The position numbers and the translations under genes were made by a program. A stretch of DNA of 64,000 bases from Flavobacteriaceae bacterium (GTDB taxonomy: Bacteria; Bacteroidota; Bacteroidia; Flavobacteriales; Flavobacteriaceae). Location: NCBI GenBank assembly GCA_038143735.1, contig JAYQML010000002.1, forward strand, positions 224,992 through 288,991, read 5' to 3'. Below the pieces are notes generated by a model that was not told the origin of the DNA, made no database searches, and saw nothing but the letters and a program-made list of their open reading frames with translations. Positions 1-64,000 of this stretch are shown one piece after another (the stretch's first letter is position 1; the number at the start of each line of letters is the position of its first letter).

Positions 1-2256
1 AGGCTAGTCAGCTAAATTCTCCTTTCCTATACATCAATGGACTTAGCGCAGGTATTGGGAGTAATGATATTGGACTCGATCGGGGACAATTGGGAAACGA
101 GCGTGTCGTGCATTTTTCTAAAATGGGCAATAAGCTTATGTTGGTTCAGCCAAATTTAGACTACAGAAGTACTTCAGACAATGTGTTGGAGCAGGCCTCT
201 ATTGCGCAAGCATTTGCGAAATCAGTGTTGTTTGGTTTCCCTATTATTGAGTCCACTCCCAATGATTACATCATTGACATGACTCCATTTTTAATGCAGG
301 ATGCACATGGTGTAGGACAACGCTTAAAAAGTGCAAAGCAAGGGAGTTATAGCGTAGATAAAAGCCGATCTGCCATTGCACTGGAGCGTACGAAGAATTT
401 CCCTAACAATAGTGAATTTGATGTGTTGCTTACCTTTAGTGGAAATCCGCAAGGTCGCTTAATTGGCTCCGTTACTCCAACACCGAATAGCGTTACAGTT
501 CATCAACACCATTCTTTTGTTCAGCTTCCCGATGTCCCTTTTAAAGCAAGGAAATTTGATCCCCGTTCTGGGGCTATCCCTTTTAGTTATAATGATTATT
601 CAACTCCAGTAAATGCCGCTACAAAGCAACGGTTTACCTTGCGTCATCGCTTGGAAAAAAAGACCCTAGCGCCCCTATGAGTGAGGCAGTAGCCCCGATT
701 GTTTATTACCTCGATAATGGAACGCCAGAGCCCGTTCGATCGGCCTTATTGGAAGGAGGAAATGGTGGAATCAAGCCTTTGAAGCTGCAGGGTATTCCAA
801 TGCATTTCAGTTAAAAATATTACCCGACGACGCAGATCCAATGGATGTACGTTACAATGTCATCCAATGGGTGCATCGTTCTACTAGAGGGTGGAGCTAT
901 GGAGCTAGCGTAGTTGATCCACGTTCTGGTGAAATACTCAAAGGACATGTTAGTTTGGGAAGTTTACGTATTCGACAAGATTTTATGATTGCACAGGCTT
1001 TAACCGATCAGCCTTATGCAGATAACACAACCGACGATGCGCCCATGTTAGCCCTCGCCTTGGCGAGAATCCGCCAGCTTTCTGCTCATGAAATTGGTCA
1101 TACATTAGGTTTTGCACATAATTTTGCTGCTAGTGTAAAAGATCGCGCTTCAGTAATGGATTATCCGCATCCAAGTTTGAAATTAGTGGACGGCAAAATA
1201 AGCTATGAAGATGCTTATGCTACTGGTATAGGAGATTGGGATAAAGTGTCCGTCAAATATGCTTATAGTGATTTTCCAGCTGGTACAAACGAAACAGCTG
1301 CTTTAAATGAGATCCTAGAACAAAGCAGGGCAGCAGGACATCGTTTTATCTCTGATAGGGATGCTCGACCCATTGGAGGTGCCCATCCCTATGCTCATCT
1401 TTGGGACAATGGAAGCTCAGCTCTAGCCGAGTATAAAAAGCTTTTATCCATACGTTCCATTGCAATGAAAAACTTTTCTATGGATCAGTTGAAAGATGGG
1501 GAGCCATTATCTGTTTTACGCGATCGGTTGGTGCCACTCTATTTCTTACACCGTTATCAATTGGAAGCAGTGGTTAAACTCATTGGTGGGCAAGAATATG
1601 AGTATGCTGTAAAAGGGGCGGCAAGTGAAGGAGTAAAAACCGTTTCTGTTCAAGAACAACGTGCTGCTCTTAGCGCCATCGTAAACTCGTTAGATTCGAC
1701 AAATTTATCCATACCAGCAAAATTGCGTTCACTTTTGCCGCCATATGCTTATGGTTACGGGTCTTCACGAGAAAGCTTTGCCACCCAGACTGGCTTAACC
1801 TTTGACCCAATGGCAGCTGCGCATACCCTAAGCGATGCGATGTTGCAAATGGTATTGCACCCGCAGCGTGCAGCTCGATTGGTTCAACAGAACGCTTTTG
1901 ACGCAAAACAATTGGGTTTAAGCGAGACAATCGCTACGCTGATTAAGCATGCTTTTAAAACCAAAGCAAATGGAGCAGAGGCCAAAGCAATTCAGACGGT
2001 CGTTCAAGGAAATCTGTTGCAGCAATTGATGCGTTTGGGACAGAGTACAGTTGTCCCCAATGCCGTTCGCGGAGAAGTATATGAACAATTATATCAGCTG
2101 AGTACGTGGCTTAAACAACAGCACAACTTCAATTTGAAGCACTACTATCAAAACATGATTCAACACTATTTTGATCAGCCAACGCGCATATCCCCAATCA
2201 CTACCCCTAAAATTCCCGATGGATCGCCCATTGGATCTAGTCTACGTTGCCAGTAA
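1..2256 (+). CDS. Zinc-dependent metalloprotease (DUF5117/DUF4953-type); 5' end lies outside the window; frameshifted near 660-770
   Basis: ORFs 90-680 and 841-2256 are linked by coding sequence in shifted frames; zincin motif HEIGHTLGFAHN and SVMDY Met-turn. Confidence 0.8.
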
Positions 2257-3284
2257 ATGATGGAAGTAAACTTAATTAGTGATACGGTCACTCGGCCGTC
2301 AAAAGCAATGATGGAACATATGTTTCAGTCTGCTGTTGGAGATGACGTTTTTAAAGAAGATCCAAGCGTAAATGCCCTTGAAGCTAAGGTAGCAAACATG
2401 TTTGCCAAAGAAGCAGCTTTGTTTTTTCCTTCAGGTACCATGGCCAATCAGACGGCGATTAAACTTCATACCCAACCGGGGGAACAAGTGATTTGCGATC
2501 ATTATGCACATATTTTTAATTATGAAGGAGGAGGAGCTAGTTTTAACAGTGGAGTTTCTTGCGGACTTATTGAGGGCGAACGCGGTCGTATTACTGCTGC
2601 ACAAATAAAAGCAAAAATTAATCCATCTGACTTTTATCATGCGCCAAAAACAGCCCTGGTTGTGTTGGAAAACTCTACCAATAAAGGGGTGGAGCTTGCT
2701 ATTCTTCTGAAGCGATTGAACGCATTCATCAACTTTGTAAAGAAGAACAACTTCCCTTGCATTTAGATGGAGCAAGATTGTGGAATGCCATGCGGGCTAC
2801 ATCCACTAGTCCTGCATTTTATGGGGAATATTTTGACACTATCTCAGTGTGTTTCAGCAAAGGCTTGGGTGCTCCTATTGGGTCAGCTCTGGTGGGTAGT
2901 AGAGAAGCGATGAAAAAAGCATTACGGATTCGAAAAATGCTCGGAGGGGGAATGCGTCAAGCAGGCTATTTGGCAGCAGCGGCAAGCTATGCCATAGATC
3001 ATCATTGGCAAGAACTCGACAAAGATCATGAACGCGCCAAGGAGTTGGGGCAAGCTTTGCTGCAGCTCGAAAAGGTTCGCTATTTAGCACCTGTAGACAC
3101 AAATATTGTCATTTTTGAATTGGAAACACCCGCATTGGAGGCTCGATTTATGCATGCAATGGAAGAAAAAAATATTCAGCTTATCAGTATGGGTAACGGT
3201 AAGCTACGTTTTGTAACCCATAGAGATTATACTGAAGCACAGCACGACTATGTGTTGGATTGTCTTGGAAAGTTGAGACTATAA
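2257..3284 (+). CDS. ltaE: Low-specificity L-threonine aldolase, frameshifted near 2690
   Basis: SDTVTRP, GDDVFKEDP, PSGTMANQ in ORF 2257-2766; HLDGARLWNA and CFSKGLGAPIGS in ORF 2757-3284. Confidence 0.85.
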
Positions 3285-3376
3285 ATCTTCATGTTTTAAC
3301 CGTTCTGCTTCATCAACTCATTGAAGACCCTTATTTTTGTGCCATTCATCTTTTGGTGATCCATAAAATATCATAA

Positions 3377-5443
3377 ATGAAGCCCAGTAAAACATTCCTG
3401 CCTCCATCTGCAAAACAAAAGCCACATGAACATAAGATACACGATGATATTAGAATCGATCCATTTTTTTGGTTGAACGAGCGTGAAAATCCAGATGTGA
3501 TCGACTATTTAGAACGTGAAAATGCTTATTACCAAGAATCGACTAAAGACCTCGTACCCCTACAAGAAAGTCTTTTTGAAGAGATGAAGGCACGTATCAA
3601 AGAGGAAGACAATTCGGTACCCTATTTTTATAATGGATACTGGTACATTACCCGTTATGAAGAAGGACAGGATTACCCCATTTATACGCGTAAAAAAAAG
3701 TCCTTAACGGCTACCGAAGAAATTCTGTTTGATTGTAATGAAATGGCCAAGGGACACACTTATTTCCGTTTGGTAGGCATTAATATTAGTCCTGATAATA
3801 CGAAAGTAATTTTTGGGATTGATACGGTTTCCAGACGTCAATACCGTTTGAAGGTGAAGGATTTAGTTAGTGGAAAAATTTACGACACCTCCATTGCAAA
3901 TACTACAGGCAGTAGTGTTTGGGCGAGTGATAATACTTATTTTTTCTTTACCAAGAAAAATCCGACAACATTACGATCTGAGGCGATCTACCGTCATTCT
4001 ATAACTGATCTTCTTGCAAAAAGCACACTTATTTTTGAAGAAAAAGATGAAACCTATTCTACCTTCGTTAGCGGCTCAAAATCTGAAGAATATATATTCA
4101 TAGGATCCTATAGTACTTTGACGACTGAATATCAATACTTGAAGGCGAACAATCCGCTCGGTAAATTTAGCCTAGTTCAACAGCGGACGAAAAATTTGGA
4201 GTATAGTATCGCTCACTACGGAGATCACTTTTATCTTTTAACGAATGCTGACAAAGCTGAGAATTACAAAATAATGAAAACTCCTGTAGGGACAACATCC
4301 AAGGAACATTGGGTAGAGGTTCTCCCACATCGTAGCAATGTATTGTTAGAGGATATTGAACTATTCAATGATTATTGGGTTATTACTGAACGGGAAAATG
4401 GCTTAGCTAGGATACGTATTCAGCGCTGGGATGGAACGGATGACTATTACTTGCCACTAGAGGGTGAAACCTACACGGTTTATATTAGTACAAACATCGT
4501 TTTTGATACAACAAAATTGCGCTATATATACAATTCTATGAGCACACCAAGTTCGGTCGTAGAATTCGACATGGCGCGTAAGGAGCAAATTGTGCTTAAG
4601 GAGCAAGCAGTACTGGGAGGGCAGTTTAATAAAGCGAATTATGTTTCGAAACGACTTTGGGCGAAAGCGGTTGATGGAACCAAAATTCCAATCTCCTTGG
4701 TTCATCATAAGGATACATTACTCAGTTCGAATACCCCAATTTTGCAATACGCTTATGGTTCTTATGGTTCGACCATTGACCCGGGTTTTTCAAGTGCCCG
4801 ATTGAGCTTGTTGGACAGAGGTTTTGCCTATGCTATTGCGCACGTAAGGGGAGGAGAATACCTTGGTAGAAACTGGTACGAACAAGGCAAGATGCTGCAC
4901 AAGAAAAATACCTTCACAGATTTTATTGATTGTTCAAAGTATTTAATCGCAAAGGGATATACTTCAGCGAAACATCTCTATGCCTATGGTGGTTCTGCTG
5001 GAGGTTTACTCATGGGCGTTGTGGTGAACGATGCTCCCGAACTATACAATGGTGTAATCGCTGCAGTTCCTTTTGTCGATGTTGTAACGACCATGCTAGA
5101 CGATACTATTCCCCTGACAACCAGTGAATATGACGAATGGGGAAATCCGAATGACAAAACTTTTTATGAATACATTAAATCGTATTCCCCCTATGACAAC
5201 ATAAAAGAGCAAGCCTACCCCAACCTGTTAGTTACAACAGGTCTACACGATTCCCAGGTGCAATATTGGGAACCTGCTAAATGGGTGGCTCAATTGCGTT
5301 TGCACAAGAAAGATGAAACGGTACTTTATTTAGACACCAATATGAGTGCTGGACACGGAGGCGCGTCTGGACGATTTGACGCATTAAAGGAAACCGCAAA
5401 GAAATATGCTTTTCTCCTTGCTTTTGAAAAATCTGAAAACTGA
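3377..5443 (+). CDS. ptrB: Oligopeptidase B (S9A family)
   Basis: 688 aa; GGSAGG catalytic Ser motif, HDSQVQYWEPAKW, AGHGGASGRF. Confidence 0.9.
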   Translation: MKPSKTFLPPSAKQKPHEHKIHDDIRIDPFFWLNERENPDVIDYLERENAYYQESTKDLVPLQESLFEEMKARIKEEDNSVPYFYNGYWYITRYEEGQDYPIYTRKKKSLTATEEILFDCNEMAKGHTYFRLVGINISPDNTKVIFGIDTVSRRQYRLKVKDLVSGKIYDTSIANTTGSSVWASDNTYFFFTKKNPTTLRSEAIYRHSITDLLAKSTLIFEEKDETYSTFVSGSKSEEYIFIGSYSTLTTEYQYLKANNPLGKFSLVQQRTKNLEYSIAHYGDHFYLLTNADKAENYKIMKTPVGTTSKEHWVEVLPHRSNVLLEDIELFNDYWVITERENGLARIRIQRWDGTDDYYLPLEGETYTVYISTNIVFDTTKLRYIYNSMSTPSSVVEFDMARKEQIVLKEQAVLGGQFNKANYVSKRLWAKAVDGTKIPISLVHHKDTLLSSNTPILQYAYGSYGSTIDPGFSSARLSLLDRGFAYAIAHVRGGEYLGRNWYEQGKMLHKKNTFTDFIDCSKYLIAKGYTSAKHLYAYGGSAGGLLMGVVVNDAPELYNGVIAAVPFVDVVTTMLDDTIPLTTSEYDEWGNPNDKTFYEYIKSYSPYDNIKEQAYPNLLVTTGLHDSQVQYWEPAKWVAQLRLHKKDETVLYLDTNMSAGHGGASGRFDALKETAKKYAFLLAFEKSEN

Positions 5444-5488
5444 TATTTTTTCCTTAAATTTGGATGTTTTTTAAAACAAGACCACTCT

Positions 5489-6527
5489 ATGAAACCAGGA
5501 TTTGAGTCCTACCCTAACTTACTATCGTTGATAGGCAATACCCCTCTCATTAAATTAAACAGAGTTGTTGAAGATTTCAAGGGAAATTTTTTCGCTAAAT
5601 GGGAAGCCTTTAACCCTGGGCATTCAAACAAAGACCGTATCGCTCTTCATATAATTAGTGAGGCTGAGCGACAAGGTCTTGTTCAAAAAGGCACCACTAT
5701 AATTGAGACTACTTCGGGGAATACGGGTTTTAGTTTAGCCATGGTATCCATGATCAAAGGGTATAACTGTATTTTAGCCGTTAGCTCAAAATCTTCTGAA
5801 GATAAAATAAATATGCTGCGCTCTATGGGAGCAAAGGTCTATGTTTGTCCTGCAAATGTAAAAGCGGATGATCCACGATCTTATTATCAAGTAGCGAAGC
5901 GAATACACGAGGAGACCAGTAATTCAATTTATATCAATCAGTATTTTAATTCGCTCAATACTGATGCACATTATAACACAACTGGTCCCGAAATTTGGAA
6001 ACAAACTGGCGGTAAAATAACCCATCTTATTGCCTGTAGCGGAACTGGAGGAACAATTTCTGGTTGTGCGCGTTACCTCAAAGAGCAGAACCCTTCCATT
6101 CGAATCATTGGTGTGGATGCCTATGGATCAGTTTTAAAGAAATACCACGAAACACAAGAGTTAGACCCAAAGGAAATTTATCCTTATCGTATTGAAGGTT
6201 TGGGGAAAACCTAATTCCAACTGCTACAGACTTCGAAGTTATCGATCACTTTGTTAAAGTTTCCGATGAGGAAAGTGCACATATGGCACGTTCCATCACA
6301 AAAAGGAGGGAATGTTTGTTGGCTACACTTCTGGCGCCGTTGTTCAAGCCATAAAACAATTGAGTCAATCGGGCGAATTTAACGATAACAGCAATATTGT
6401 TGGAATATTTCCTGATCATGGTTCACGCTACATGAGCAAAATATACAGCGATAAATGGATGAAAGAGCAAGGGTTTTTTGATTCCGATCATGCAGAAGAT
6501 CCAAAAAAAGTAGAGTATATTCAATAA
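5489..6527 (+). CDS. PLP-dependent cysteine synthase/CBS-family enzyme, probable cysteate synthase (CapA-like); frameshifted near 6210 and 6305
   Basis: [39 protein letters not shown] motifs across ORFs 5489-6214 and 6312-6527. Confidence 0.75.
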
Positions 6528-6548
6528 AAGAATTCACGAAGAAAGCAA

Positions 6549-7805
6549 ATGAAGATGAAAGACATATTTGATCGAATACTAGAAAATAAAGGACCTTTGG
6601 GGAAATGGGCTTCTGTTGCGGAAGGCTATTTTGTTTTTCCAAAATTAGAGGGACCCATTTCTAACCGGATGAAATTTAATGGAAAAGAAGTCATTACCTG
6701 GAGTGTTAATGACTATTTGGGTCTAGCAAATCAACCCGAAATTAGACAAGTTGATGCTGATGCAGCCCTTAAGCATGGTTCAGCACACCCCATGGGAGCA
6801 AGAATGATGTCTGGCCATACAGATTTGCACGAGCAGTTGGAAAGAGAACTAGCTGAGTTTGTCAACAAAGAAGCGGCCTATGTGCTCAACTTTGGCTACC
6901 AAGGTATTTTATCGACCATCGATACCCTCGTTTCAAAGAATGATGTGATTGTTTATGACGTAGATGCACATGCATGTATCATTGACGGTGTACGCCTTCA
7001 TCCTGGAAAGCGTTTCACCTATCAACACAACGATATTGAAAGCCTTGAAAAGAACTTGGAACGCGCCACTAAAATGGCCGAACAAACTGGCGGAGGGATC
7101 TTGGTCATCTCGGAAGGGGTGTTTGGTATGCGTGGAGAGCAAGGACGCTTAAAAGAGATCGTTGCCCTTAAAGAAAAATTCCAGTTCCGTTTATTGGTCG
7201 ATGACGCCCACGGTTTTGGAACCCTTGGTGAACGCGGAGCAGGAGCAGGAGAGGAGCAAGGCGTGCAAGACGACATCGATGTTTACTTTGCCACCTTTGC
7301 GAAATCCATGGCTTCTACAGGAGCCTTTATCGCTGCCGACAAAGAAATTATTGACTATTTAAAGTACAATATGCGCTCCCAAATGTTTGCTAAATCCTTG
7401 CAATCTGTTCTAGTGGAAGGTGCCCTCAAAAGACTCGAAATGTTGCGAACGCGTCCAGAATTTAAAGCCAAGTTGTGGGAAAATGTCAATGCGCTTCAAG
7501 ACGGTCTAAAAGAGCGTGGCTTTGACATTGGAACTACCCAGAGTTGTGTTACCCCCGTTTACTTAAAAGGGAGTATCCCTGAGGCCATGGTTTTGGTAAA
7601 GGATTTGCGCGAAAATTACGGAATATTTTGCTCTATTGTTGTATATCCGGTTATTCCTAAAGGGTTGATTTTACTTCGTCTAATCCCTACAGCGACCCAC
7701 ACCCTAGAGGACGTTTCCATTACCCTCGATGCTTTTTCTTCCATTCGTGAGAAATTGGAAAATGGAATCTATAAGCGTATGTCAGCAGCGATAACAGTTT
7801 CCTGA
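6549..7805 (+). CDS. Alpha-oxoamine synthase family enzyme, probable cysteate acyltransferase (CapB/SulA-like)
   Basis: NDYLGL, HACIIDG, VDDAHGFG and TFAKS PLP-lysine motif; directly downstream of the cysteine-synthase-like gene. Confidence 0.7.
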   Translation: MKMKDIFDRILENKGPLGKWASVAEGYFVFPKLEGPISNRMKFNGKEVITWSVNDYLGLANQPEIRQVDADAALKHGSAHPMGARMMSGHTDLHEQLERELAEFVNKEAAYVLNFGYQGILSTIDTLVSKNDVIVYDVDAHACIIDGVRLHPGKRFTYQHNDIESLEKNLERATKMAEQTGGGILVISEGVFGMRGEQGRLKEIVALKEKFQFRLLVDDAHGFGTLGERGAGAGEEQGVQDDIDVYFATFAKSMASTGAFIAADKEIIDYLKYNMRSQMFAKSLQSVLVEGALKRLEMLRTRPEFKAKLWENVNALQDGLKERGFDIGTTQSCVTPVYLKGSIPEAMVLVKDLRENYGIFCSIVVYPVIPKGLILLRLIPTATHTLEDVSITLDAFSSIREKLENGIYKRMSAAITVS

Positions 7806-7831
7806 TAGCTGTTATGTTTTATTAGAAATTT

Positions 7832-7866
7832 AAAAAGGCGCTTAAAAAGCGCCTTTTATTTTTTTG
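7832..7866. terminator. Bidirectional intrinsic terminator
   Basis: AAAAGGCGCTT-AAA-AAGCGCCTTTT hairpin between convergent genes, with A and T tails. Confidence 0.85.
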
Positions 7867-7886
7867 TGTGATAAGAATACTGCGCA

Positions 7887-9002
7887 TTAATCATTCAACA
7901 TAACCGGCATAACCAACATAGTCACTTGTTCACCCTCTTCGATACCATCGAGGGGAGTAATGATACCTGCTCTGTTGGGCATGGACATGGCTATAGAGAT
8001 TTCTTCGGCACCCAGATTATTGAGCATTTCGATTAAAAAGCGGGAATTGAATCCAATTTGTAGATCATCTCCTGCATAACTACAGCTTAAGCGTTCTTCT
8101 GCTTTGTTACTAAAGTCGTAGTCTTCGGCCGATATATTCAATTCTGCTCCTGCAATTTTTAAACGTATTTGGTGGGTAGTCTTGTTAGAGAAAATACTCA
8201 CCCGACGCAGGGAGTTAAGCAATGTTTCTCTGTGTATTGTGAGCACATTTGGGTTTTCCTTAGGAATAACCGCTTCGTAATTAGGATATTTTCCTTCAAT
8301 TAGGCGACAACTAAGTGTGGTTGATCCGAAAGAAAACTGCGCATTGGTTTCGTTGTATTCCACATTGATGTCTTCTTCACTCCCCTGTAAGATCCCTTTT
8401 AGTATTTGGAGGGCTTTTTTGGGCATTATAAACGCTGCTGTCCCCGAGGCGGAAACATCCGATCGGGTATATTTTACAAGTTTGTGTGCGTCTGTGGCTA
8501 CAAAGGTGAGCCCTTCGGATGAAAACTGAAAAAAGACTCCACTCATTACTGGACGAAGATCATCGTTCCCAGAAGCAAAAAGGGTAGTGTTGATGGCATT
8601 GGCCAGGGTGTCTCCCATGATTATTGTTTTGCTTGGGTCTTTAATATGAACGGCCTTAGGAAACTCATCACCAGCCAAATAGGCAAGGCTGTATTTACCA
8701 TTGTTTGCGCTGATTTCGATGGTATTGTTTTCTGCAGTGAAAGTAAGCGGTTGCTCGGGGAAAGTTTTTAGCGTATCTAGCAACAAGCGTGCTGGTACAG
8801 CAATGTTTCCGGTGGAGTTAGATTCTACAGTGATGCTTGCAGACATGCTCGTTTCTAGGTCGGAGGCTGTAATGGTGAGTCTATCCTGATGGAGTTCGAA
8901 TAAGAAATTATCGAGTATAGGTAGTGTGTTTGAAGCGTTTATCACTCCTCCCAACACTTGTAATTGTTTTAATAATTGACTACTTGAGACAATGAATTTC
9001 AT
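7887..9002 (-). CDS. dnaN: DNA polymerase III beta clamp
   Basis: MKFIVSS...LPILDNFLF, ASDLE, VATDAHKL, GFNSRFL, MLVMPV. Confidence 0.95.
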   Translation of the reverse strand: MKFIVSSSQLLKQLQVLGGVINASNTLPILDNFLFELHQDRLTITASDLETSMSASITVESNSTGNIAVPARLLLDTLKTFPEQPLTFTAENNTIEISANNGKYSLAYLAGDEFPKAVHIKDPSKTIIMGDTLANAINTTLFASGNDDLRPVMSGVFFQFSSEGLTFVATDAHKLVKYTRSDVSASGTAAFIMPKKALQILKGILQGSEEDINVEYNETNAQFSFGSTTLSCRLIEGKYPNYEAVIPKENPNVLTIHRETLLNSLRRVSIFSNKTTHQIRLKIAGAELNISAEDYDFSNKAEERLSCSYAGDDLQIGFNSRFLIEMLNNLGAEEISIAMSMPNRAGIITPLDGIEEGEQVTMLVMPVMLND

Positions 9003-9069
9003 GGGCTAGATATTTTGTATTTCAAATATATCTGAAAAGACAGCAACCAAAAAAGAAACTTATCAAAAG

Positions 9070-10752
9070 TTATTGACGAAAAAGCTGCTTTCTTCTGATA
9101 TATAAAAACGTCCCGAATACTCCCAGAAGAATCAGAGGAGAGAGAAAGGCCGTATACTGTATTCTTTTCCCACTATTGACTAACAATGTTTTATCCAAAA
9201 AGGCGAGTTGAATGTCTTTTGAGCGGAGATTGAGACGCTCTTTTTCCCCAATAAGGTAGTGTACTGTATTGTGTAAAAAAGCCTTGTTGGCGTATAAGTT
9301 ATTGGTCCATTTATCATAGCCTAACTCCAAAGCTTCACCGCTATTTAGTTGGTTTTCCGCAATGTTACCATCTGAAAAAATAGCCATTTTTGCTGGTGTT
9401 ACGGTTGAAGTAGATTTCCAAGAAAAGGGTGCAATCCGGTTTTCAAAGAGCGAAGGAAAGACTCCCTCTAATAAAACAGCTGTTGCTCTACCATCTTCAT
9501 CGAATAAGGAAGGTTTTAGGGGCTGGGTGGCTTCTTTTAAGGCGATAAGAAAGGGCGGGGTTTTGCGTTTAGATCTGTTTGAACTTGTGAGTAATACGGT
9601 TTTTTTAAGCGAATTCTTGAGTGTATCGATTGAACTTGTGAATCGGTGGTGAACATTACCAATAGCACTTCCGATAGGGTGGTTGGTTGAAGGCATAATC
9701 AGTGGATGATATACCCATGGATATGGTTTGTATTCTGAGGAAGCGTTTTTCCCCTGGGCAAGAACGATAGGAGCGCTGTAAAGATCAGTAATAAGATCTT
9801 TATTAAGACGAACCCCATATTTAAAAAACATTTCATCTAGTTCATTCTTTACTGGGTAAACCACTGCATCCCCCTGAAGAACAAACAAGCTATCTTGAGC
9901 AACTTCCACAGGATCAATAAGAAAAAGGCTGTTTCCTCCCTGTAGTGTGTATTGATCAAACATGAATTTTTCCTCTATTGTAAAAACCTCTTTTGGGTTA
10001 GAAACAATGACTAAATCAAATCGATTTAAATTTTCAAGGGTTTTTTCCGGTGCGTCTGGAAATGCTTTCAAATTAAAGGGCGCAAGGTTGTAATAGGGCT
10101 GAAGCCCTTGCAAGAAACTCAATAATTTTGCATCCTCAGAAGTAGCATGAGACTTAATCACGGCAATTCGTTTCTTCTTTTGTAGCAGTAGTTTATGAAT
10201 GCCGTCGAGAATGTTGTATTCTAGTTGTTGTATAGATTGTTCCATACGCATCTCTGCAGTGTCGCCGAGATTCTTTTGCAGTAAGGGAACGCGTGAGGAC
10301 TTGTTTCCTGTGTTAAGGATTAACCAAGGCACAACAACGGTTTGCGCTGTGGATTGGTTCTCTTGGTCGATTTCGATTTCAGGATTTAGGCCGTAGCGAT
10401 AAAGATCGTTAATGATTTTTTCGGGTGAGGTATCTTCGTCGAATGGATCAACAAAATCGTACTGAATGAAGTCATTTGTGCGTATTAATTGATCCAACAC
10501 TACAGTTAATTCAGTCCGCAATCGCTGATAGTTCGGGGGTAGATCTCCTCCCAGAAGTACTTCGATCTTCAAAGGTCGCTCCAATTGTTGAACAACCGCA
10601 AGCGTGTTCTTCGATAAAGTATAGCGCTTATCGTTGGTTAAATCCCACTGGATATCAACTGCAGAAATTCCTTTCATCAACAACATCATGCCTAGGATGC
10701 AAATAATCAACGTTTTTGACGGTTTGATTTTTTCATTGACTTCGTTTTTCAA
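9070..10752 (-). CDS. gldG: Gliding motility ABC transporter-associated protein GldG
   Basis: WDLTNDKRYTLS near N-terminus, LELGYDKWT near C-terminus, terminal TM helices; adjacent to gldF. Confidence 0.85.
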   Translation of the reverse strand: MKNEVNEKIKPSKTLIICILGMMLLMKGISAVDIQWDLTNDKRYTLSKNTLAVVQQLERPLKIEVLLGGDLPPNYQRLRTELTVVLDQLIRTNDFIQYDFVDPFDEDTSPEKIINDLYRYGLNPEIEIDQENQSTAQTVVVPWLILNTGNKSSRVPLLQKNLGDTAEMRMEQSIQQLEYNILDGIHKLLLQKKKRIAVIKSHATSEDAKLLSFLQGLQPYYNLAPFNLKAFPDAPEKTLENLNRFDLVIVSNPKEVFTIEEKFMFDQYTLQGGNSLFLIDPVEVAQDSLFVLQGDAVVYPVKNELDEMFFKYGVRLNKDLITDLYSAPIVLAQGKNASSEYKPYPWVYHPLIMPSTNHPIGSAIGNVHHRFTSSIDTLKNSLKKTVLLTSSNRSKRKTPPFLIALKEATQPLKPSLFDEDGRATAVLLEGVFPSLFENRIAPFSWKSTSTVTPAKMAIFSDGNIAENQLNSGEALELGYDKWTNNLYANKAFLHNTVHYLIGEKERLNLRSKDIQLAFLDKTLLVNSGKRIQYTAFLSPLILLGVFGTFLYIRRKQLFRQ

Positions 10753-11464
10753 GGTTTAGGTACGTCCAGTAAAGGAAGAAGAGCGTTTGTAGTCCAAAAT
10801 AGAACATATTTGAAAGGCGCAAAACACCCTTGTTCAATTCGGCATAGTGGTGTTGTAATGAAATACTCTTGATAAAGGCATAGGTATTGAAATCACCGAA
10901 AAGTAAAGCCAATTGTTGCCAGCCATAAAAATGAAAAACACTCACAAAAACGGCAATCAAAAAAGCAGAGAAAGGGCTATCTACAAGCGTCGAAGCCCAA
11001 ATGCTAATGGATGTTAATGTGGTGGCTAATAAGAATAAACCCAAAAACGAACCAGCATAGACGCCGTAGTCAAAGTATTGATTGGGTAGGAGTTGGTCTT
11101 TTATTAGAAATAAATAGAGTACACTTACGCTAAGTCCAATGCTTAAGGTAAAGAGTATAGCTAAAAACTTACCAAGGATTAAATCAGTTTTAGCCAAAGG
11201 CTTAGAGAGCAATAATTCCAATGTACCCAACTTTATTTCTTCTGAAAACGACTTCATTCCAAGGGCGGGGAGGAGGAAAATCAATAACCAAGGATTTAAC
11301 TCAAAAAACAAATTAAGATCGCCGAAGCCCGCAGTTAAAATATTCCAAGACGAGGGAAAAATCCATAACAAAAGTCCATTGAATAGCAAAAAACACCCCA
11401 GCGAGGAATACCCTAAAGAGCTATAAAATAAACTGGCTAATTCGCGCTTAAAAATTGTCCACAT
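10733..11464 (-). CDS. gldF: Gliding motility ABC transporter permease GldF
   Basis: MWTIFKREL start; MKSFSEEIKLGTLELLLSKP; multiple TM segments. Confidence 0.85.
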   Translation of the reverse strand: MWTIFKRELASLFYSSLGYSSLGCFLLFNGLLLWIFPSSWNILTAGFGDLNLFFELNPWLLIFLLPALGMKSFSEEIKLGTLELLLSKPLAKTDLILGKFLAILFTLSIGLSVSVLYLFLIKDQLLPNQYFDYGVYAGSFLGLFLLATTLTSISIWASTLVDSPFSAFLIAVFVSVFHFYGWQQLALLFGDFNTYAFIKSISLQHHYAELNKGVLRLSNMFYFGLQTLFFLYWTYLNLEKRSQ

Positions 11465-11465
11465 A

Positions 11466-12295
11466 CTAATTAAATTCAATGGTTATGGTCGTTCTAAAAT
11501 CTAATCCAAAGAGACTTTTTGCGCTTCCGACTTTGGAAGGATTACTTTTATAGACACACAGTTCCAGGTGCCCTGCAGCATTCCACAGTGCTATTTTTTT
11601 CCTTCCTCTTCTCGCTTTTCTCTTGGTACGTTGAAATTGATTGCCTGGGTATACGAATTATAGATGGTATGGAATTTTACGCTTTGGGCATAAATGGTAA
11701 ATGAACGCGTTTTTTGTAAGGCTAGAAACTCCTTTTTGCGAATATTGGTTACTACATTTCCGAAATTATCGATGTAGATTACACTTCCGATTACCTGGGT
11801 TTTGGATTCGTTTACAACTGGCCGAATGCTGACAACTTCTTTCAGTTTAGTCAGTGGTTTTGAAACAACGTCCATGGTACCATTTCGCGATAAATGGGCA
11901 GCTACTTTTACAAAAACATCAAGTACCGGAAAGGAAGAAACAATGGAACTGTGAATGTTTATTTCACCAATACGCTCGTATTTGGTTTCTTCAAGGATTA
12001 GGGCAAAAATTCCATTGTTGGCACCAATGAAAAAATGCCCATTATAGCGCATTACTACGTGTTCGTTCTCTGGGGTAAGTTCCGAGTCTACGCCAACAAT
12101 GTGAATGCTGCCTTTGGGGAAATTCGCATAGGCATTTTTAAGGACATAAGCTGCTTCCGTATGATTGAACGGGCTTATCTCATGTGAAATGTCAATTACT
12201 GTTGAATTGGGTGCTTCTTGTAAAAGAGCCGCTTTAATTACAGAAACAAAATAATCTTTATGTCCAAAATCGGTCGTTAAGGTAATAATCGACAT
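11466..12295 (-). CDS. SAM hydrolase / chlorinase-fluorinase family (DUF62), frameshifted near 11595
   Basis: IITLTTDFG, IDISHEI, YIDNFGN; C-terminus continues in another frame (ALWNAAGHLEL...TIEFN stop at 11466). Confidence 0.85.
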
Positions 12296-12390
12296 AAAGT
12301 TGTTTTTATTTGAGATTAGATTGAAACGAAAAACGTAAATTTGATTACAAACTTACGAAACTGAGCGTATAATCTTTAATCAAAACGATA

Positions 12391-13343
12391 TTGAACGAAA
12401 TTCAAATTGAACTCAATGAAGTGAATCCCCAAGCATTCTTTGGGAGCAGAACAAAACAATTGAGCAGTTGCGCAGTTATTTCCCTAAGCTTAAGATCATT
12501 GCACGTGGAAATAAAATTAAAGCGTTAGGAGAAGAAGATATCTTGGAAGTGTTTGAAAAGCGTGTGGATATGTTGGTTGCACACTTTGGAAAATTCAATT
12601 CTCTGGATTCAACAAGCATCGAACTGATTTTGTGTTCGGATGGCTCACAAGATTATGAACCTACGAACGATAAAGAATCGTTTATTCTTCATGGAATTGG
12701 AGGAAGAGTTATCAAGGCAAAAACCTTTAATCAACAACGCTTGGTCGAGTTGAGTAAAAAAAATGATATGGTATTTGCCATTGGACCAGCAGGAACGGGT
12801 AAAACCTATACTAGTGTTGCTTTGGCAGTAAAAGCCCTTAAAGAAAAACAAGTTAAACGAATTATCTTAACACGACCCGCAGTAGAAGCAGGAGAAAATT
12901 TAGGTTTCTTGCCAGGGGATATGAAGGACAAACTCGACCCTTACATGCAGCCCTTGTACGACGCACTTAGAGATATGATACCGTCGGAGCGTTTGGCTTC
13001 TCACATTGAGAAAGGCACCATCCAAATTGCGCCTCTAGCATTCATGCGGGGAAGAACATTAGATAATGCATTTGTCATTTTAGACGAGGCGCAAAATACC
13101 ACACACGCGCAAATGAAAATGTTTTTAACCCGTATGGGTCCACATGCTAAATTCATAATCACTGGAGATCCTGGTCAAATTGACTTACCCAGAAGAGTCA
13201 CCTCTGGCTTAAAAGAAGCCCTACTCATTTTAAAGGAAACCAAAGGGATTGGCATGCTATTTTTAGATGACAAAGACGTTATTCGTCACCGATTAGTGAA
13301 AAAAGTAATCAGTGCATATAAAACGATAGAACACAATAATTAA
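12391..13343 (+). CDS. phoH: PhoH-family ATPase, frameshifted near 5' end
   Basis: [35 protein letters not shown]; likely TTG start at 12391. Confidence 0.9.
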
Positions 13344-14283
13344 TGAATACGCTATTATCAACTAGCTTCAGTATCCCAGGGCAGCTAAGCAAATATACCG
13401 GTAAAGTTCGAGAAGTCTTTAGGCTTGAAAACAATCGATTGGTCATGATCGCAACTGACCGACTATCAGCCTTTGACGTAGTGATGCCCAAAGGAATTCC
13501 TACAAAGGGCAAATATTAAATCAAATTGCCACGCAAATGCTGGAAGCAACCAGTGATATAGTGCCCAATTGGCTCGAAGCCACCCCCGATCCATCAGTTT
13601 CAATTGGGCAACGTTGCGAACCATTTAAAATTGAAATGGTTATTCGCGGTTATTTGTCGGGGCATGCTGCCCGCGAGTACAAAGCAGGCAAACGCACACT
13701 TTGCGGTGTTCCCATGCCAGAAGGAATGATCGAGAATGATGCTTTTCCAACCCCCATAATTACTCCGGCGACCAAAGCAGAGGAGGGACACGATGAAGAT
13801 ATTTCTAGGGAAGAAATCATCCGACAAGGGATTGTTTCTGAAGAAAATTATATTCAATTAGAAGCCTATACACGTGCATTATTTCAGCGAGGCGCTGAAC
13901 TTGCCGCAGAAAAAGGCTTAATATTGGTTGACACCAAATATGAATTTGGAAAAACCGAGGATGGAACCATTCTTTTGATCGATGAAATTCATACACCAGA
14001 TTCCTCTCGTTATTTTTATGCGGACGGATATGAAGCGCGTCAAGCTGCCCAAGAACCACAAAAACAACTCTCAAAAGAGTTTGTACGTCAATGGTTAATT
14101 GAAAATGGTTTTCAAGGATTGGAAGGTCAGCAAATTCCCGAAATGTCTGATGCATATATTGAAGAAGTTTCCAATCGGTACATAGAACTTTATGAGAACA
14201 TTACCGGGAAAACATTTGTCAAAGCTGATGTGTCACAAATTGAATCTCGAATTGAAAGCAATATTCTAGCCTACTTAGGCTAA
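13343..14283 (+). CDS. purC: SAICAR synthase, frameshifted near 13500
   Basis: YTGKVRE and ATDRLSAFD upstream of ORF 13537; [19 protein letters not shown]. Confidence 0.9.
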
Positions 14284-14404
14284 CCTCAGTTACATATTCC
14301 TTTTAATTTATCCAAGAATAGTTTTCAACGAACATTGTTAATTTTTTTAGGATTTAAGGGGAGTGGTTAAAACAATGAACCTTTATCTTAGCCATTAGTT
14401 AACT

Positions 14405-16264
14405 ATGTCTAGTAAAATCCAATATACTGAAGATAACATACGATCCCTTGATTGGAAGGAACACATTCGTATGCGCCCGGGTATGTATATCGGGAAATTG
14501 GGAGATGGATCTTCTCCTGATGATGGAATTTACATCCTCATTAAAGAAGTACTCGACAACTGTATCGATGAATTCGTTATGGGAGCGGGTAAAACAATAG
14601 AGATTAAAATAGTTGATTCACAGGTTGTTATCCGTGATTATGGACGTGGTATTCCACTTGGGAAGGTGGTTGATGTAGTGTCCAAAATGAATACAGGAGG
14701 TAAATACGATTCTCGTGCATTCAAAAAATCTGTTGGATTAAATGGTGTTGGTACCAAAGCCGTAAATGCCCTTTCTTCCTCCTTTGTAGTAGAATCTATC
14801 CGTGATGAGCAAACCAAGATGGCCTCTTTTTCTTCCGGAGCATTGATCGAAGAAAGTGAAGTAAATCCCTCTAAAGCGAGACGAGGAACCAAGGTAAGCT
14901 TTACCCCAGACCAGACCATCTTTAAAAACTATAAATTTAGAGCTGAGTACATCGTAAAGATGATTAAGAACTATGTATATCTTAATCCAGGATTAACCAT
15001 AGATTTTAATGGCGAAAAATATTTTTCCGAGAATGGTTTAAAAGACTTACTCGAAGATATTGTGAATGAAAACGATCTGCTCTACCCAATCGTTCATTTG
15101 CGTGGTGAAGACATAGAAGTTGCGCTAACACATAGTAAAACACAGTATAGCGAAGAGTATCACTCCTTTGTGAATGGTCAAAACACCACCCAAGGGGGAA
15201 CTCATCAAGCCGCATTTAGAGAAGCTTTGGTAAAAACCATCCGGGAGTTCTTTGGTAAAAACTACGATGCATCTGATATTCGGAAATCAGTAATTGCCGC
15301 CATCAGTATTAAGGTAATGGAACCTGTTTTTGAATCACAAACCAAAACAAAACTTGGCTCTACCGAAATGGGGGATGGAATGCCTACTGTTCGCTCCTAT
15401 ATAAACGATTTCCTTGGGACACAATTGGATAATTTTCTACATAAAAATCCAGCTGTCGCAGAGCATATTCAGCGAAAAATTATGCAAGCCGAAAAGGAGC
15501 GTAAAGAACTGTCTGGAATAAGGAAATTAGCCCGCGATCGTGCAAAGAAAGCAAGCCTACACAACAAGAAGTTGCGCGACTGTAGAGTTCATTTAGGAGA
15601 TTTAAAAATAGATAGAAGTTTAGAGTCTACAATGTTTATTACAGAGGGAGATTCTGCAAGTGGTTCGATAACAAAATCTCGCGATGTGAATACGCAAGCG
15701 GTTTTTAGTCTTAGGGGAAAGCCATTAAACACCTATGGAATGACCAAAAAGATCGTGTATGAAAATGAGGAATTTAATCTTCTGCAAGCTGCATTGAACA
15801 TTGAAGATGGTTTAGAAGATTTACGCTACAACAACATTGTCATTGCAACGGATGCTGATGTTGATGGAATGCATATTCGTTTATTACTCATCACATTTTT
15901 CCTGCAATTTTTTCCTGAATTAATTAAAGAAGGGCACTTATACATACTGCAAACACCACTATTTAGAGTACGCAATAAAAAAGAAACCATCTATTGCTAT
16001 TCAGAGAACGAACGTATCGCTGCGATAGATAAACTCAGCGGAAAACCTGAAATAACACGATTTAAGGGGCTTGGAGAAATTTCACCTGATGAATTTAAAT
16101 ATTTTATCGGTGAAGACATTCGTTTGGACCCAGTTATGCTCGATAAAGGCACAACAATCGAACAGTTGTTGGAATTTTATATGGGAAAAAATACGCCCAT
16201 ACGCCAAGAGTTTATCATTAACAATTTAAAAGTAGAATTAGATTTAGCTGAACTGGAAGCATAA
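14405..16264 (+). CDS. parE: DNA topoisomerase IV subunit B
   Basis: [39 protein letters not shown]; short Bacteroidota type paired with an A subunit. Confidence 0.9.
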
Positions 16265-16265
16265 T

Positions 16266-18850
16266 ATGGAAGAAAACGAATTCTACGAAGAAGCCGCATC
16301 CTCAGGCCAAGATTCTTTAGTCAAAGTGACGGGAATGTACAAAGACTGGTTTTTGGATTATGCTTCGTATGTAATTCTCGAGCGTGCGGTTCCTGCAATT
16401 GCTGATGGGCTTAAACCCGTACAACGCCGTATCCTTCATTCGATGAAAGACTTAGATGATGGACGGTACAACAAAGTGGCCAATATCGTAGGGCATACCA
16501 TGCAGTATCATCCTCACGGAGATGCGAGTATAGCCGATGCCATGGTTCAAATTGGGCAAAAAGACCTGCTAATTGACATGCAGGGTAACTGGGGAAATAT
16601 CCTCACAGGTGACCGAGCTGCTGCCTCTAGATACATTGAAGCACGCCTGTCAAAATTTGCCCTTGAGGTTGTTTTTAGCCCCAAAGTTACCGATTGGTAG
16701 TTGTCGTATGATGGGAGAAAAAATGAACCTGTTCATTTACCTGTAAAGTTTCCTTTGTTACTGGCTCAGGGTGCAGAGGGAATTGCTGTTGGACTCTCCA
16801 CAAAAATACTCCCTCACAATTTTAATGAACTACTACAAGCTAGTGTTGCTTATTTAAAGGGAAAAAAATTTACGTTATATCCTGATTTCCAAACCGGTGG
16901 AGTGATTGATGTTCAGAACTATAATGATGGTGTTCGGGGTGGAAAAGTTCGGGTACGTGCAAAAATCAATGTGCGTGATAAGAACACCCTTGTGATCAGC
17001 GAAATTCCTTTTAGTACAACAACTTCCTCTCTAATAGACTCTATCCTGAAAGCCAATGACAAAGGGAAGATCAAAATCAAGAAAATTGAAGACAATACGG
17101 CAGCTGAAGTAGAAATATTGGTTCACCTACCTGCAGGAATTTCTCCAGATAAAACCATAGATGCGCTGTTTGCTTTCACTAGTTGTGAATCATCTATCTC
17201 TCCCTTAGGTTGTGTCATCATTGATCAAAAGCCACAATTTATTGGTGTTTCTGAGATGCTAAAGATATCAACAGACACCACGGTAAGCATACTCAAGAAA
17301 GAGCTTGAACATAAATTACAAGAGCTTGAAAATCAATGGCACTATGCTTCTTTGGAGCGCATATTTATTGAGAACAAAGTGTATCGTCTCATCGAAGAAG
17401 AAGAAACTTGGGAAGGGGTTCTTAAGGCAATAGACGTGGGCATTAAACCTCATACAGCGCATTTAAAGCGCCCTGTTGTAGAAGAAGATTTGGTACGTTT
17501 GACGGAAATTAAAATCAAGCGAATCTCAAAATTTGATATAGAGAAGGCTCAGCTTCGCATCGATGCGTTGGAAGGAGACATTGCCGGAGTAAAGCATCAT
17601 CTTGAAAATCTCATTGATTTTGCGATTGATTATTTCAATGGACTTAAGAAAGAATACGGTAAAGGAAAAGAGCGTAAATCTGAGATTAGAATTTTTGACG
17701 ATGTAGATGCCAAGAAAGTAGTGGTGCGTAACCTCAAGTTATATGTCAACCGAGCAGAAGGTTTTGTCGGAACTACTTTGAAAAAAGATGAGTACGTTTG
17801 CGATTGTGCTGACATAGACGATTTAATTGTATTTACACGCTCTGGGAAAATGCAAGTGGTAAAGTTGACAGCAAGGTCTTTGTAGAAAAAGACATTATCC
17901 ACGTAGCCGTATTCAAGAAAAAAGATGCACGAACGGTATACAATGTGATCTACAAAGATGGAAAGCTAGGTACTTCTTTCATTAAGCGATTTGCCGTTAC
18001 AGGAGTAACACGCGATAAATTTTATGATATAACCCAGGGTAAAACGGGCTCTCAGATCATGTATTTTAGTGCTAATCCAAATGGTGAAGCAGAAATAGTT
18101 TCGATTGTCTTACGCAATACTGGACAAGCCAAGAAACTTAAATGGGAGTTAGATTTTGCAGACCTTCAAATCAAGGGAAGAGGAGTAAAAGGAAACATTG
18201 TCACCAAACACAATGTTTTAAAGGTTGAATTGAGAGAGAAAGGTGTTTCTACCTTAAAACCACGCAATATATGGTTTGATGAAGCCGTTTTAAAGCTCAA
18301 TTTAGATAGTAGAGGAAAGTTACTCGGTGCATTTAGAGGAGAAGATAAGTTATTGATTATATCTAGTCAAGGTGTTTCTAAAACAGTCACCCCCGAAATG
18401 AGCCTTCATTTTGATCAGGTACCCAGTATTCTAGAGCGGTGGGTAGAGACAAAGCCCATAACCGCCGTTTATTTTGATCCTGAAAAGGAACGATATTTCA
18501 TCAAGCGTTTTCTCATTGAAAACGAAAACAAGGAAGATAGCTTTATCAAAGAGGGCGGTGATTTGATTTATGTTACAACCGAGTGGCGTCCTGTTATTTC
18601 GATTCATTTTGTAAAGCCTCGAGGGGGGGATGAATTGCCGGCCAAAGAAATTAATGTAGAGGAATTCATTTCAATTAAAGGTTTCAAGGCGTTAGGTAAT
18701 CAACTTACTACGACAAAAATCAAAGCGATTCAGCTAAAAGAAAGCCTTCCCTATGAAATAGAAACACCAACGACGATTGAAGAGGTTGACGTAAATGACC
18801 CTGAAGCTATTTCTGGTGGAGAACAGCCCCAAACAAAATTAGATTTTTAA
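16266..18850 (+). CDS. parC: DNA topoisomerase IV subunit A, with in-frame TAG at 16698 and frameshift near 17870
   Basis: DGLKPVQRR, YHPHGD, AASRYIEARL; three consecutive ORF pieces. Confidence 0.88.
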
Positions 18851-19242
18851 GGAACAATTAATTGATCGCTTAGCTTCACAATTTTACCACGCCGCTTGTT
18901 TTTTTGATCGCCCACAAGAGTGTATTCAAACACATATTCATTTTCGTTTGTCGTAAGAATCTTGATGCTAATGGGACGCTTATCCTGATTGGAGGTAGGA
19001 TTTAGTTTCGTTAATAAGCATTCACATGGGTTAATCCATCGAATAGAAGCCGAATCAACAGTAGAATTGAAATACTCAACTTCCAAGTTTTCAGAACGTA
19101 GGAAGGTAGAAGTTTGCAATTGTTCTCCGATAATTTGCTGAAATTGAAAAGTACCTTGATGAAAGTCTTCACAGTTGCGTTCTACCGTGTAACAGCCATA
19201 GAAGAGTAGGGTAAAGAGTATATATCCAAAAAGTTGACGCAT
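18847..19242 (-). CDS. Conserved putative lipoprotein
   Basis: MRQLFGYILFTLLFYGC lipoprotein-type signal; start placed at 19242 rather than 19395. Confidence 0.65.
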   Translation of the reverse strand: MRQLFGYILFTLLFYGCYTVERNCEDFHQGTFQFQQIIGEQLQTSTFLRSENLEVEYFNSTVDSASIRWINPCECLLTKLNPTSNQDKRPISIKILTTNENEYVFEYTLVGDQKNKRRGKIVKLSDQLIVP

Positions 19243-19261
19243 CGTATTTTTTGTAAAAATA

Positions 19262-19648
19262 CTACCTTTTATGAAAGGCTTCAAAACTTCCATCACTATA
19301 ATAATGAACAATGGTAACGGGCTCACCAATTTTTGATGGAGAATTGATTGTTTCGATGGTTTCTTTTTTACTTTTTTCTGGATGATTCGCTTCAATTGGA
19401 GTAGGAGTGAACGAAGAAGTATTGGTGGAAGTAGTTTTCTCGCCTTTCAACAACCAAGAAAAACTAACCTCATCAAATGTTGATTCCACTTTAGCAAGAA
19501 AATCTAGGCTTGGCTTGTTTCTACCAGAGAGTATGTGGGAGATACTTGAGCGCTGTACACCAATTCGGTCCGCAAATGCGGAGGCACTCAGTTCATTTTC
19601 GCTCATGATACTTTGTATACGAAGGACAATTTCAGCGTTGTTTAACAT
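19262..19648 (-). CDS. XRE-family HTH transcriptional regulator
   Basis: LSASAFADRIGVQRSSISHILSGRNKPSL HTH; C-terminal IVHYYSDGSF. Confidence 0.85.
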   Translation of the reverse strand: MLNNAEIVLRIQSIMSENELSASAFADRIGVQRSSISHILSGRNKPSLDFLAKVESTFDEVSFSWLLKGEKTTSTNTSSFTPTPIEANHPEKSKKETIETINSPSKIGEPVTIVHYYSDGSFEAFHKR

Positions 19649-19808
19649 TGTAATAATTTTGAATTACTCATGCAATATAAGGAATATATTTAGATGATAT
19701 AGAGCTATTCTTAATACAAAAAGTATAAAATTTTACTTTAAAAAATAGATATAAAATACTCATTATTAATATTTAACTAATTTAAAACACTAATTCATCC
19801 ATATTTGG

Positions 19809-19900
19809 TTACAAAACTAACCAAATGAAACACAAAGTTCAATACATTTGTAACAACAGCTTGTTTACAAATGAAAACAAACGATGGTTTACTTTTGTAA
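19809..19900. promoter_or_regulatory. Cluster of TTACAnnTGTAA-like palindromes (candidate operators)
   Basis: Near-matches at 19809, 19842, 19865 and 19889; perfect copy at 20765. Confidence 0.45.
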
Positions 19901-20988
19901 TATGATTAATCAAGATAATAGTCGATATTTCCCTCCGGAGACCTTCGTAGCTGCGTTTGATGCGCTAGGGGTAGATTTAGAATTGGAAGAGCTGGGAAAA
20001 TCTGAAGAGGATCGCCCTATTTATGGGCTCACCATAGGATCAGGAGCGGAGAAGGTACTTTTGTGGTCTCAAATGCATGGAAACGAAACCACAACTACAA
20101 AGGCGCTTTTAGATCTATTGCACTATTTAGAAGCTACAGATCAAGGTAAATCGATCAAAGAAAACCTCACCCTTCGCATTATCTTTCAGTTAAATCCAGA
20201 TGGTGCTTTTCGCTACACACGTTTGAATGCAAACGAAGTTGACCTAAATAGGGATGCTGTTGCCCAAACCCAGAAAGAAACAAAAGTTCTGATGCAAACT
20301 TTTGACGCTTTTGCGCCCCACTATTGTATGAATCTGCATGGTCAACGGACTATTTTCGCAGCAGGGAACACTACCAAACCAGCTACACTGTCTTTTTTGG
20401 CTCCCTCGGCCAACCCAGAACGATCGATCACACCCACACGGAGAGTGGCGATGCAATTAATCGCCTGCTCTTGTAGCGCCCTTATCTACTTCTGATGAAT
20501 GGGGAGTGGGGCGTTATGATGATGGATTTAACATCAATTGTGTGGGGGATTATTTTACCACAAAGGGAATACCAACATTACTCTTTGAGGCTGGACATTA
20601 TCCTGAAGATTATAATCGCAACAAAAGCAGGGAGTTAATCCATCAATCGCTTATAAATGTATTGCAATCCATTCAAAAACAGTCCTTTAAAATGCTGTCA
20701 GAAAAAGAATATTTTAAGATTCCAGAAAATTCCAACCACCTCAGGGATATCGAATTTAAAGATGTTACAATTGTAAACAACGGAAAACTCACAAAATCAT
20801 CATTATTTGTGCAATACACAGAGCATCTAGACAATGGGCAGGTTCACTTTTTGCCAGAGTACGTTGGAAATCAGTTAGATTGGAAGGGTTTAAAGCAAAT
20901 AGAAGTAGTGGATAAATCTATCCTTAATCCAATAAATATTAGCGATTCCTCAGAAAAAATAATGGAATCCCTTAAAACGCTGATGTAA
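19884..20988 (+). CDS. M14-family zinc carboxypeptidase, frameshifted near 20470
   Basis: SQMHGNE, LNPDG, DLNRD, NLHGQ, LFEAG. Confidence 0.8.
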
Positions 20989-21047
20989 TTCTAATATAAT
21001 AGCGTATTTTTGTGTTATACTTAAGAAATGCTATAATTTATTGAATT

Positions 21048-21527
21048 ATGAGTAAAATGAAATTAGATGACATTGATCATCAAATCCTGGATATTTTAAT
21101 CGACAATACTCGCGTTCCTTTTACTGATATCTCCAAACGCCTTCTTATTTCTGCAGGGACTGTTCATGTTCGCGTAAAGAAAATGGAAGAGGCAGGAATC
21201 ATTAAAGGTTCTTCACTCAATTTGGATTACGAAAAATTAGGCTATTCTTTTATTGCATATATTGGGATTTATCTTGAGAAAAACAATGCTACACAAAAGG
21301 TATTGAAAGATCTCGAAGCAATTCCATACATAACAGTAGCTCACATTACTACGGGTAAATTTAACATTTACTGCAAGCTACGCGCCAGAGATACAAAACA
21401 CGCTAAAGAATTGATTTTTATGATCGATGATATTGAAGGAATTTCCCGAACAGAAACCATGATTTCTCTGGAAGAAAGCATCAATGATAAGAAACGCTTA
21501 ATGCACAGCATATTTAACGAATTATAA
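21048..21527 (+). CDS. Lrp/AsnC-family regulator
   Basis: LDDIDHQIL...ISAGTVHVRVKKMEEAGII. Confidence 0.9.
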   Translation: MSKMKLDDIDHQILDILIDNTRVPFTDISKRLLISAGTVHVRVKKMEEAGIIKGSSLNLDYEKLGYSFIAYIGIYLEKNNATQKVLKDLEAIPYITVAHITTGKFNIYCKLRARDTKHAKELIFMIDDIEGISRTETMISLEESINDKKRLMHSIFNEL

Positions 21528-21542
21528 AAAAACACCACCTTT

Positions 21543-24131
21543 ATGGCCCGCAAAACCAAGTTAGAACGCTTTAACGATAACGTTTTATCAAAGTTTGAAA
21601 TCTACAATAGTCTTTTTTTAACCCTACCTTTTGATAGCATAGCGCAATCTTCACTCTACCTTCCATTGTTTTCTGATCACTGCAAGAAGGGCTTTGAGCA
21701 AAAAAAATCACCTCTTGACATTATTGAGGGATTTATTGCTGCATATGGAAATGAACTCAGCGAAAAAGAAGTACTAAATTTACTCTTTGGATTTATTCAA
21801 TACATTGAACGTCAAGTAGTACTTTTTGATGCAATTGAGGATGCCGCATTTGCTGAGGTCAACAACATGCATGGCAGGGGAACCATACGTTACATCAAGG
21901 AAGAAACCTTTGGAAGAGGAAAAACAGATGAACTAAAAGATTATTTGAATCGTTTTAATGTGCGTATTGTGCTTACAGCACATCCAACACAATTCTATCC
22001 TGGTTCTGTCCTTGGTATCATCAATGATTTATCAGTAGCTATCAAACAAGATAACCTTGAGCAAATCAAAAAACTACTAACACAGTTAGGAAAAACCCGA
22101 TTTTTCAATAAGAAAAAACCGTCTCCTTTTGACGAAGCTGTGAGCCTGCTTTGGTTTTTGGAAAATGTCTTTTATCATTCTGCAAGTCATATTTATGGAT
22201 ATATACAAGAGCATATTCTTGAGGGAGAGGAAATCGACAATACACTCTTTAATTTTGGCTTTTGGCCAGGAGGAGACCGCGATGGAAACCCTTTTGTAAC
22301 CCCAGCGATATCATTGCAAACGGCGAATCGTTTGCGCTATTCGATCCAACGGAACTATTACCGCGATTTACGTCGCCTAAAGCGAAAGATTACCTTTGAT
22401 GAAGTGGACGAAAGAATTTCATTCCTAGAAGAGGGAATGTATGCTACCCTTTTGTATCCTGAACAAGGGGAAAAAATTAGCCTTTCGTTCTTGACCAGTG
22501 AGTTGAAAGCCATAAAGGCGATTCTCATTGAGAAGCACAACAGCATTTATGTTAGTGAAATTAACGACCTATACAATAAAGTGAAACTTTTCGGTTATCA
22601 TTTTGCTACCTTAGACATTCGCCAAGATTCGCGTGTACACCAGAGTGTTTTTGATACCATTATCTCACATCCTCAAATTCAGCAATTCACAGAAAATCTC
22701 CCACAAGATTATGCTCAATTGTCGATAGAGGAACGAATTGAAATTCTACCCAAACTCCGCGGAAATGTTCCCGCCGATATTTTTGATCATGAGTTAACAA
22801 CACATACATTGGGGTCTATTTATGCAATGAAGGAAATTCAGCGTTTAAACGGGGAGCGAAGCTGTAACCGCTATATCATATCCAATTGTGGTAGCTTGGA
22901 AAATATTCTTCAGATATTTGCCATGTATCATCTTTGCGATTGGAAGGAGCCAGCTGTGGATATTATCCCATTGTTTGAAACCGTAGATGATTTATTGGCC
23001 GCTGAGGATATTATGAAGAAATTATATGCCAACAAAGCGTACAAATCTCACCTAGAGAAGCGGAAAAATAAGCAAACCATAATGCTTGGTTTCTCTGACG
23101 GGACAAAAGACGGAGGTTATATTATGGCCAATTGGAGTATCTACAAGGCAAAAGAGATGCTTTCTGAGGTGTCGAAGTCCTTTGGTATAGAAGTAGCCTT
23201 TTTCGATGGAAGAGGAGGGCCACCAGCACGTGGAGGAGGAAACACCCATCAATTTTACGCCTCGCTAGGAGAAAAAATTAGTGCCAATGATATTCAAATT
23301 ACCATTCAAGGGCAAACCATTAGCTCCAACTTTGGTACCAAAGAATCGAGTCAGTTTAATTTAGAACAACTCTTGAGTTCTGGGATACAAAACCAAGTTT
23401 TAGAAGGCAGTCGCATTTCATTGAATAGCGATGATCGTGCGACATTAGAAAAACTCGCTAATTCGAGTTATGAAAAATACAAGGCATTTAAAAGTCATCC
23501 AAAATTTGTTCCATACATTGAACACATGAGTACACTTAAGTATTACGCCAAGACAAACATTGGTAGCCGCCCCTCTAAGCGGGGGAATGCGAAGGGACTC
23601 AACTTCTCAGACCTTAGAGCTATTCCTTTTGTAGGCTCCTGGAGTCAGTCAAAACAAAATGTTCCAGGCTTTTTTGGGGTAGGAACTTCGTTGAAAGAGT
23701 ATGAAGATGCAGGAGAATTTGATAAGATTATTTCCCTATACAACAATTCTCCCTTCTTTAAGACACTCGTTGCTAACAGTATGATGAGTTTGTCTAAATC
23801 TTTCTTTGGATTAACGGCTTACATGGAAAATGACCCTGAGTATGGCGCTTTTTGGTCGATCATTCACGATGAATATTTGTTGAGTAAGCGCTTATTATTG
23901 AAGTTAACTGGATTTGATGTTTTAATGCAAGATCAACCTGCAGGGAAAAAGTCAATCGATCTACGGGAAGAGATTGTTTTACCCTTGCTTACGATACAGC
24001 AATATGGTTTAATGAAAATTCAAACATTATTGAAAGCGGGGGATTTGGATGAAGAAAACAGATTGGTTTACGAAAAGCTTGTTACCCGTTCTTTATTTGG
24101 AAACATTAACGCCAGTAGGAACTCGGCCTAG
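21543..24131 (+). CDS. ppc: Phosphoenolpyruvate carboxylase
   Basis: VLTAHPT, GGDRDGNP, MLGFSDGTKDGG, GRGG..ARGGG, LRAIPFV, C-terminal RNSA. Confidence 0.95.
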   Translation: MARKTKLERFNDNVLSKFEIYNSLFLTLPFDSIAQSSLYLPLFSDHCKKGFEQKKSPLDIIEGFIAAYGNELSEKEVLNLLFGFIQYIERQVVLFDAIEDAAFAEVNNMHGRGTIRYIKEETFGRGKTDELKDYLNRFNVRIVLTAHPTQFYPGSVLGIINDLSVAIKQDNLEQIKKLLTQLGKTRFFNKKKPSPFDEAVSLLWFLENVFYHSASHIYGYIQEHILEGEEIDNTLFNFGFWPGGDRDGNPFVTPAISLQTANRLRYSIQRNYYRDLRRLKRKITFDEVDERISFLEEGMYATLLYPEQGEKISLSFLTSELKAIKAILIEKHNSIYVSEINDLYNKVKLFGYHFATLDIRQDSRVHQSVFDTIISHPQIQQFTENLPQDYAQLSIEERIEILPKLRGNVPADIFDHELTTHTLGSIYAMKEIQRLNGERSCNRYIISNCGSLENILQIFAMYHLCDWKEPAVDIIPLFETVDDLLAAEDIMKKLYANKAYKSHLEKRKNKQTIMLGFSDGTKDGGYIMANWSIYKAKEMLSEVSKSFGIEVAFFDGRGGPPARGGGNTHQFYASLGEKISANDIQITIQGQTISSNFGTKESSQFNLEQLLSSGIQNQVLEGSRISLNSDDRATLEKLANSSYEKYKAFKSHPKFVPYIEHMSTLKYYAKTNIGSRPSKRGNAKGLNFSDLRAIPFVGSWSQSKQNVPGFFGVGTSLKEYEDAGEFDKIISLYNNSPFFKTLVANSMMSLSKSFFGLTAYMENDPEYGAFWSIIHDEYLLSKRLLLKLTGFDVLMQDQPAGKKSIDLREEIVLPLLTIQQYGLMKIQTLLKAGDLDEENRLVYEKLVTRSLFGNINASRNSA

Positions 24132-25200
24132 GCTTTTTTGGTAATAAGCAAAAGCAGAATTAAGTATATCATTGGATACCTCAATATCCCATTGAGGTTG
24201 TCCAATTGATTTTAGCAGGGCAAACTTAACTTTTCCATGACTGTTCTTTTTATCGAAGGCCAATAATGCATAGATGGCAATTAAATCTTCTTCTTCAAAG
24301 ACAACCTTAGGGTAAATATTGTTAAAGACCCGTTTTATTTCCATACACTGGTCTTTGGGGAATCCAAGTAGCTCTTGTGAGATAAAAGCCTCCAATACCA
24401 TTCCAATAGCAATAGCCTCACCGTGCAGCAAAGTCGTTTTGTCTTCCGCCGTTAAAAAATAAGATTCGATTGCGTGTCCTAGCGTATGTCCAAAATTCAA
24501 AATTTTTCTCAGTGATTGCTCGGTTGGATCTTCTGTAACAACATTTAGTTTAATCCCAACAGAATGATGGATATGCGTTATAATGTCATCAGTAGTAATG
24601 CTGCTGTAATCAGCTAATTTTTGCCAATAATTTAAATCTTGAATTAAGCCATGTTTCAACATTTCTGCATAGCCGCTTCGGTACTCGTTCGCAGGAAGTG
24701 TATTCAAAAAGAGTGGATCAATAATCACTGCTTGAGGATTAATAATTACGCCTACCTGATTTTTAAGTGGACCCAAATCTACCCCTGTTTTTCCCCCCCA
24801 CCGATGCATCTACCATGGAAAGGAGGGTCGTAGGAACATTGATAAAATCAATACCTCGTTTAAAGGTGGCGGCTACAAAACCACCTAAATCAGTTACGAC
24901 TCCACCTCCAAGGTTGATGAGTAAACTTTTTCGATCTGCTCCAAGCTCAGATAAAGCCTCCCAAACGCCGAGACAAGTTTCGATATGTTTGTTTTCTTCA
25001 CCAGCCTCAATAGCGATAACCTCAATGTTTTTCGGCAAAGGATAGTTGGTTAGGAATTGAGACAAACAGTATTTTTCGGTATTACTGTCGACCAATATAA
25101 AAATAGAGGAGTGGTTGTTTTTATGGATAAGTTCTAAAAAAAACTCCTGATTTCCTTCGGTAAAATAGATCTTGTGTTGGTGGGCTTCTAAGACTTTCAT
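24093..25200 (-). CDS. aroB: 3-dehydroquinate synthase, frameshifted near 24790; exact stop uncertain
   Basis: GGGVVTDLGGF, PTTLLSMVDASVGGK, LNFGHTLGHAIE, HGEAIA. Confidence 0.9.
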
Positions 25201-25291
25201 AAACTTTAACAAAAATACACTTTTAAATTCAAAAAAGTGATGTATGTTTGTAATGCCTCAAATAAATATTCTACTATATTTATTTATAAAG

Positions 25292-25322
25292 AGGCAGTTC
25301 TTTTTAGAACTGCTTTTTTTTT
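25292..25322 (+). terminator. Terminator-like hairpin upstream of proline dehydrogenase
   Basis: GCAGTTCT-TTTT-AGAACTGC followed by a T-run; TATGTTTG box at 25243. Confidence 0.6.
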
Positions 25323-25355
25323 GTTCCCTTTTTTTTTCGATTTTAGTTCAAACTT

Positions 25356-26525
25356 TTGATAATGTTATTTGAAGATACCGAGGTAGCTTTTGCTTCTAAA
25401 AGTGATGCTGCACTGGAACGATCCTATTTTTTATTTCGACTAATTGCCAATCAACCTTTGGTGAGGATAGGGACCAACATAGCTCAATTTGCTTTAAAAT
25501 CGAACCTTCCAGTCGAGGGTTTAATTCGTGCGACAGTTTTTGATCATTTTTGTAGTGGAACTAATGCAAAAGAGTCCCTAACCGTAGTTAATCAGCTGGC
25601 CAAGCAAAATGTCTATTCCGTTTTGGATTATTCTGTCGAAGGTGCAAAAGCAGAAGTAAGTCTTGATGATTGCTTGAAAAACATACTTGAAACAATTGAA
25701 TTGTCGGCCAGTTCAAAAAACATTCCCTTTACCGTTTTTAAACCCACCGGTTTTGGACATCCGGAACTGTACTTAAAGAAAAGCAATAAAGAAGAATTAT
25801 CGACGGAGGAAGAAGCCGCATGGGAACGAATTCGCGGCCGTTTTGTGCAATGCTGTGAAACGGCTCAAAAGCATACTATGAAACTGTTGGTAGATGCAGA
25901 AGAAAGTTGGATTCAACCCGCGGTCAATTTACTTGTAGAAGAGATGATGGCTATTTATAACAAAAAACATGCTTTAATTCATACAACAGCACAGCTCTAT
26001 CTTAAAGATAAGCTTAGCTATTTAGTTTATTTAGGGGAGAAGGCGCAAAAGGAAGGCTTTATTGCAGGTGTGAAGCTTGTTCGGGGTGCCTATATGGAAA
26101 AAGAAGGTGAACGTGCTCTTTTACTAAATTATCCTAATCCAATTTGTTCGACAAAAGCAGAAACAGATTTGAATTTTGATGCAGCTTGGGCATATATGTT
26201 AGATCAGCTAGATTTGTTTTCGATTTATTTTGGTAGCCATAATGAAGAAAGTACCTACGCCTTGATGGCAGCATTAAAAAAGCGGGGTATTGCCAATGAT
26301 CATCCGCACATTTGGTTTGGTCAGTTATACGGGATGAGTGATCAAATTAGTTTCAATTTAGCCAAAGTTGGATTTAACGTATCAAAATATTTGCCCTTTG
26401 GGCCAGTTAAAGATGTATTGCCCTATTTGATTCGTCGAGCGGAAGAAAATACTTCTGTCAAGGGACAAACAATGCGAGAATTAGCGTTGATAATGAAAGA
26501 AAGAAAACGACGAAAGTTGAACTAA
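25356..26525 (+). CDS. Monofunctional proline dehydrogenase
   Basis: VDAEES, VKLVRGAYMEKE, GSHN, QLYGM, YLIRRAEEN. Confidence 0.9.
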   Translation: MIMLFEDTEVAFASKSDAALERSYFLFRLIANQPLVRIGTNIAQFALKSNLPVEGLIRATVFDHFCSGTNAKESLTVVNQLAKQNVYSVLDYSVEGAKAEVSLDDCLKNILETIELSASSKNIPFTVFKPTGFGHPELYLKKSNKEELSTEEEAAWERIRGRFVQCCETAQKHTMKLLVDAEESWIQPAVNLLVEEMMAIYNKKHALIHTTAQLYLKDKLSYLVYLGEKAQKEGFIAGVKLVRGAYMEKEGERALLLNYPNPICSTKAETDLNFDAAWAYMLDQLDLFSIYFGSHNEESTYALMAALKKRGIANDHPHIWFGQLYGMSDQISFNLAKVGFNVSKYLPFGPVKDVLPYLIRRAEENTSVKGQTMRELALIMKERKRRKLN

Positions 26526-26887
26526 TCTTTGTAGGTAAGCGCTTTAATTTTTACGTTGTGTAAACAGTTTTCAACGTTTAACTGTACTGGCCGTTTTTCC
26601 AAAAAAGTGTTTAGAACATAGATCTTACAGCTGTCTAGACTCGTATTGCTCGAGCTAAAATCAACATCTGCAGCCTTTAATAGATGATGAATTTTTAGAC
26701 TATCTAGTTCAATTGGATTGGTTACAGCTGAACTAAATGTCCATTGTTTTTCCGATAAATTATTTAATACTCTTGCCTCTGGGCCATAGTGACATTGCGT
26801 TCTTTTTCCGTTGAAAATAAAAAACAACAGTATTAAACCAACAGAAAAACCTCCTAAATAGTAGCCCAAACGATATAAAAAATTCAT
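26522..26887 (-). CDS. Conserved hypothetical membrane-anchored protein (DUF4258-like)
   Basis: RLGYYLGGFSVGLILLFFI TM segment followed by CHYGPEARV. Confidence 0.6.
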   Translation of the reverse strand: MNFLYRLGYYLGGFSVGLILLFFIFNGKRTQCHYGPEARVLNNLSEKQWTFSSAVTNPIELDSLKIHHLLKAADVDFSSSNTSLDSCKIYVLNTFLEKRPVQLNVENCLHNVKIKALTYKD

Positions 26888-26891
26888 GCGG

Positions 26892-27299
26892 TTATGTAAG
26901 TGTTAGTTTTCTGGTGTTCAAATCTATTTTTTGGAGTAGAATCTTTTGGTGATTCAAGGGAAGAATGGAAGCGATGTTTTCTGACCATTCAACCAAGCAT
27001 AGGTTTTCTGAGTAGAGATACTCTTCAGCACCAAAATCCAATGCCTCTTCTTCAGATTCAATTCGGTAACAGTCAAAGTGATAGATGCTTTCTCCTTTTT
27101 TGTTTTGGTATTCGTTAATTAATGAAAATGTGGGGCTGGTGACCACATCAACGACAGATAAAGCAGTGCAGAGTGCTTGAATTAAGCTTGTCTTACCAGC
27201 GCCCATTTCACCTTGAAAACAGATTACGTTTGAGGTTAAAAGGGGAAGTAGCTCCCTTGCAATTGCATTGATCTCTTCTAATGTGTACGATTTCGTCAC
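26892..27299 (-). CDS. tsaE: tRNA t6A biosynthesis ATPase TsaE
   Basis: GEMGAGKT, VTSPTFSLINEY, HFDCYR, VEW. Confidence 0.93.
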   Translation of the reverse strand: MTKSYTLEEINAIARELLPLLTSNVICFQGEMGAGKTSLIQALCTALSVVDVVTSPTFSLINEYQNKKGESIYHFDCYRIESEEEALDFGAEEYLYSENLCLVEWSENIASILPLNHQKILLQKIDLNTRKLTLT

Positions 27300-27304
27300 C
27301 CTTG

Positions 27305-28854
27305 TTATTTTGGTGTCAAAAATACAAAAGGAATTAAGATTTCTTCCAAAGAAATCCCACCATGTTGATAGCTGTTTTGAAATAAGTTTGCATAGTGATG
27401 GTAATTTTTAGGATAAACAAAATAGTTGGCTTCTTTCGCAAAAATAAACCTGCTGTTGATCCCTATACGCGGTAATTTAAGGTCTTCTGGATCAATTACT
27501 TCCATAACTTTCTTTGGAGGAAATTTGAGATTTTTCCCGGTTTTATAGCGCAAATTAATACTGGAATCTCGATCGCCTACTACCTCTAGGGGAGTTCGAA
27601 CATTGGTGGTTCCATGATCCGTAGTCACAATCAAATTAAAACCGAGTCGTTGTGCAGCCTGCATAATGTCTAGTAGTGGACTGTTTTTAAACCAGCTTTC
27701 TGTTAACGATCGGTACCCCTTGTTGTCTGAGGCCAATTCTTTGATGATTTCCATTTCTGACTTCGCATGTGAAATCATGTCCACAAAGTTATATACAACG
27801 GTCAACAAGCTGTCATCCTTGTAATTGTGCATTTGCTCCGCCAGAGATTTTGCTGCTTTAAGCTGCGTAATTTTTTTGTAACTAAATTTCCCCTTGATGT
27901 GCAAGCGGCTAAGTTGATTAAGAAGCAATTCTTCTTCAAAGAGATTTTTTCCTCCCTCTTCGGTATCATCTTTCCAATAGTGCGGATATTGTTGTTTGAT
28001 TTCACTGGGCATTAAGCCGGCAAACAGTGCATTTCGGGCATATTGTGTTGCGGGTGGCAATATGCTGTAATATATATCCTCCTCTTTTTTAGATAAAAGT
28101 TTGATAAAATCGGCTCGATGGTTTTCCATTGATCCCAGCGAAGATTGTCGATGACCAAAAGCAATGTAGGGGAATCAGTGTCTAGTTTAGCTTTAATTTT
28201 TTCTTTAAATAGCCTATGGGATAGCACAGGAGCTGATTCTGTGGAATGAAGCCATTTTTTGTAATTTTTCTCAATAAACTTTCCAAAAAGTGCGTTGGCT
28301 TCTTTCAATTGATTTTCGAAGATTTCCAACATATTCGAATCATCGAGTTCTTGCAATTCTAATTCCCAAAAAACCAGTTTTTTATAAAAAGTCACCCAGT
28401 CCTGGTGGGTGTCTATGTCCATTAATTCCAGACTGATTTTCTGAAATTCTTTTTGATAATTATGGGTGGTTTTCTCAGAAATTAAGCTTTTGTGATTTAA
28501 AATTTTCTTTAGTGACAGCAATATCTGACTGGGTTTTACGGGTTTAATTAAATAGTCAGAGATTTTAGATCCTATAGCATCTTCCATGATGTGTTCTTCT
28601 TCATTCTTAGTCACCATTACTACCGGCAGATTTGGATGCTGGGTTTTTAGCATACCAAGTGTTTCTAGACCATTTAACCCGGGCATATTTTCGTCCAGTA
28701 AAACCACATCATAGTGCTGTGTATTGACCAATTCAATGGCCTCTTGTCCGTTGGTACAAGCATGGGCTTTATAGCCCTTAGATTCTAAAAAAATAAAATG
28801 CGGCTTGAGTAAATCAACTTCATCGTCTACCCATAAGATTTGGATTGGTTGCAT
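27305..28854 (-). CDS. porX: PorX response regulator (receiver plus PglZ domain), frameshifted near 28085
   Basis: ILWVDDE/LLDENMPG receiver; IDNLRWDQW, LPPATQYARNALF, TTDHG, YQHGGIS PglZ motifs; adjacent to tsaE. Confidence 0.88.
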
Positions 28855-28884
28855 ATTCTTTATATTTGTTGAAAATTTTCTTAT

Positions 28885-30099
28885 TTGAAAGCGAACAAAC
28901 TCCCTACATTAAACGATCCAATTTACGGATTTATTAGTGTAGAATCGAAATTAGTTTTTGATTTATTGGAACACCCTTATTTTCAGCGTTTACGTAGAAT
29001 TTCGCAGATGGGACTTTCTTCATTGGTTTATCCGGGTGCACGACATAGTCGGTTTGAGCATGCCCTAGGGGCGATGCATCTTATGAACAAAACAATAGAA
29101 ATATTACAGCGCAAGCATATTGACATTTCTTCGAAGGAGAAAGAAGCCTTGGCCATAGCTATTCTTTTACACGATATTGGGCACGGGCCTTTTTCTCATG
29201 CCATAGAGCGGACAATTTTTTTAGGGGTCAATCATGAGAAACTTTCACTAGGGTTTATGGAATTACTCAACAAAGCCTTTAAGGGTAAACTTTCCTTAGC
29301 GATCGCTATCTATGCAAATCAGTATGAGCGTAAATTTATGCATCAATTGGTTTCTAGTCAACTCGATATCGACCGTTTGGATTATCTAAAGCGCGATAGT
29401 TTTTACACGGGAGCTACGGAAGGAAACATCAATAGTCCAAGAATCATCGAAATGCTTAATGTAGTAGACGATCAAGTTGTTGTGGAAGAAAATGGACTTT
29501 TCTCTGTTGAAAAATTCATCATGGCAAGGCGCTTAATGTATTGGCAGGTATATCTTCATAAGACCGGACTTGTTGCAGAGCTATTATTGAGTAACACCAT
29601 GCAATATGTCCGTCAGCTTGTTGCAAAAGGGGTAGCAGTTCCAATGACAGAGGATATGATGTATTTTATTTCGCACGACAAGCTAGATCCAAATGATCCA
29701 TCGGTCCTAGATAAATTCAGCCATTTGGATGATACGGATATTTATGCCTCCTTAAAGCAATGGCAATATCATGCTGATGAAGTATTGGCTTCATTTTCAA
29801 AAAGGTTAATTAATCGAGATTTAATGAAGATGAAATACCGAAAAGAACCCTTTACTGCTGAGGAGATTCAAGCACAAAAGCAGACTCTTATTGATGATGG
29901 ATTTTCTCGAGAGTACCTAGAGAATTTTGTCTTTTCAGACCAAATCTCATGCAAGGTCTACACCAATCGCGAACCCATAAAAATTTTGGACAAGAATGGC
30001 GCGATTCATTCCTTACAAGACTTTTCATCTCTCTTTGATGGAAAAACCTTTTCAACAACTGAAATAAAGCATTATCTCTGCTACCCAAAATCAAAATAG
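28885..30099 (+). CDS. HD-domain phosphohydrolase
   Basis: DPIYG, FQRLRRISQMG, HSRFEH, LLHDIGHGPFSH, DIDRLDYL. Confidence 0.9.
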   Translation: MKANKLPTLNDPIYGFISVESKLVFDLLEHPYFQRLRRISQMGLSSLVYPGARHSRFEHALGAMHLMNKTIEILQRKHIDISSKEKEALAIAILLHDIGHGPFSHAIERTIFLGVNHEKLSLGFMELLNKAFKGKLSLAIAIYANQYERKFMHQLVSSQLDIDRLDYLKRDSFYTGATEGNINSPRIIEMLNVVDDQVVVEENGLFSVEKFIMARRLMYWQVYLHKTGLVAELLLSNTMQYVRQLVAKGVAVPMTEDMMYFISHDKLDPNDPSVLDKFSHLDDTDIYASLKQWQYHADEVLASFSKRLINRDLMKMKYRKEPFTAEEIQAQKQTLIDDGFSREYLENFVFSDQISCKVYTNREPIKILDKNGAIHSLQDFSSLFDGKTFSTTEIKHYLCYPKSK

Positions 30100-30126
30100 T
30101 TCTTTAATTTTTATATTTTTGCACTG

Positions 30127-31146
30127 ATGAAATTTACGGCCGCACAAATCGCAACAATTCTTAACGGTAGAGTAGATGGTGATGCTACTATAGAAGTTTC
30201 TCAATTATCTAAAATTGAAGAGGGAACGCACGGCTCGCTCACCTTTTTGGCCAATCCCAAATATACCCCACATATTTACGCTACAAATGCCTCATTGGTC
30301 ATTGTAAATGAAGATTTTAAACCTGAGAAGGCGTTGACACCAACCTTGATTAGGGTTCCTGACGCTTACCAAGCATTTGCCACTCTTCTAGAATACTACA
30401 ACAACCAGAAAAAAAAGAGGGCTGGGCAAGAAGAAACGGCAATTGTAGGAAAAAACGTGACTATCCCAGATAATTGTTATTTAGGGCATTATGTCGTAAT
30501 TGGTGACAATGTTAAGATTGGGAAGAATGTGGTCATTCATGCCCACGTAATCATTGAAGATAATGTTGTCATTGGAGATGATTCGGTAATTCATTCAAAT
30601 TCAACCATTCATTCCGATTCACAAATAGGAGTGTTTTGTGTTATCCATACGGGTTGTGTTATCGGTTCTGATGGTTTCGGTTTTGCACCTAGCGAAGATG
30701 GTAGTTACCAAAAAATACCCCAAACAGGGAAAGTAATTATAGAAGATCATGTGGACATTGGTGCAAATTCTACCATTGATCGAGCAACACTTGGGGCAAC
30801 AAAAATTGGCCGAGGCGTAAAATTAGACAATCAAATTCAAATTGCACACAATGTTGAAATTGGTGCTAATACCGTCATTGCTGCTCAATCGGGTGTTGCA
30901 GGATCTACTAAAATTGGGAAAAACTGCATTATTGGAGGTCAAGTGGGTATCATTGGTCATTTGAAAATTGGAGATAATGTAAGTATACAAGGACAATCAG
31001 GTGTTACTAGTAGTATAGAAAGTAACAAAACGTTATATGGCACCCCTGCGTTCAACTACAATGAATACTTAAAATCATATATTTATTTTAAACGTTTTCC
31101 ATCCATAGTAAAACGTTTAGAAACGCTAGAAAAATCAACTACATGA
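30127..31146 (+). CDS. lpxD: UDP-3-O-acylglucosamine N-acyltransferase
   Basis: LTFLANPKY, hexapeptide repeats, [19 protein letters not shown]. Confidence 0.95.
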
Positions 31147-32540
31147 AAAGCCTACAAACAACAATTGATAAAGAAGTAAGCCTCCAAGGTGTTGGCTTGC
31201 ATACCGGTAAAGATGTTACGTTAAAATTTATTCCTGCTCCTGCCAATACTGGTTATCGATTTGTTCGTTTTGATCTAGAAGACAACCCAGAGATTGAGGC
31301 GGATGTTCAGTGGGTTACAGACACACAGAGAGGGACTAACCTTGAAAAAAATGGCGTGAAGATTCATACCTCAGAACATGTTCTTTCTGCTCTGGTTGGT
31401 CTCGAAATTGATAACTGCTATATTCACTTAAATGCACCCGAACCTCCCATTATGGATGGTTCCTCCATTGAATTTGTCAAAGCTTTGCGTGAAGCCGGTA
31501 TCAAAAGTTTGGATCAGAACAGGGAAGAATATGTAGTGAAAGAGGTTATACACTTTAAAGATGACGAAACGGGAAGTGAAATGACCATACTTCCATCAGA
31601 CGCCTATCAAATTACAACCATGGTAGACTTTGGCACCAAAGTACTTGGGACACAAAATGCTACCTTAGATAACTTGGCTGATTACGAAAATGAAATCGCT
31701 TCCTCCAGAACATTTAGTTTTTTGCACGAATTAGAAATGCTTTTAGAAAATGGTTTAATTCAAGGTGGTGATTTGAATAATGCTATTGTTTATGTAGATA
31801 AACCTTTGTCAAAAGAAACAATGGAACGCCTCAAGAAAGCCTTTAATAAGAAAGAAATTGCCGTGCGTCCAAACGGGGTATTGGATAATTTATCGCTGCA
31901 TTATCCCAATGAAGCAGCACGACATAAATTGCTTGACGTTATCGGAGATTTGGCGCTCATTGGGCAAAGAATCCGCGGAAGAGTTATTGCCCATAAACCA
32001 GGGCATAGAATTAATGTTGAGTTTGCAAAAAAATTAGCTAAAATCATAAAGCAAGAGAAGCGATTAAATGTCCCATCGGTGGACATGAGTGTACCACCAC
32101 TAATGAACGTTACTCAAATCATGAAAATGCTTCCGCATCGTCCCCCTTTTTTATTGGTCGATAAAATCCATGAGCTATCAGAATCACATGTCATTGGATC
32201 AAAAGGAGTGACCATGAACGAACCGTTTTTTGAAGGACACTTTCCTGGAGCACCCGTAATGCCAGGCGTTCTTCAGGTAGAAGCCATGGCACAGGTGGGT
32301 GGAGTCTTGGTACTTAACACTGTTCCAGACCCTGAAAATTACCTAACATTTTTCATGAAAATTGACAATGTTAAGTTCAAGCATCCTGTACATCCAGGTG
32401 ATCATCTTGTGTTTAAATTAGAACTTATTACGCCAATTCGAAGAGGTATTTGCCACATGAAAGGCCATACCTTTGTCAATGGAAAACTAGCGACTGAAGG
32501 AGAATTAATGGCGCAAATTATACGAAAAGAAAAAGTATGA
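31143..32540 (+). CDS. lpxC-fabZ: Bifunctional LpxC/FabZ
   Basis: [23 protein letters not shown] (LpxC); [23 protein letters not shown] (FabZ). Confidence 0.95.
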
Positions 32541-33322
32541 ATCAACCACTAGCTTATGTCCATCCGGGTGCAAAAATTGCTAAAAACGTTGTAATTGAAC
32601 CCTTTACTACCATTAATAACGACGTTGTAATTGGGGAAGGAACCTGGATAGGGTCAAACGTAACCATCATGGAAGGGGCACGAATTGGTAAGAATTGTAC
32701 GATTTTTCCCGGATCAGTTATTTCTGCACCACCACAAGACCTAAAGTACAACGGAGAAGAAACCCATACAATTATTGGAGACAACACCACCATTAGGGAA
32801 TGTGTGACAATTAACCGAGGAACCAGCGAACGCAATGAAACTGTTATAGGAAACAATTGTTTGATTATGGCCTACTGCCACATTGCACACGATTGTGTTG
32901 TTGGTGACCATTGTATCTTTTCAAACAACAGCACCTTAGCAGGACATGTAAATATTGGTAATTGTGTTATTCTTGCAGGGATGACAGCCATTCATCAGTT
33001 CTGTACAGTAGGGGACTATGCCTTTATTACTGGGGGTTCATTGGTAAGAAAAGATGTTCCTCCTTTTGTTAAAGCTGCACGAGAACCTCTTTCTTATGTT
33101 GGGGTTAATTCTGTAGGATTACGAAGAAGGGGTTTTTCCACCGAGAAAATTAGAGAGATCCAATCGATATTTCGTATTCTTTACCAAAAAAACTACAACA
33201 ATACGCAGGCTACCGAAATTCTTGAAGCGGAAATGGAAGTTAGCCCAGAACGAGATGAAATCATAGACTTCATCAAGAATTCACATAGAGGTATCATGAA
33301 AGGGTACTTTCGTAAAAACTAA
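32537..33322 (+). CDS. lpxA: UDP-N-acetylglucosamine O-acyltransferase
   Basis: PQDLKY, IRECVTINRGT, HIAHDC, LAGHV, IHQF. Confidence 0.95.
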   Translation: MNQPLAYVHPGAKIAKNVVIEPFTTINNDVVIGEGTWIGSNVTIMEGARIGKNCTIFPGSVISAPPQDLKYNGEETHTIIGDNTTIRECVTINRGTSERNETVIGNNCLIMAYCHIAHDCVVGDHCIFSNNSTLAGHVNIGNCVILAGMTAIHQFCTVGDYAFITGGSLVRKDVPPFVKAAREPLSYVGVNSVGLRRRGFSTEKIREIQSIFRILYQKNYNNTQATEILEAEMEVSPERDEIIDFIKNSHRGIMKGYFRKN

Positions 33323-33330
33323 ACTTAATT

Positions 33331-33897
33331 ATGGCATCAACTTCAGATATTCGCAAAGGACTTTGCATCAAATACAACAATGATATCTATAAGATCATCG
33401 AATTTTTACATGTTAAACCAGGGAAAGGACCTGCTTTTGTTCGTACTAAATTAAAGAGTGTGACCAGTGGAAAGGTTATTGACAATACCTTTTCCGCAGG
33501 GCACAAAATTGAAGATGTTCGGGTCGAAACAAGTAAATATCAGTACCTCTATAATGAAGGTGAAGCCTATCACTTCATGAACAATGAAGATTATAATCAA
33601 ATTAGCATTGATAAAAGCATCCTAGATAACCCAGAATTGATGAAAGAAGGGGAGATCGTAACTATATTAATCAATACAGAAGATGGTATGCCATTGTCGG
33701 TAGATATGCCAGCTAGTGTTGTTTTAGAGGTTACCCATACCGAACCTGGTGTCAAGGGGAATACAGCTACAAATGCAACCAAGCCTGCAACGGTAGAAAC
33801 TGGGGCAAGGATCAATGTTCCATTGTTCATTAACGAAGGCGATAAAATTAAAGTGGATGCTGAAAAAGGTGTTTATTTAGAACGAATTAAAGAATAA
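33331..33897 (+). CDS. efp: Elongation factor P
   Basis: HVKPGKGPAFVRTK, PGVKGNTA, KPATVETG. Confidence 0.96.
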   Translation: MASTSDIRKGLCIKYNNDIYKIIEFLHVKPGKGPAFVRTKLKSVTSGKVIDNTFSAGHKIEDVRVETSKYQYLYNEGEAYHFMNNEDYNQISIDKSILDNPELMKEGEIVTILINTEDGMPLSVDMPASVVLEVTHTEPGVKGNTATNATKPATVETGARINVPLFINEGDKIKVDAEKGVYLERIKE

Positions 33898-33917
33898 ACT
33901 AAATAAAAAAAGAATAA

Positions 33918-34790
33918 ATGAGCGTATTAGTAAATAAAGATTCTAAAATCATCGTGCAAGGTTTTACGGGTAGTGAAGGTACTTTCCATGCAACGCAAAT
34001 GATTGAATATGGTACAAATGTAGTGGGTGGTGTTACTCCAGGAAAAGGTGGGCAAAGTCACTTAGATCGCCCGGTATTCAACACAGTTGCTGAAGCAGTT
34101 GAGAAGGTTGCAGCAGACACTGCAATTATCTTTGTGCCACCAGCATTTGCTGCAGATGCCATTATGGAAGCCGCTGATGCAGGGATAAAAGTTATTATCA
34201 CCATTACAGAAGGAATTCCTGTTGCCGACATGGTAAAAGCATCAGATTACATCAAAGACAGGGATTGTACCATGATTGGTCCAAATTGTCCAGGGGTCAT
34301 CACGCCGGGCGAAGCTAAGGTGGGAATTATGCCTGGTTTTGTTTTCAAAAAAGGAAATGTTGGAATTATTTCTAAATCAGGAACCCTAACCTACGAAGCT
34401 GCTGATCAGGTAGTGCGTGAAGGTTATGGTATTACAACAGCGATTGGTATTGGTGGAGATCCGATTATCGGAACAACCACCAAAGATGCTGTAGAGTTGT
34501 TCATGAGCGATCCAGAAACGGAGTGTATTGTCATGATTGGAGAAATTGGTGGTCAGTTAGAAGCTGATGCTGCGCGATACGTGAGAGACTCTGGAAATAA
34601 AAAGCCTGTGGTTGGGTTTATTGCAGGAGAAACTGCTCCAGCCGGACGCACAATGGGACACGCAGGTGCGATCGTTGGCGGATCTGACGATACAGCCCAA
34701 GCCAAGAAACGCATCATGGCAGAATGTGGAATTCATGTAGTGGATTCTCCTGCTGCCATTGGAAGTAAAGTTGCAGAAGTTCTTGCCTAA
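33918..34790 (+). CDS. sucD: Succinyl-CoA ligase alpha subunit
   Basis: [36 protein letters not shown]. Confidence 0.96.
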
Positions 34791-34800
34791 TACACATAAG

Positions 34801-35547
34801 ATGAAATTACTAGACGGAAAAACAGCTATAATAACCGGTGCCAGTAGAGGAATTGGACGTGGTATTGCGCAAGTATTTGCACAACACGGGTGTGCTGTAG
34901 CCTTTACTTACAGTAGTTCTGTTGATGCTGCAAATGCCTTAGAATCAGAGCTAAAATCCCTAGGAGTTAAAGCAAAAGGATACCAAAGTAATGCAGCTAG
35001 TTTTGAGCAGGCACAAGCACTGGTAGAAGATGTTTTAAAGGATTTTGATGGTGTCGATATTTTGATTAATAATGCCGGGATTACGAAAGATAATTTACTC
35101 ATGCGCATGGGGGAAGAGGATTTTGACAAAGTAATCGAAGTCAACCTAAAGTCTGTTTTTAATATGACTAAGGCAGTTCAACGAACGTTCTTAAAACAAC
35201 GCAAAGGATCATTGATCCACATGAGTTCTGTTGTGGGAGTAAAAGGAAACGCAGGACAAGCCAATTATGCTGCTTCCAAAGCTGGAATCATTGGCTTTTC
35301 AAAATCAATCGCATTAGAATTGGGTTCACGTAACATACGATCAAATGTTATTGCACCTGGATTTATTGAAACAGAAATGACCGCTAACTTACCCGAAGAC
35401 GTTGTTCAGGGCTGGCGAAACGGTATCCCGCTTAAAAGAGGAGGAAGCCCAGAAGACATTGCGAATGCATGTGTTTTCTTGGGATCAGATTTATCTAGCT
35501 ACATCACCGGACAGGTGCTCAATGTAGATGGTGGAATGTTAACTTAA
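34801..35547 (+). CDS. fabG: 3-oxoacyl-ACP reductase
   Basis: TGASRGIG, NNAGITKD, YAASK, VIAPGFIET; start at MKLLDGK. Confidence 0.92.
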   Translation: MKLLDGKTAIITGASRGIGRGIAQVFAQHGCAVAFTYSSSVDAANALESELKSLGVKAKGYQSNAASFEQAQALVEDVLKDFDGVDILINNAGITKDNLLMRMGEEDFDKVIEVNLKSVFNMTKAVQRTFLKQRKGSLIHMSSVVGVKGNAGQANYAASKAGIIGFSKSIALELGSRNIRSNVIAPGFIETEMTANLPEDVVQGWRNGIPLKRGGSPEDIANACVFLGSDLSSYITGQVLNVDGGMLT

Positions 35548-35558
35548 AAAAATACAAT

Positions 35559-36377
35559 ATGAACAAATTACCAAAAATTGGCCTACCAGCCCTTGCGATA
35601 GGGTTTATTCTAATTATTTTCATTTCTAAATCTTCCATCAATATTGGTTATGGAGAAGCAGGAGTTTTGTTTAAAACCTTCGGCGGTGGTGTAGTCGTTG
35701 ATGAACCACCATTGGGAGAAGGCTTTCATATCATTGCTCCCTGGAACAAGGTCTATGTTTATAATGTAAAACAGCAAGAGTTTTTCGAAGGAAACATGCA
35801 AGTATTGTCTTCCAACGGACTCGAAATTTCTTTGGATGTTTCCGTGCTTTATCAACCAAAATACGAGGAGATTGGTCTCCTCCATAAAACCAAAGGCGAA
35901 AACTATGTCAATGTGGTTTTAATCCCGCAAATACGTGCTGTAGCCCGTTCAGTTGTGGGACGCTATACGCCAGAGCAATTGTATTCTACCAAGCGTGATG
36001 CTATTCAAAATGAAATTTATGATGAAACCAAAAAGAACGTTGAATCGCAACACATTCAATTAAACGCTGTGCTTGTTCGTGATGTAACACTTCCTTTAGC
36101 GATTAAAGAAGCCATTGAACGTAAATTACGCCAAGAGCAAGAAGCGTTAGAATACGAATTCCGTATTGAAAAAGCCAAACAAGAAGCTGAACGTCAGCGT
36201 ATTGATGCTGAAGGAAAAGCTACGGCTAACCGTATTTTAAGTGCTTCATTGACCGACAAAATTCTTCAAGAAAAAGGAATTGAAGCGACCATTAAATTAT
36301 CTGAATCTCCCAATTCAAAAGTTATTGTGATTGGTAGTGGCGATAATGGTTTGCCCATTATTCTTGGAAATCAATAA
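35559..36377 (+). CDS. SPFH/prohibitin-family membrane protein
   Basis: N-terminal TM, PLGEGFHIIAPWN, coiled coil EAERQRIDAEG. Confidence 0.9.
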   Translation: MNKLPKIGLPALAIGFILIIFISKSSINIGYGEAGVLFKTFGGGVVVDEPPLGEGFHIIAPWNKVYVYNVKQQEFFEGNMQVLSSNGLEISLDVSVLYQPKYEEIGLLHKTKGENYVNVVLIPQIRAVARSVVGRYTPEQLYSTKRDAIQNEIYDETKKNVESQHIQLNAVLVRDVTLPLAIKEAIERKLRQEQEALEYEFRIEKAKQEAERQRIDAEGKATANRILSASLTDKILQEKGIEATIKLSESPNSKVIVIGSGDNGLPIILGNQ

Positions 36378-36427
36378 ATGTATTTGAAAAGGGGAGAGAT
36401 TAAATCTTCTTTTTCGCATTGAACACT

Positions 36428-36456
36428 AAACCGAAGCTTAACGCTTCGGTTTTTTT
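36428..36456 (+). terminator. Intrinsic terminator
   Basis: AAACCGAAGC-TTAAC-GCTTCGGTTT followed by T-run. Confidence 0.85.
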
Positions 36457-36598
36457 GTGGGCAAAATAACTTATAGCATTTTTTTGTTGTTTAGTTTGAA
36501 AGGGGTTGTTGCGTATTCGCTCCAAGAATCAGGGCAAATATGCCCTCTAATCCTACTCTCTTTCGTTGTATTTTTATTGTTATGATTAACCCAAGTCA

Positions 36599-36847
36599 AT
36601 GTATAACGCTAAAACATTTGGTGAACGCGTAAAATATATCCGCAATAGATTGAACGTAACCCAAAAAGAGCTTTCTGATCGAATTGATATGGATGATGGG
36701 TCTTTGCGTAGGATAGAAGCGGGTAGAACCAACCCCACCTTATCTACGATTTCATGCATTTCTTTGGGCTTGCGCATTCCAATTTACCTGTTTTTCATTC
36801 CAAGTGACAAGCTTATGGATTATTTTGATCAACCCTTAGATTTTTAG
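36599..36847 (+). CDS. Small XRE-family HTH protein
   Basis: FGERVKYIRNRLNVTQKELS...LRRIEAGRTNPTL. Confidence 0.85.
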   Translation: MYNAKTFGERVKYIRNRLNVTQKELSDRIDMDDGSLRRIEAGRTNPTLSTISCISLGLRIPIYLFFIPSDKLMDYFDQPLDF

Positions 36848-36918
36848 GGATGGGATTTGGTGAATTAGTTTGCATCAATTTTTATCCTAACCAAATAAAG
36901 GCTATATTTGCATCGTTA

Positions 36919-36975
36919 ATGAAAAAAGGCATCAAACATACACATCATTCCATCTTTCGATCAAACGAGAGCTAG
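36919..36975 (+). CDS. Histidine leader peptide MKKGIKHTHHSIFRSNES
   Basis: 18 codons with three clustered His codons; TATATTTG box at 36903; directly upstream of hisG. Confidence 0.8.
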   Translation: MKKGIKHTHHSIFRSNES

Positions 36976-37028
36976 GTATGTTGTATCCATATATCAGTAG
37001 CCCGTTTGATCTTCAAGCGGGTTTTTTT
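36961..37028 (+). promoter_or_regulatory. his operon transcription attenuator
   Basis: Terminator AGCCCGTTTGA-TCT-TCAAGCGGGT plus T-run (36999-37028); TCAAACG at 36961 can pair with CGTTTGA as antiterminator. Confidence 0.8.
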
Positions 37029-37050
37029 ATTTAAAAAAGGATTACTTAAA

Positions 37051-37903
37051 ATGATACGAATAGCGATTCAAAAATCAGGACGACTTAACACCGAATCTTT
37101 GGCTTTATTAAAAAGTTGTGGCATTTCTATCGACAATGGAAAAGACCAACTCAAAGCGGCCGCTAGAAATTTTCCTGTGGAAGTGTTTTTTCTTCGCAAT
37201 GGGGATATTCCACAATACCTACGTGATGGAGTAGTGGACTTGGCTATTTTGGGAAGCAATACCTTGACAGAAAAAGGGCAGGATCTAGCCATCATCGAAC
37301 ACCTTGGATTCTCAAAGTGCCGTGTTTCTGTTGCAGTCCCAAAAGGAAACGTTTTCAATGGTTTAGCAGATTTAGACGGGAAGAAAATTGCCACTTCTTA
37401 TCCCAATACAGTGAAGCAATTTTTAGCAAAAAATAAGCTCAATGCAGATCTACACGTTATCAACGGTTCGGTAGAAATTGCCCCAAATATTGGTTTGGCG
37501 GATGCCATTGTCGATATTGTTTCCAGTGGAAGTACGCTCTTTAAAAATAACCTTGTTGAAGTGGCTAAAATCCTTGAATCGGAAGCGGTTTTGGTACAAG
37601 GCCCCAACATTGGTCCAGAGCAACAGCAACTCATCGAAACCATACAGTATCCTAATCAAGCCATTTTACGTGCTAAACGCTCGCGTTATATCTTACTCAA
37701 TGCCCCTAATGATGCCATAGCGAAAATTTCGGCTATCCTCCCCGTCTTAAAGAGTCCTACGGTTCTGCCCTTGGCTAAAGAAGGTTGGAGTTCCTTACAT
37801 TCAGTCATTAATGCCGGAGACTTTTGGGAGGTTATTGATCAATTGAAAAGCCGCTGGCGCAGAAGATATTTTGGTTTGTCCAATCGAAAAAATGGTTTTG
37901 TAA
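37051..37903 (+). CDS. hisG: ATP phosphoribosyltransferase, frameshifted near 37850
   Basis: IAIQKSGRL, IATSYP, GSVEIAP, DAIVDIVSSGSTL; true C-terminus ...ILVCPIEKMVL stop at 37903. Confidence 0.92.
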
Positions 37904-39194
37904 TGCAACAATATATCCAACCTGCAAAAGAAACATGGGAGACGCTATTGGCTCGCCCCACTGCCTCTTATACTGACCTAGAGCCGTTGGTAGAACGTGT
38001 TTTTACTACTGTAAAAGAAAAAGGAGATGAGGCGCTTTTGGCCTATACAGCTGAGTTTGATCAAGTGAAATTGGACAATCTGATGGTTACACCTACTGAG
38101 CTTGAGGGGGCGGAATCGCGTTTAGTACAGAATTAAAAAAGGCCATTCAATTGGCGAAAGATAACATAGAAAGATTCCACCTTGCACAGAAAACACCAAA
38201 AGTTTCAGTAGAAACACAAGCTGGAGTAGCTTGTTGGCAAGAAAAACGCCCCATTCAAAAAGTGGGTTTATATATCCCTGGTGGTTCTGCCCCGTTGTTT
38301 TCTACCATACTAATGCTGGCCATTCCTGCACAAATTGCAGGTTGCTCCGAAATTGTGTTATGCTCACCACCCAATAAATCGGGGAATTTACCTGACGAGG
38401 TATTGTATACGGCAGCCTTGTGTGGAATAACTAAAGTATTCACAGTAGGGGGGATTCAGGCCATCGCAGCCATGACCTTTGGTACAGCAACTATACCTAA
38501 TGTATATAAGCTATTTGGCCCAGGAAATCAATACGTAACGGTTGCCAAGCAATGGGCTACGCGCTACAATGTAGCTATCGACATGCCTGCTGGTCCAAGT
38601 GAATTATTGGTAGTAGCCGATGCTTCGGCCCATGCTGCCTATATCGCTGCAGATTTACTTTCACAAGCCGAACACGGTCCAGACAGTCAAGTGATCTTAG
38701 TGACCACTGAAGCAGCTATATTACCAGCGGTGCAGGCTGAAATAAAGCGACAATTGAACGATTTACCCCGTAAAGCGATTGCGGAAAAGGCCATTGCCAA
38801 CTCAAAAATGATCGCTTTCGAAACCGATGAAGAGGCCATTGATTTCATCAATCAATACGGCCCAGAGCATTACATCATCTGCATGGAAAATGAAGGGGAT
38901 TACATCAATGCCATTGAAAATGCAGGCTCGGTCTTTGTAGGGAACTACACCCCAGAAAGTGCTGGGGATTACGCTTCAGGAACCAATCACACCCTACCCA
39001 CCAACGGCTATGCCAAACAATACAGCGGTGTAAACCTCGATAGTTTCTTAAAGCAAATGACTTTTCAAAAGTTAACGGTGGAAGGAATACAGCGCATAGG
39101 CCCAGCCATCGAAGCCATGGCCGAGGCCGAGGGTCTACAGGCGCACAAAAATGCCGTAACTTTACGCTTAAATGACCTCAAATATGAACAGTAA
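37903..39194 (+). CDS. hisD: Histidinol dehydrogenase, frameshifted near 38120
   Basis: GLYIPGG, GPGNQYV, DMPAGPSE, DLLSQAEH, GDYASGTNHTLPT. Confidence 0.93.
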
Positions 39195-40236
39195 AGAACG
39201 TATCCTTCAATGGGCGCGACCAGCGATTGTCGCTTTAAAGCCCTATCAATCGGCACGGCAAGAATTTGTCAATGATGGACGCGAAATGATTCTCCTCGAC
39301 GCCAACGAAAATCCCTTTAATTCGGAAGTGAACCGCTATCCAGACCCACTTCAAGGGAAATTGAAAAAGCGCTTGGCAGAAGCCAAAGGCCTTGAAAGCA
39401 ATCAAATTTACTTGGGGAATGGTAGCGATGAAGTGCTCAACCAACTGATGATTGCCTTTTGCCAGCCAGGAAAAGACAAAGCCCTGATACTGCCGCCCAC
39501 CTTTGGGATGTATCAAGTATGCGCTGATATCAATGGGGTAGAGACCATCGCTGTTCCTTTGACCAAAGATTTTCAATTGGATATCGAGGAAATTTTAAAG
39601 GCTCAAGACAAGCGCAGCAAAATGATTTTTATTCCCAGTCCGAATAACCCCACGGGAAATTGTTTCGACCGGGACGATATTATCGCGATTTTAGAGGGTT
39701 TTAATGGCTTGGTTGTCCTCGATGAAGCCTATGTCGAATTCGCTGCAGAATTTAGCTGTATCGACCTGCTAGCGCAATACGATAATCTCTTGGTGGTGCA
39801 AACCTTTTCAAAAGCGCAAGGAATGGCCGGTGTTCGTTTAGGCATGTGCTTTGCCCATCCTGAAATCATTGCTTTAATGAATAAAGTAAAAGCACCCTAC
39901 AACCTCAATGTTTTGACCCAAGATGCAGTCTCAAGACGCTTGGAAGAGCAAGGGATCGTGCAGCAGCAAGTACAACAAATTTTGATCGAAAAACAGCGCT
40001 TAATCGATGAGCTAGCCTCCATTTCCTTCATTAAAACCATCTATCCTTCTCATGCTAATTTCTTTTTGGCTAAAGTAGATAACAGTAGCAAACGATATAA
40101 AGAATTAATCGAAAGAGGAATTGTAGTAAGGAACCCCTCTAAGAACCACAACTGTGCCAATACCTTACGGATAACGGTGGGTACTATGGAAGAAAATAAC
40201 GCATTAATCAGTGCTTTACGCACCATGGACAATTAA
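39184..40236 (+). CDS. hisC: Histidinol-phosphate aminotransferase
   Basis: LDANENP, GNGSDE, PNNPTG, DEAY, TFSKAQGMAGVRLG. Confidence 0.94.
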   Translation: MNSKERILQWARPAIVALKPYQSARQEFVNDGREMILLDANENPFNSEVNRYPDPLQGKLKKRLAEAKGLESNQIYLGNGSDEVLNQLMIAFCQPGKDKALILPPTFGMYQVCADINGVETIAVPLTKDFQLDIEEILKAQDKRSKMIFIPSPNNPTGNCFDRDDIIAILEGFNGLVVLDEAYVEFAAEFSCIDLLAQYDNLLVVQTFSKAQGMAGVRLGMCFAHPEIIALMNKVKAPYNLNVLTQDAVSRRLEEQGIVQQQVQQILIEKQRLIDELASISFIKTIYPSHANFFLAKVDNSSKRYKELIERGIVVRNPSKNHNCANTLRITVGTMEENNALISALRTMDN

Positions 40237-41361
40237 ATGAAAAAAGTACTCTTTATCGACCGCGATGGAACATTGGCCCTAGAGCCCGAAGACTATCAGC
40301 TGGATGCGCTAGACAAATTGGCATTTTATCCTGGCGTTTTTACCTATTTGGGGAAGATTGCCAGAGAACTAGACTATGCCTTGGTCATGGTGACCAATCA
40401 AGATGGTTTAGGTACCGACAGTTTCCCAGAGGCAGACTTTTGGCCTACCCACAATTTTCTCCTCAAAGCCTTTGAAAATGAAGGGATTGTTTTCGATGAA
40501 ATTCTAATCGACAAAAGCTTTCCCGCGGACAATGCACCCACACGTAAACCACGTACAGGATTATTGACCCATTACCTAACAGAAGCATATGATTTAGCGA
40601 ACTCTTTTGTCATCGGTGATCGCTTAACCGATATGGAATTGGCCAAAAACCTAGGCGCAAAAGGCATTTTTATTGCCAATGATGAAGGTCTGGGAGCCGA
40701 AGAAACAAAAGCTAATGCAAAGGAGGTAATCGCCCACAAAACAACAGCTTGGGAAAGCATTTACCACTTCTTAAAATTAAATGCGCGCAAAGTGGTCAAG
40801 TCGCGCAAGACACATGAAACCGATATTCAATTAAGCTTAAACCTCGATGGGACGGGCCAAAGTAATATCGCTACGGGGATTGCATTTTTCGATCATATGC
40901 TCGATCAATTGGCTCGCCACGGCGGTATGGACTTATCGCTTGAAGTTAAAGGCGATTTAGAAGTCGATGAACACCACACCATAGAAGACACCGCCATCGT
41001 GCTTGGCGAAGCTTTCGCAGACGCTTTGGGCGACAAATTGGGCATTGAACGTTATGGCTTTTGTTTGCCTATGGACGACTGCTTAGCGCAAGTAGCCATT
41101 GACTTTGGCGGCCGTAATTGGTTGGTTTGGGAAACCGATTTCAAACGCGAGATGATTGGTCAAATGCCCACCGAGATGTTTATGCATTTTTTCAAGTCAT
41201 TTTCCGACGGTGCCAAAGCCAATTTGAATATTAAGGCGGAAGGGACCAACGAGCACCACAAAATTGAAGCGATTTTTAAAGCTTTTGCCAAAGCCATTAA
41301 AGTGGCGGTAAAGCGTGATCCAGATAAAATGATTTTACCCAGCACCAAAGGAAGTCTATAA
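40237..41361 (+). CDS. hisB: Bifunctional histidinol-phosphatase / IGP dehydratase
   Basis: [16 protein letters not shown] (HAD domain); [21 protein letters not shown]. Confidence 0.95.
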
Positions 41362-41945
41362 ATGAAAGTAGCTATTGTAGATTACGGCGCAGGAAACATT
41401 CAAAGTTTGCGTTTTGCCTTAGACCGTTTAGGCGTGGAAAGTACACTTACAGCAACCCCTGAGGTGTTACGCACGGCGGATAAAGTTATTTTCCCCGGGG
41501 TGGGAGAGGCCAGTTCTGCGATGGAGAAACTGCGTGCGACAGGCTTAGATACCTTATTGCCCAACTTAAAACAACCCGTTTTAGGGATTTGTTTGGGCAT
41601 GCAACTCATGTGTAACTCAACAGCGGAAGGAAACACCCAAGGCTTGGGTATTTTTGACTGTGAGGTGCAGCGTTTTCCGACAAAGGTTAAAGTGCCGCAA
41701 ATGGGTTGGAATACCTTAAGCAATACCAAAGGTGCGCTGTTCCAAAACATAGCAGCAAACGAATACATGTATTTGGTGCACAGCTATTATGCCCCACTAA
41801 TCGAAGAAACCATAGCCGCAACAACCTATGGAGAAACCTATAGCAGTGCGCTTCAAAAAAGACAATTTTTATGGGGTGCAGTTTCATCCCGGAGAAAAGC
41901 AGCAAGGCAGGAAGTCAGCTGCTGTCCAATTTTTTAGCTTTATGA
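41362..41945 (+). CDS. hisH: IGP synthase glutaminase subunit, frameshifted near 41860-41890
   Basis: VDYGAGN, PGVG, GICLGMQ, VHSY; GVQFHP in shifted frame. Confidence 0.9.
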
Positions 41946-42676
41946 GAATTATTCCAGCCATAGATATTATCGACGGGAAATGTGTGCGTCTTTCCAAAGG
42001 CGATTACAGCACACAAAAAACCTACAATGAACATCCGCTTGAAGTGGCAAAAGCCTTTGAAGACCATGGCATTGAGTACTTGCATTTGGTCGATTTAGAC
42101 GGAGCAAAATCCAAGCATATTGTCAACCATAAGGTGTTGGAAACCATCGCAACGAAAACAAGCCTTAAAATCGACTTTGGGGGTGGTTTAAAGTCCGATG
42201 AAGACCTAAACATTGCGTTTAACAGTGGAGCAAATCAAATTACGGGCGGTAGTATCGCAGTGAAAGATCCTGAAACTTTCACCCGATGGATAAACACTTA
42301 TGGCGCAAACAAGATCATTCTGGGCGCCGATGTCAAAGGAGAATACATCGCTACAGATGGTTGGTTGGAAACCTCTGACCAATCGTTATTCGATTTTCTT
42401 GCGCATTATGAAGCCCTTGGGATACGTTCAACCATATGCACTGATATCAGCAAAGATGGTATGTTAGCCGGCCCCTCTTTTGCATTGTATGAAAAGATCA
42501 TCGCCCAATCCAACATTAAACTGATTGCCTCTGGAGGAATTTCAACTTTTTCCGAATTGCCCAAACTGGCGGCCATGGACTGCGAAGGTACCATCATTGG
42601 AAAAGCCATTTATGAGAATCGAATTTCGCTCAAGGAACTAGAAGATTTCATTCTTAACCCATCTAAATTCAAATAG
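41942..42676 (+). CDS. hisA: ProFAR isomerase
   Basis: [34 protein letters not shown]. Confidence 0.93.
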
Positions 42677-42677
42677 C

Positions 42678-43433
42678 ATGTTAACCAAACGTATCATCCC
42701 TTGTTTAGATATAAAAGACGGCCGCACCGTTAAAGGGGTGAATTTTGTCAACCTACGCGATGCAGGAGACCCTGTGGAATTGGCGGCCCAGTACGCCCAA
42801 GAGAATGCTGATGAGTTGGTTTTTCTCGATATCTCTGCGACCGAACAAAAGCGCAAAACTTTGGCAGCACTCGTCTTAAAGGTAGCTGAAGCCATTGATA
42901 TTCCCTTTACCGTTGGCGGAGGTATAGCCTCCGTAGAAGATGTGGATATCTTGCTAAAGAATGGTGCCGACAAAGTGTCCATCAACTCGGCTGCTGTTAA
43001 ACGACCTGAATTAATCAACGAATTGGCGACGCAATTTGGGAGTCAATGTGTGGTGGTGGCTATCGATGCGAAACAAGTCGACGGGGAATGGTTGGTGCAC
43101 TTGGTAGGGGGGAAAGTTCCTACCGAAATTAAGCTTTTCGACTGGGCCAAAGAAGTGGAACAACGTGGCGCTGGAGAAATTCTCTTTACCTCCATGGATC
43201 ACGACGGAACAAAAGCAGGCTTTGCCAACCATGCCTTAGCACGACTTTCCCAAGAAGTCAACATCCCCATCATCGCTTCTGGAGGAGCAGGGAAGGTGGA
43301 ACACTTTATCGATACGTTTACCAAAGGCAAGGCCGACGCTGCCCTAGCCGCCAGTATATTTCACTTTGGGGAAATTAGTATCCCCGATTTAAAACAACAA
43401 CTCAAACAACAGCAGATAGCTGTAAGATTATAA
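42678..43433 (+). CDS. hisF: IGP synthase cyclase subunit
   Basis: [34 protein letters not shown]. Confidence 0.96.
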
Positions 43434-43437
43434 ACCT

Positions 43438-44035
43438 ATGGAACTCAATTTTTCAAAATCTCCCGACGGACTATTACCCGCTATCATACAAGACGCCACC
43501 ACAAAAACCGTTTTGATGTTGGGCTATATGAATGAAGAAGCCCTACAGCACACCCAAAAAAGTGGAAAGGTGACCTTTTTTTAGCCGTTCAAAGCAACGT
43601 TTGTGGACCAAAGGGGAGGAGAGTGGTCATTATTTACAACTTATCGATTTAAAAGTCGATTGCGACCAAGATACCCTATTGGTGCAAGCTGTACCACAAG
43701 GACCCACTTGCCACAAAGGCACGGACACTTGCTGGGGTGAAGAAAACATAGCGCGTTATGGCTTTCTTACAGCATTGGAAGATACCATCGCTCAGCGAAA
43801 AGCTGCTGACGAGGACGATAGTTATGTTGCTTCCCTCTTTCGAAAAGGCATCAATAAAATTGCTCAAAAAGTAGGAGAGGAAGCCGTGGAAACCGTGATC
43901 GAAGCCAAAGATAATGATGAAGCGCTTTTCTTGAATGAGAGCGCCGATTTACTCTTCCACTACCTCATTTTATTGCAAGCCAAAGGATATCAGTTGAGTG
44001 ATATTGTACGAACACTAGAGGAACGGAAGCGTTAA
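43438..44035 (+). CDS. hisIE: Bifunctional PRA-CH/PRA-PH, frameshifted near 43580
   Basis: DGLLPAIIQD, LWTKGEESG, DCDQD, PTCHKG, KVGEEAVE, ADLLFH. Confidence 0.92.
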
Positions 44036-44087
44036 ATTTGCCAAAAGGTGTTGTTTTTCTTTGTAGTTTTAAGCAAACATAAACAAC

Positions 44088-45847
44088 ATGAAAAAACTCC
44101 TTTTCCTCCATTTAGTACTTGCTTTTACTGCTTGTTCAACGGCGCCTAAAACAACCGCTGCTGACTTTGACGCTTTCCTAGAAGAAGCTTATCAGGCCAA
44201 TTTGGCCTTGTATCGTTTACCTTCCACTTATTTAGGAGAAAGCCGTTATAACGACACCTTACCCAATTATTTGTCGGAAGAATTTGCTGCAAAAGAAGTA
44301 GCGCACTACACCCACTATAAAAATAAACTGGCCACTTTTTCCGACGAAATCCTCTCAGAAGATCAACGCTTAAGCAAAGCCCTTATGGCATGGGAGATCG
44401 ATATTGCTTTGGCCGAAAAAGAGTATTTAAAAGACCTGATGCCCATCGACCAAATGTGGTCCTTTCATTTGAGTTTTGGGCAATTGGCTAGTGGACAGGG
44501 TGCGCAACCGTTTAACACCGTTGCAAGATTACCGCAATTGGTTGGTGCGTGTTGAAGGGTATTTGGCCTGGATGCAGTCGGCTGAAGATAAAATGCGTCA
44601 AGGCATGGAAAAAGGCTGGGTACTCCCACTGCGCTTATCGAGAAGGTATTGCCACAGTTAGCGCAAATGATTACCGACACCCCAGAAGCGCATTTGTTCT
44701 ATGCTCCCATTAAGCAACTCCCGGCGGAATTCAGCGAAGAGGAGAAAGCCAGACTCACTACAGCCTATACCGCATTGATTCAAGATAAAATCGTTCCTGC
44801 CTATCAACAGTTGCACGACTTTATGGCCAAGGACTATAAAGCAGCGGGTAGAAGCAGTAGCGGTTATGACGCCTTGGAAGGCGGCGATGCCTATTATCAG
44901 CATGCCATCAAGCGTTATACAACCACCAATATGACCCCCGAGGAAATCCACCAATTGGGCTTAGACGAAGTGGCCCGCATACGTACCGCCATGGAGGAAG
45001 TGAAGACCACCGTTGGGTTTTGAAGGTGATTTAATGGCTTTTTCGATCATGTGCGCACCCATGCACCGCTGATGCCTTTTGACGAGCCACAACAGGTAAT
45101 TGATAACTTTAACGCCATCCACCAAAAGGTGATTCCCAAAGTAAATGAGCTTTTTTCACTTCAACCTAAAACCCCTTTTGAAGTACGAAGAACCGAAGCT
45201 TTTAGAGAAGCTTCAGCCAGTGCAGAATATAATTCAGGCTCCATGGACGGGAGTCGCCCAGGGATTTTCTATGTCCCCATTCGCAACGTAAAGACCTACA
45301 ACACGCACCAAGACGAAGATTTGTTCTTGCATGAAGCCATTCCAGGACACCACTTTCAGATTTCTTTACAGCAAGAAAACACGTCACTCCTTCCTTTAGA
45401 AAAAATCTTTGGTACAGTGCCTATGGCGAAGGCTGGGCCTTATACACCGAATCGCTAGGGAAGGAGTTAGGGCTGTATGAAGACCCCTATCAGTACTTTG
45501 GTATGCTTGCAGCAGAAATGCACCGCGCCATTCGTTTGGTGGTTGATACCGGCTTGCATGCCAAAGGCTGGACCCGCGAACAAGCCATTCAATATTCCTT
45601 GGAAAACGAATCGGAGTCGGAGGTAAAGATCACTTCGGAAATTGAACGTTATATGGCGAATCCCGGGCAGGCGCTTTCCTACAAGATTGGACAGCTCAAA
45701 ATCCGCGAGCTTCGCCAAGAAGCCGAAAATCGCTTGGGGGAACAATTTGATATTCGCGCCTTTCATCGTATCGTGTTAGAGTCGGGTAGTATGCCCTTGG
45801 CGCTTTTAGAGGATAAAGTCAACCGCTGGATGAACAGCATCAAATAA
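44088..45847 (+). CDS. DUF885-family lipoprotein, several frameshifts
   Basis: LAFTAC lipobox; HEAIPGHHFQ, RAIRLVVDTGLH, PGQALSYKIG. Confidence 0.85.
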
Positions 45848-45854
45848 TTAGCCC

Positions 45855-46529
45855 ATGACACCTCCATTAAACCCCGATATTTTAAGCTTTTTCGCTGAAT
45901 TAGCAACCAACAACAACCGCGAGTGGTTTGCCCCGCAAAAGAAGCGTTTTAAAGCCTTGGAAGCCGAAATGAAGCAATTCTCTGCCGACTTGGTGGAAGC
46001 CATGAACGAACACGACAGTATCGACCGATACAAGCTCTTTCGTTTGTACCGCGACGTGCGCTTTTCCAAAGATAAAACCCCCTTTAAAACCCATTTCGGG
46101 ATATCCTTTCACCGCGAGAAACCAGCGTTGCGGGGCGGTTATTACCTCCACCTAAAACCCGGCGATAATTTTATTGCCACCGGCTTTTGGAATCCCGACA
46201 AAGACGACCTAAAACGCATCCGCAAAGAAATGGAAATCGACGCTGAGGAATTCCGTGATATCATGACGGAACCCAACTTTAAAAAGGTTTGGGGAAGCCT
46301 TGAAGGGGAAGAAGTAAAGACAGCGCCCAAAGGCTTTTCGAAAGAAGATCCCAATATTGATTTGATTAAAAAGAAAGCCTATCTCTTTACCAAGCGCTAC
46401 AGCGATAAGGAAGTGCTGTCCAAGAACTTCCTTCAGCAAGTCAATGCCGATTTTCAAGCTGTTCGTCCGTTTTTCGACTATATGAGCAGTGTTTTAACCA
46501 CCGATTTAAACGGGGTTTCTTTGCTCTAA
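45855..46529 (+). CDS. DUF2461 (TIGR02453) family protein
   Basis: NNNREWF, RLYRDVRFSKDKTPFK, VKTAPKGF. Confidence 0.88.
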   Translation: MTPPLNPDILSFFAELATNNNREWFAPQKKRFKALEAEMKQFSADLVEAMNEHDSIDRYKLFRLYRDVRFSKDKTPFKTHFGISFHREKPALRGGYYLHLKPGDNFIATGFWNPDKDDLKRIRKEMEIDAEEFRDIMTEPNFKKVWGSLEGEEVKTAPKGFSKEDPNIDLIKKKAYLFTKRYSDKEVLSKNFLQQVNADFQAVRPFFDYMSSVLTTDLNGVSLL

Positions 46530-46531
46530 AC

Positions 46532-46953
46532 TTAGCCGACCTTGGAAATTTTACTTGGCGGGGCTTCAAACAGCTGTACCTGGTCTTTTAACCGTTCAAT
46601 GACCATGTTCATCATACGTTTGTTTAGGGAGGAAGAATTCAGCGCATAGAGAGTGTATTCTTCCACCGTAAAATGCCCGATGATCAACCCCTTGATGGAA
46701 TTGCGAAACTTTTGGTCTTTGATTAAGCTGCTTTCGATATAGGCTAACTTTTTTTCTAAGCCTAAATCGTAAAACACCCCTTGCGCTTTTCGATGTAGTT
46801 GTGGAAAACAGCAATAAACAACGGGTTTTGTAATTTTAAGATAGGGCGGAGGGTTTCATTCTGAAAACGCTCTTCTGGACGCATGGTGGAAAACTGTTGG
46901 GTTTTCTTGATTTCGGGTCGAATACGGATTAAATCATTGGGTCGATCGTTCAT
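46532..46953 (-). CDS. Conserved hypothetical protein, frameshifted near 46780
   Basis: EERFQNETLRPILKLQN...KDQKFRNSIKGLIIGHFT...LNKRMMNM across two ORFs. Confidence 0.7.
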
Positions 46954-47080
46954 GGCTAGTGCTTTTAGATAAAGTTAGGGCTTTCTAAACCCGTTTTACC
47001 CTATCAATAGGGAGATTGTTCACAGGGTTTTTAACAAAATTGTGTATATTGAAAGTCCTGAATCTTAAATTTTGCCCCTT

Positions 47081-47395
47081 ATGTCGACCTACTTTCTCCA
47101 TTGTTACATTGCTGGATTACAATACTACGAAGTCCTAGAAGTTTGGAAAAAACTCGAAATAGGACAGTTGTTAGACCTATTGCCTGAACCCGATAATCGC
47201 TATGACGAAAACGCAGTTGTCGTTGCTTATAAAGGGAAAAAGCTAGGCTATCTCCCCAGAAGTCAAAACAAAGTCGTTTCGCAAATACTTCGTGCCGGGC
47301 ACGATGCCTATGAAGCCCGTATCCAAAGCCTGTACAGCCAAAATCCCATGTATGAACGGATTGAGATTTGTTTGAGGGTGAAGAGAGTAAAATAA
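47081..47395 (+). CDS. Stand-alone HIRAN domain protein
   Basis: IAGLQYY, LLPEPDNRYDENAVVV, KLGYLPRSQN. Confidence 0.88.
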   Translation: MSTYFLHCYIAGLQYYEVLEVWKKLEIGQLLDLLPEPDNRYDENAVVVAYKGKKLGYLPRSQNKVVSQILRAGHDAYEARIQSLYSQNPMYERIEICLRVKRVK

Positions 47396-47477
47396 AAAAA
47401 AAAGACCACGGGTTAGTCGCAGTCTTTAAGAAATAATTCTACGGCTAGTATAGCCTTGTTGTAATTAGAGTTTCAAA
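47395..47477 (-). ncRNA. tracrRNA
   Basis: Anti-repeat TTTGAAACTCTAATTACAAC (47477-47458), nexus-like AAGGCTATACTAGCCGT, terminator AAGACTGCG..CGTGGTCTT plus long T-run; TATATTTG box at 47487-47480. Confidence 0.88.
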
Positions 47478-47496
47478 TTCAAATATACATAAAAAA

Positions 47497-50400
47497 ATGA
47501 AAATACTAGGGTTAGATATTGGAAGTTCATCTTTAGGATGGTTTATCAGAGAAAATAATTCGATAATAAAATATGGAGTTATTACATTTAAAAGTGGGAT
47601 GAAAAAGGGTAAGAGTGGTGGATATTCTTCACCAACTAGAGAAAGACGAGAGGACAGATTGCCTAGAAACTTGAAAAGATCTAGGAAATTCAGAAAATGG
47701 AAATTACTTGATTTACTAATAAAAATTGGGATGGTTCCACTTTCAATGAAAGAACTAGATGGCTGGAGAAAATATAAAAAAGGCCAAAATAGACTGTTTC
47801 CTGAGAGCAAAAATTTTAAATCTTGGTTAGCTTGTGATTTTAGATACCAAGATGGCAAAAAATATAAAAATCCATATCAAATTAGAGTAAATGGGCTAGA
47901 TCAAAAATTAAGTCCTCATGAATTTGGAAGAGCACTTTATCATCTTGTTCAAAGGAGAGGTTACAAGGATATTGGACAAAAAGATAACGAAACAAAAAAG
48001 CAAATTGAAAGACGTGAAGATACAGGTTTTGGGAAGCGTTAAAAAAATACAGAACTGTAGGCGAAACATTATTAAAGGATTACATTAAAAATAAAAAGAG
48101 AGCAAGAAATGAATATCCATATCGCAATGAATACTTGAATGAACTGGAAGCACTTTGTGAAGCACAGGGATATGATGTTAAAAAAGAAAACAATAAATAC
48201 ACCAATTCATTTATTAAACAGTTACACAAATTCATAATCTGGGAAAAGACCCTTGAAATTATCAATGGGGAAATATTGGCTATTGCACACTTGAGGAAAA
48301 GAGCAGAAGATGTCCTGTTTCTCACCCACTATTTGAGATTTTTAGGGCCTTTAGCTTTATCAATACAATTAGGATAGTTGAAAACAATGAAAAGATTACT
48401 TTAAGTGAATCAACTAGAGGACTATTATTCTTGTTTTTTCTGACCAAACAAAAGAATTTCAAATTTGAAGAAATAAGAAATAAAATAGATAAGATTACAA
48501 AAAAGAAAAACAAGTATAACTACCCCATAAACAAAAAAGGTGAGTACTATACTAATATTGCAGGAATGCCCTTCTGTAAAAATCTGATTAAGATTTTTGG
48601 AGAAGAAGTTATTGAACCTTTAAAAGATTTATACAAATTTGATTCTAATGATAAGAGATATGAACACAAAATAGCTGGCAAATATAGCATCTATGATTTT
48701 TGGCATTTTTTACATGATTTTGAAGATGATTTTTTGAAAAGTTTTACCTCTGATAAATTCGGGATTTCTGCAAAACAAATTGAAAACTATAGAATTAGTC
48801 TACCTAATAGTTATTCAAATCTAAGTATAAAGGCATTACGTAAAATCATCCCATTTCTAATGGAGGGATTCTTATATAATGAAGCCGTCTTGTTGGCAAA
48901 AATACCTGAATTTATTGGATTGAATTGGGAAATGAAAAAGCCATTAATCTATGAGAAATTAAAAAACGCTAAGGATAAGCATTCATTTATAGGCTTAGTA
49001 AATCGGATTACCAACAAACTAATTGAAGAATATAAGTCACTCGAGTATAAAAATAAATATGCTCATAATGATTTTATGTATAAGTTGACAGATTATGATT
49101 TCGAGGATATTGAAAAAATGTGCGAAAAATACTTTGGTAAAAATAGTTGGTTAGATTATGACCAAAAAGATGAACTATTAAAAGCCGTTAGTTTAGAATA
49201 TCAAAAATTTTTCCAAGACAAAAAACGTGACTACAGAAAGCTTCAAAAACTAAGTGATATTTTTAAAAGTGAGTTAACAAGTTTAGGATTAACTATTGGA
49301 AAACTTTATCATCATTCGGATTTGGATAATAAATATGGTAAATGTAAAGAGTTTCTGGACAAAGAAACAGGACAGGTGTTTGAGATTTTACCATCCGCTA
49401 TCATTCCAAGCATTAAGAATCCGATGTTTAATAAATCAATGTCAATTTTACGAAAGTTAGTGAATGAATTAATTGTTCAAGAATGGATTAATGAAGAAAC
49501 AAAAGTAATAATAGAAATACCAAGAGGACAGATTGATGACAATAATGAAAGAGAGGCCTACATACGTTACACTAATGAAAGAAATTCTATCAGAGAAAAG
49601 TACAGGAATTTCTACTAGAGTATCGTAATAATCATAATACAAATATAAATATTGAAGAAAAACTTTCTGTTTTTGAACTTTGGAATGAACAAGCTATAAA
49701 AACAAAGGAGGATCAATTAACCCCAGACGAGATATTAAAACTTCAAGATGCCACTGAACGTTACAATTTATGGATGGAACAGGAGGCACAATGCATTATA
49801 CTGGGAAGATGATAAGTATTTCTCAATTATTTTCTAATGATATTGACATAGAACATACCATTCCAAGAAGCATTCTTCCAGATAATTTGGCAAATAAAAC
49901 CGTATGTTTTAAAAGATACAATAACGACATTAAGAATTACCGTAAATCTGAGTGTCCAAATTTTAGTAAAGATGATGGCGGGTTGGGGAAGAATTGACAA
50001 ACGACTAGAAAAATGGAAAGAAAAGAGAGACAATTTTGAAGCTCTTTATGAGCAAAGGAAAAAAGCAAGAGGAAAAGAAGATGAAAACAATAAGAATAAA
50101 CGTATAAGAGAAAGGATTTATTACAAACGAAAGTTCAATTATTGGAAAAAAAAAATTGAGCGATTTGAAGCAACAGAAGTTAATGAAAGTTGGGCTAGAA
50201 GACAACTTGTTGATACTCAAATGACCAGTAAGTATGCTCGAGAATTGGAAGAAAACGAAGTTTCAAAAGGTAGAAGTTGTTGATGCATCAATTAATGTTG
50301 CCTTTAGAAAAATGTATGGTTTTCAAAGTGCTAAAGAAGATAAAAATCGAGATAAACACTGGCATCACGTAAAGGACGCTGCAGTATTATCAATGTTGCC

Positions 50401-51750
50401 AGTAAATGGAAGTACCAGATTAAAGTTGATACGGCAAATGTATAAGAGAATAGAAAGGGTAAAGGAAGTTAAGGATTAACCCTTTTGATTTTGAAGATTT
50501 TAATGCACAAAAAATAATCTCTGAGATTGATGCTAATACTTTGGTTCAAAAAATTATTTCAAAAGACACCATTACACAACAAACATTTAAAAATATTAGG
50601 AAGCGAAACAAGATTCAATATCTCAAACGTAATGGTGAGTATGTAATGGATCAAAATCAAAACAAAATACCTCTAAAAGCTAAAGGGGATACAATTAGAG
50701 GGTCCATTTTTAAAGATACATTTATCGGAAAAATTCGAGAAGTTAAAAGAGACGAAAATGGTAAACCTATAAGAGATAAAAACAAAAAATTGATTTTTAA
50801 AGAGGGAAATGATGAATTTTCTTGGGTAGTTCGTAAAGAGCTTAAGGATGTAATCAATAACAGCCAAAGAATTGTTGATCCTGAAATTAAGAAAATTATT
50901 GAGAGAGATAAACTAAATGCAAAAGATCAACAAGGAAAACCAATACGCAGGGTACGTATTAAAGTCAAGCAAGGTAAAGAAGTAAAAAAGAGAATTAACT
51001 ATAAATCAAAACTTGAATATAAAAATCAATATTATGCCGAATCTGGTTCTATCCCACATGCATTATTACTAGAAGAAAGTGGCATGGGGATTATGTTACA
51101 GAATGGATCCCAATTCATGCCTTTCAAATAGCGCAGATATATAGAAAATATAAGGATTTTAATGAACATTTGTTTTTAAAAATGTTCGAATTAAATCATG
51201 AAAAAATCACGAACCGAAACTTTTAAAATTGGACAAAAAGTTCTAGTGCTAAATGATGACACAGAATATGAAAAAAGGGAAAATGTTGATTTTCAGAAAA
51301 ATCGACTTTTCAAAATAACCCAATTTTATGAAGAAAGGGTATATCTTAAGATCATTTAATTGCTTTAGATGAAAGCAAAATAAAAAAATTTGTTAAAGAA
51401 AGACAAGACTCATTGTTAAGAGAATTTGAAGAAACATATGGTATTCCAGAAATCAAAGAGGATACTTCAATTGAAAATATAAGTGAACGTGAAAAAGATT
51501 TTGATGATCGAAAATATTCATTTGATAGTTTTGAAAGATTTAGACTTCAAAGACTTTTAGATAAAATAGGTTTAGAGAAAACTAGGGAAATAAAAAAGTT
51601 CTAGGCAAATATAAAACTCAATCAAGTTTGATTGAAGTTGAGGGAGAAACACCTTTACTAAAAGTGAATGCAAATAAAATCAATTTTCTTATTGAAAATT
51701 ATGACTTCAAATTTTCAATACTTGGAGACCTAACATTTATTAATGATTAA
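47497..51750 (+). CDS. cas9: Type II-C Cas9 (about 1400 aa), broken by roughly ten frameshifts (errors or pseudogene)
   Basis: RuvC-I ILGLDIGSSSLGW, Arg-rich bridge helix, ALYHLVQRRGY, RuvC-II IIEIPR, HNH DIEHTIPRS..NKTVC, RuvC-III HWHHVKDA, C-terminus YDFKFSILGDL. Confidence 0.92.
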
Positions 51751-52630
51751 ACGTACTCTTTATTTTGGCAATGAAGCCTACCTCAGTACCCAAAAAGCAA
51801 CATTTGGTGGTGCGTTATCCAAAGTTGGAGGAGGTAAAAACCGTACCCATTGAAGATATTGGAATAGTACTACTGGACCATTATCGGTTAACCTTAACGT
51901 CAGCCTTACTCAACGCCTTGCTAGGCAACAATGTGGCTGTGATTAGTTGCGATGCCCAGCATTTGCCCTTGGGCATGTTTTTAAACCTGAACGGACATAC
52001 ATTACAACAAGAACATTTTGCGCACCAAATTAGGGTAACCAAGCCAAGAAAGACCGCTTATGGAAACAGTTGATTCAAGCAAAGATCACCAATCAAGCTG
52101 CGCTTTTATTGCGGAATGATCATCTTTCCCCCAAATTAAACCGTTTAAGTAAAATGGTTAAAAATGGGGATCCAGACAATTATGAAGCCCAAGCAGCCTC
52201 CTATTATTGGAAACATTTGTTTCATGACTTTCACTTCATACGGGAACGTTTTGGCGCAGCCCCCAATGGCTTATTAAATTACGGTTATACTATTTTACGC
52301 GGGGTGGTCGCCAGAGCTTTGGTCGGTTCGGGTCTATTGCCCACCTTGGGGATACACCATCACAACAAATACAACGCCTATTGTTTGGCCGATGATGTGA
52401 TGGAACCCTACCGTCCCTTTGTCGATGGACTGGTGGTATCGTTGGTGGAGCAGGGGAGGAAGGAACTCGATCAAGAAAGCAAGCAGTGGTTATTGAAAAT
52501 TCCTGTTTTGGATGTTCAAATCAACGGCCAAAAGAGTCCATTGCTACTGGCCGTACAACAAACCACCGCCAGTTTACAACAGTGTTATGCAGGGAAACGT
52601 AAGGGCCTTAAACTCCCGTCCTTTGTTTGA
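51743..52630 (+). CDS. cas1: Type II Cas1, frameshifted twice
   Basis: MIKRTLYFGN start, VPIEDIG, NGLLNYGYTILR, GIHHHNKYNAYCLADDVMEPYRP. Confidence 0.93.
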
Positions 52631-52957
52631 CCGATTTAATCAATACAGAATCATGTGGATCTTGGTCTTTTTTGATTTACCCACCGAAACCAAACGCGAT
52701 AAACGCCATTACCGCCAATTTGTAGATCGTTTGGAAAAAGATGGTTTTAATCGTTTTCAATGGAGTATCTTTTTACGGCATTGCCCAAGTCGGGAAAATA
52801 TGGAGGTACACATCAAACGAGTTAAAGGCTTTTTACCGCCCAAAGGACATATCGCTATTTTACATATTACTGACAAACAGTTTGGGATGATGGAACTTTT
52901 TTGTCTCAAGAAAAGGAAGATTTACCTGAAATGCCCCAGCAGCTAGAACTTTTTTAA
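52623..52957 (+). CDS. cas2: Cas2, frameshifted near 3' end
   Basis: RIMWILVFFDLPT, DGFNRFQWSIFLRHC, ITDKQFG, PQQLELF stop. Confidence 0.93.
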
Positions 52958-52981
52958 ATGATTAATACGTCTAACTAACAC

Positions 52982-53007
52982 AAAAACAGCACCCTAGCAG
53001 GGTGCTG
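52982..53007 (-). terminator. Terminator for the minus-strand pre-crRNA
   Basis: Perfect 9-bp stem CAGCACCCT-AGC-AGGGTGCTG; the A-run on + gives a U-tail on the minus strand; abuts repeat 1. Confidence 0.8.
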
Positions 53008-55524
53008 CTGTACTAATATACATTTTGAAATCTAATTACAACAATGTCCCAGCTCTTGGTGCTATCGGCGTAGCTGTACTATGGGGTTGTTTTAATTACT
53101 GAGGCTCTGGTGGCTGTACTTTCGTCAAAACGCTGTACTAATATACATTTTGAAATCTAATTACAACTAATTCATTGTGGTATTGATTGATGCGCCAGTT
53201 GCTGTACTAATATACATTTTGAAATCTAATTACAACTCCCAAGGTCCTTCTTTTTACTTAAAAGCTGTACTAATATACATTTTGAAATCTAATTACAACT
53301 GATGTATCAAAGCATAAATTTGAACAGCAGCTGTACTAATATACATTTTGAAATCTAATTACAACAGTAGCCCCGCTATCTATTAGATCGTCAATGCTGT
53401 ACTAATATACATTTTGAAATCTAATTACAACCTACCAAAAAGTAACCCAGATTAGTCCCAGCTGTACTAATATACATTTTGAAATCTAATTACAACACAA
53501 TTTTTGATAAATTCAATTAATTTGCTGTACTAATATACATTTTGAAATCTAATTACAACCTCAGAGAGCTTCCTTGTTTAAGATATGATTGCTGTACTAA
53601 TATACATTTTGAAATCTAATTACAACTTATTTTCGTTGGTAAATCCAACCAAATCCAGCTGTACTAATATACATTTTGAAATCTAATTACAACATCGTAC
53701 TAATTATTTTGGCAACTTGATCTAGGATTATTGACTAAGCTGTACTAATATACATTTTGAAATCTAATTACAACAAGAATCAGCGGCGCTTGAATCTGGC
53801 TGGCTGTACTAATATCATTTTGAAATCTAATTACTATCTTGCTGTACTAATATACATTTTGAAATCTAATTACAACAGCGCAAGTTGACTTACAGAAAGA
53901 AGCACAGCTGTACTAATATACATTTTGAAATCTAATTACAACTGTAGAAGTTGAATTTATAAAAGGTAGGTTGCTGTACTAATATACATTTTGAAATCTA
54001 ATTACAACTCATGACAGCTTTCTTTTGAGTTTAGACGCGCTGTACTAATATACATTTTGAAATCTAATTACAACACGAATCTCAAGGCGTGCACTACTAT
54101 TGCGGCTGTACTAATATACATTTTGAAATCTAATTACAACTGAAGGAAAACAGAGACCACATTATACATTGCTGTACTAATATACATTTTGAAATCTAAT
54201 TACAACACATAATTGCAGCGTTGATAATTTCGCGGGGCTGTACTAATATACATTTTGAAATCTAATTACAACAACAGTGGAACGACATTTACAATTGACA
54301 ACGCTGTACTAATATACATTTTGAAATCTAATTACAACATTGCGAAGCGTCTACTAAAAGGCGTTAAAAGCTGTACTAATATACATTTTGAAATCTAATT
54401 ACAACTGGGACCACAAAGTCCAATTTTAAAAGACGGCTGTACTAATATACATTTTGAAATCTAATTACAACAGTAGCCCCGCTATCTATTAGATCGTCAA
54501 TGCTGTACTAATATACATTTTGAAATCTAATTACAACGCAACGTAGGGGAGATGCTTATTTTATGTTGCTGTACTAATATACATTTTGAAATCTAATTAC
54601 AACGGGAGAAAACCGTCCAGTCCAATTGATGGGCTGTACTAATATACATTTTGAAATCTAATTACAACTATAACCGCAACGGTGGTTGATTTCTACATGC
54701 TGTACTAATATACATTTTGAAATCTAATTACAACCTTTGAGTAGTCGTTGATAAATGGTCTCAAGCTGTACTAATATACATTTTGAAATCTAATTACAAC
54801 CAATTGTATCTAGCCAATTGGGTTTTTGGCGCTGTACTAATATACATTTTGAAATCTAATTACAACTCATTTCATCAAAGACATTGTGGGGATCGGCTGT
54901 ACTAATATACATTTTGAAATCTAATTACAACCATTAAATGTTACTTGCTCTAGTTGAGGGGCTGTACTAATATACATTTTGAAATCTAATTACAACATGC
55001 TCTATTACAGTATCTGTAGCCAATATGCTGTACTAATATACATTTTTAAAATCTAATTACAACTGCTGGAGTTAAAGTAACCAAACACGGCAAGCTGTAC
55101 TAATATACATTTTGAAATCTAATTACAACTCCGACGAGCGTTTAAAAACGGTAGTGGGCGCTGTACTAATATACATTTTGAAATCTAATTACAACTGACT
55201 TTAACCACTACCCTAGAGGGTAAAAGCTGTACTAATATACATTTTGAAATCTAATTACAACACATAATTGCAGCGTTGATAATTTCGCGGGGCTGTACTA
55301 ATATACATTTTGAAATCTAATTACAACTAAAGATCCGAAGACATCACACGCTCTTCGGCTGTACTAATATACATTTTGAAATCTAATTACAACCCTCTGT
55401 CTCTGGTTGCGTAATCAGAGATGGCTGTACTAATATACATTTTGAAATCTAATTACAACTAGCGGTATTGTGATAAAATTTATTTTGTGCTGTACTAATA
55501 TACATTTTGAAATCTAATTACAAC
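53007..55524 (-). CRISPR. Type II-C CRISPR array: 38 repeats of 36 nt (one degenerate, one 37-nt variant) plus two truncated copies; spacers mostly 30 nt
   Basis: Repeat GCTGTACTAATATACATTTTGAAATCTAATTACAAC on +; orientation inferred from the tracrRNA anti-repeat and the terminator. Confidence 0.98.
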
Positions 55525-55592
55525 ACAAGGTGCACAGCTCAGAAATGACTGTATTTCCACTTTTGGGGTTAAACACACCTGACGGCGAACTC

Positions 55593-55623
55593 ACCGCCCA
55601 ATTGTACAATTCGGGCGGTTTTT
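55593..55623 (+). terminator. Intrinsic terminator-like hairpin
   Basis: ACCGCCC-AATTGTACAATTC-GGGCGGT followed by T-run. Confidence 0.7.
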
Positions 55624-55662
55624 ATATCTTTGAATAGCCTTCAAATTCTAATATCATGAATA

Positions 55663-55851
55663 ATGCATTTAAATAACACCATGCCCAACCTCAACCTCCA
55701 ACGTAGAAATGAAGCCGTCCGGACGTATGTCAATCAACTGTCCTCTACTTACCCGCATTGGAAGTTTGCCTATATCATAGCCAGAAAAGCTTTTTTATCC
55801 CCGCACCATAGAGGCCATCCTCAAAGAGGAGGGCGTGTTCAAAATAAATAA
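55663..55851 (+). pseudogene. Remnant of a small phage-like HTH-type gene (Mu-like prophage type)
   Basis: RRNEAVRTYVNQLSSTYPHWK...FLSP then, in shifted frame, TIEAILKEEGV; TATCTTTG box at 55625; family call from memory only. Confidence 0.5.
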
Positions 55852-55931
55852 CCCTTAAATTTTGTACATATGCCTTCAAAAATTAAAATTCCGCATTTTA
55901 CCATAGAGGCCATCCTCAAAGAGGAGGGCGT
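55805..55931 (+). repeat. Exact 32-bp direct repeat
   Basis: ACCATAGAGGCCATCCTCAAAGAGGAGGGCGT at 55805-55836 and 55900-55931. Confidence 0.95.
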
Positions 55932-55980
55932 ATGTATGCAAAAGTTAAAAATAATTGATATCTTTGTACTATCTTTGTAC

Positions 55981-56042
55981 CGGGAAAGGCTACGGCTCGT
56001 CCCACCCCATTAAGCGGCTGGGTAATGCCGCTTATTTTTTTT
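55981..56042 (+). ncRNA. Candidate small RNA of about 60 nt
   Basis: Tandem TATCTTTGTAC boxes at 55959 and 55970; terminator TAAGCGGC-N8-GCCGCTTA plus T8. Confidence 0.4.
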
Positions 56043-56160
56043 CATAGCGTTGAGCCTTACCCTTATATATAATAATGATCTCTTTAAATGGGCTGCCTCC
56101 TCTGAGTTGAATTTGTCCTTTAATCATTTCTTTTAAACGGGTTAGATCAATATCTCGGAC
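56032..56160 (-). pseudogene. 3' fragment of a gene, truncated at the long repeat; possibly a MuF-type C-terminal nuclease domain
   Basis: Open frame VRDIDLTRLKEMIKGQIQLRGGSPFKEIIIIYKGKAQRYEKK-stop, ending in a terminator. Confidence 0.4.
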
Positions 56161-56162
56161 CA

Positions 56163-56476
56163 ATTGTGCTAAAATACAATTTATTCATGCGAGTTAATTG
56201 GATAAATTGGAATTCATTAGTCGGCTACGCCTCGTATGAAATGCTTTAGCATTCACGACTACTTATTTCTCATATAGCAAAGTAGGAGTAAAGCGAATCA
56301 CAACATCAACCCACAAGCAGTTATCATCAGCCCTGCTGTACTAAAATACAATTTATTCATGCGCGTCTATTTGATACATAAGAATTTATTAGTCGGCTTC
56401 GCCTCGTATGAAATGCTTTAGCATTCACGACTACTTATTTATCAAATAGCAAAATAGGAGTAAAGCGAATCATAGC
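56163..56476 (-). CRISPR. Mini-array of two 142-nt composite repeats with one 30-nt spacer
   Basis: Copies at 56163-56304 and 56335-56476 (17 mismatches by hand, no gaps); ends resemble the 36-nt repeat; spacer ATCAACCCACAAGCAGTTATCATCAGCCCT. Confidence 0.8.
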
Positions 56477-57723
56477 TTCTCTCAAAATCTAGTTAATAAA
56501 AAAACGGAGGGTGTGGTAGCGTTAGAAGATAAATTTTACGAAATTACAGATATAAACGCAACCAAATCTAACCTTAACATCCTATTAAATGAAAAAGAAA
56601 CTAACCGAAGAGGAAGCCAAGAAGTATCGGAAAGAGCTACTGGCCAAGCGGACAGCGCAGATTCAGGAAGAGGAAGTACGGAAAATACGACAACACCTGC
56701 TTCGGTACTTCCCGGAAATGCCAGAAATGACTTATCAGGAGTACCTGGAGTGGGAGAAAATTCACCTCCCCGCACAGGCGAAGAACAGACAGGAGGTGAA
56801 AGCGTTGAACGAGGAAGCCAACAGGAAGTACAGGGAACAGCACAAGCGGGAGTTGATCGAAGCCAACAAGATACGCGAGATGCGCAGGAAGAGGCGAGAG
56901 GGGCTGACTTAAATGACGATAATCCTTTTACAGAAGACGGTAATAATCAAGAGGTAGGCGAAGTACCGTTTCAGTTCGGTAACCGCAAAGAACGTTTTAG
57001 AGCAATCGACCCAAGCACTTATAAGAAGCTAATTAAAAGGCTTCAGACCGCCTTTCCAAATAGAAAGGTGTTTGTGGATGCCGATAAGATGAAACGTCGC
57101 CTAGAACGATTAGGCTACAATGTGCAGGCATTGTTTGGGAATGAGGTAATGGCGTTTAACCCTCAGACCAAGCGACTTCTTGAACGGGCTAAAAAATTAA
57201 ATCAACAAGGAAAAACGGCTAGGGAAACCAGAGAAGAGACCGGGTGGTTTATTGGGCTGGACGGCAATTGGAGGTATGCGATTGATGATTCAAATGCTAG
57301 GCTTTTGGAGGATGAAAAAAGAATTGCTAGTTTAGCAAAGAACAAAACAGTGGATACGGCAAAGCGTTATCCATTGAAAGGTGTACTTTCACACCTGAGC
57401 TAGAGCGGCTTTACCCCGAATTAGTAAGAAAAATAAATGTAAAGTTTTATGAAGGACCAAACAACAAAGGAGGGCATACTGAAAACCACTCCGACGGAAC
57501 CTACACCATCCGAATCAACAAAAACCTTCGAGAAGAGAATAGTGGACGACAATCCTTGGTGGTGGAGGCTAGAAAAACCCTACTCCACGAAATACAGCAT
57601 GTCATCCAAGGATTGGACAGAAGTGTTCGAGGAGTTAGACAAAATGACTTAGGGGGAACAAGTCAAAAAATTGTCTATGAACAGCTCAAAAAACGGTACA
57701 TTAAAGATTTATCATGCAGGTAG
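56477..57723 (+). pseudogene. Fragment of a phage-type large polyvalent protein (LPD23-like domain plus zincin motif), frameshifted near 57395
   Basis: LERAKKL..ETGWFIGLDGNWRYAIDDS, then HPELERLYPEL...TLLHEIQHVIQ (HEIQH at 57586-57600). Confidence 0.7.
56589..56912 (+). CDS. Nested out-of-frame ORF, 107-aa charged helical protein
   Basis: ATG in AT-rich context (TATTAAATG); natural-looking helical sequence; spans the low-complexity part of the host frame. Confidence 0.55.
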   Translation: MKKKLTEEEAKKYRKELLAKRTAQIQEEEVRKIRQHLLRYFPEMPEMTYQEYLEWEKIHLPAQAKNRQEVKALNEEANRKYREQHKRELIEANKIREMRRKRREGLT

Positions 57724-57917
57724 TGATAGAGAAATAGAATACAGCCATTTTTCTCGTAACGCTAAGAAAACAACGTTCTAGAAGTCTGTCACAACTTTGT
57801 AAAAAAGCCAAATCAAAAAAAAACCAAAAAAGACATCAAAAAACCACATTGCATGCTAAATTTTAAAAGGAGAGGGGAGAAAGCTTACACTAAAGTCAGT
57901 AAGGAAATTACTTTATG

Positions 57918-58357
57918 TTATCCCTTGCGCTTCTTTCTTCTGCGATAATGTTTCTGCCAAGAATAAAATGTTTTGGGCGAGAGTGCGTTATCAACGATTT
58001 CAATCCCGCTATTCCTCAATACCATTTCAATTAATTCAGCCGATTGATCGAACTGTAAGGCTAGATTTTTAAGGAGACGCCTTTGAGGTAGTAGCGTTGA
58101 ATTTTTTGTTTATCTAATTCAGACAAATGTTCGCTTCCCTGAGTGGTTTTAAGGGGCAAGTTGGCATGGTAGTTTTCCAAAACTTTGATCAACTCAGAAA
58201 GTAGAGAGGAACTTACTTTTATGCTGTTTTGTTCGGCTTCACCTGAGACATAATATTGGATGATTTCTACAGCAACACTATTGTTTTGCATGATTAAATC
58301 AACAATGTAGCTTTTCTCAGCGGTTTGTAATTGAGTGGACTTGAGGATTGTCTTCAT
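57918..58357 (-). CDS. Hypothetical protein with C-terminal HTH-like region, frameshifted near 58068
   Basis: KIQRYYLKGVSLK continues as LALQFDQSAELIEMVLRNSGIEIV...RRRKKRKG stop. Confidence 0.6.
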
Positions 58358-58715
58358 GGTTGGTTCATGTTAGTTGATGGACACTCTGTTTTGACGTGCA
58401 TAGATAACCTGTGCCAATATCGGCATAGGAAACGACTGCGAATGCCTGAGTCTTCCACCCAAATAAACCCGCTAAATGTATTTTTGATGATTTCAGTTAA
58501 ATAAATTTGGATTGATTTGGGGTCAAAACTATCTTAAAATTACAAAAAAAAGATAAGTAACTTTGTGCAATCAAATTCTCTACATATTGTTTTATCTGAC
58601 TAGATAATTATCAGTTAGCTACTGAAGCGGAGTGGTTTATATTGGAGTAAATAATCTTTGTAATAGAAGGACATTAAAATTATAATTAACAGGCTTTTAA
58701 TGTGTATTTTTAGGC

Positions 58716-59159
58716 ATGAAAAAATATTTTTTATTTCTTTTTTGTGTGTTTAACCTTAGCCTTTACAGTCAAGAAAAATCAAACGCTTACAGCGCTGTTA
58801 CAGCCTTTTTCGCTGCCTTTCACGCCAAAGATAGCTTGGGTATGCAAGCCGTTTTTCATCCCAAAGCCCGTTTACTGCGTTCAGGGGTAAAAGAGAATCA
58901 ACCCATAGTCGTAGAAAATAATTTAGAAAAATTTATTCGTGCAGTAGCCACACGACCCGCAACACCAACTTGGGAAGAACGACTGGGACAGCCCATTGTG
59001 CAACAAGACCAAAATTTAGCCACCGTTTGGGTGCCGTTTCGTTTTTACCTCAATGAGCAGCTTTCGCATTGTGGACACAATTCATTTACCCTAACGTGGG
59101 ATGGTTCTTCTTGGCTGATTTTATCCTTAATTGACACTGTTGCTAAAAACTGTAATTGA
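58716..59159 (+). CDS. Secreted NTF2-fold protein
   Basis: Signal peptide; FFAAFHAKDS, LATVWVPFRFY, SHCGHNSF. Confidence 0.8.
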   Translation: MKKYFLFLFCVFNLSLYSQEKSNAYSAVTAFFAAFHAKDSLGMQAVFHPKARLLRSGVKENQPIVVENNLEKFIRAVATRPATPTWEERLGQPIVQQDQNLATVWVPFRFYLNEQLSHCGHNSFTLTWDGSSWLILSLIDTVAKNCN

Positions 59160-59320
59160 TTATTCATGTTATTTTATTACTTTAAATTCAATCCTTTATC
59201 AATTGATTTATAGTATATTAGTTACATTTGCATTATCACTATAATTAACATTATGTAAAATAGTAAAATTAATTCCTTCCATTCTCAAGAAATCTATATA
59301 TTTGAATAAATAATATCATC

Positions 59321-59857
59321 ATGAAAAAAATACTGATCGTTTTAGGTATAGCAGTATTACTGTTCGCAGGCTATCTAATTTATGGAACCTTTATTAACCC
59401 CAAAAGCCCTAAAGGTGTGGTCAATTACGAGAAAGATGATCTCAAAATAGAAATCGTTTATCATCGTCCGTTTAAAAAGGAACGTTTAATTTTTGGTGCT
59501 AAAGAAGACAAAGCCCTTGTTCCCTACGGACAATATTGGCGTTTAGGTGCAAATGCAGCTACGACATTCGAAACTTCACAAGACATCGCTTTTGCTGGGC
59601 GCAATTTAAAAGCGGGTACTTATCGTATGTATGCAATTCCAGAAAATGATCATTGGATTGTAGCTTTAAACGAGGAAGCGGGCGCTTTTGGTTACAGTGA
59701 ACCCAATTATAGCAAAGATGTTATGCGTGTAAACGTGGCTTCAGCGAAATTACTCACTCCTATCGAACAATTCACCATAGATGTACTTGATGGCAACGAA
59801 AGTCTAACACTACGTATGCGCTGGGACACCACGGCTGTTTCAATTCCCTTGAACTAA
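59321..59857 (+). CDS. DUF2911 protein
   Basis: YHRPFKKERLIFG, LVPYGQYWRLGANAAT. Confidence 0.88.
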   Translation: MKKILIVLGIAVLLFAGYLIYGTFINPKSPKGVVNYEKDDLKIEIVYHRPFKKERLIFGAKEDKALVPYGQYWRLGANAATTFETSQDIAFAGRNLKAGTYRMYAIPENDHWIVALNEEAGAFGYSEPNYSKDVMRVNVASAKLLTPIEQFTIDVLDGNESLTLRMRWDTTAVSIPLN

Positions 59858-60988
59858 ATGCAGTTATTTTCGTTAAAAACTTTTTTTACGGCACTCCTCT
59901 TTATCCTTTTATTGGGTGGAGTAACGTATTTTATCATAGGAAAAATTCAAGATCGTCAAAATATCATGAGTTTTGAGGACTACGACCCACCCTCTACTCT
60001 TGTCGTTCCTGAAAACCCAATCACTAGCGCAAAATTTCCTTTTATAGATGTCCACAATCACCAATTCGATATGCCTGTTAAAGATTTATCGAATTTGACG
60101 GAAGAAATGGATGGTCTCAATATGGCATTCATGGTCAACCTCAGTGGTTTCCGTGGTCTCTATTTAGAAAAATGCCTCAAAAATGTGAAAGAGAACGCTC
60201 CTACCCGCTTTGGTCTTTTTGTCAATCTGGACTGGGAAAAAATAGATGAACCCGATTTTGTTGAAAACAACCTGTTTATTCTGCGAGAAGCCAAGCAAGA
60301 GGGTGCCATTGGGCTTAAAGTATACAAGGGCTTGGGACTTTCGGATACCGATAGTAAAGGCAATCGAATCGCCGTAAATGATCCACGGCTAGACCCCATT
60401 TGGGCAGAATGTGGAGTATTAGGTTTCCCTGTCCTAATCCATTCCGCAGAGCCTCCTTCCTTTTGGAAACCAAAAGACAAATACAATGAACGTTGGCTAG
60501 AATTAAAACAAAAACCAGGTCGTTACCGCGATCCGGCCAAAGTTCCTTCCTTTGAGTCGATTATTGCTGAACAGCATGATATTTTCAAAAAACACCCTAG
60601 CACTACCTTCATTAACGCTCATCTGGGCTGGATGGGGAACGATTTGGATCGTTTGGGCGATCATTTGGACACTTATCCTAATGTGATGACTGAAATTGGA
60701 GCTGTATTGGCAGAACTGGGGCGTCAACCCCGTAGAGCACGAAAATTCTTTGAAGACTACCAAGATCGGATTCTGTTTGGAAAAGACAGCTATAATGTAA
60801 GTGAGTATTACACTTATTTCCGTGTACTAGAAACCCACGATGAATACTTCGATTACTACCGAAAGCGACATGCTTTCTGGAAGATGTATGGATTGGGTCT
60901 TCCTGATGATATTCTCAGAAAATTGTACTACAAGAATGCCTTGCGCATCCTCCCTTCTATCGATGCTTCTCTATTCCCAGAAGACTGA
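59858..60988 (+). CDS. Amidohydrolase-family protein
   Basis: IDVHNH, GLKVYK, VLIHSAEP, INAHLG, RILFGKD. Confidence 0.85.
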   Translation: MQLFSLKTFFTALLFILLLGGVTYFIIGKIQDRQNIMSFEDYDPPSTLVVPENPITSAKFPFIDVHNHQFDMPVKDLSNLTEEMDGLNMAFMVNLSGFRGLYLEKCLKNVKENAPTRFGLFVNLDWEKIDEPDFVENNLFILREAKQEGAIGLKVYKGLGLSDTDSKGNRIAVNDPRLDPIWAECGVLGFPVLIHSAEPPSFWKPKDKYNERWLELKQKPGRYRDPAKVPSFESIIAEQHDIFKKHPSTTFINAHLGWMGNDLDRLGDHLDTYPNVMTEIGAVLAELGRQPRRARKFFEDYQDRILFGKDSYNVSEYYTYFRVLETHDEYFDYYRKRHAFWKMYGLGLPDDILRKLYYKNALRILPSIDASLFPED

Positions 60989-61039
60989 TACCTTAACCCT
61001 TATTTTCTAATACTAAATTTTTAATCTTAATTTATCTCT

Positions 61040-61354
61040 ATGTTACTTGTAAACACACCCACCGTTCCCAATAAAGCCATTACAGAAGTTCACGGCATTT
61101 CAAGAGGCAGTACCGTACGTGCACGTAATTTTGGGAGTGACATCTTTGCCGGATTGAAGAACATTGTGGGAGGAGAAATCTCAGAATACACCAAACTACA
61201 AGCAGATTCTAGAGAACAAGCGCTCCAACGAATGAAAGAAGACGCGGAACGTATGGGAGCCAACGCCATTGTAAATGTGCGCATCACTACCTCCATGGTC
61301 ATGCAGGGCTGTTCAGAAATTTTGGCCTATGGCACAGCAGTCACGGTTAAATGA
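61040..61354 (+). CDS. YbjQ/UPF0145 family protein
   Basis: DIFAGLKNIVGGEISEY, GANAIVNVR, LAYGTAV. Confidence 0.92.
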   Translation: MLLVNTPTVPNKAITEVHGISRGSTVRARNFGSDIFAGLKNIVGGEISEYTKLQADSREQALQRMKEDAERMGANAIVNVRITTSMVMQGCSEILAYGTAVTVK

Positions 61355-61458
61355 TGACTATGCTTTTTGGGATTCTTTTTTTGGTGCTCCTCATCTATTT
61401 TATTGTCCAACGCGTGGAAGACAAAAAGTTAGAAGATTTTGAGGATCGAGACAACTAG
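61351..61458 (+). CDS. 35-aa single-TM small protein (absent from the ORF track)
   Basis: MMTMLFGILFLVLLIYFIVQRVEDKKLEDFEDRDN; ATGA overlap with the ybjQ-like stop codon. Confidence 0.7.
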   Translation: MMTMLFGILFLVLLIYFIVQRVEDKKLEDFEDRDN

Positions 61459-61979
61459 ACGCGTTCGCAATAAACGATATAATAACGGGGAGTAAAATAG
61501 CGTAAAAGCGGTCGAAAGCCAATTTTTGAGGGATCTGGTGAAGTCCACAACCTACTGTCTTTAATCCTCCAACCCGTTTTTTCAAGCAATAAATTGAATT
61601 GTTTTACCTCAAATTCGTGATAGTGCTTATCCCAGTCATCGTTGGGGTTCCAATAGGCTTCTGCAAACCACAATTTTAATGGAACGGAGGCGATAAGACG
61701 CTTGCTTTTTATTTCTTTTAGCATGTTGTAGGGTGCAAATAGGTGCTCAAAAATTTCAAAGGCCGTAACACAGTCTGGGCTCATTTTTGCATACTGCGCA
61801 AAGTCATCGTCTAAATTTTCTCCCGCTGTATTGGTTACTTCATAGCCAGCATTGAGCAATTGTGGGGTAAACGGATTTGGAGTTCCAAGGTCGAGCAGGC
61901 TACTCCCCTTTTCTAAGTGCTTTTCCATGAATGCCAAGGTCTTATCGTACCGCTTTTGGTGAATCTTACTTATGCCCAT
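61455..61979 (-). CDS. Class I SAM-dependent methyltransferase-like protein
   Basis: LLDLG motif I, TAFEIFEHL. Confidence 0.8.
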   Translation of the reverse strand: MGISKIHQKRYDKTLAFMEKHLEKGSSLLDLGTPNPFTPQLLNAGYEVTNTAGENLDDDFAQYAKMSPDCVTAFEIFEHLFAPYNMLKEIKSKRLIASVPLKLWFAEAYWNPNDDWDKHYHEFEVKQFNLLLEKTGWRIKDSRLWTSPDPSKIGFRPLLRYFTPRYYIVYCERV

Positions 61980-62571
61980 TATTGATTTGTTTCTCCGATA
62001 AATACATTCACTCCTTTGGGAAGTGGATTCCCATTGGTTCGTCTAAAGCTGACAATTTGCCCTGTGTGATAGATGATGTCTGATAGTGGGCCGTTGATCA
62101 TATTCCAAAGGGGAAATGCAGACTGCTTCCTCCTCTTTCAAAAATTACTTCTAGTGACGCTAGTTCCTCAGGGGTTTTATGTTTAAAATGTTCAGCTGCA
62201 TATTCTAGATTTTGTAGCGTACGCAATCGCAGGCTTAGCCAATCTGTCGGCGTGTCTGGTGTTGGTCGCGTGCTAACAGCGTGTACAGAAGTGTTGCGCA
62301 CAATAGCTGTCAAATCATAAATGTGCGCTAGGGTTGCTCGAACAGACTTACCCTCCGGAGAAGGCTGATAGTCGAGATCGGATGCGGTTAAATCTTCAGT
62401 AGCCCAATGGTAACGATAACCCGCGCCTTCGATCATACGAACAATAAGGTTTCCAGCTCCATAGTCTTTTGCTGCAGTTGGTATTGATCTATAAGGAAGA
62501 TTCGGAGGAATTGTTTCTTGAGCCATAGCATGGATGTTAATGAAAATGAAAAGGGCAATAAGCAAGCGCAT
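61979..62571 (-). CDS. Secreted DinB-like protein, frameshifted near 62120
   Basis: Signal peptide; TLAHI; shifted C-terminus MINGPLSDIIYHTGQIVSFRR. Confidence 0.65.
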
Positions 62572-62626
62572 TTGTTGTCGTTTTATTCCTCTAAAATAGT
62601 ATTTTAGCAGCAATGAAGCTTTTACC

Positions 62627-62967
62627 ATGCCAAAGAAATTAACCAACCTTGCCGATTTAGCCAAAATACAATTCGAGAACTTGGCGCCTGACCCAGAACT
62701 TCAGCAGCCAGAAGCTGTTGCTTTTAAAAAACAGTGGCTTGAAGCACACTTCAGTAACAAAGGACGTGCCGGGAAAACGGTTACCCTAATCAAAGGGTTT
62801 GAGGGGAAGTGCAAGAACTAAAATCCTTGGCAAAAATCTTAAAAAATGCTGTTGGGGTTGGTGGAACAGTAAAAAATGGTGAAATTATCATACAAGGCAA
62901 TTACCGCGATCAACTGATGAAGCTTCTTCATGAGATGGGACATGAGGTAAAACGTGTGGGTGGATAA
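62627..62967 (+). CDS. SUI1/YciH translation initiation factor homologue, frameshifted near 62810
   Basis: KGRAGKTVTLIKGF, then LKNAVGVGGTVKNGEIIIQGNYRD. Confidence 0.88.
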
Positions 62968-62977
62968 TTGATTTTAG

Positions 62978-64000
62978 GTGTTAGAAAAACTTCAACATTG
63001 CGTCACTGACCCTACCAATGAGTTGCTCTTGTTTACCCAAGAAAAGTATGCCTTACTTCTGACCAACGCCCTTCCCTTGTTCGCTACAAACTTCAGCATT
63101 GGTGTAGTTTCCGAAAAAATTATTGAGGCCTTAGCGCTAGCCACCACGCCCACCTCCATAGAAGGTGTATATCGTTATGCTACTTCCCTAGAAGAGCCCT
63201 CAATCCTTTGCTTTTCTAGCGGTTCGCTAAAACATCAAAAAGGAATTTTGCGGAGTTTTTCTAGTTGGAAGAATAGTTTTCAGCTTATTGCTGAACAGTA
63301 TTCTGATACGCCAAATTTAAGGGGTATTGTCTTGGGGGACCTCACCTCTTCGCTTTGTCTTTTTGGGATAATGGAGTCACTTTACAGAGAGCAGTCGCCC
63401 TTATTGTTTTCCTCCTACTCCATTCGATTTTTTGATCAACTTGACCCCAAAACAGCCTATCTACTCTGGTTAACTCCCTTGCATTGTACTTTTTACATCG
63501 AAGCCTTAAAAACGGGTAAAATAGTTCCTCAAGAGGGTATAAAATGCATCTTTGTGGGCGGCGCTTATTTTACCAATGGTCAGCGAGAAAAATTGCAAAA
63601 GGTTTTTCCTGTTGCCAAAATTTATTCATTTTTTGGAACATCAGAAACCAGTTTTATTAGCATTAAACCACCAACTGATTTCAGTGATAGTGTTGGAACG
63701 CTATGTAATGATGTTGTAGTTCAAGTACGTGACGATGACACACATTTACTTCCCGCTAGCGAAGTGGGAAATCTTTGGGTGAAATCAAATCAATTGTTCA
63801 CTAGGTATATTGATAAAAATAATATTATCAATAGTTTAAATGGGTTTATATCAATCAAGGATAGAGGTTGTATAGATGAACGAAATCGATTGTTTTTTGC
63901 TGGTCGAAGCAGTCGAAATGTTTCCATAGGGGGGCATGTAATTTCGCTAGACAAACTTGAGCAATGGTATAAGAATCAATTAAAAAAGGAGCAAATAGCA
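62978..64000 (+). CDS. AMP-binding (acyl-CoA ligase-like) protein, runs off the window end
   Basis: FSSGSLKHQKGILRS P-loop variant, FFGTSETSF, SVG, KDRG..D...LFFAGR. Confidence 0.75.
   Translation, partial: MLEKLQHCVTDPTNELLLFTQEKYALLLTNALPLFATNFSIGVVSEKIIEALALATTPTSIEGVYRYATSLEEPSILCFSSGSLKHQKGILRSFSSWKNSFQLIAEQYSDTPNLRGIVLGDLTSSLCLFGIMESLYREQSPLLFSSYSIRFFDQLDPKTAYLLWLTPLHCTFYIEALKTGKIVPQEGIKCIFVGGAYFTNGQREKLQKVFPVAKIYSFFGTSETSFISIKPPTDFSDSVGTLCNDVVVQVRDDDTHLLPASEVGNLWVKSNQLFTRYIDKNNIINSLNGFISIKDRGCIDERNRLFFAGRSSRNVSIGGHVISLDKLEQWYKNQLKKEQIA

What the first reader, a model, noticed from the sequence alone, without database searches (positions are those of the whole stretch)
56163..56476. 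CRISPR-like mini-array built from 142-nt composite repeats beside a type II-C Cas9 locus
Seen in sequence: two ungapped 142-nt copies (about 88% identical) are separated by exactly 30 nt, the modal spacer length of the neighbouring array, and lie in the same orientation as it. Joining the first 20 nt of copy 2 (GCTGTACTAAAATACAATTT) to the last 16 nt of copy 1 (TAAAGCGAATCACAAC) gives a 36-mer matching the array repeat at 30/36 positions. Each long repeat is therefore a CRISPR repeat with a 106-nt insert after position 20. Established: composite long repeats (a short repeat split by an insert) are reported for Bacteroidota type VI-B (Cas13b) arrays. I know of no such description for type II-C, and no cas13 gene is in this window. 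Inference: this may be a second guide-RNA class with a built-in scaffold, a relic of another system, or a small element that targets CRISPR repeats. Standard array finders would probably miss it because of repeat-length limits.
Basis: partly seen in the sequence, partly recalled or inferred. Interest (0 to 1): 0.92.

Follow-up and report, generated by a model that had tools for sequence, protein, structure and literature searches.

The report
Tiny mobile inserts inside Cas9 repeats
Two old CRISPR repeats beside a Cas9 locus each carry two back-to-back inserts of about 50 bases, at least one from a DNA element family scattered through Bacteroidota genomes that also makes up the unexplained 'long repeats' of Cas13b arrays; here they are likely parasitic insertions in a leftover array rather than a new guide RNA.

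Summary
Observation confirmed: two 142-nt copies (125/142 identical), 30 nt apart. Each is a 36-nt type II-C repeat carrying two inserts: A (51 nt) and B (55 nt, opposite orientation), either side of one retained central base. Other II-C arrays show A only, B only, or both at the same junction, at the oldest end. With the inserts removed, the copies match another repeat type (34 and 33 of 36) better than the neighbouring array (28 and 29). A congener has that type, with a different Cas9 and tracrRNA, at this same site. So the pair is most likely the orphaned old end of an array whose Cas9 module was swapped.

A belongs to a dispersed ~52-nt Bacteroidota hairpin element (intergenic sites, gene starts, tRNA-like genes, a group II intron). 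A motif from it retrieved four Cas13b arrays with long repeats, including Bergeyella zoohelcum. The likely reading is a tiny non-autonomous insertion element that hits T-runs; its mobiliser was not found. A built-in sgRNA scaffold is weakly supported. The spacer's phage match is inconclusive. My literature searches found neither type II-C long repeats nor this origin for the Cas13b ones.

The parts
56163..56304 (-). Composite repeat, copy 1 (downstream in crRNA sense): 5' repeat half 56290-56304, insert A 56239-56289, retained central base 56238, insert B 56183-56237, 3' repeat part 56163-56182
   Evidence: with inserts removed it matches the G886 repeat at 34/36, the neighbouring array at 28/36
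56305..56334 (-). 30-nt spacer between the composite repeats
   Evidence: 21-nt exact (24/30) match in 4 related viral contigs, host doubtful
56335..56476 (-). Composite repeat, copy 2 (5'-most, oldest 'extra' repeat): 5' half 56462-56476, A 56411-56461, central base 56410, B 56355-56409, 3' part 56335-56354
   Evidence: with inserts removed 33/36 to G886 repeat, 29/36 to neighbouring array
56239..56289 (-). Insert A, copy 1: divergent member of the dispersed ~52-nt hairpin element family (second copy 56411-56461)
   Evidence: top two genome-wide hits of a profile built from non-CRISPR copies, E 0.072 and 0.015; present alone in L034
56183..56237 (+). Insert B, copy 1: opposite orientation; first ~40 nt family-like, different terminal hairpin (second copy 56355-56409)
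   Evidence: alignment and profile; present alone in G886
53007..55524 (-). Neighbouring type II-C array, 36-nt repeat of a different type
52986..53010 (-). Terminator-like hairpin at the cas2-proximal (newest) array end, conserved in G014 and G886
   Evidence: seen in sequence; DNA match
47380..47492 (-). tracrRNA candidate cognate to the neighbouring array, not to the composite repeats
   Evidence: (z -3.7)
47497..51543 (+). cas9 in several frameshifted pieces, about 24% identical to the G014/G886 Cas9; end coordinate approximate
51746..52957 (+). cas1 (frameshifted) and cas2, about 75% DNA identity to G014 and G886
55525..56162 (.). 638-nt interval separating the present array from the relic pair; holds a short ORF remnant and a 32-nt duplication
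   Evidence: origin not established

Best explanation
The two 142-nt units are old type II-C CRISPR repeats, each split by two ~50-nt inserts that likely arrived as independent insertions of a small non-autonomous Bacteroidota DNA element, and the pair is likely the orphaned oldest end of an array whose Cas9, tracrRNA and repeat type were later replaced. Shown: the modular anatomy; A-only, B-only and double forms; filled and empty versions of one site; family copies outside CRISPR; the same family in Cas13b long repeats; conserved flanks and cas1-cas2 with unrelated cas9 and tracrRNA. Inferred mechanism: a trans-acting enzyme inserts the element 3' of a T-run, preferring C or G next, with no clear target duplication. 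The near-palindromic centre of this repeat offers one such site per strand, hence the back-to-back pair. New repeats are copied from the clean cas2-proximal repeat, so inserts accumulate at the old end. There they are tolerated: the first 15 nt and last 20 nt of the repeat stay intact, and the 5'-most repeat has no spacer to serve. My best guess for the enzyme is an HUH (IS200/IS605- or RAYT-like) single-strand transposase; this rests on recalled family features, and no such gene was found. In this genome the pair is predicted to yield little or no functional crRNA, because it pairs poorly with the resident tracrRNA.
For: Modularity: A only in L034 (84 nt) and a degenerate solo in G495; B only in G886 beside an intact 1430-aa Cas9 (92 nt); both in G014. 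Two Logan contigs read as tandem B-only and tandem A-only units with other ~30-nt spacers (inferred from joint lengths, depth 5.8 and 2). Family outside CRISPR: 9 of 251 order genomes match an A-derived motif, reversed control 0; 7 of the 8 outside G000 are non-CRISPR. 23 of 29 GTDB loci lack an array. 53 non-redundant non-CRISPR copies lie in 37 held loci; the base after the closing T-run is C 27, G 13, A 4 of 44. A filled/empty paralogous pair lies outside CRISPR in G315. Cas13b link: 6 of the 29 loci (5 genomes) are VI-B-type arrays, Cas13b confirmed in 4 of 4 scanned; a profile from 18 non-CRISPR copies scores those inserts 15-36 bits, most above 26. In the B. zoohelcum array 14 of 28 repeats are long; from the ninth repeat on, 5 of the 6 short ones have lost the T-run (Fisher p 4e-4, boundary chosen after looking). 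Relic: (synteny, Cas9 about 24%, no cognate tracrRNA). Predicted binding to the resident tracrRNA is -6.6 and -2.9 kcal/mol against -18.9 for the array repeat.
Against: No mobiliser found: 54 of 58 flanking ORFs scanned show no transposase or recombinase family. The first profile scored window A at noise level (8 bits, E 8.2) and missed B. The second finds A (E 0.015, 0.072), but 11 of its 32 training copies came from loci first found with the window sequence; B scores weakly (E 3.6 in G000, reversed-control best 1.8; E 0.007 for G886 in a four-locus search, model positions 4-43 only). B's terminal hairpin was found only inside II-C repeats. G000 has no copy outside these repeats, and all 13 B. 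zoohelcum motif hits are in its array, so spread by repeat copying or gene conversion, or selection, is not excluded. The assembly has many frameshifts and is 89.6% complete.
Confidence: 0.68

Rival explanations
1. Domesticated insert: insertion is how they arose, but they are kept because they silence the extra (5'-most) repeat or old spacers by weakening tracrRNA pairing, limiting extraneous crRNA.
For: The long repeat is the 5'-most repeat in G014, G886 and L034. Predicted binding to the cognate tracrRNA falls from -14.0 to -5.1 (G886) and from -14.4 to -11.0 kcal/mol (G014). PMC12080349 (abstract, introduction, section 16 read) reports that II-C extra repeats are mutated in 60% of 357 systems and bind tracrRNA more weakly.
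Against: Neutral decay at the old end predicts the same position. The window, and by inference two Logan contigs, also have inserts in repeats that serve real spacers. In VI-B the long repeats work as well as the short ones (10.1101/092577, passages and section 7 read).
Confidence: 0.14
2. Functional long crRNA: as with Cas13b, the long repeat still gives an active guide. With its cognate tracrRNA the insert loops out above the lower stem and is trimmed by RNase III.
For: Repeat nt 1-15 are intact in copy 1; in the predicted minimum-energy complex with the G886 or G014 tracrRNA, 11 of its first 12 nt pair. Spacer length is exactly 30; possible protospacer.
Against: G000 has no cognate tracrRNA, so this could hold for G014- or G886-type systems but hardly here. 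The best relatives of the matched phage infect Pelagibacter and Gammaproteobacteria, and no other spacer matches it.
Confidence: 0.1
3. Built-in scaffold: B, read in crRNA sense, supplies an anti-repeat foot and a nexus-like hairpin, making spacer + long repeat a natural single-guide or decoy RNA, possibly for the orphan nuclease-dead Cas9 in this genome.
For: In G886 repeat nt 4-7 pair in cis with the start of B at p about 0.49, followed by a 3-bp hairpin. Similarity to the cognate tracrRNA segment: p 0.015 (G886) and 0.039 (G014) against shuffles. B's end was seen only in II-C repeats.
Against: Window copies score p 0.60 and 0.64; 8 of 32 non-CRISPR family copies score as high (best of five offsets). 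In the double form the repeat's 5' end does not pair with B's start. The test was devised after seeing the likeness. No Rfam hit; folding z only -0.2 to -1.6.
Confidence: 0.08

Closest known systems
Type VI-B (Cas13b) long direct repeats, Smargon et al., bioRxiv 10.1101/092577 (passages and section 7 read; supplements closed)
   Same: 36-nt repeat split by an intervening sequence, 30-nt spacers, clustered distal in the array; the intervening sequence is the same element family as A.
   Different: Here the system is type II-C; two opposed inserts give 142 nt, not 88; no cas13b was found; function is untested. The passages read give no origin for the insert.
Mutated 'extra' repeat of type II-C arrays, Feussner et al. 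2025, PMC12080349 (abstract, sections 4 and 16, term search)
   Same: Oldest, 5'-most repeat altered; weaker predicted tracrRNA pairing.
   Different: They describe point mutations, terminators and hairpins; 'insertion' occurs only in their cloning methods.
Non-autonomous IS200/IS605 derivatives (PATEs), REP/REPIN elements, Rickettsia palindromic elements (all recalled; one search gave listings only)
   Same: Small, non-coding, hairpin near one end, T-rich target, no evident duplication, head-to-head doublets, in-frame insertion at gene starts.
   Different: About 52 nt with one terminal hairpin; no linked TnpA or RAYT seen; no sequence comparison to these families was made.
Natural single-guide RNAs such as long-form tracrRNA (10.1101/2020.05.21.102756, search listing only)
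   Same: A cis repeat:anti-repeat-like hairpin can be drawn for the B-only form.
   Different: Likeness is not above family background; the sequence derives from an inserted element inside the array, not from the tracrRNA gene.

Membership tests
CRISPR repeat-spacer unit (type II-C) | Ends reconstitute a real 36-nt repeat | tested here: met
   34/36 and 33/36 to the G886 repeat
CRISPR repeat-spacer unit (type II-C) | Variable ~30-nt spacers next to homologous long repeats | tested here: met
   different 30-nt spacers in G014, L034, G886; two Logan contigs by inference
CRISPR repeat-spacer unit (type II-C) | Protospacer with PAM | tested here: inconclusive
   21-nt exact, 24/30, four related contigs; host likely not Bacteroidota; PAM unknown
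CRISPR repeat-spacer unit (type II-C) | Cognate tracrRNA in the same genome | tested here: not met
   genome 89.6% complete
Type VI-B long direct repeat | Short repeat split by an intervening element of this family | tested here: met
   (A moderately, B only its first ~40 nt)
Type VI-B long direct repeat | cas13b in the genome | tested here: not met
   no tblastn hit with B. zoohelcum Cas13b; family search blank but its controls did not ring
Type VI-B long direct repeat | Processed into an active long crRNA | not testable with these tools
   no RNA holder listed
Natural single-guide RNA | Cis repeat:anti-repeat duplex followed by nexus, above background | tested here: inconclusive
   weak in G886 and G014, absent in window copies, matched by non-CRISPR copies
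Non-autonomous insertion element | Filled and empty versions of one site; copies in unrelated contexts | tested here: met
IS200/IS605- or RAYT-mobilised element (features recalled) | Insertion 3' of a T-rich motif without target duplication | tested here: inconclusive
   T-run before, C or G after; the element itself ends in a T-run, so a 2-3 nt duplication cannot be excluded
IS200/IS605- or RAYT-mobilised element (features recalled) | Cognate HUH transposase flanked by or co-occurring with the element | tested here: inconclusive
   none among 54 nearest ORFs; genome-wide co-occurrence not tested

The most novel reading that the evidence does not exclude
An undescribed class of ~52-nt mobile DNA has been co-opted by CRISPR: its B form, inserted in a Cas9 repeat, supplies anti-repeat and nexus in cis and turns an old spacer into a tracrRNA-independent single-guide or decoy RNA, perhaps for the conserved nuclease-dead orphan Cas9 of this genus. 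The weaker half alone (a new tiny element class that explains Cas13b long repeats) I put at about 0.5.
Probability: 0.08. Interest if true: 0.9.

Novelty: new variant of a known kind. Interest (0 to 1): 0.62.

Why it matters
It extends composite long repeats from Cas13b to Cas9 arrays and offers a testable origin for the Cas13b long repeats described in 2016: insertions of a dispersed ~52-nt element, not a CRISPR invention. It points to a small Bacteroidota element family with an unknown mobiliser that also enters gene starts in frame, tRNA-like genes and a group II intron. In practice, array finders would likely cut such arrays short and lose their oldest spacers. The relic also records a Cas9/tracrRNA module swap at a fixed chromosomal site.

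Tried and rejected
Chance or assembly duplication: rejected; the copies differ at 17 positions and homologues exist. Rfam: no match at E up to 1. Unusually stable RNA fold: not supported. Exact-motif scans that were blank: viral contigs and GTDB. Plasmids blank. Cultured phages gave only chance-level hits. The G012 hit lies in a coding region and was dropped as chance; of 25 other genomes, one is full length (G014), five hold family copies, and the rest were dropped as chance after inspection. L061 and most viral hits look like chance. B-end motif outside CRISPR: hits at control level (11 other genomes against 13 control hits, with G886 the one real hit; 2 against 5). Repeat-type surveys found no further long repeats (3 of 33 and 3 of 66 genomes matched). 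No RNA holder listed. Earlier scan findings: none. Literature: searches showed no paper on II-C long repeats or on this element (search listings only; open-access library; PMC5006608 term passages concern 47-48-nt repeats). bioRxiv supplements were closed and may bear on the Cas13b repeats. How often II-C arrays across Flavobacteriaceae carry the insert remains unmeasured.

Full report
Observation. The two copies, their 88% identity, the 30-nt interval and the 30/36 match are as reported; there is no third copy in the assembly. The array, tracrRNA candidate and a terminator-like hairpin next to cas2 place transcription on the minus strand, with the oldest end away from cas2. This agrees with the II-C layout in PMC12080349. 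The pair lies 638 nt beyond the old end of the present array.

Anatomy. A search of 61 related genomes gave one true homologue, G014. There a single 142-nt repeat is the 5'-most repeat of a II-C array, 30 nt from the first short repeat. A metagenome locus (two overlapping contigs) has an 84-nt version with only the first insert. G886, from another family, has a 92-nt version with only the second insert, in an intact cas9-cas1-cas2 locus. The 106 nt is therefore A (51 nt) plus B (55 nt, reversed) either side of one retained repeat base. Two low-depth Logan contigs have joints whose lengths fit tandem B-only and tandem A-only repeats with other spacers; their middle letters were not shown, so this is inference, and no record spans both window copies.

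Relic status. With the inserts removed, the copies match the G886 repeat at 34 and 33 of 36, the G014 repeat at 33 and 31, and the neighbouring array at 28 and 29. Window and G014 share the upstream genes and cas1-cas2 at about 75% DNA identity, but their Cas9s are about 24% identical and the G886-type tracrRNA has no match in G000. Predicted binding to the resident tracrRNA is -6.6 and -2.9 kcal/mol against -18.9 for the array repeat. I infer a swap of cas9, tracrRNA and repeat type that left the old end behind. The window's cas9 and cas1 are in pieces, as are nearby housekeeping genes that are intact in G014, so assembly error is likely and the state of cas9 is unknown.

What the inserts are. 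Weak hits in five Flavobacteriaceae genomes showed a ~52-nt element with a T-rich middle and a terminal hairpin. A motif from it hit 9 of 251 order genomes against 0 for the reversed control, mostly outside CRISPR. A GTDB-wide scan for the motif behind a repeat-like start returned 29 loci: 23 without an array and 6 VI-B-type arrays from 5 genomes, among them B. zoohelcum ATCC 43767, with Cas13b confirmed in the four scanned. A profile from 18 non-CRISPR copies scores those Cas13b inserts at 15-36 bits and the L034 insert at 17.9, so they are one family. The window's own A is a divergent member: at noise level with that profile (E 8.2), and the top two genome hits with an enlarged one (E 0.015 and 0.072), whose training set is partly circular. 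B aligns over its first ~40 nt only and has another end hairpin, which I found only in II-C repeats. Held loci contain 53 non-redundant copies outside arrays, including tandem copies and a filled/empty paralogous pair. One genome has 17 motif hits. The base after the element is C or G in 40 of 44 cases. In B. zoohelcum 14 of 28 repeats are long, with variant inserts, and 5 of 6 short repeats in that region lack the intact T-run (post hoc). That fits target loss protecting a repeat, or an excision footprint.

Mechanism. Shown: modular insertion at a fixed junction, family dispersal, identity with the Cas13b inserts, and mismatch with the resident system. Inferred: mobilisation in trans into T-runs, accumulation at the old end because new repeats are copied from the clean end, and tolerance because the repeat ends survive. 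An HUH-type transposase is my best guess from recalled family features; no candidate appeared among 54 of 58 nearest ORFs. Against pure repeated insertion: G000 and B. zoohelcum have no motif copies outside their arrays, so copying between repeats may contribute.

Rivals. Silencing of the extra repeat fits the position and the weaker tracrRNA binding but is not separable from neutral decay. A functional long crRNA is plausible where the cognate tracrRNA exists, as long Cas13b guides are active. A built-in scaffold is suggested by the B-only fold in G886 (p 0.015 against shuffles), but the window copies give p about 0.6 and 8 of 32 non-CRISPR copies score as well.

Spacer. The 3' 21 nt match four related viral contigs exactly, 24/30 overall. 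No other spacer matches them, the other half finds nothing, and the phage's terminase is closest to Pelagibacter and gammaproteobacterial phages. By my rough estimate (collection size not given) a chance 21-mer hit has a probability of up to a few percent. Inconclusive.

Novelty. Composite repeats are known in VI-B. Eight searches of the open library (listings only) showed no II-C case and no description of the element or of this origin; subscription papers and bioRxiv supplements were not seen. How common such inserts are in II-C arrays was not measured; the scan was strict and covered mainly one orientation. Verdict: a real feature and a new variant of a known kind; locally most likely a relic, but a useful lead to an apparently undescribed element family. 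Interest 0.62.

Noticed in passing
G000:C4:105894-109262, minus strand (L156:2895-6263), outside the window: A second, intact 1122-aa Cas9 whose RuvC-I, HNH and RuvC-III catalytic motifs are replaced (alignment to G886 Cas9; motif positions recalled). No cas1, cas2 or array nearby; a tracrRNA-like sequence lies just upstream on the other strand. Near-full-length orthologues (49-78% identity) occur in 9 of 32 other genus genomes, partial hits in 7 more. Candidate exapted nuclease-dead Cas9 regulator; one literature search was blank.
   Followed up: partly
L006/L032 (G266:C1, about 510400-513400): A dense cluster of tRNA-like genes, several interrupted by the same ~52-nt element in T-loop-like positions.
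   Followed up: partly
L047, L060, L068, L073 (near position 8000); L036, L037 (near 1500): The element sits at gene starts. In L060 and L068 an ORF reads through it in frame, extending the N-terminus, like recalled Rickettsia palindromic elements.
   Followed up: partly
L049:7166-8054: Three element copies flank a group II intron reverse transcriptase fragment.
   Followed up: no
L054:7814-7975; L094; L100: Arenibacter latericius carries head-to-tail tandems of a further end-variant of the element, opposite a standard copy.
   Followed up: no
window 56513-57717: Fragmented LPD23-domain gene (large polyvalent protein associated) and an overlapping 107-aa ORF directly beyond the relic pair, suggesting a mobile-element remnant.
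   Followed up: no
window 47072-47395: A HIRAN-domain gene lies just upstream of tracrRNA and cas9; its DNA is matched in G014 and partly in G886 despite the Cas9 swap.
   Followed up: no
window 53366-53395 and 54472-54501; 54207-54236 and 55262-55291; 53043-53131: Two spacers occur twice in the main array, and the cas2-proximal end holds degenerate partial repeats; possibly assembly error.
   Followed up: no
L127 (G024:C59, about 49800-49950): Two degenerate repeats of the long-repeat type, without cas genes, near the same his-operon-linked site: a further relic of this array.
   Followed up: no
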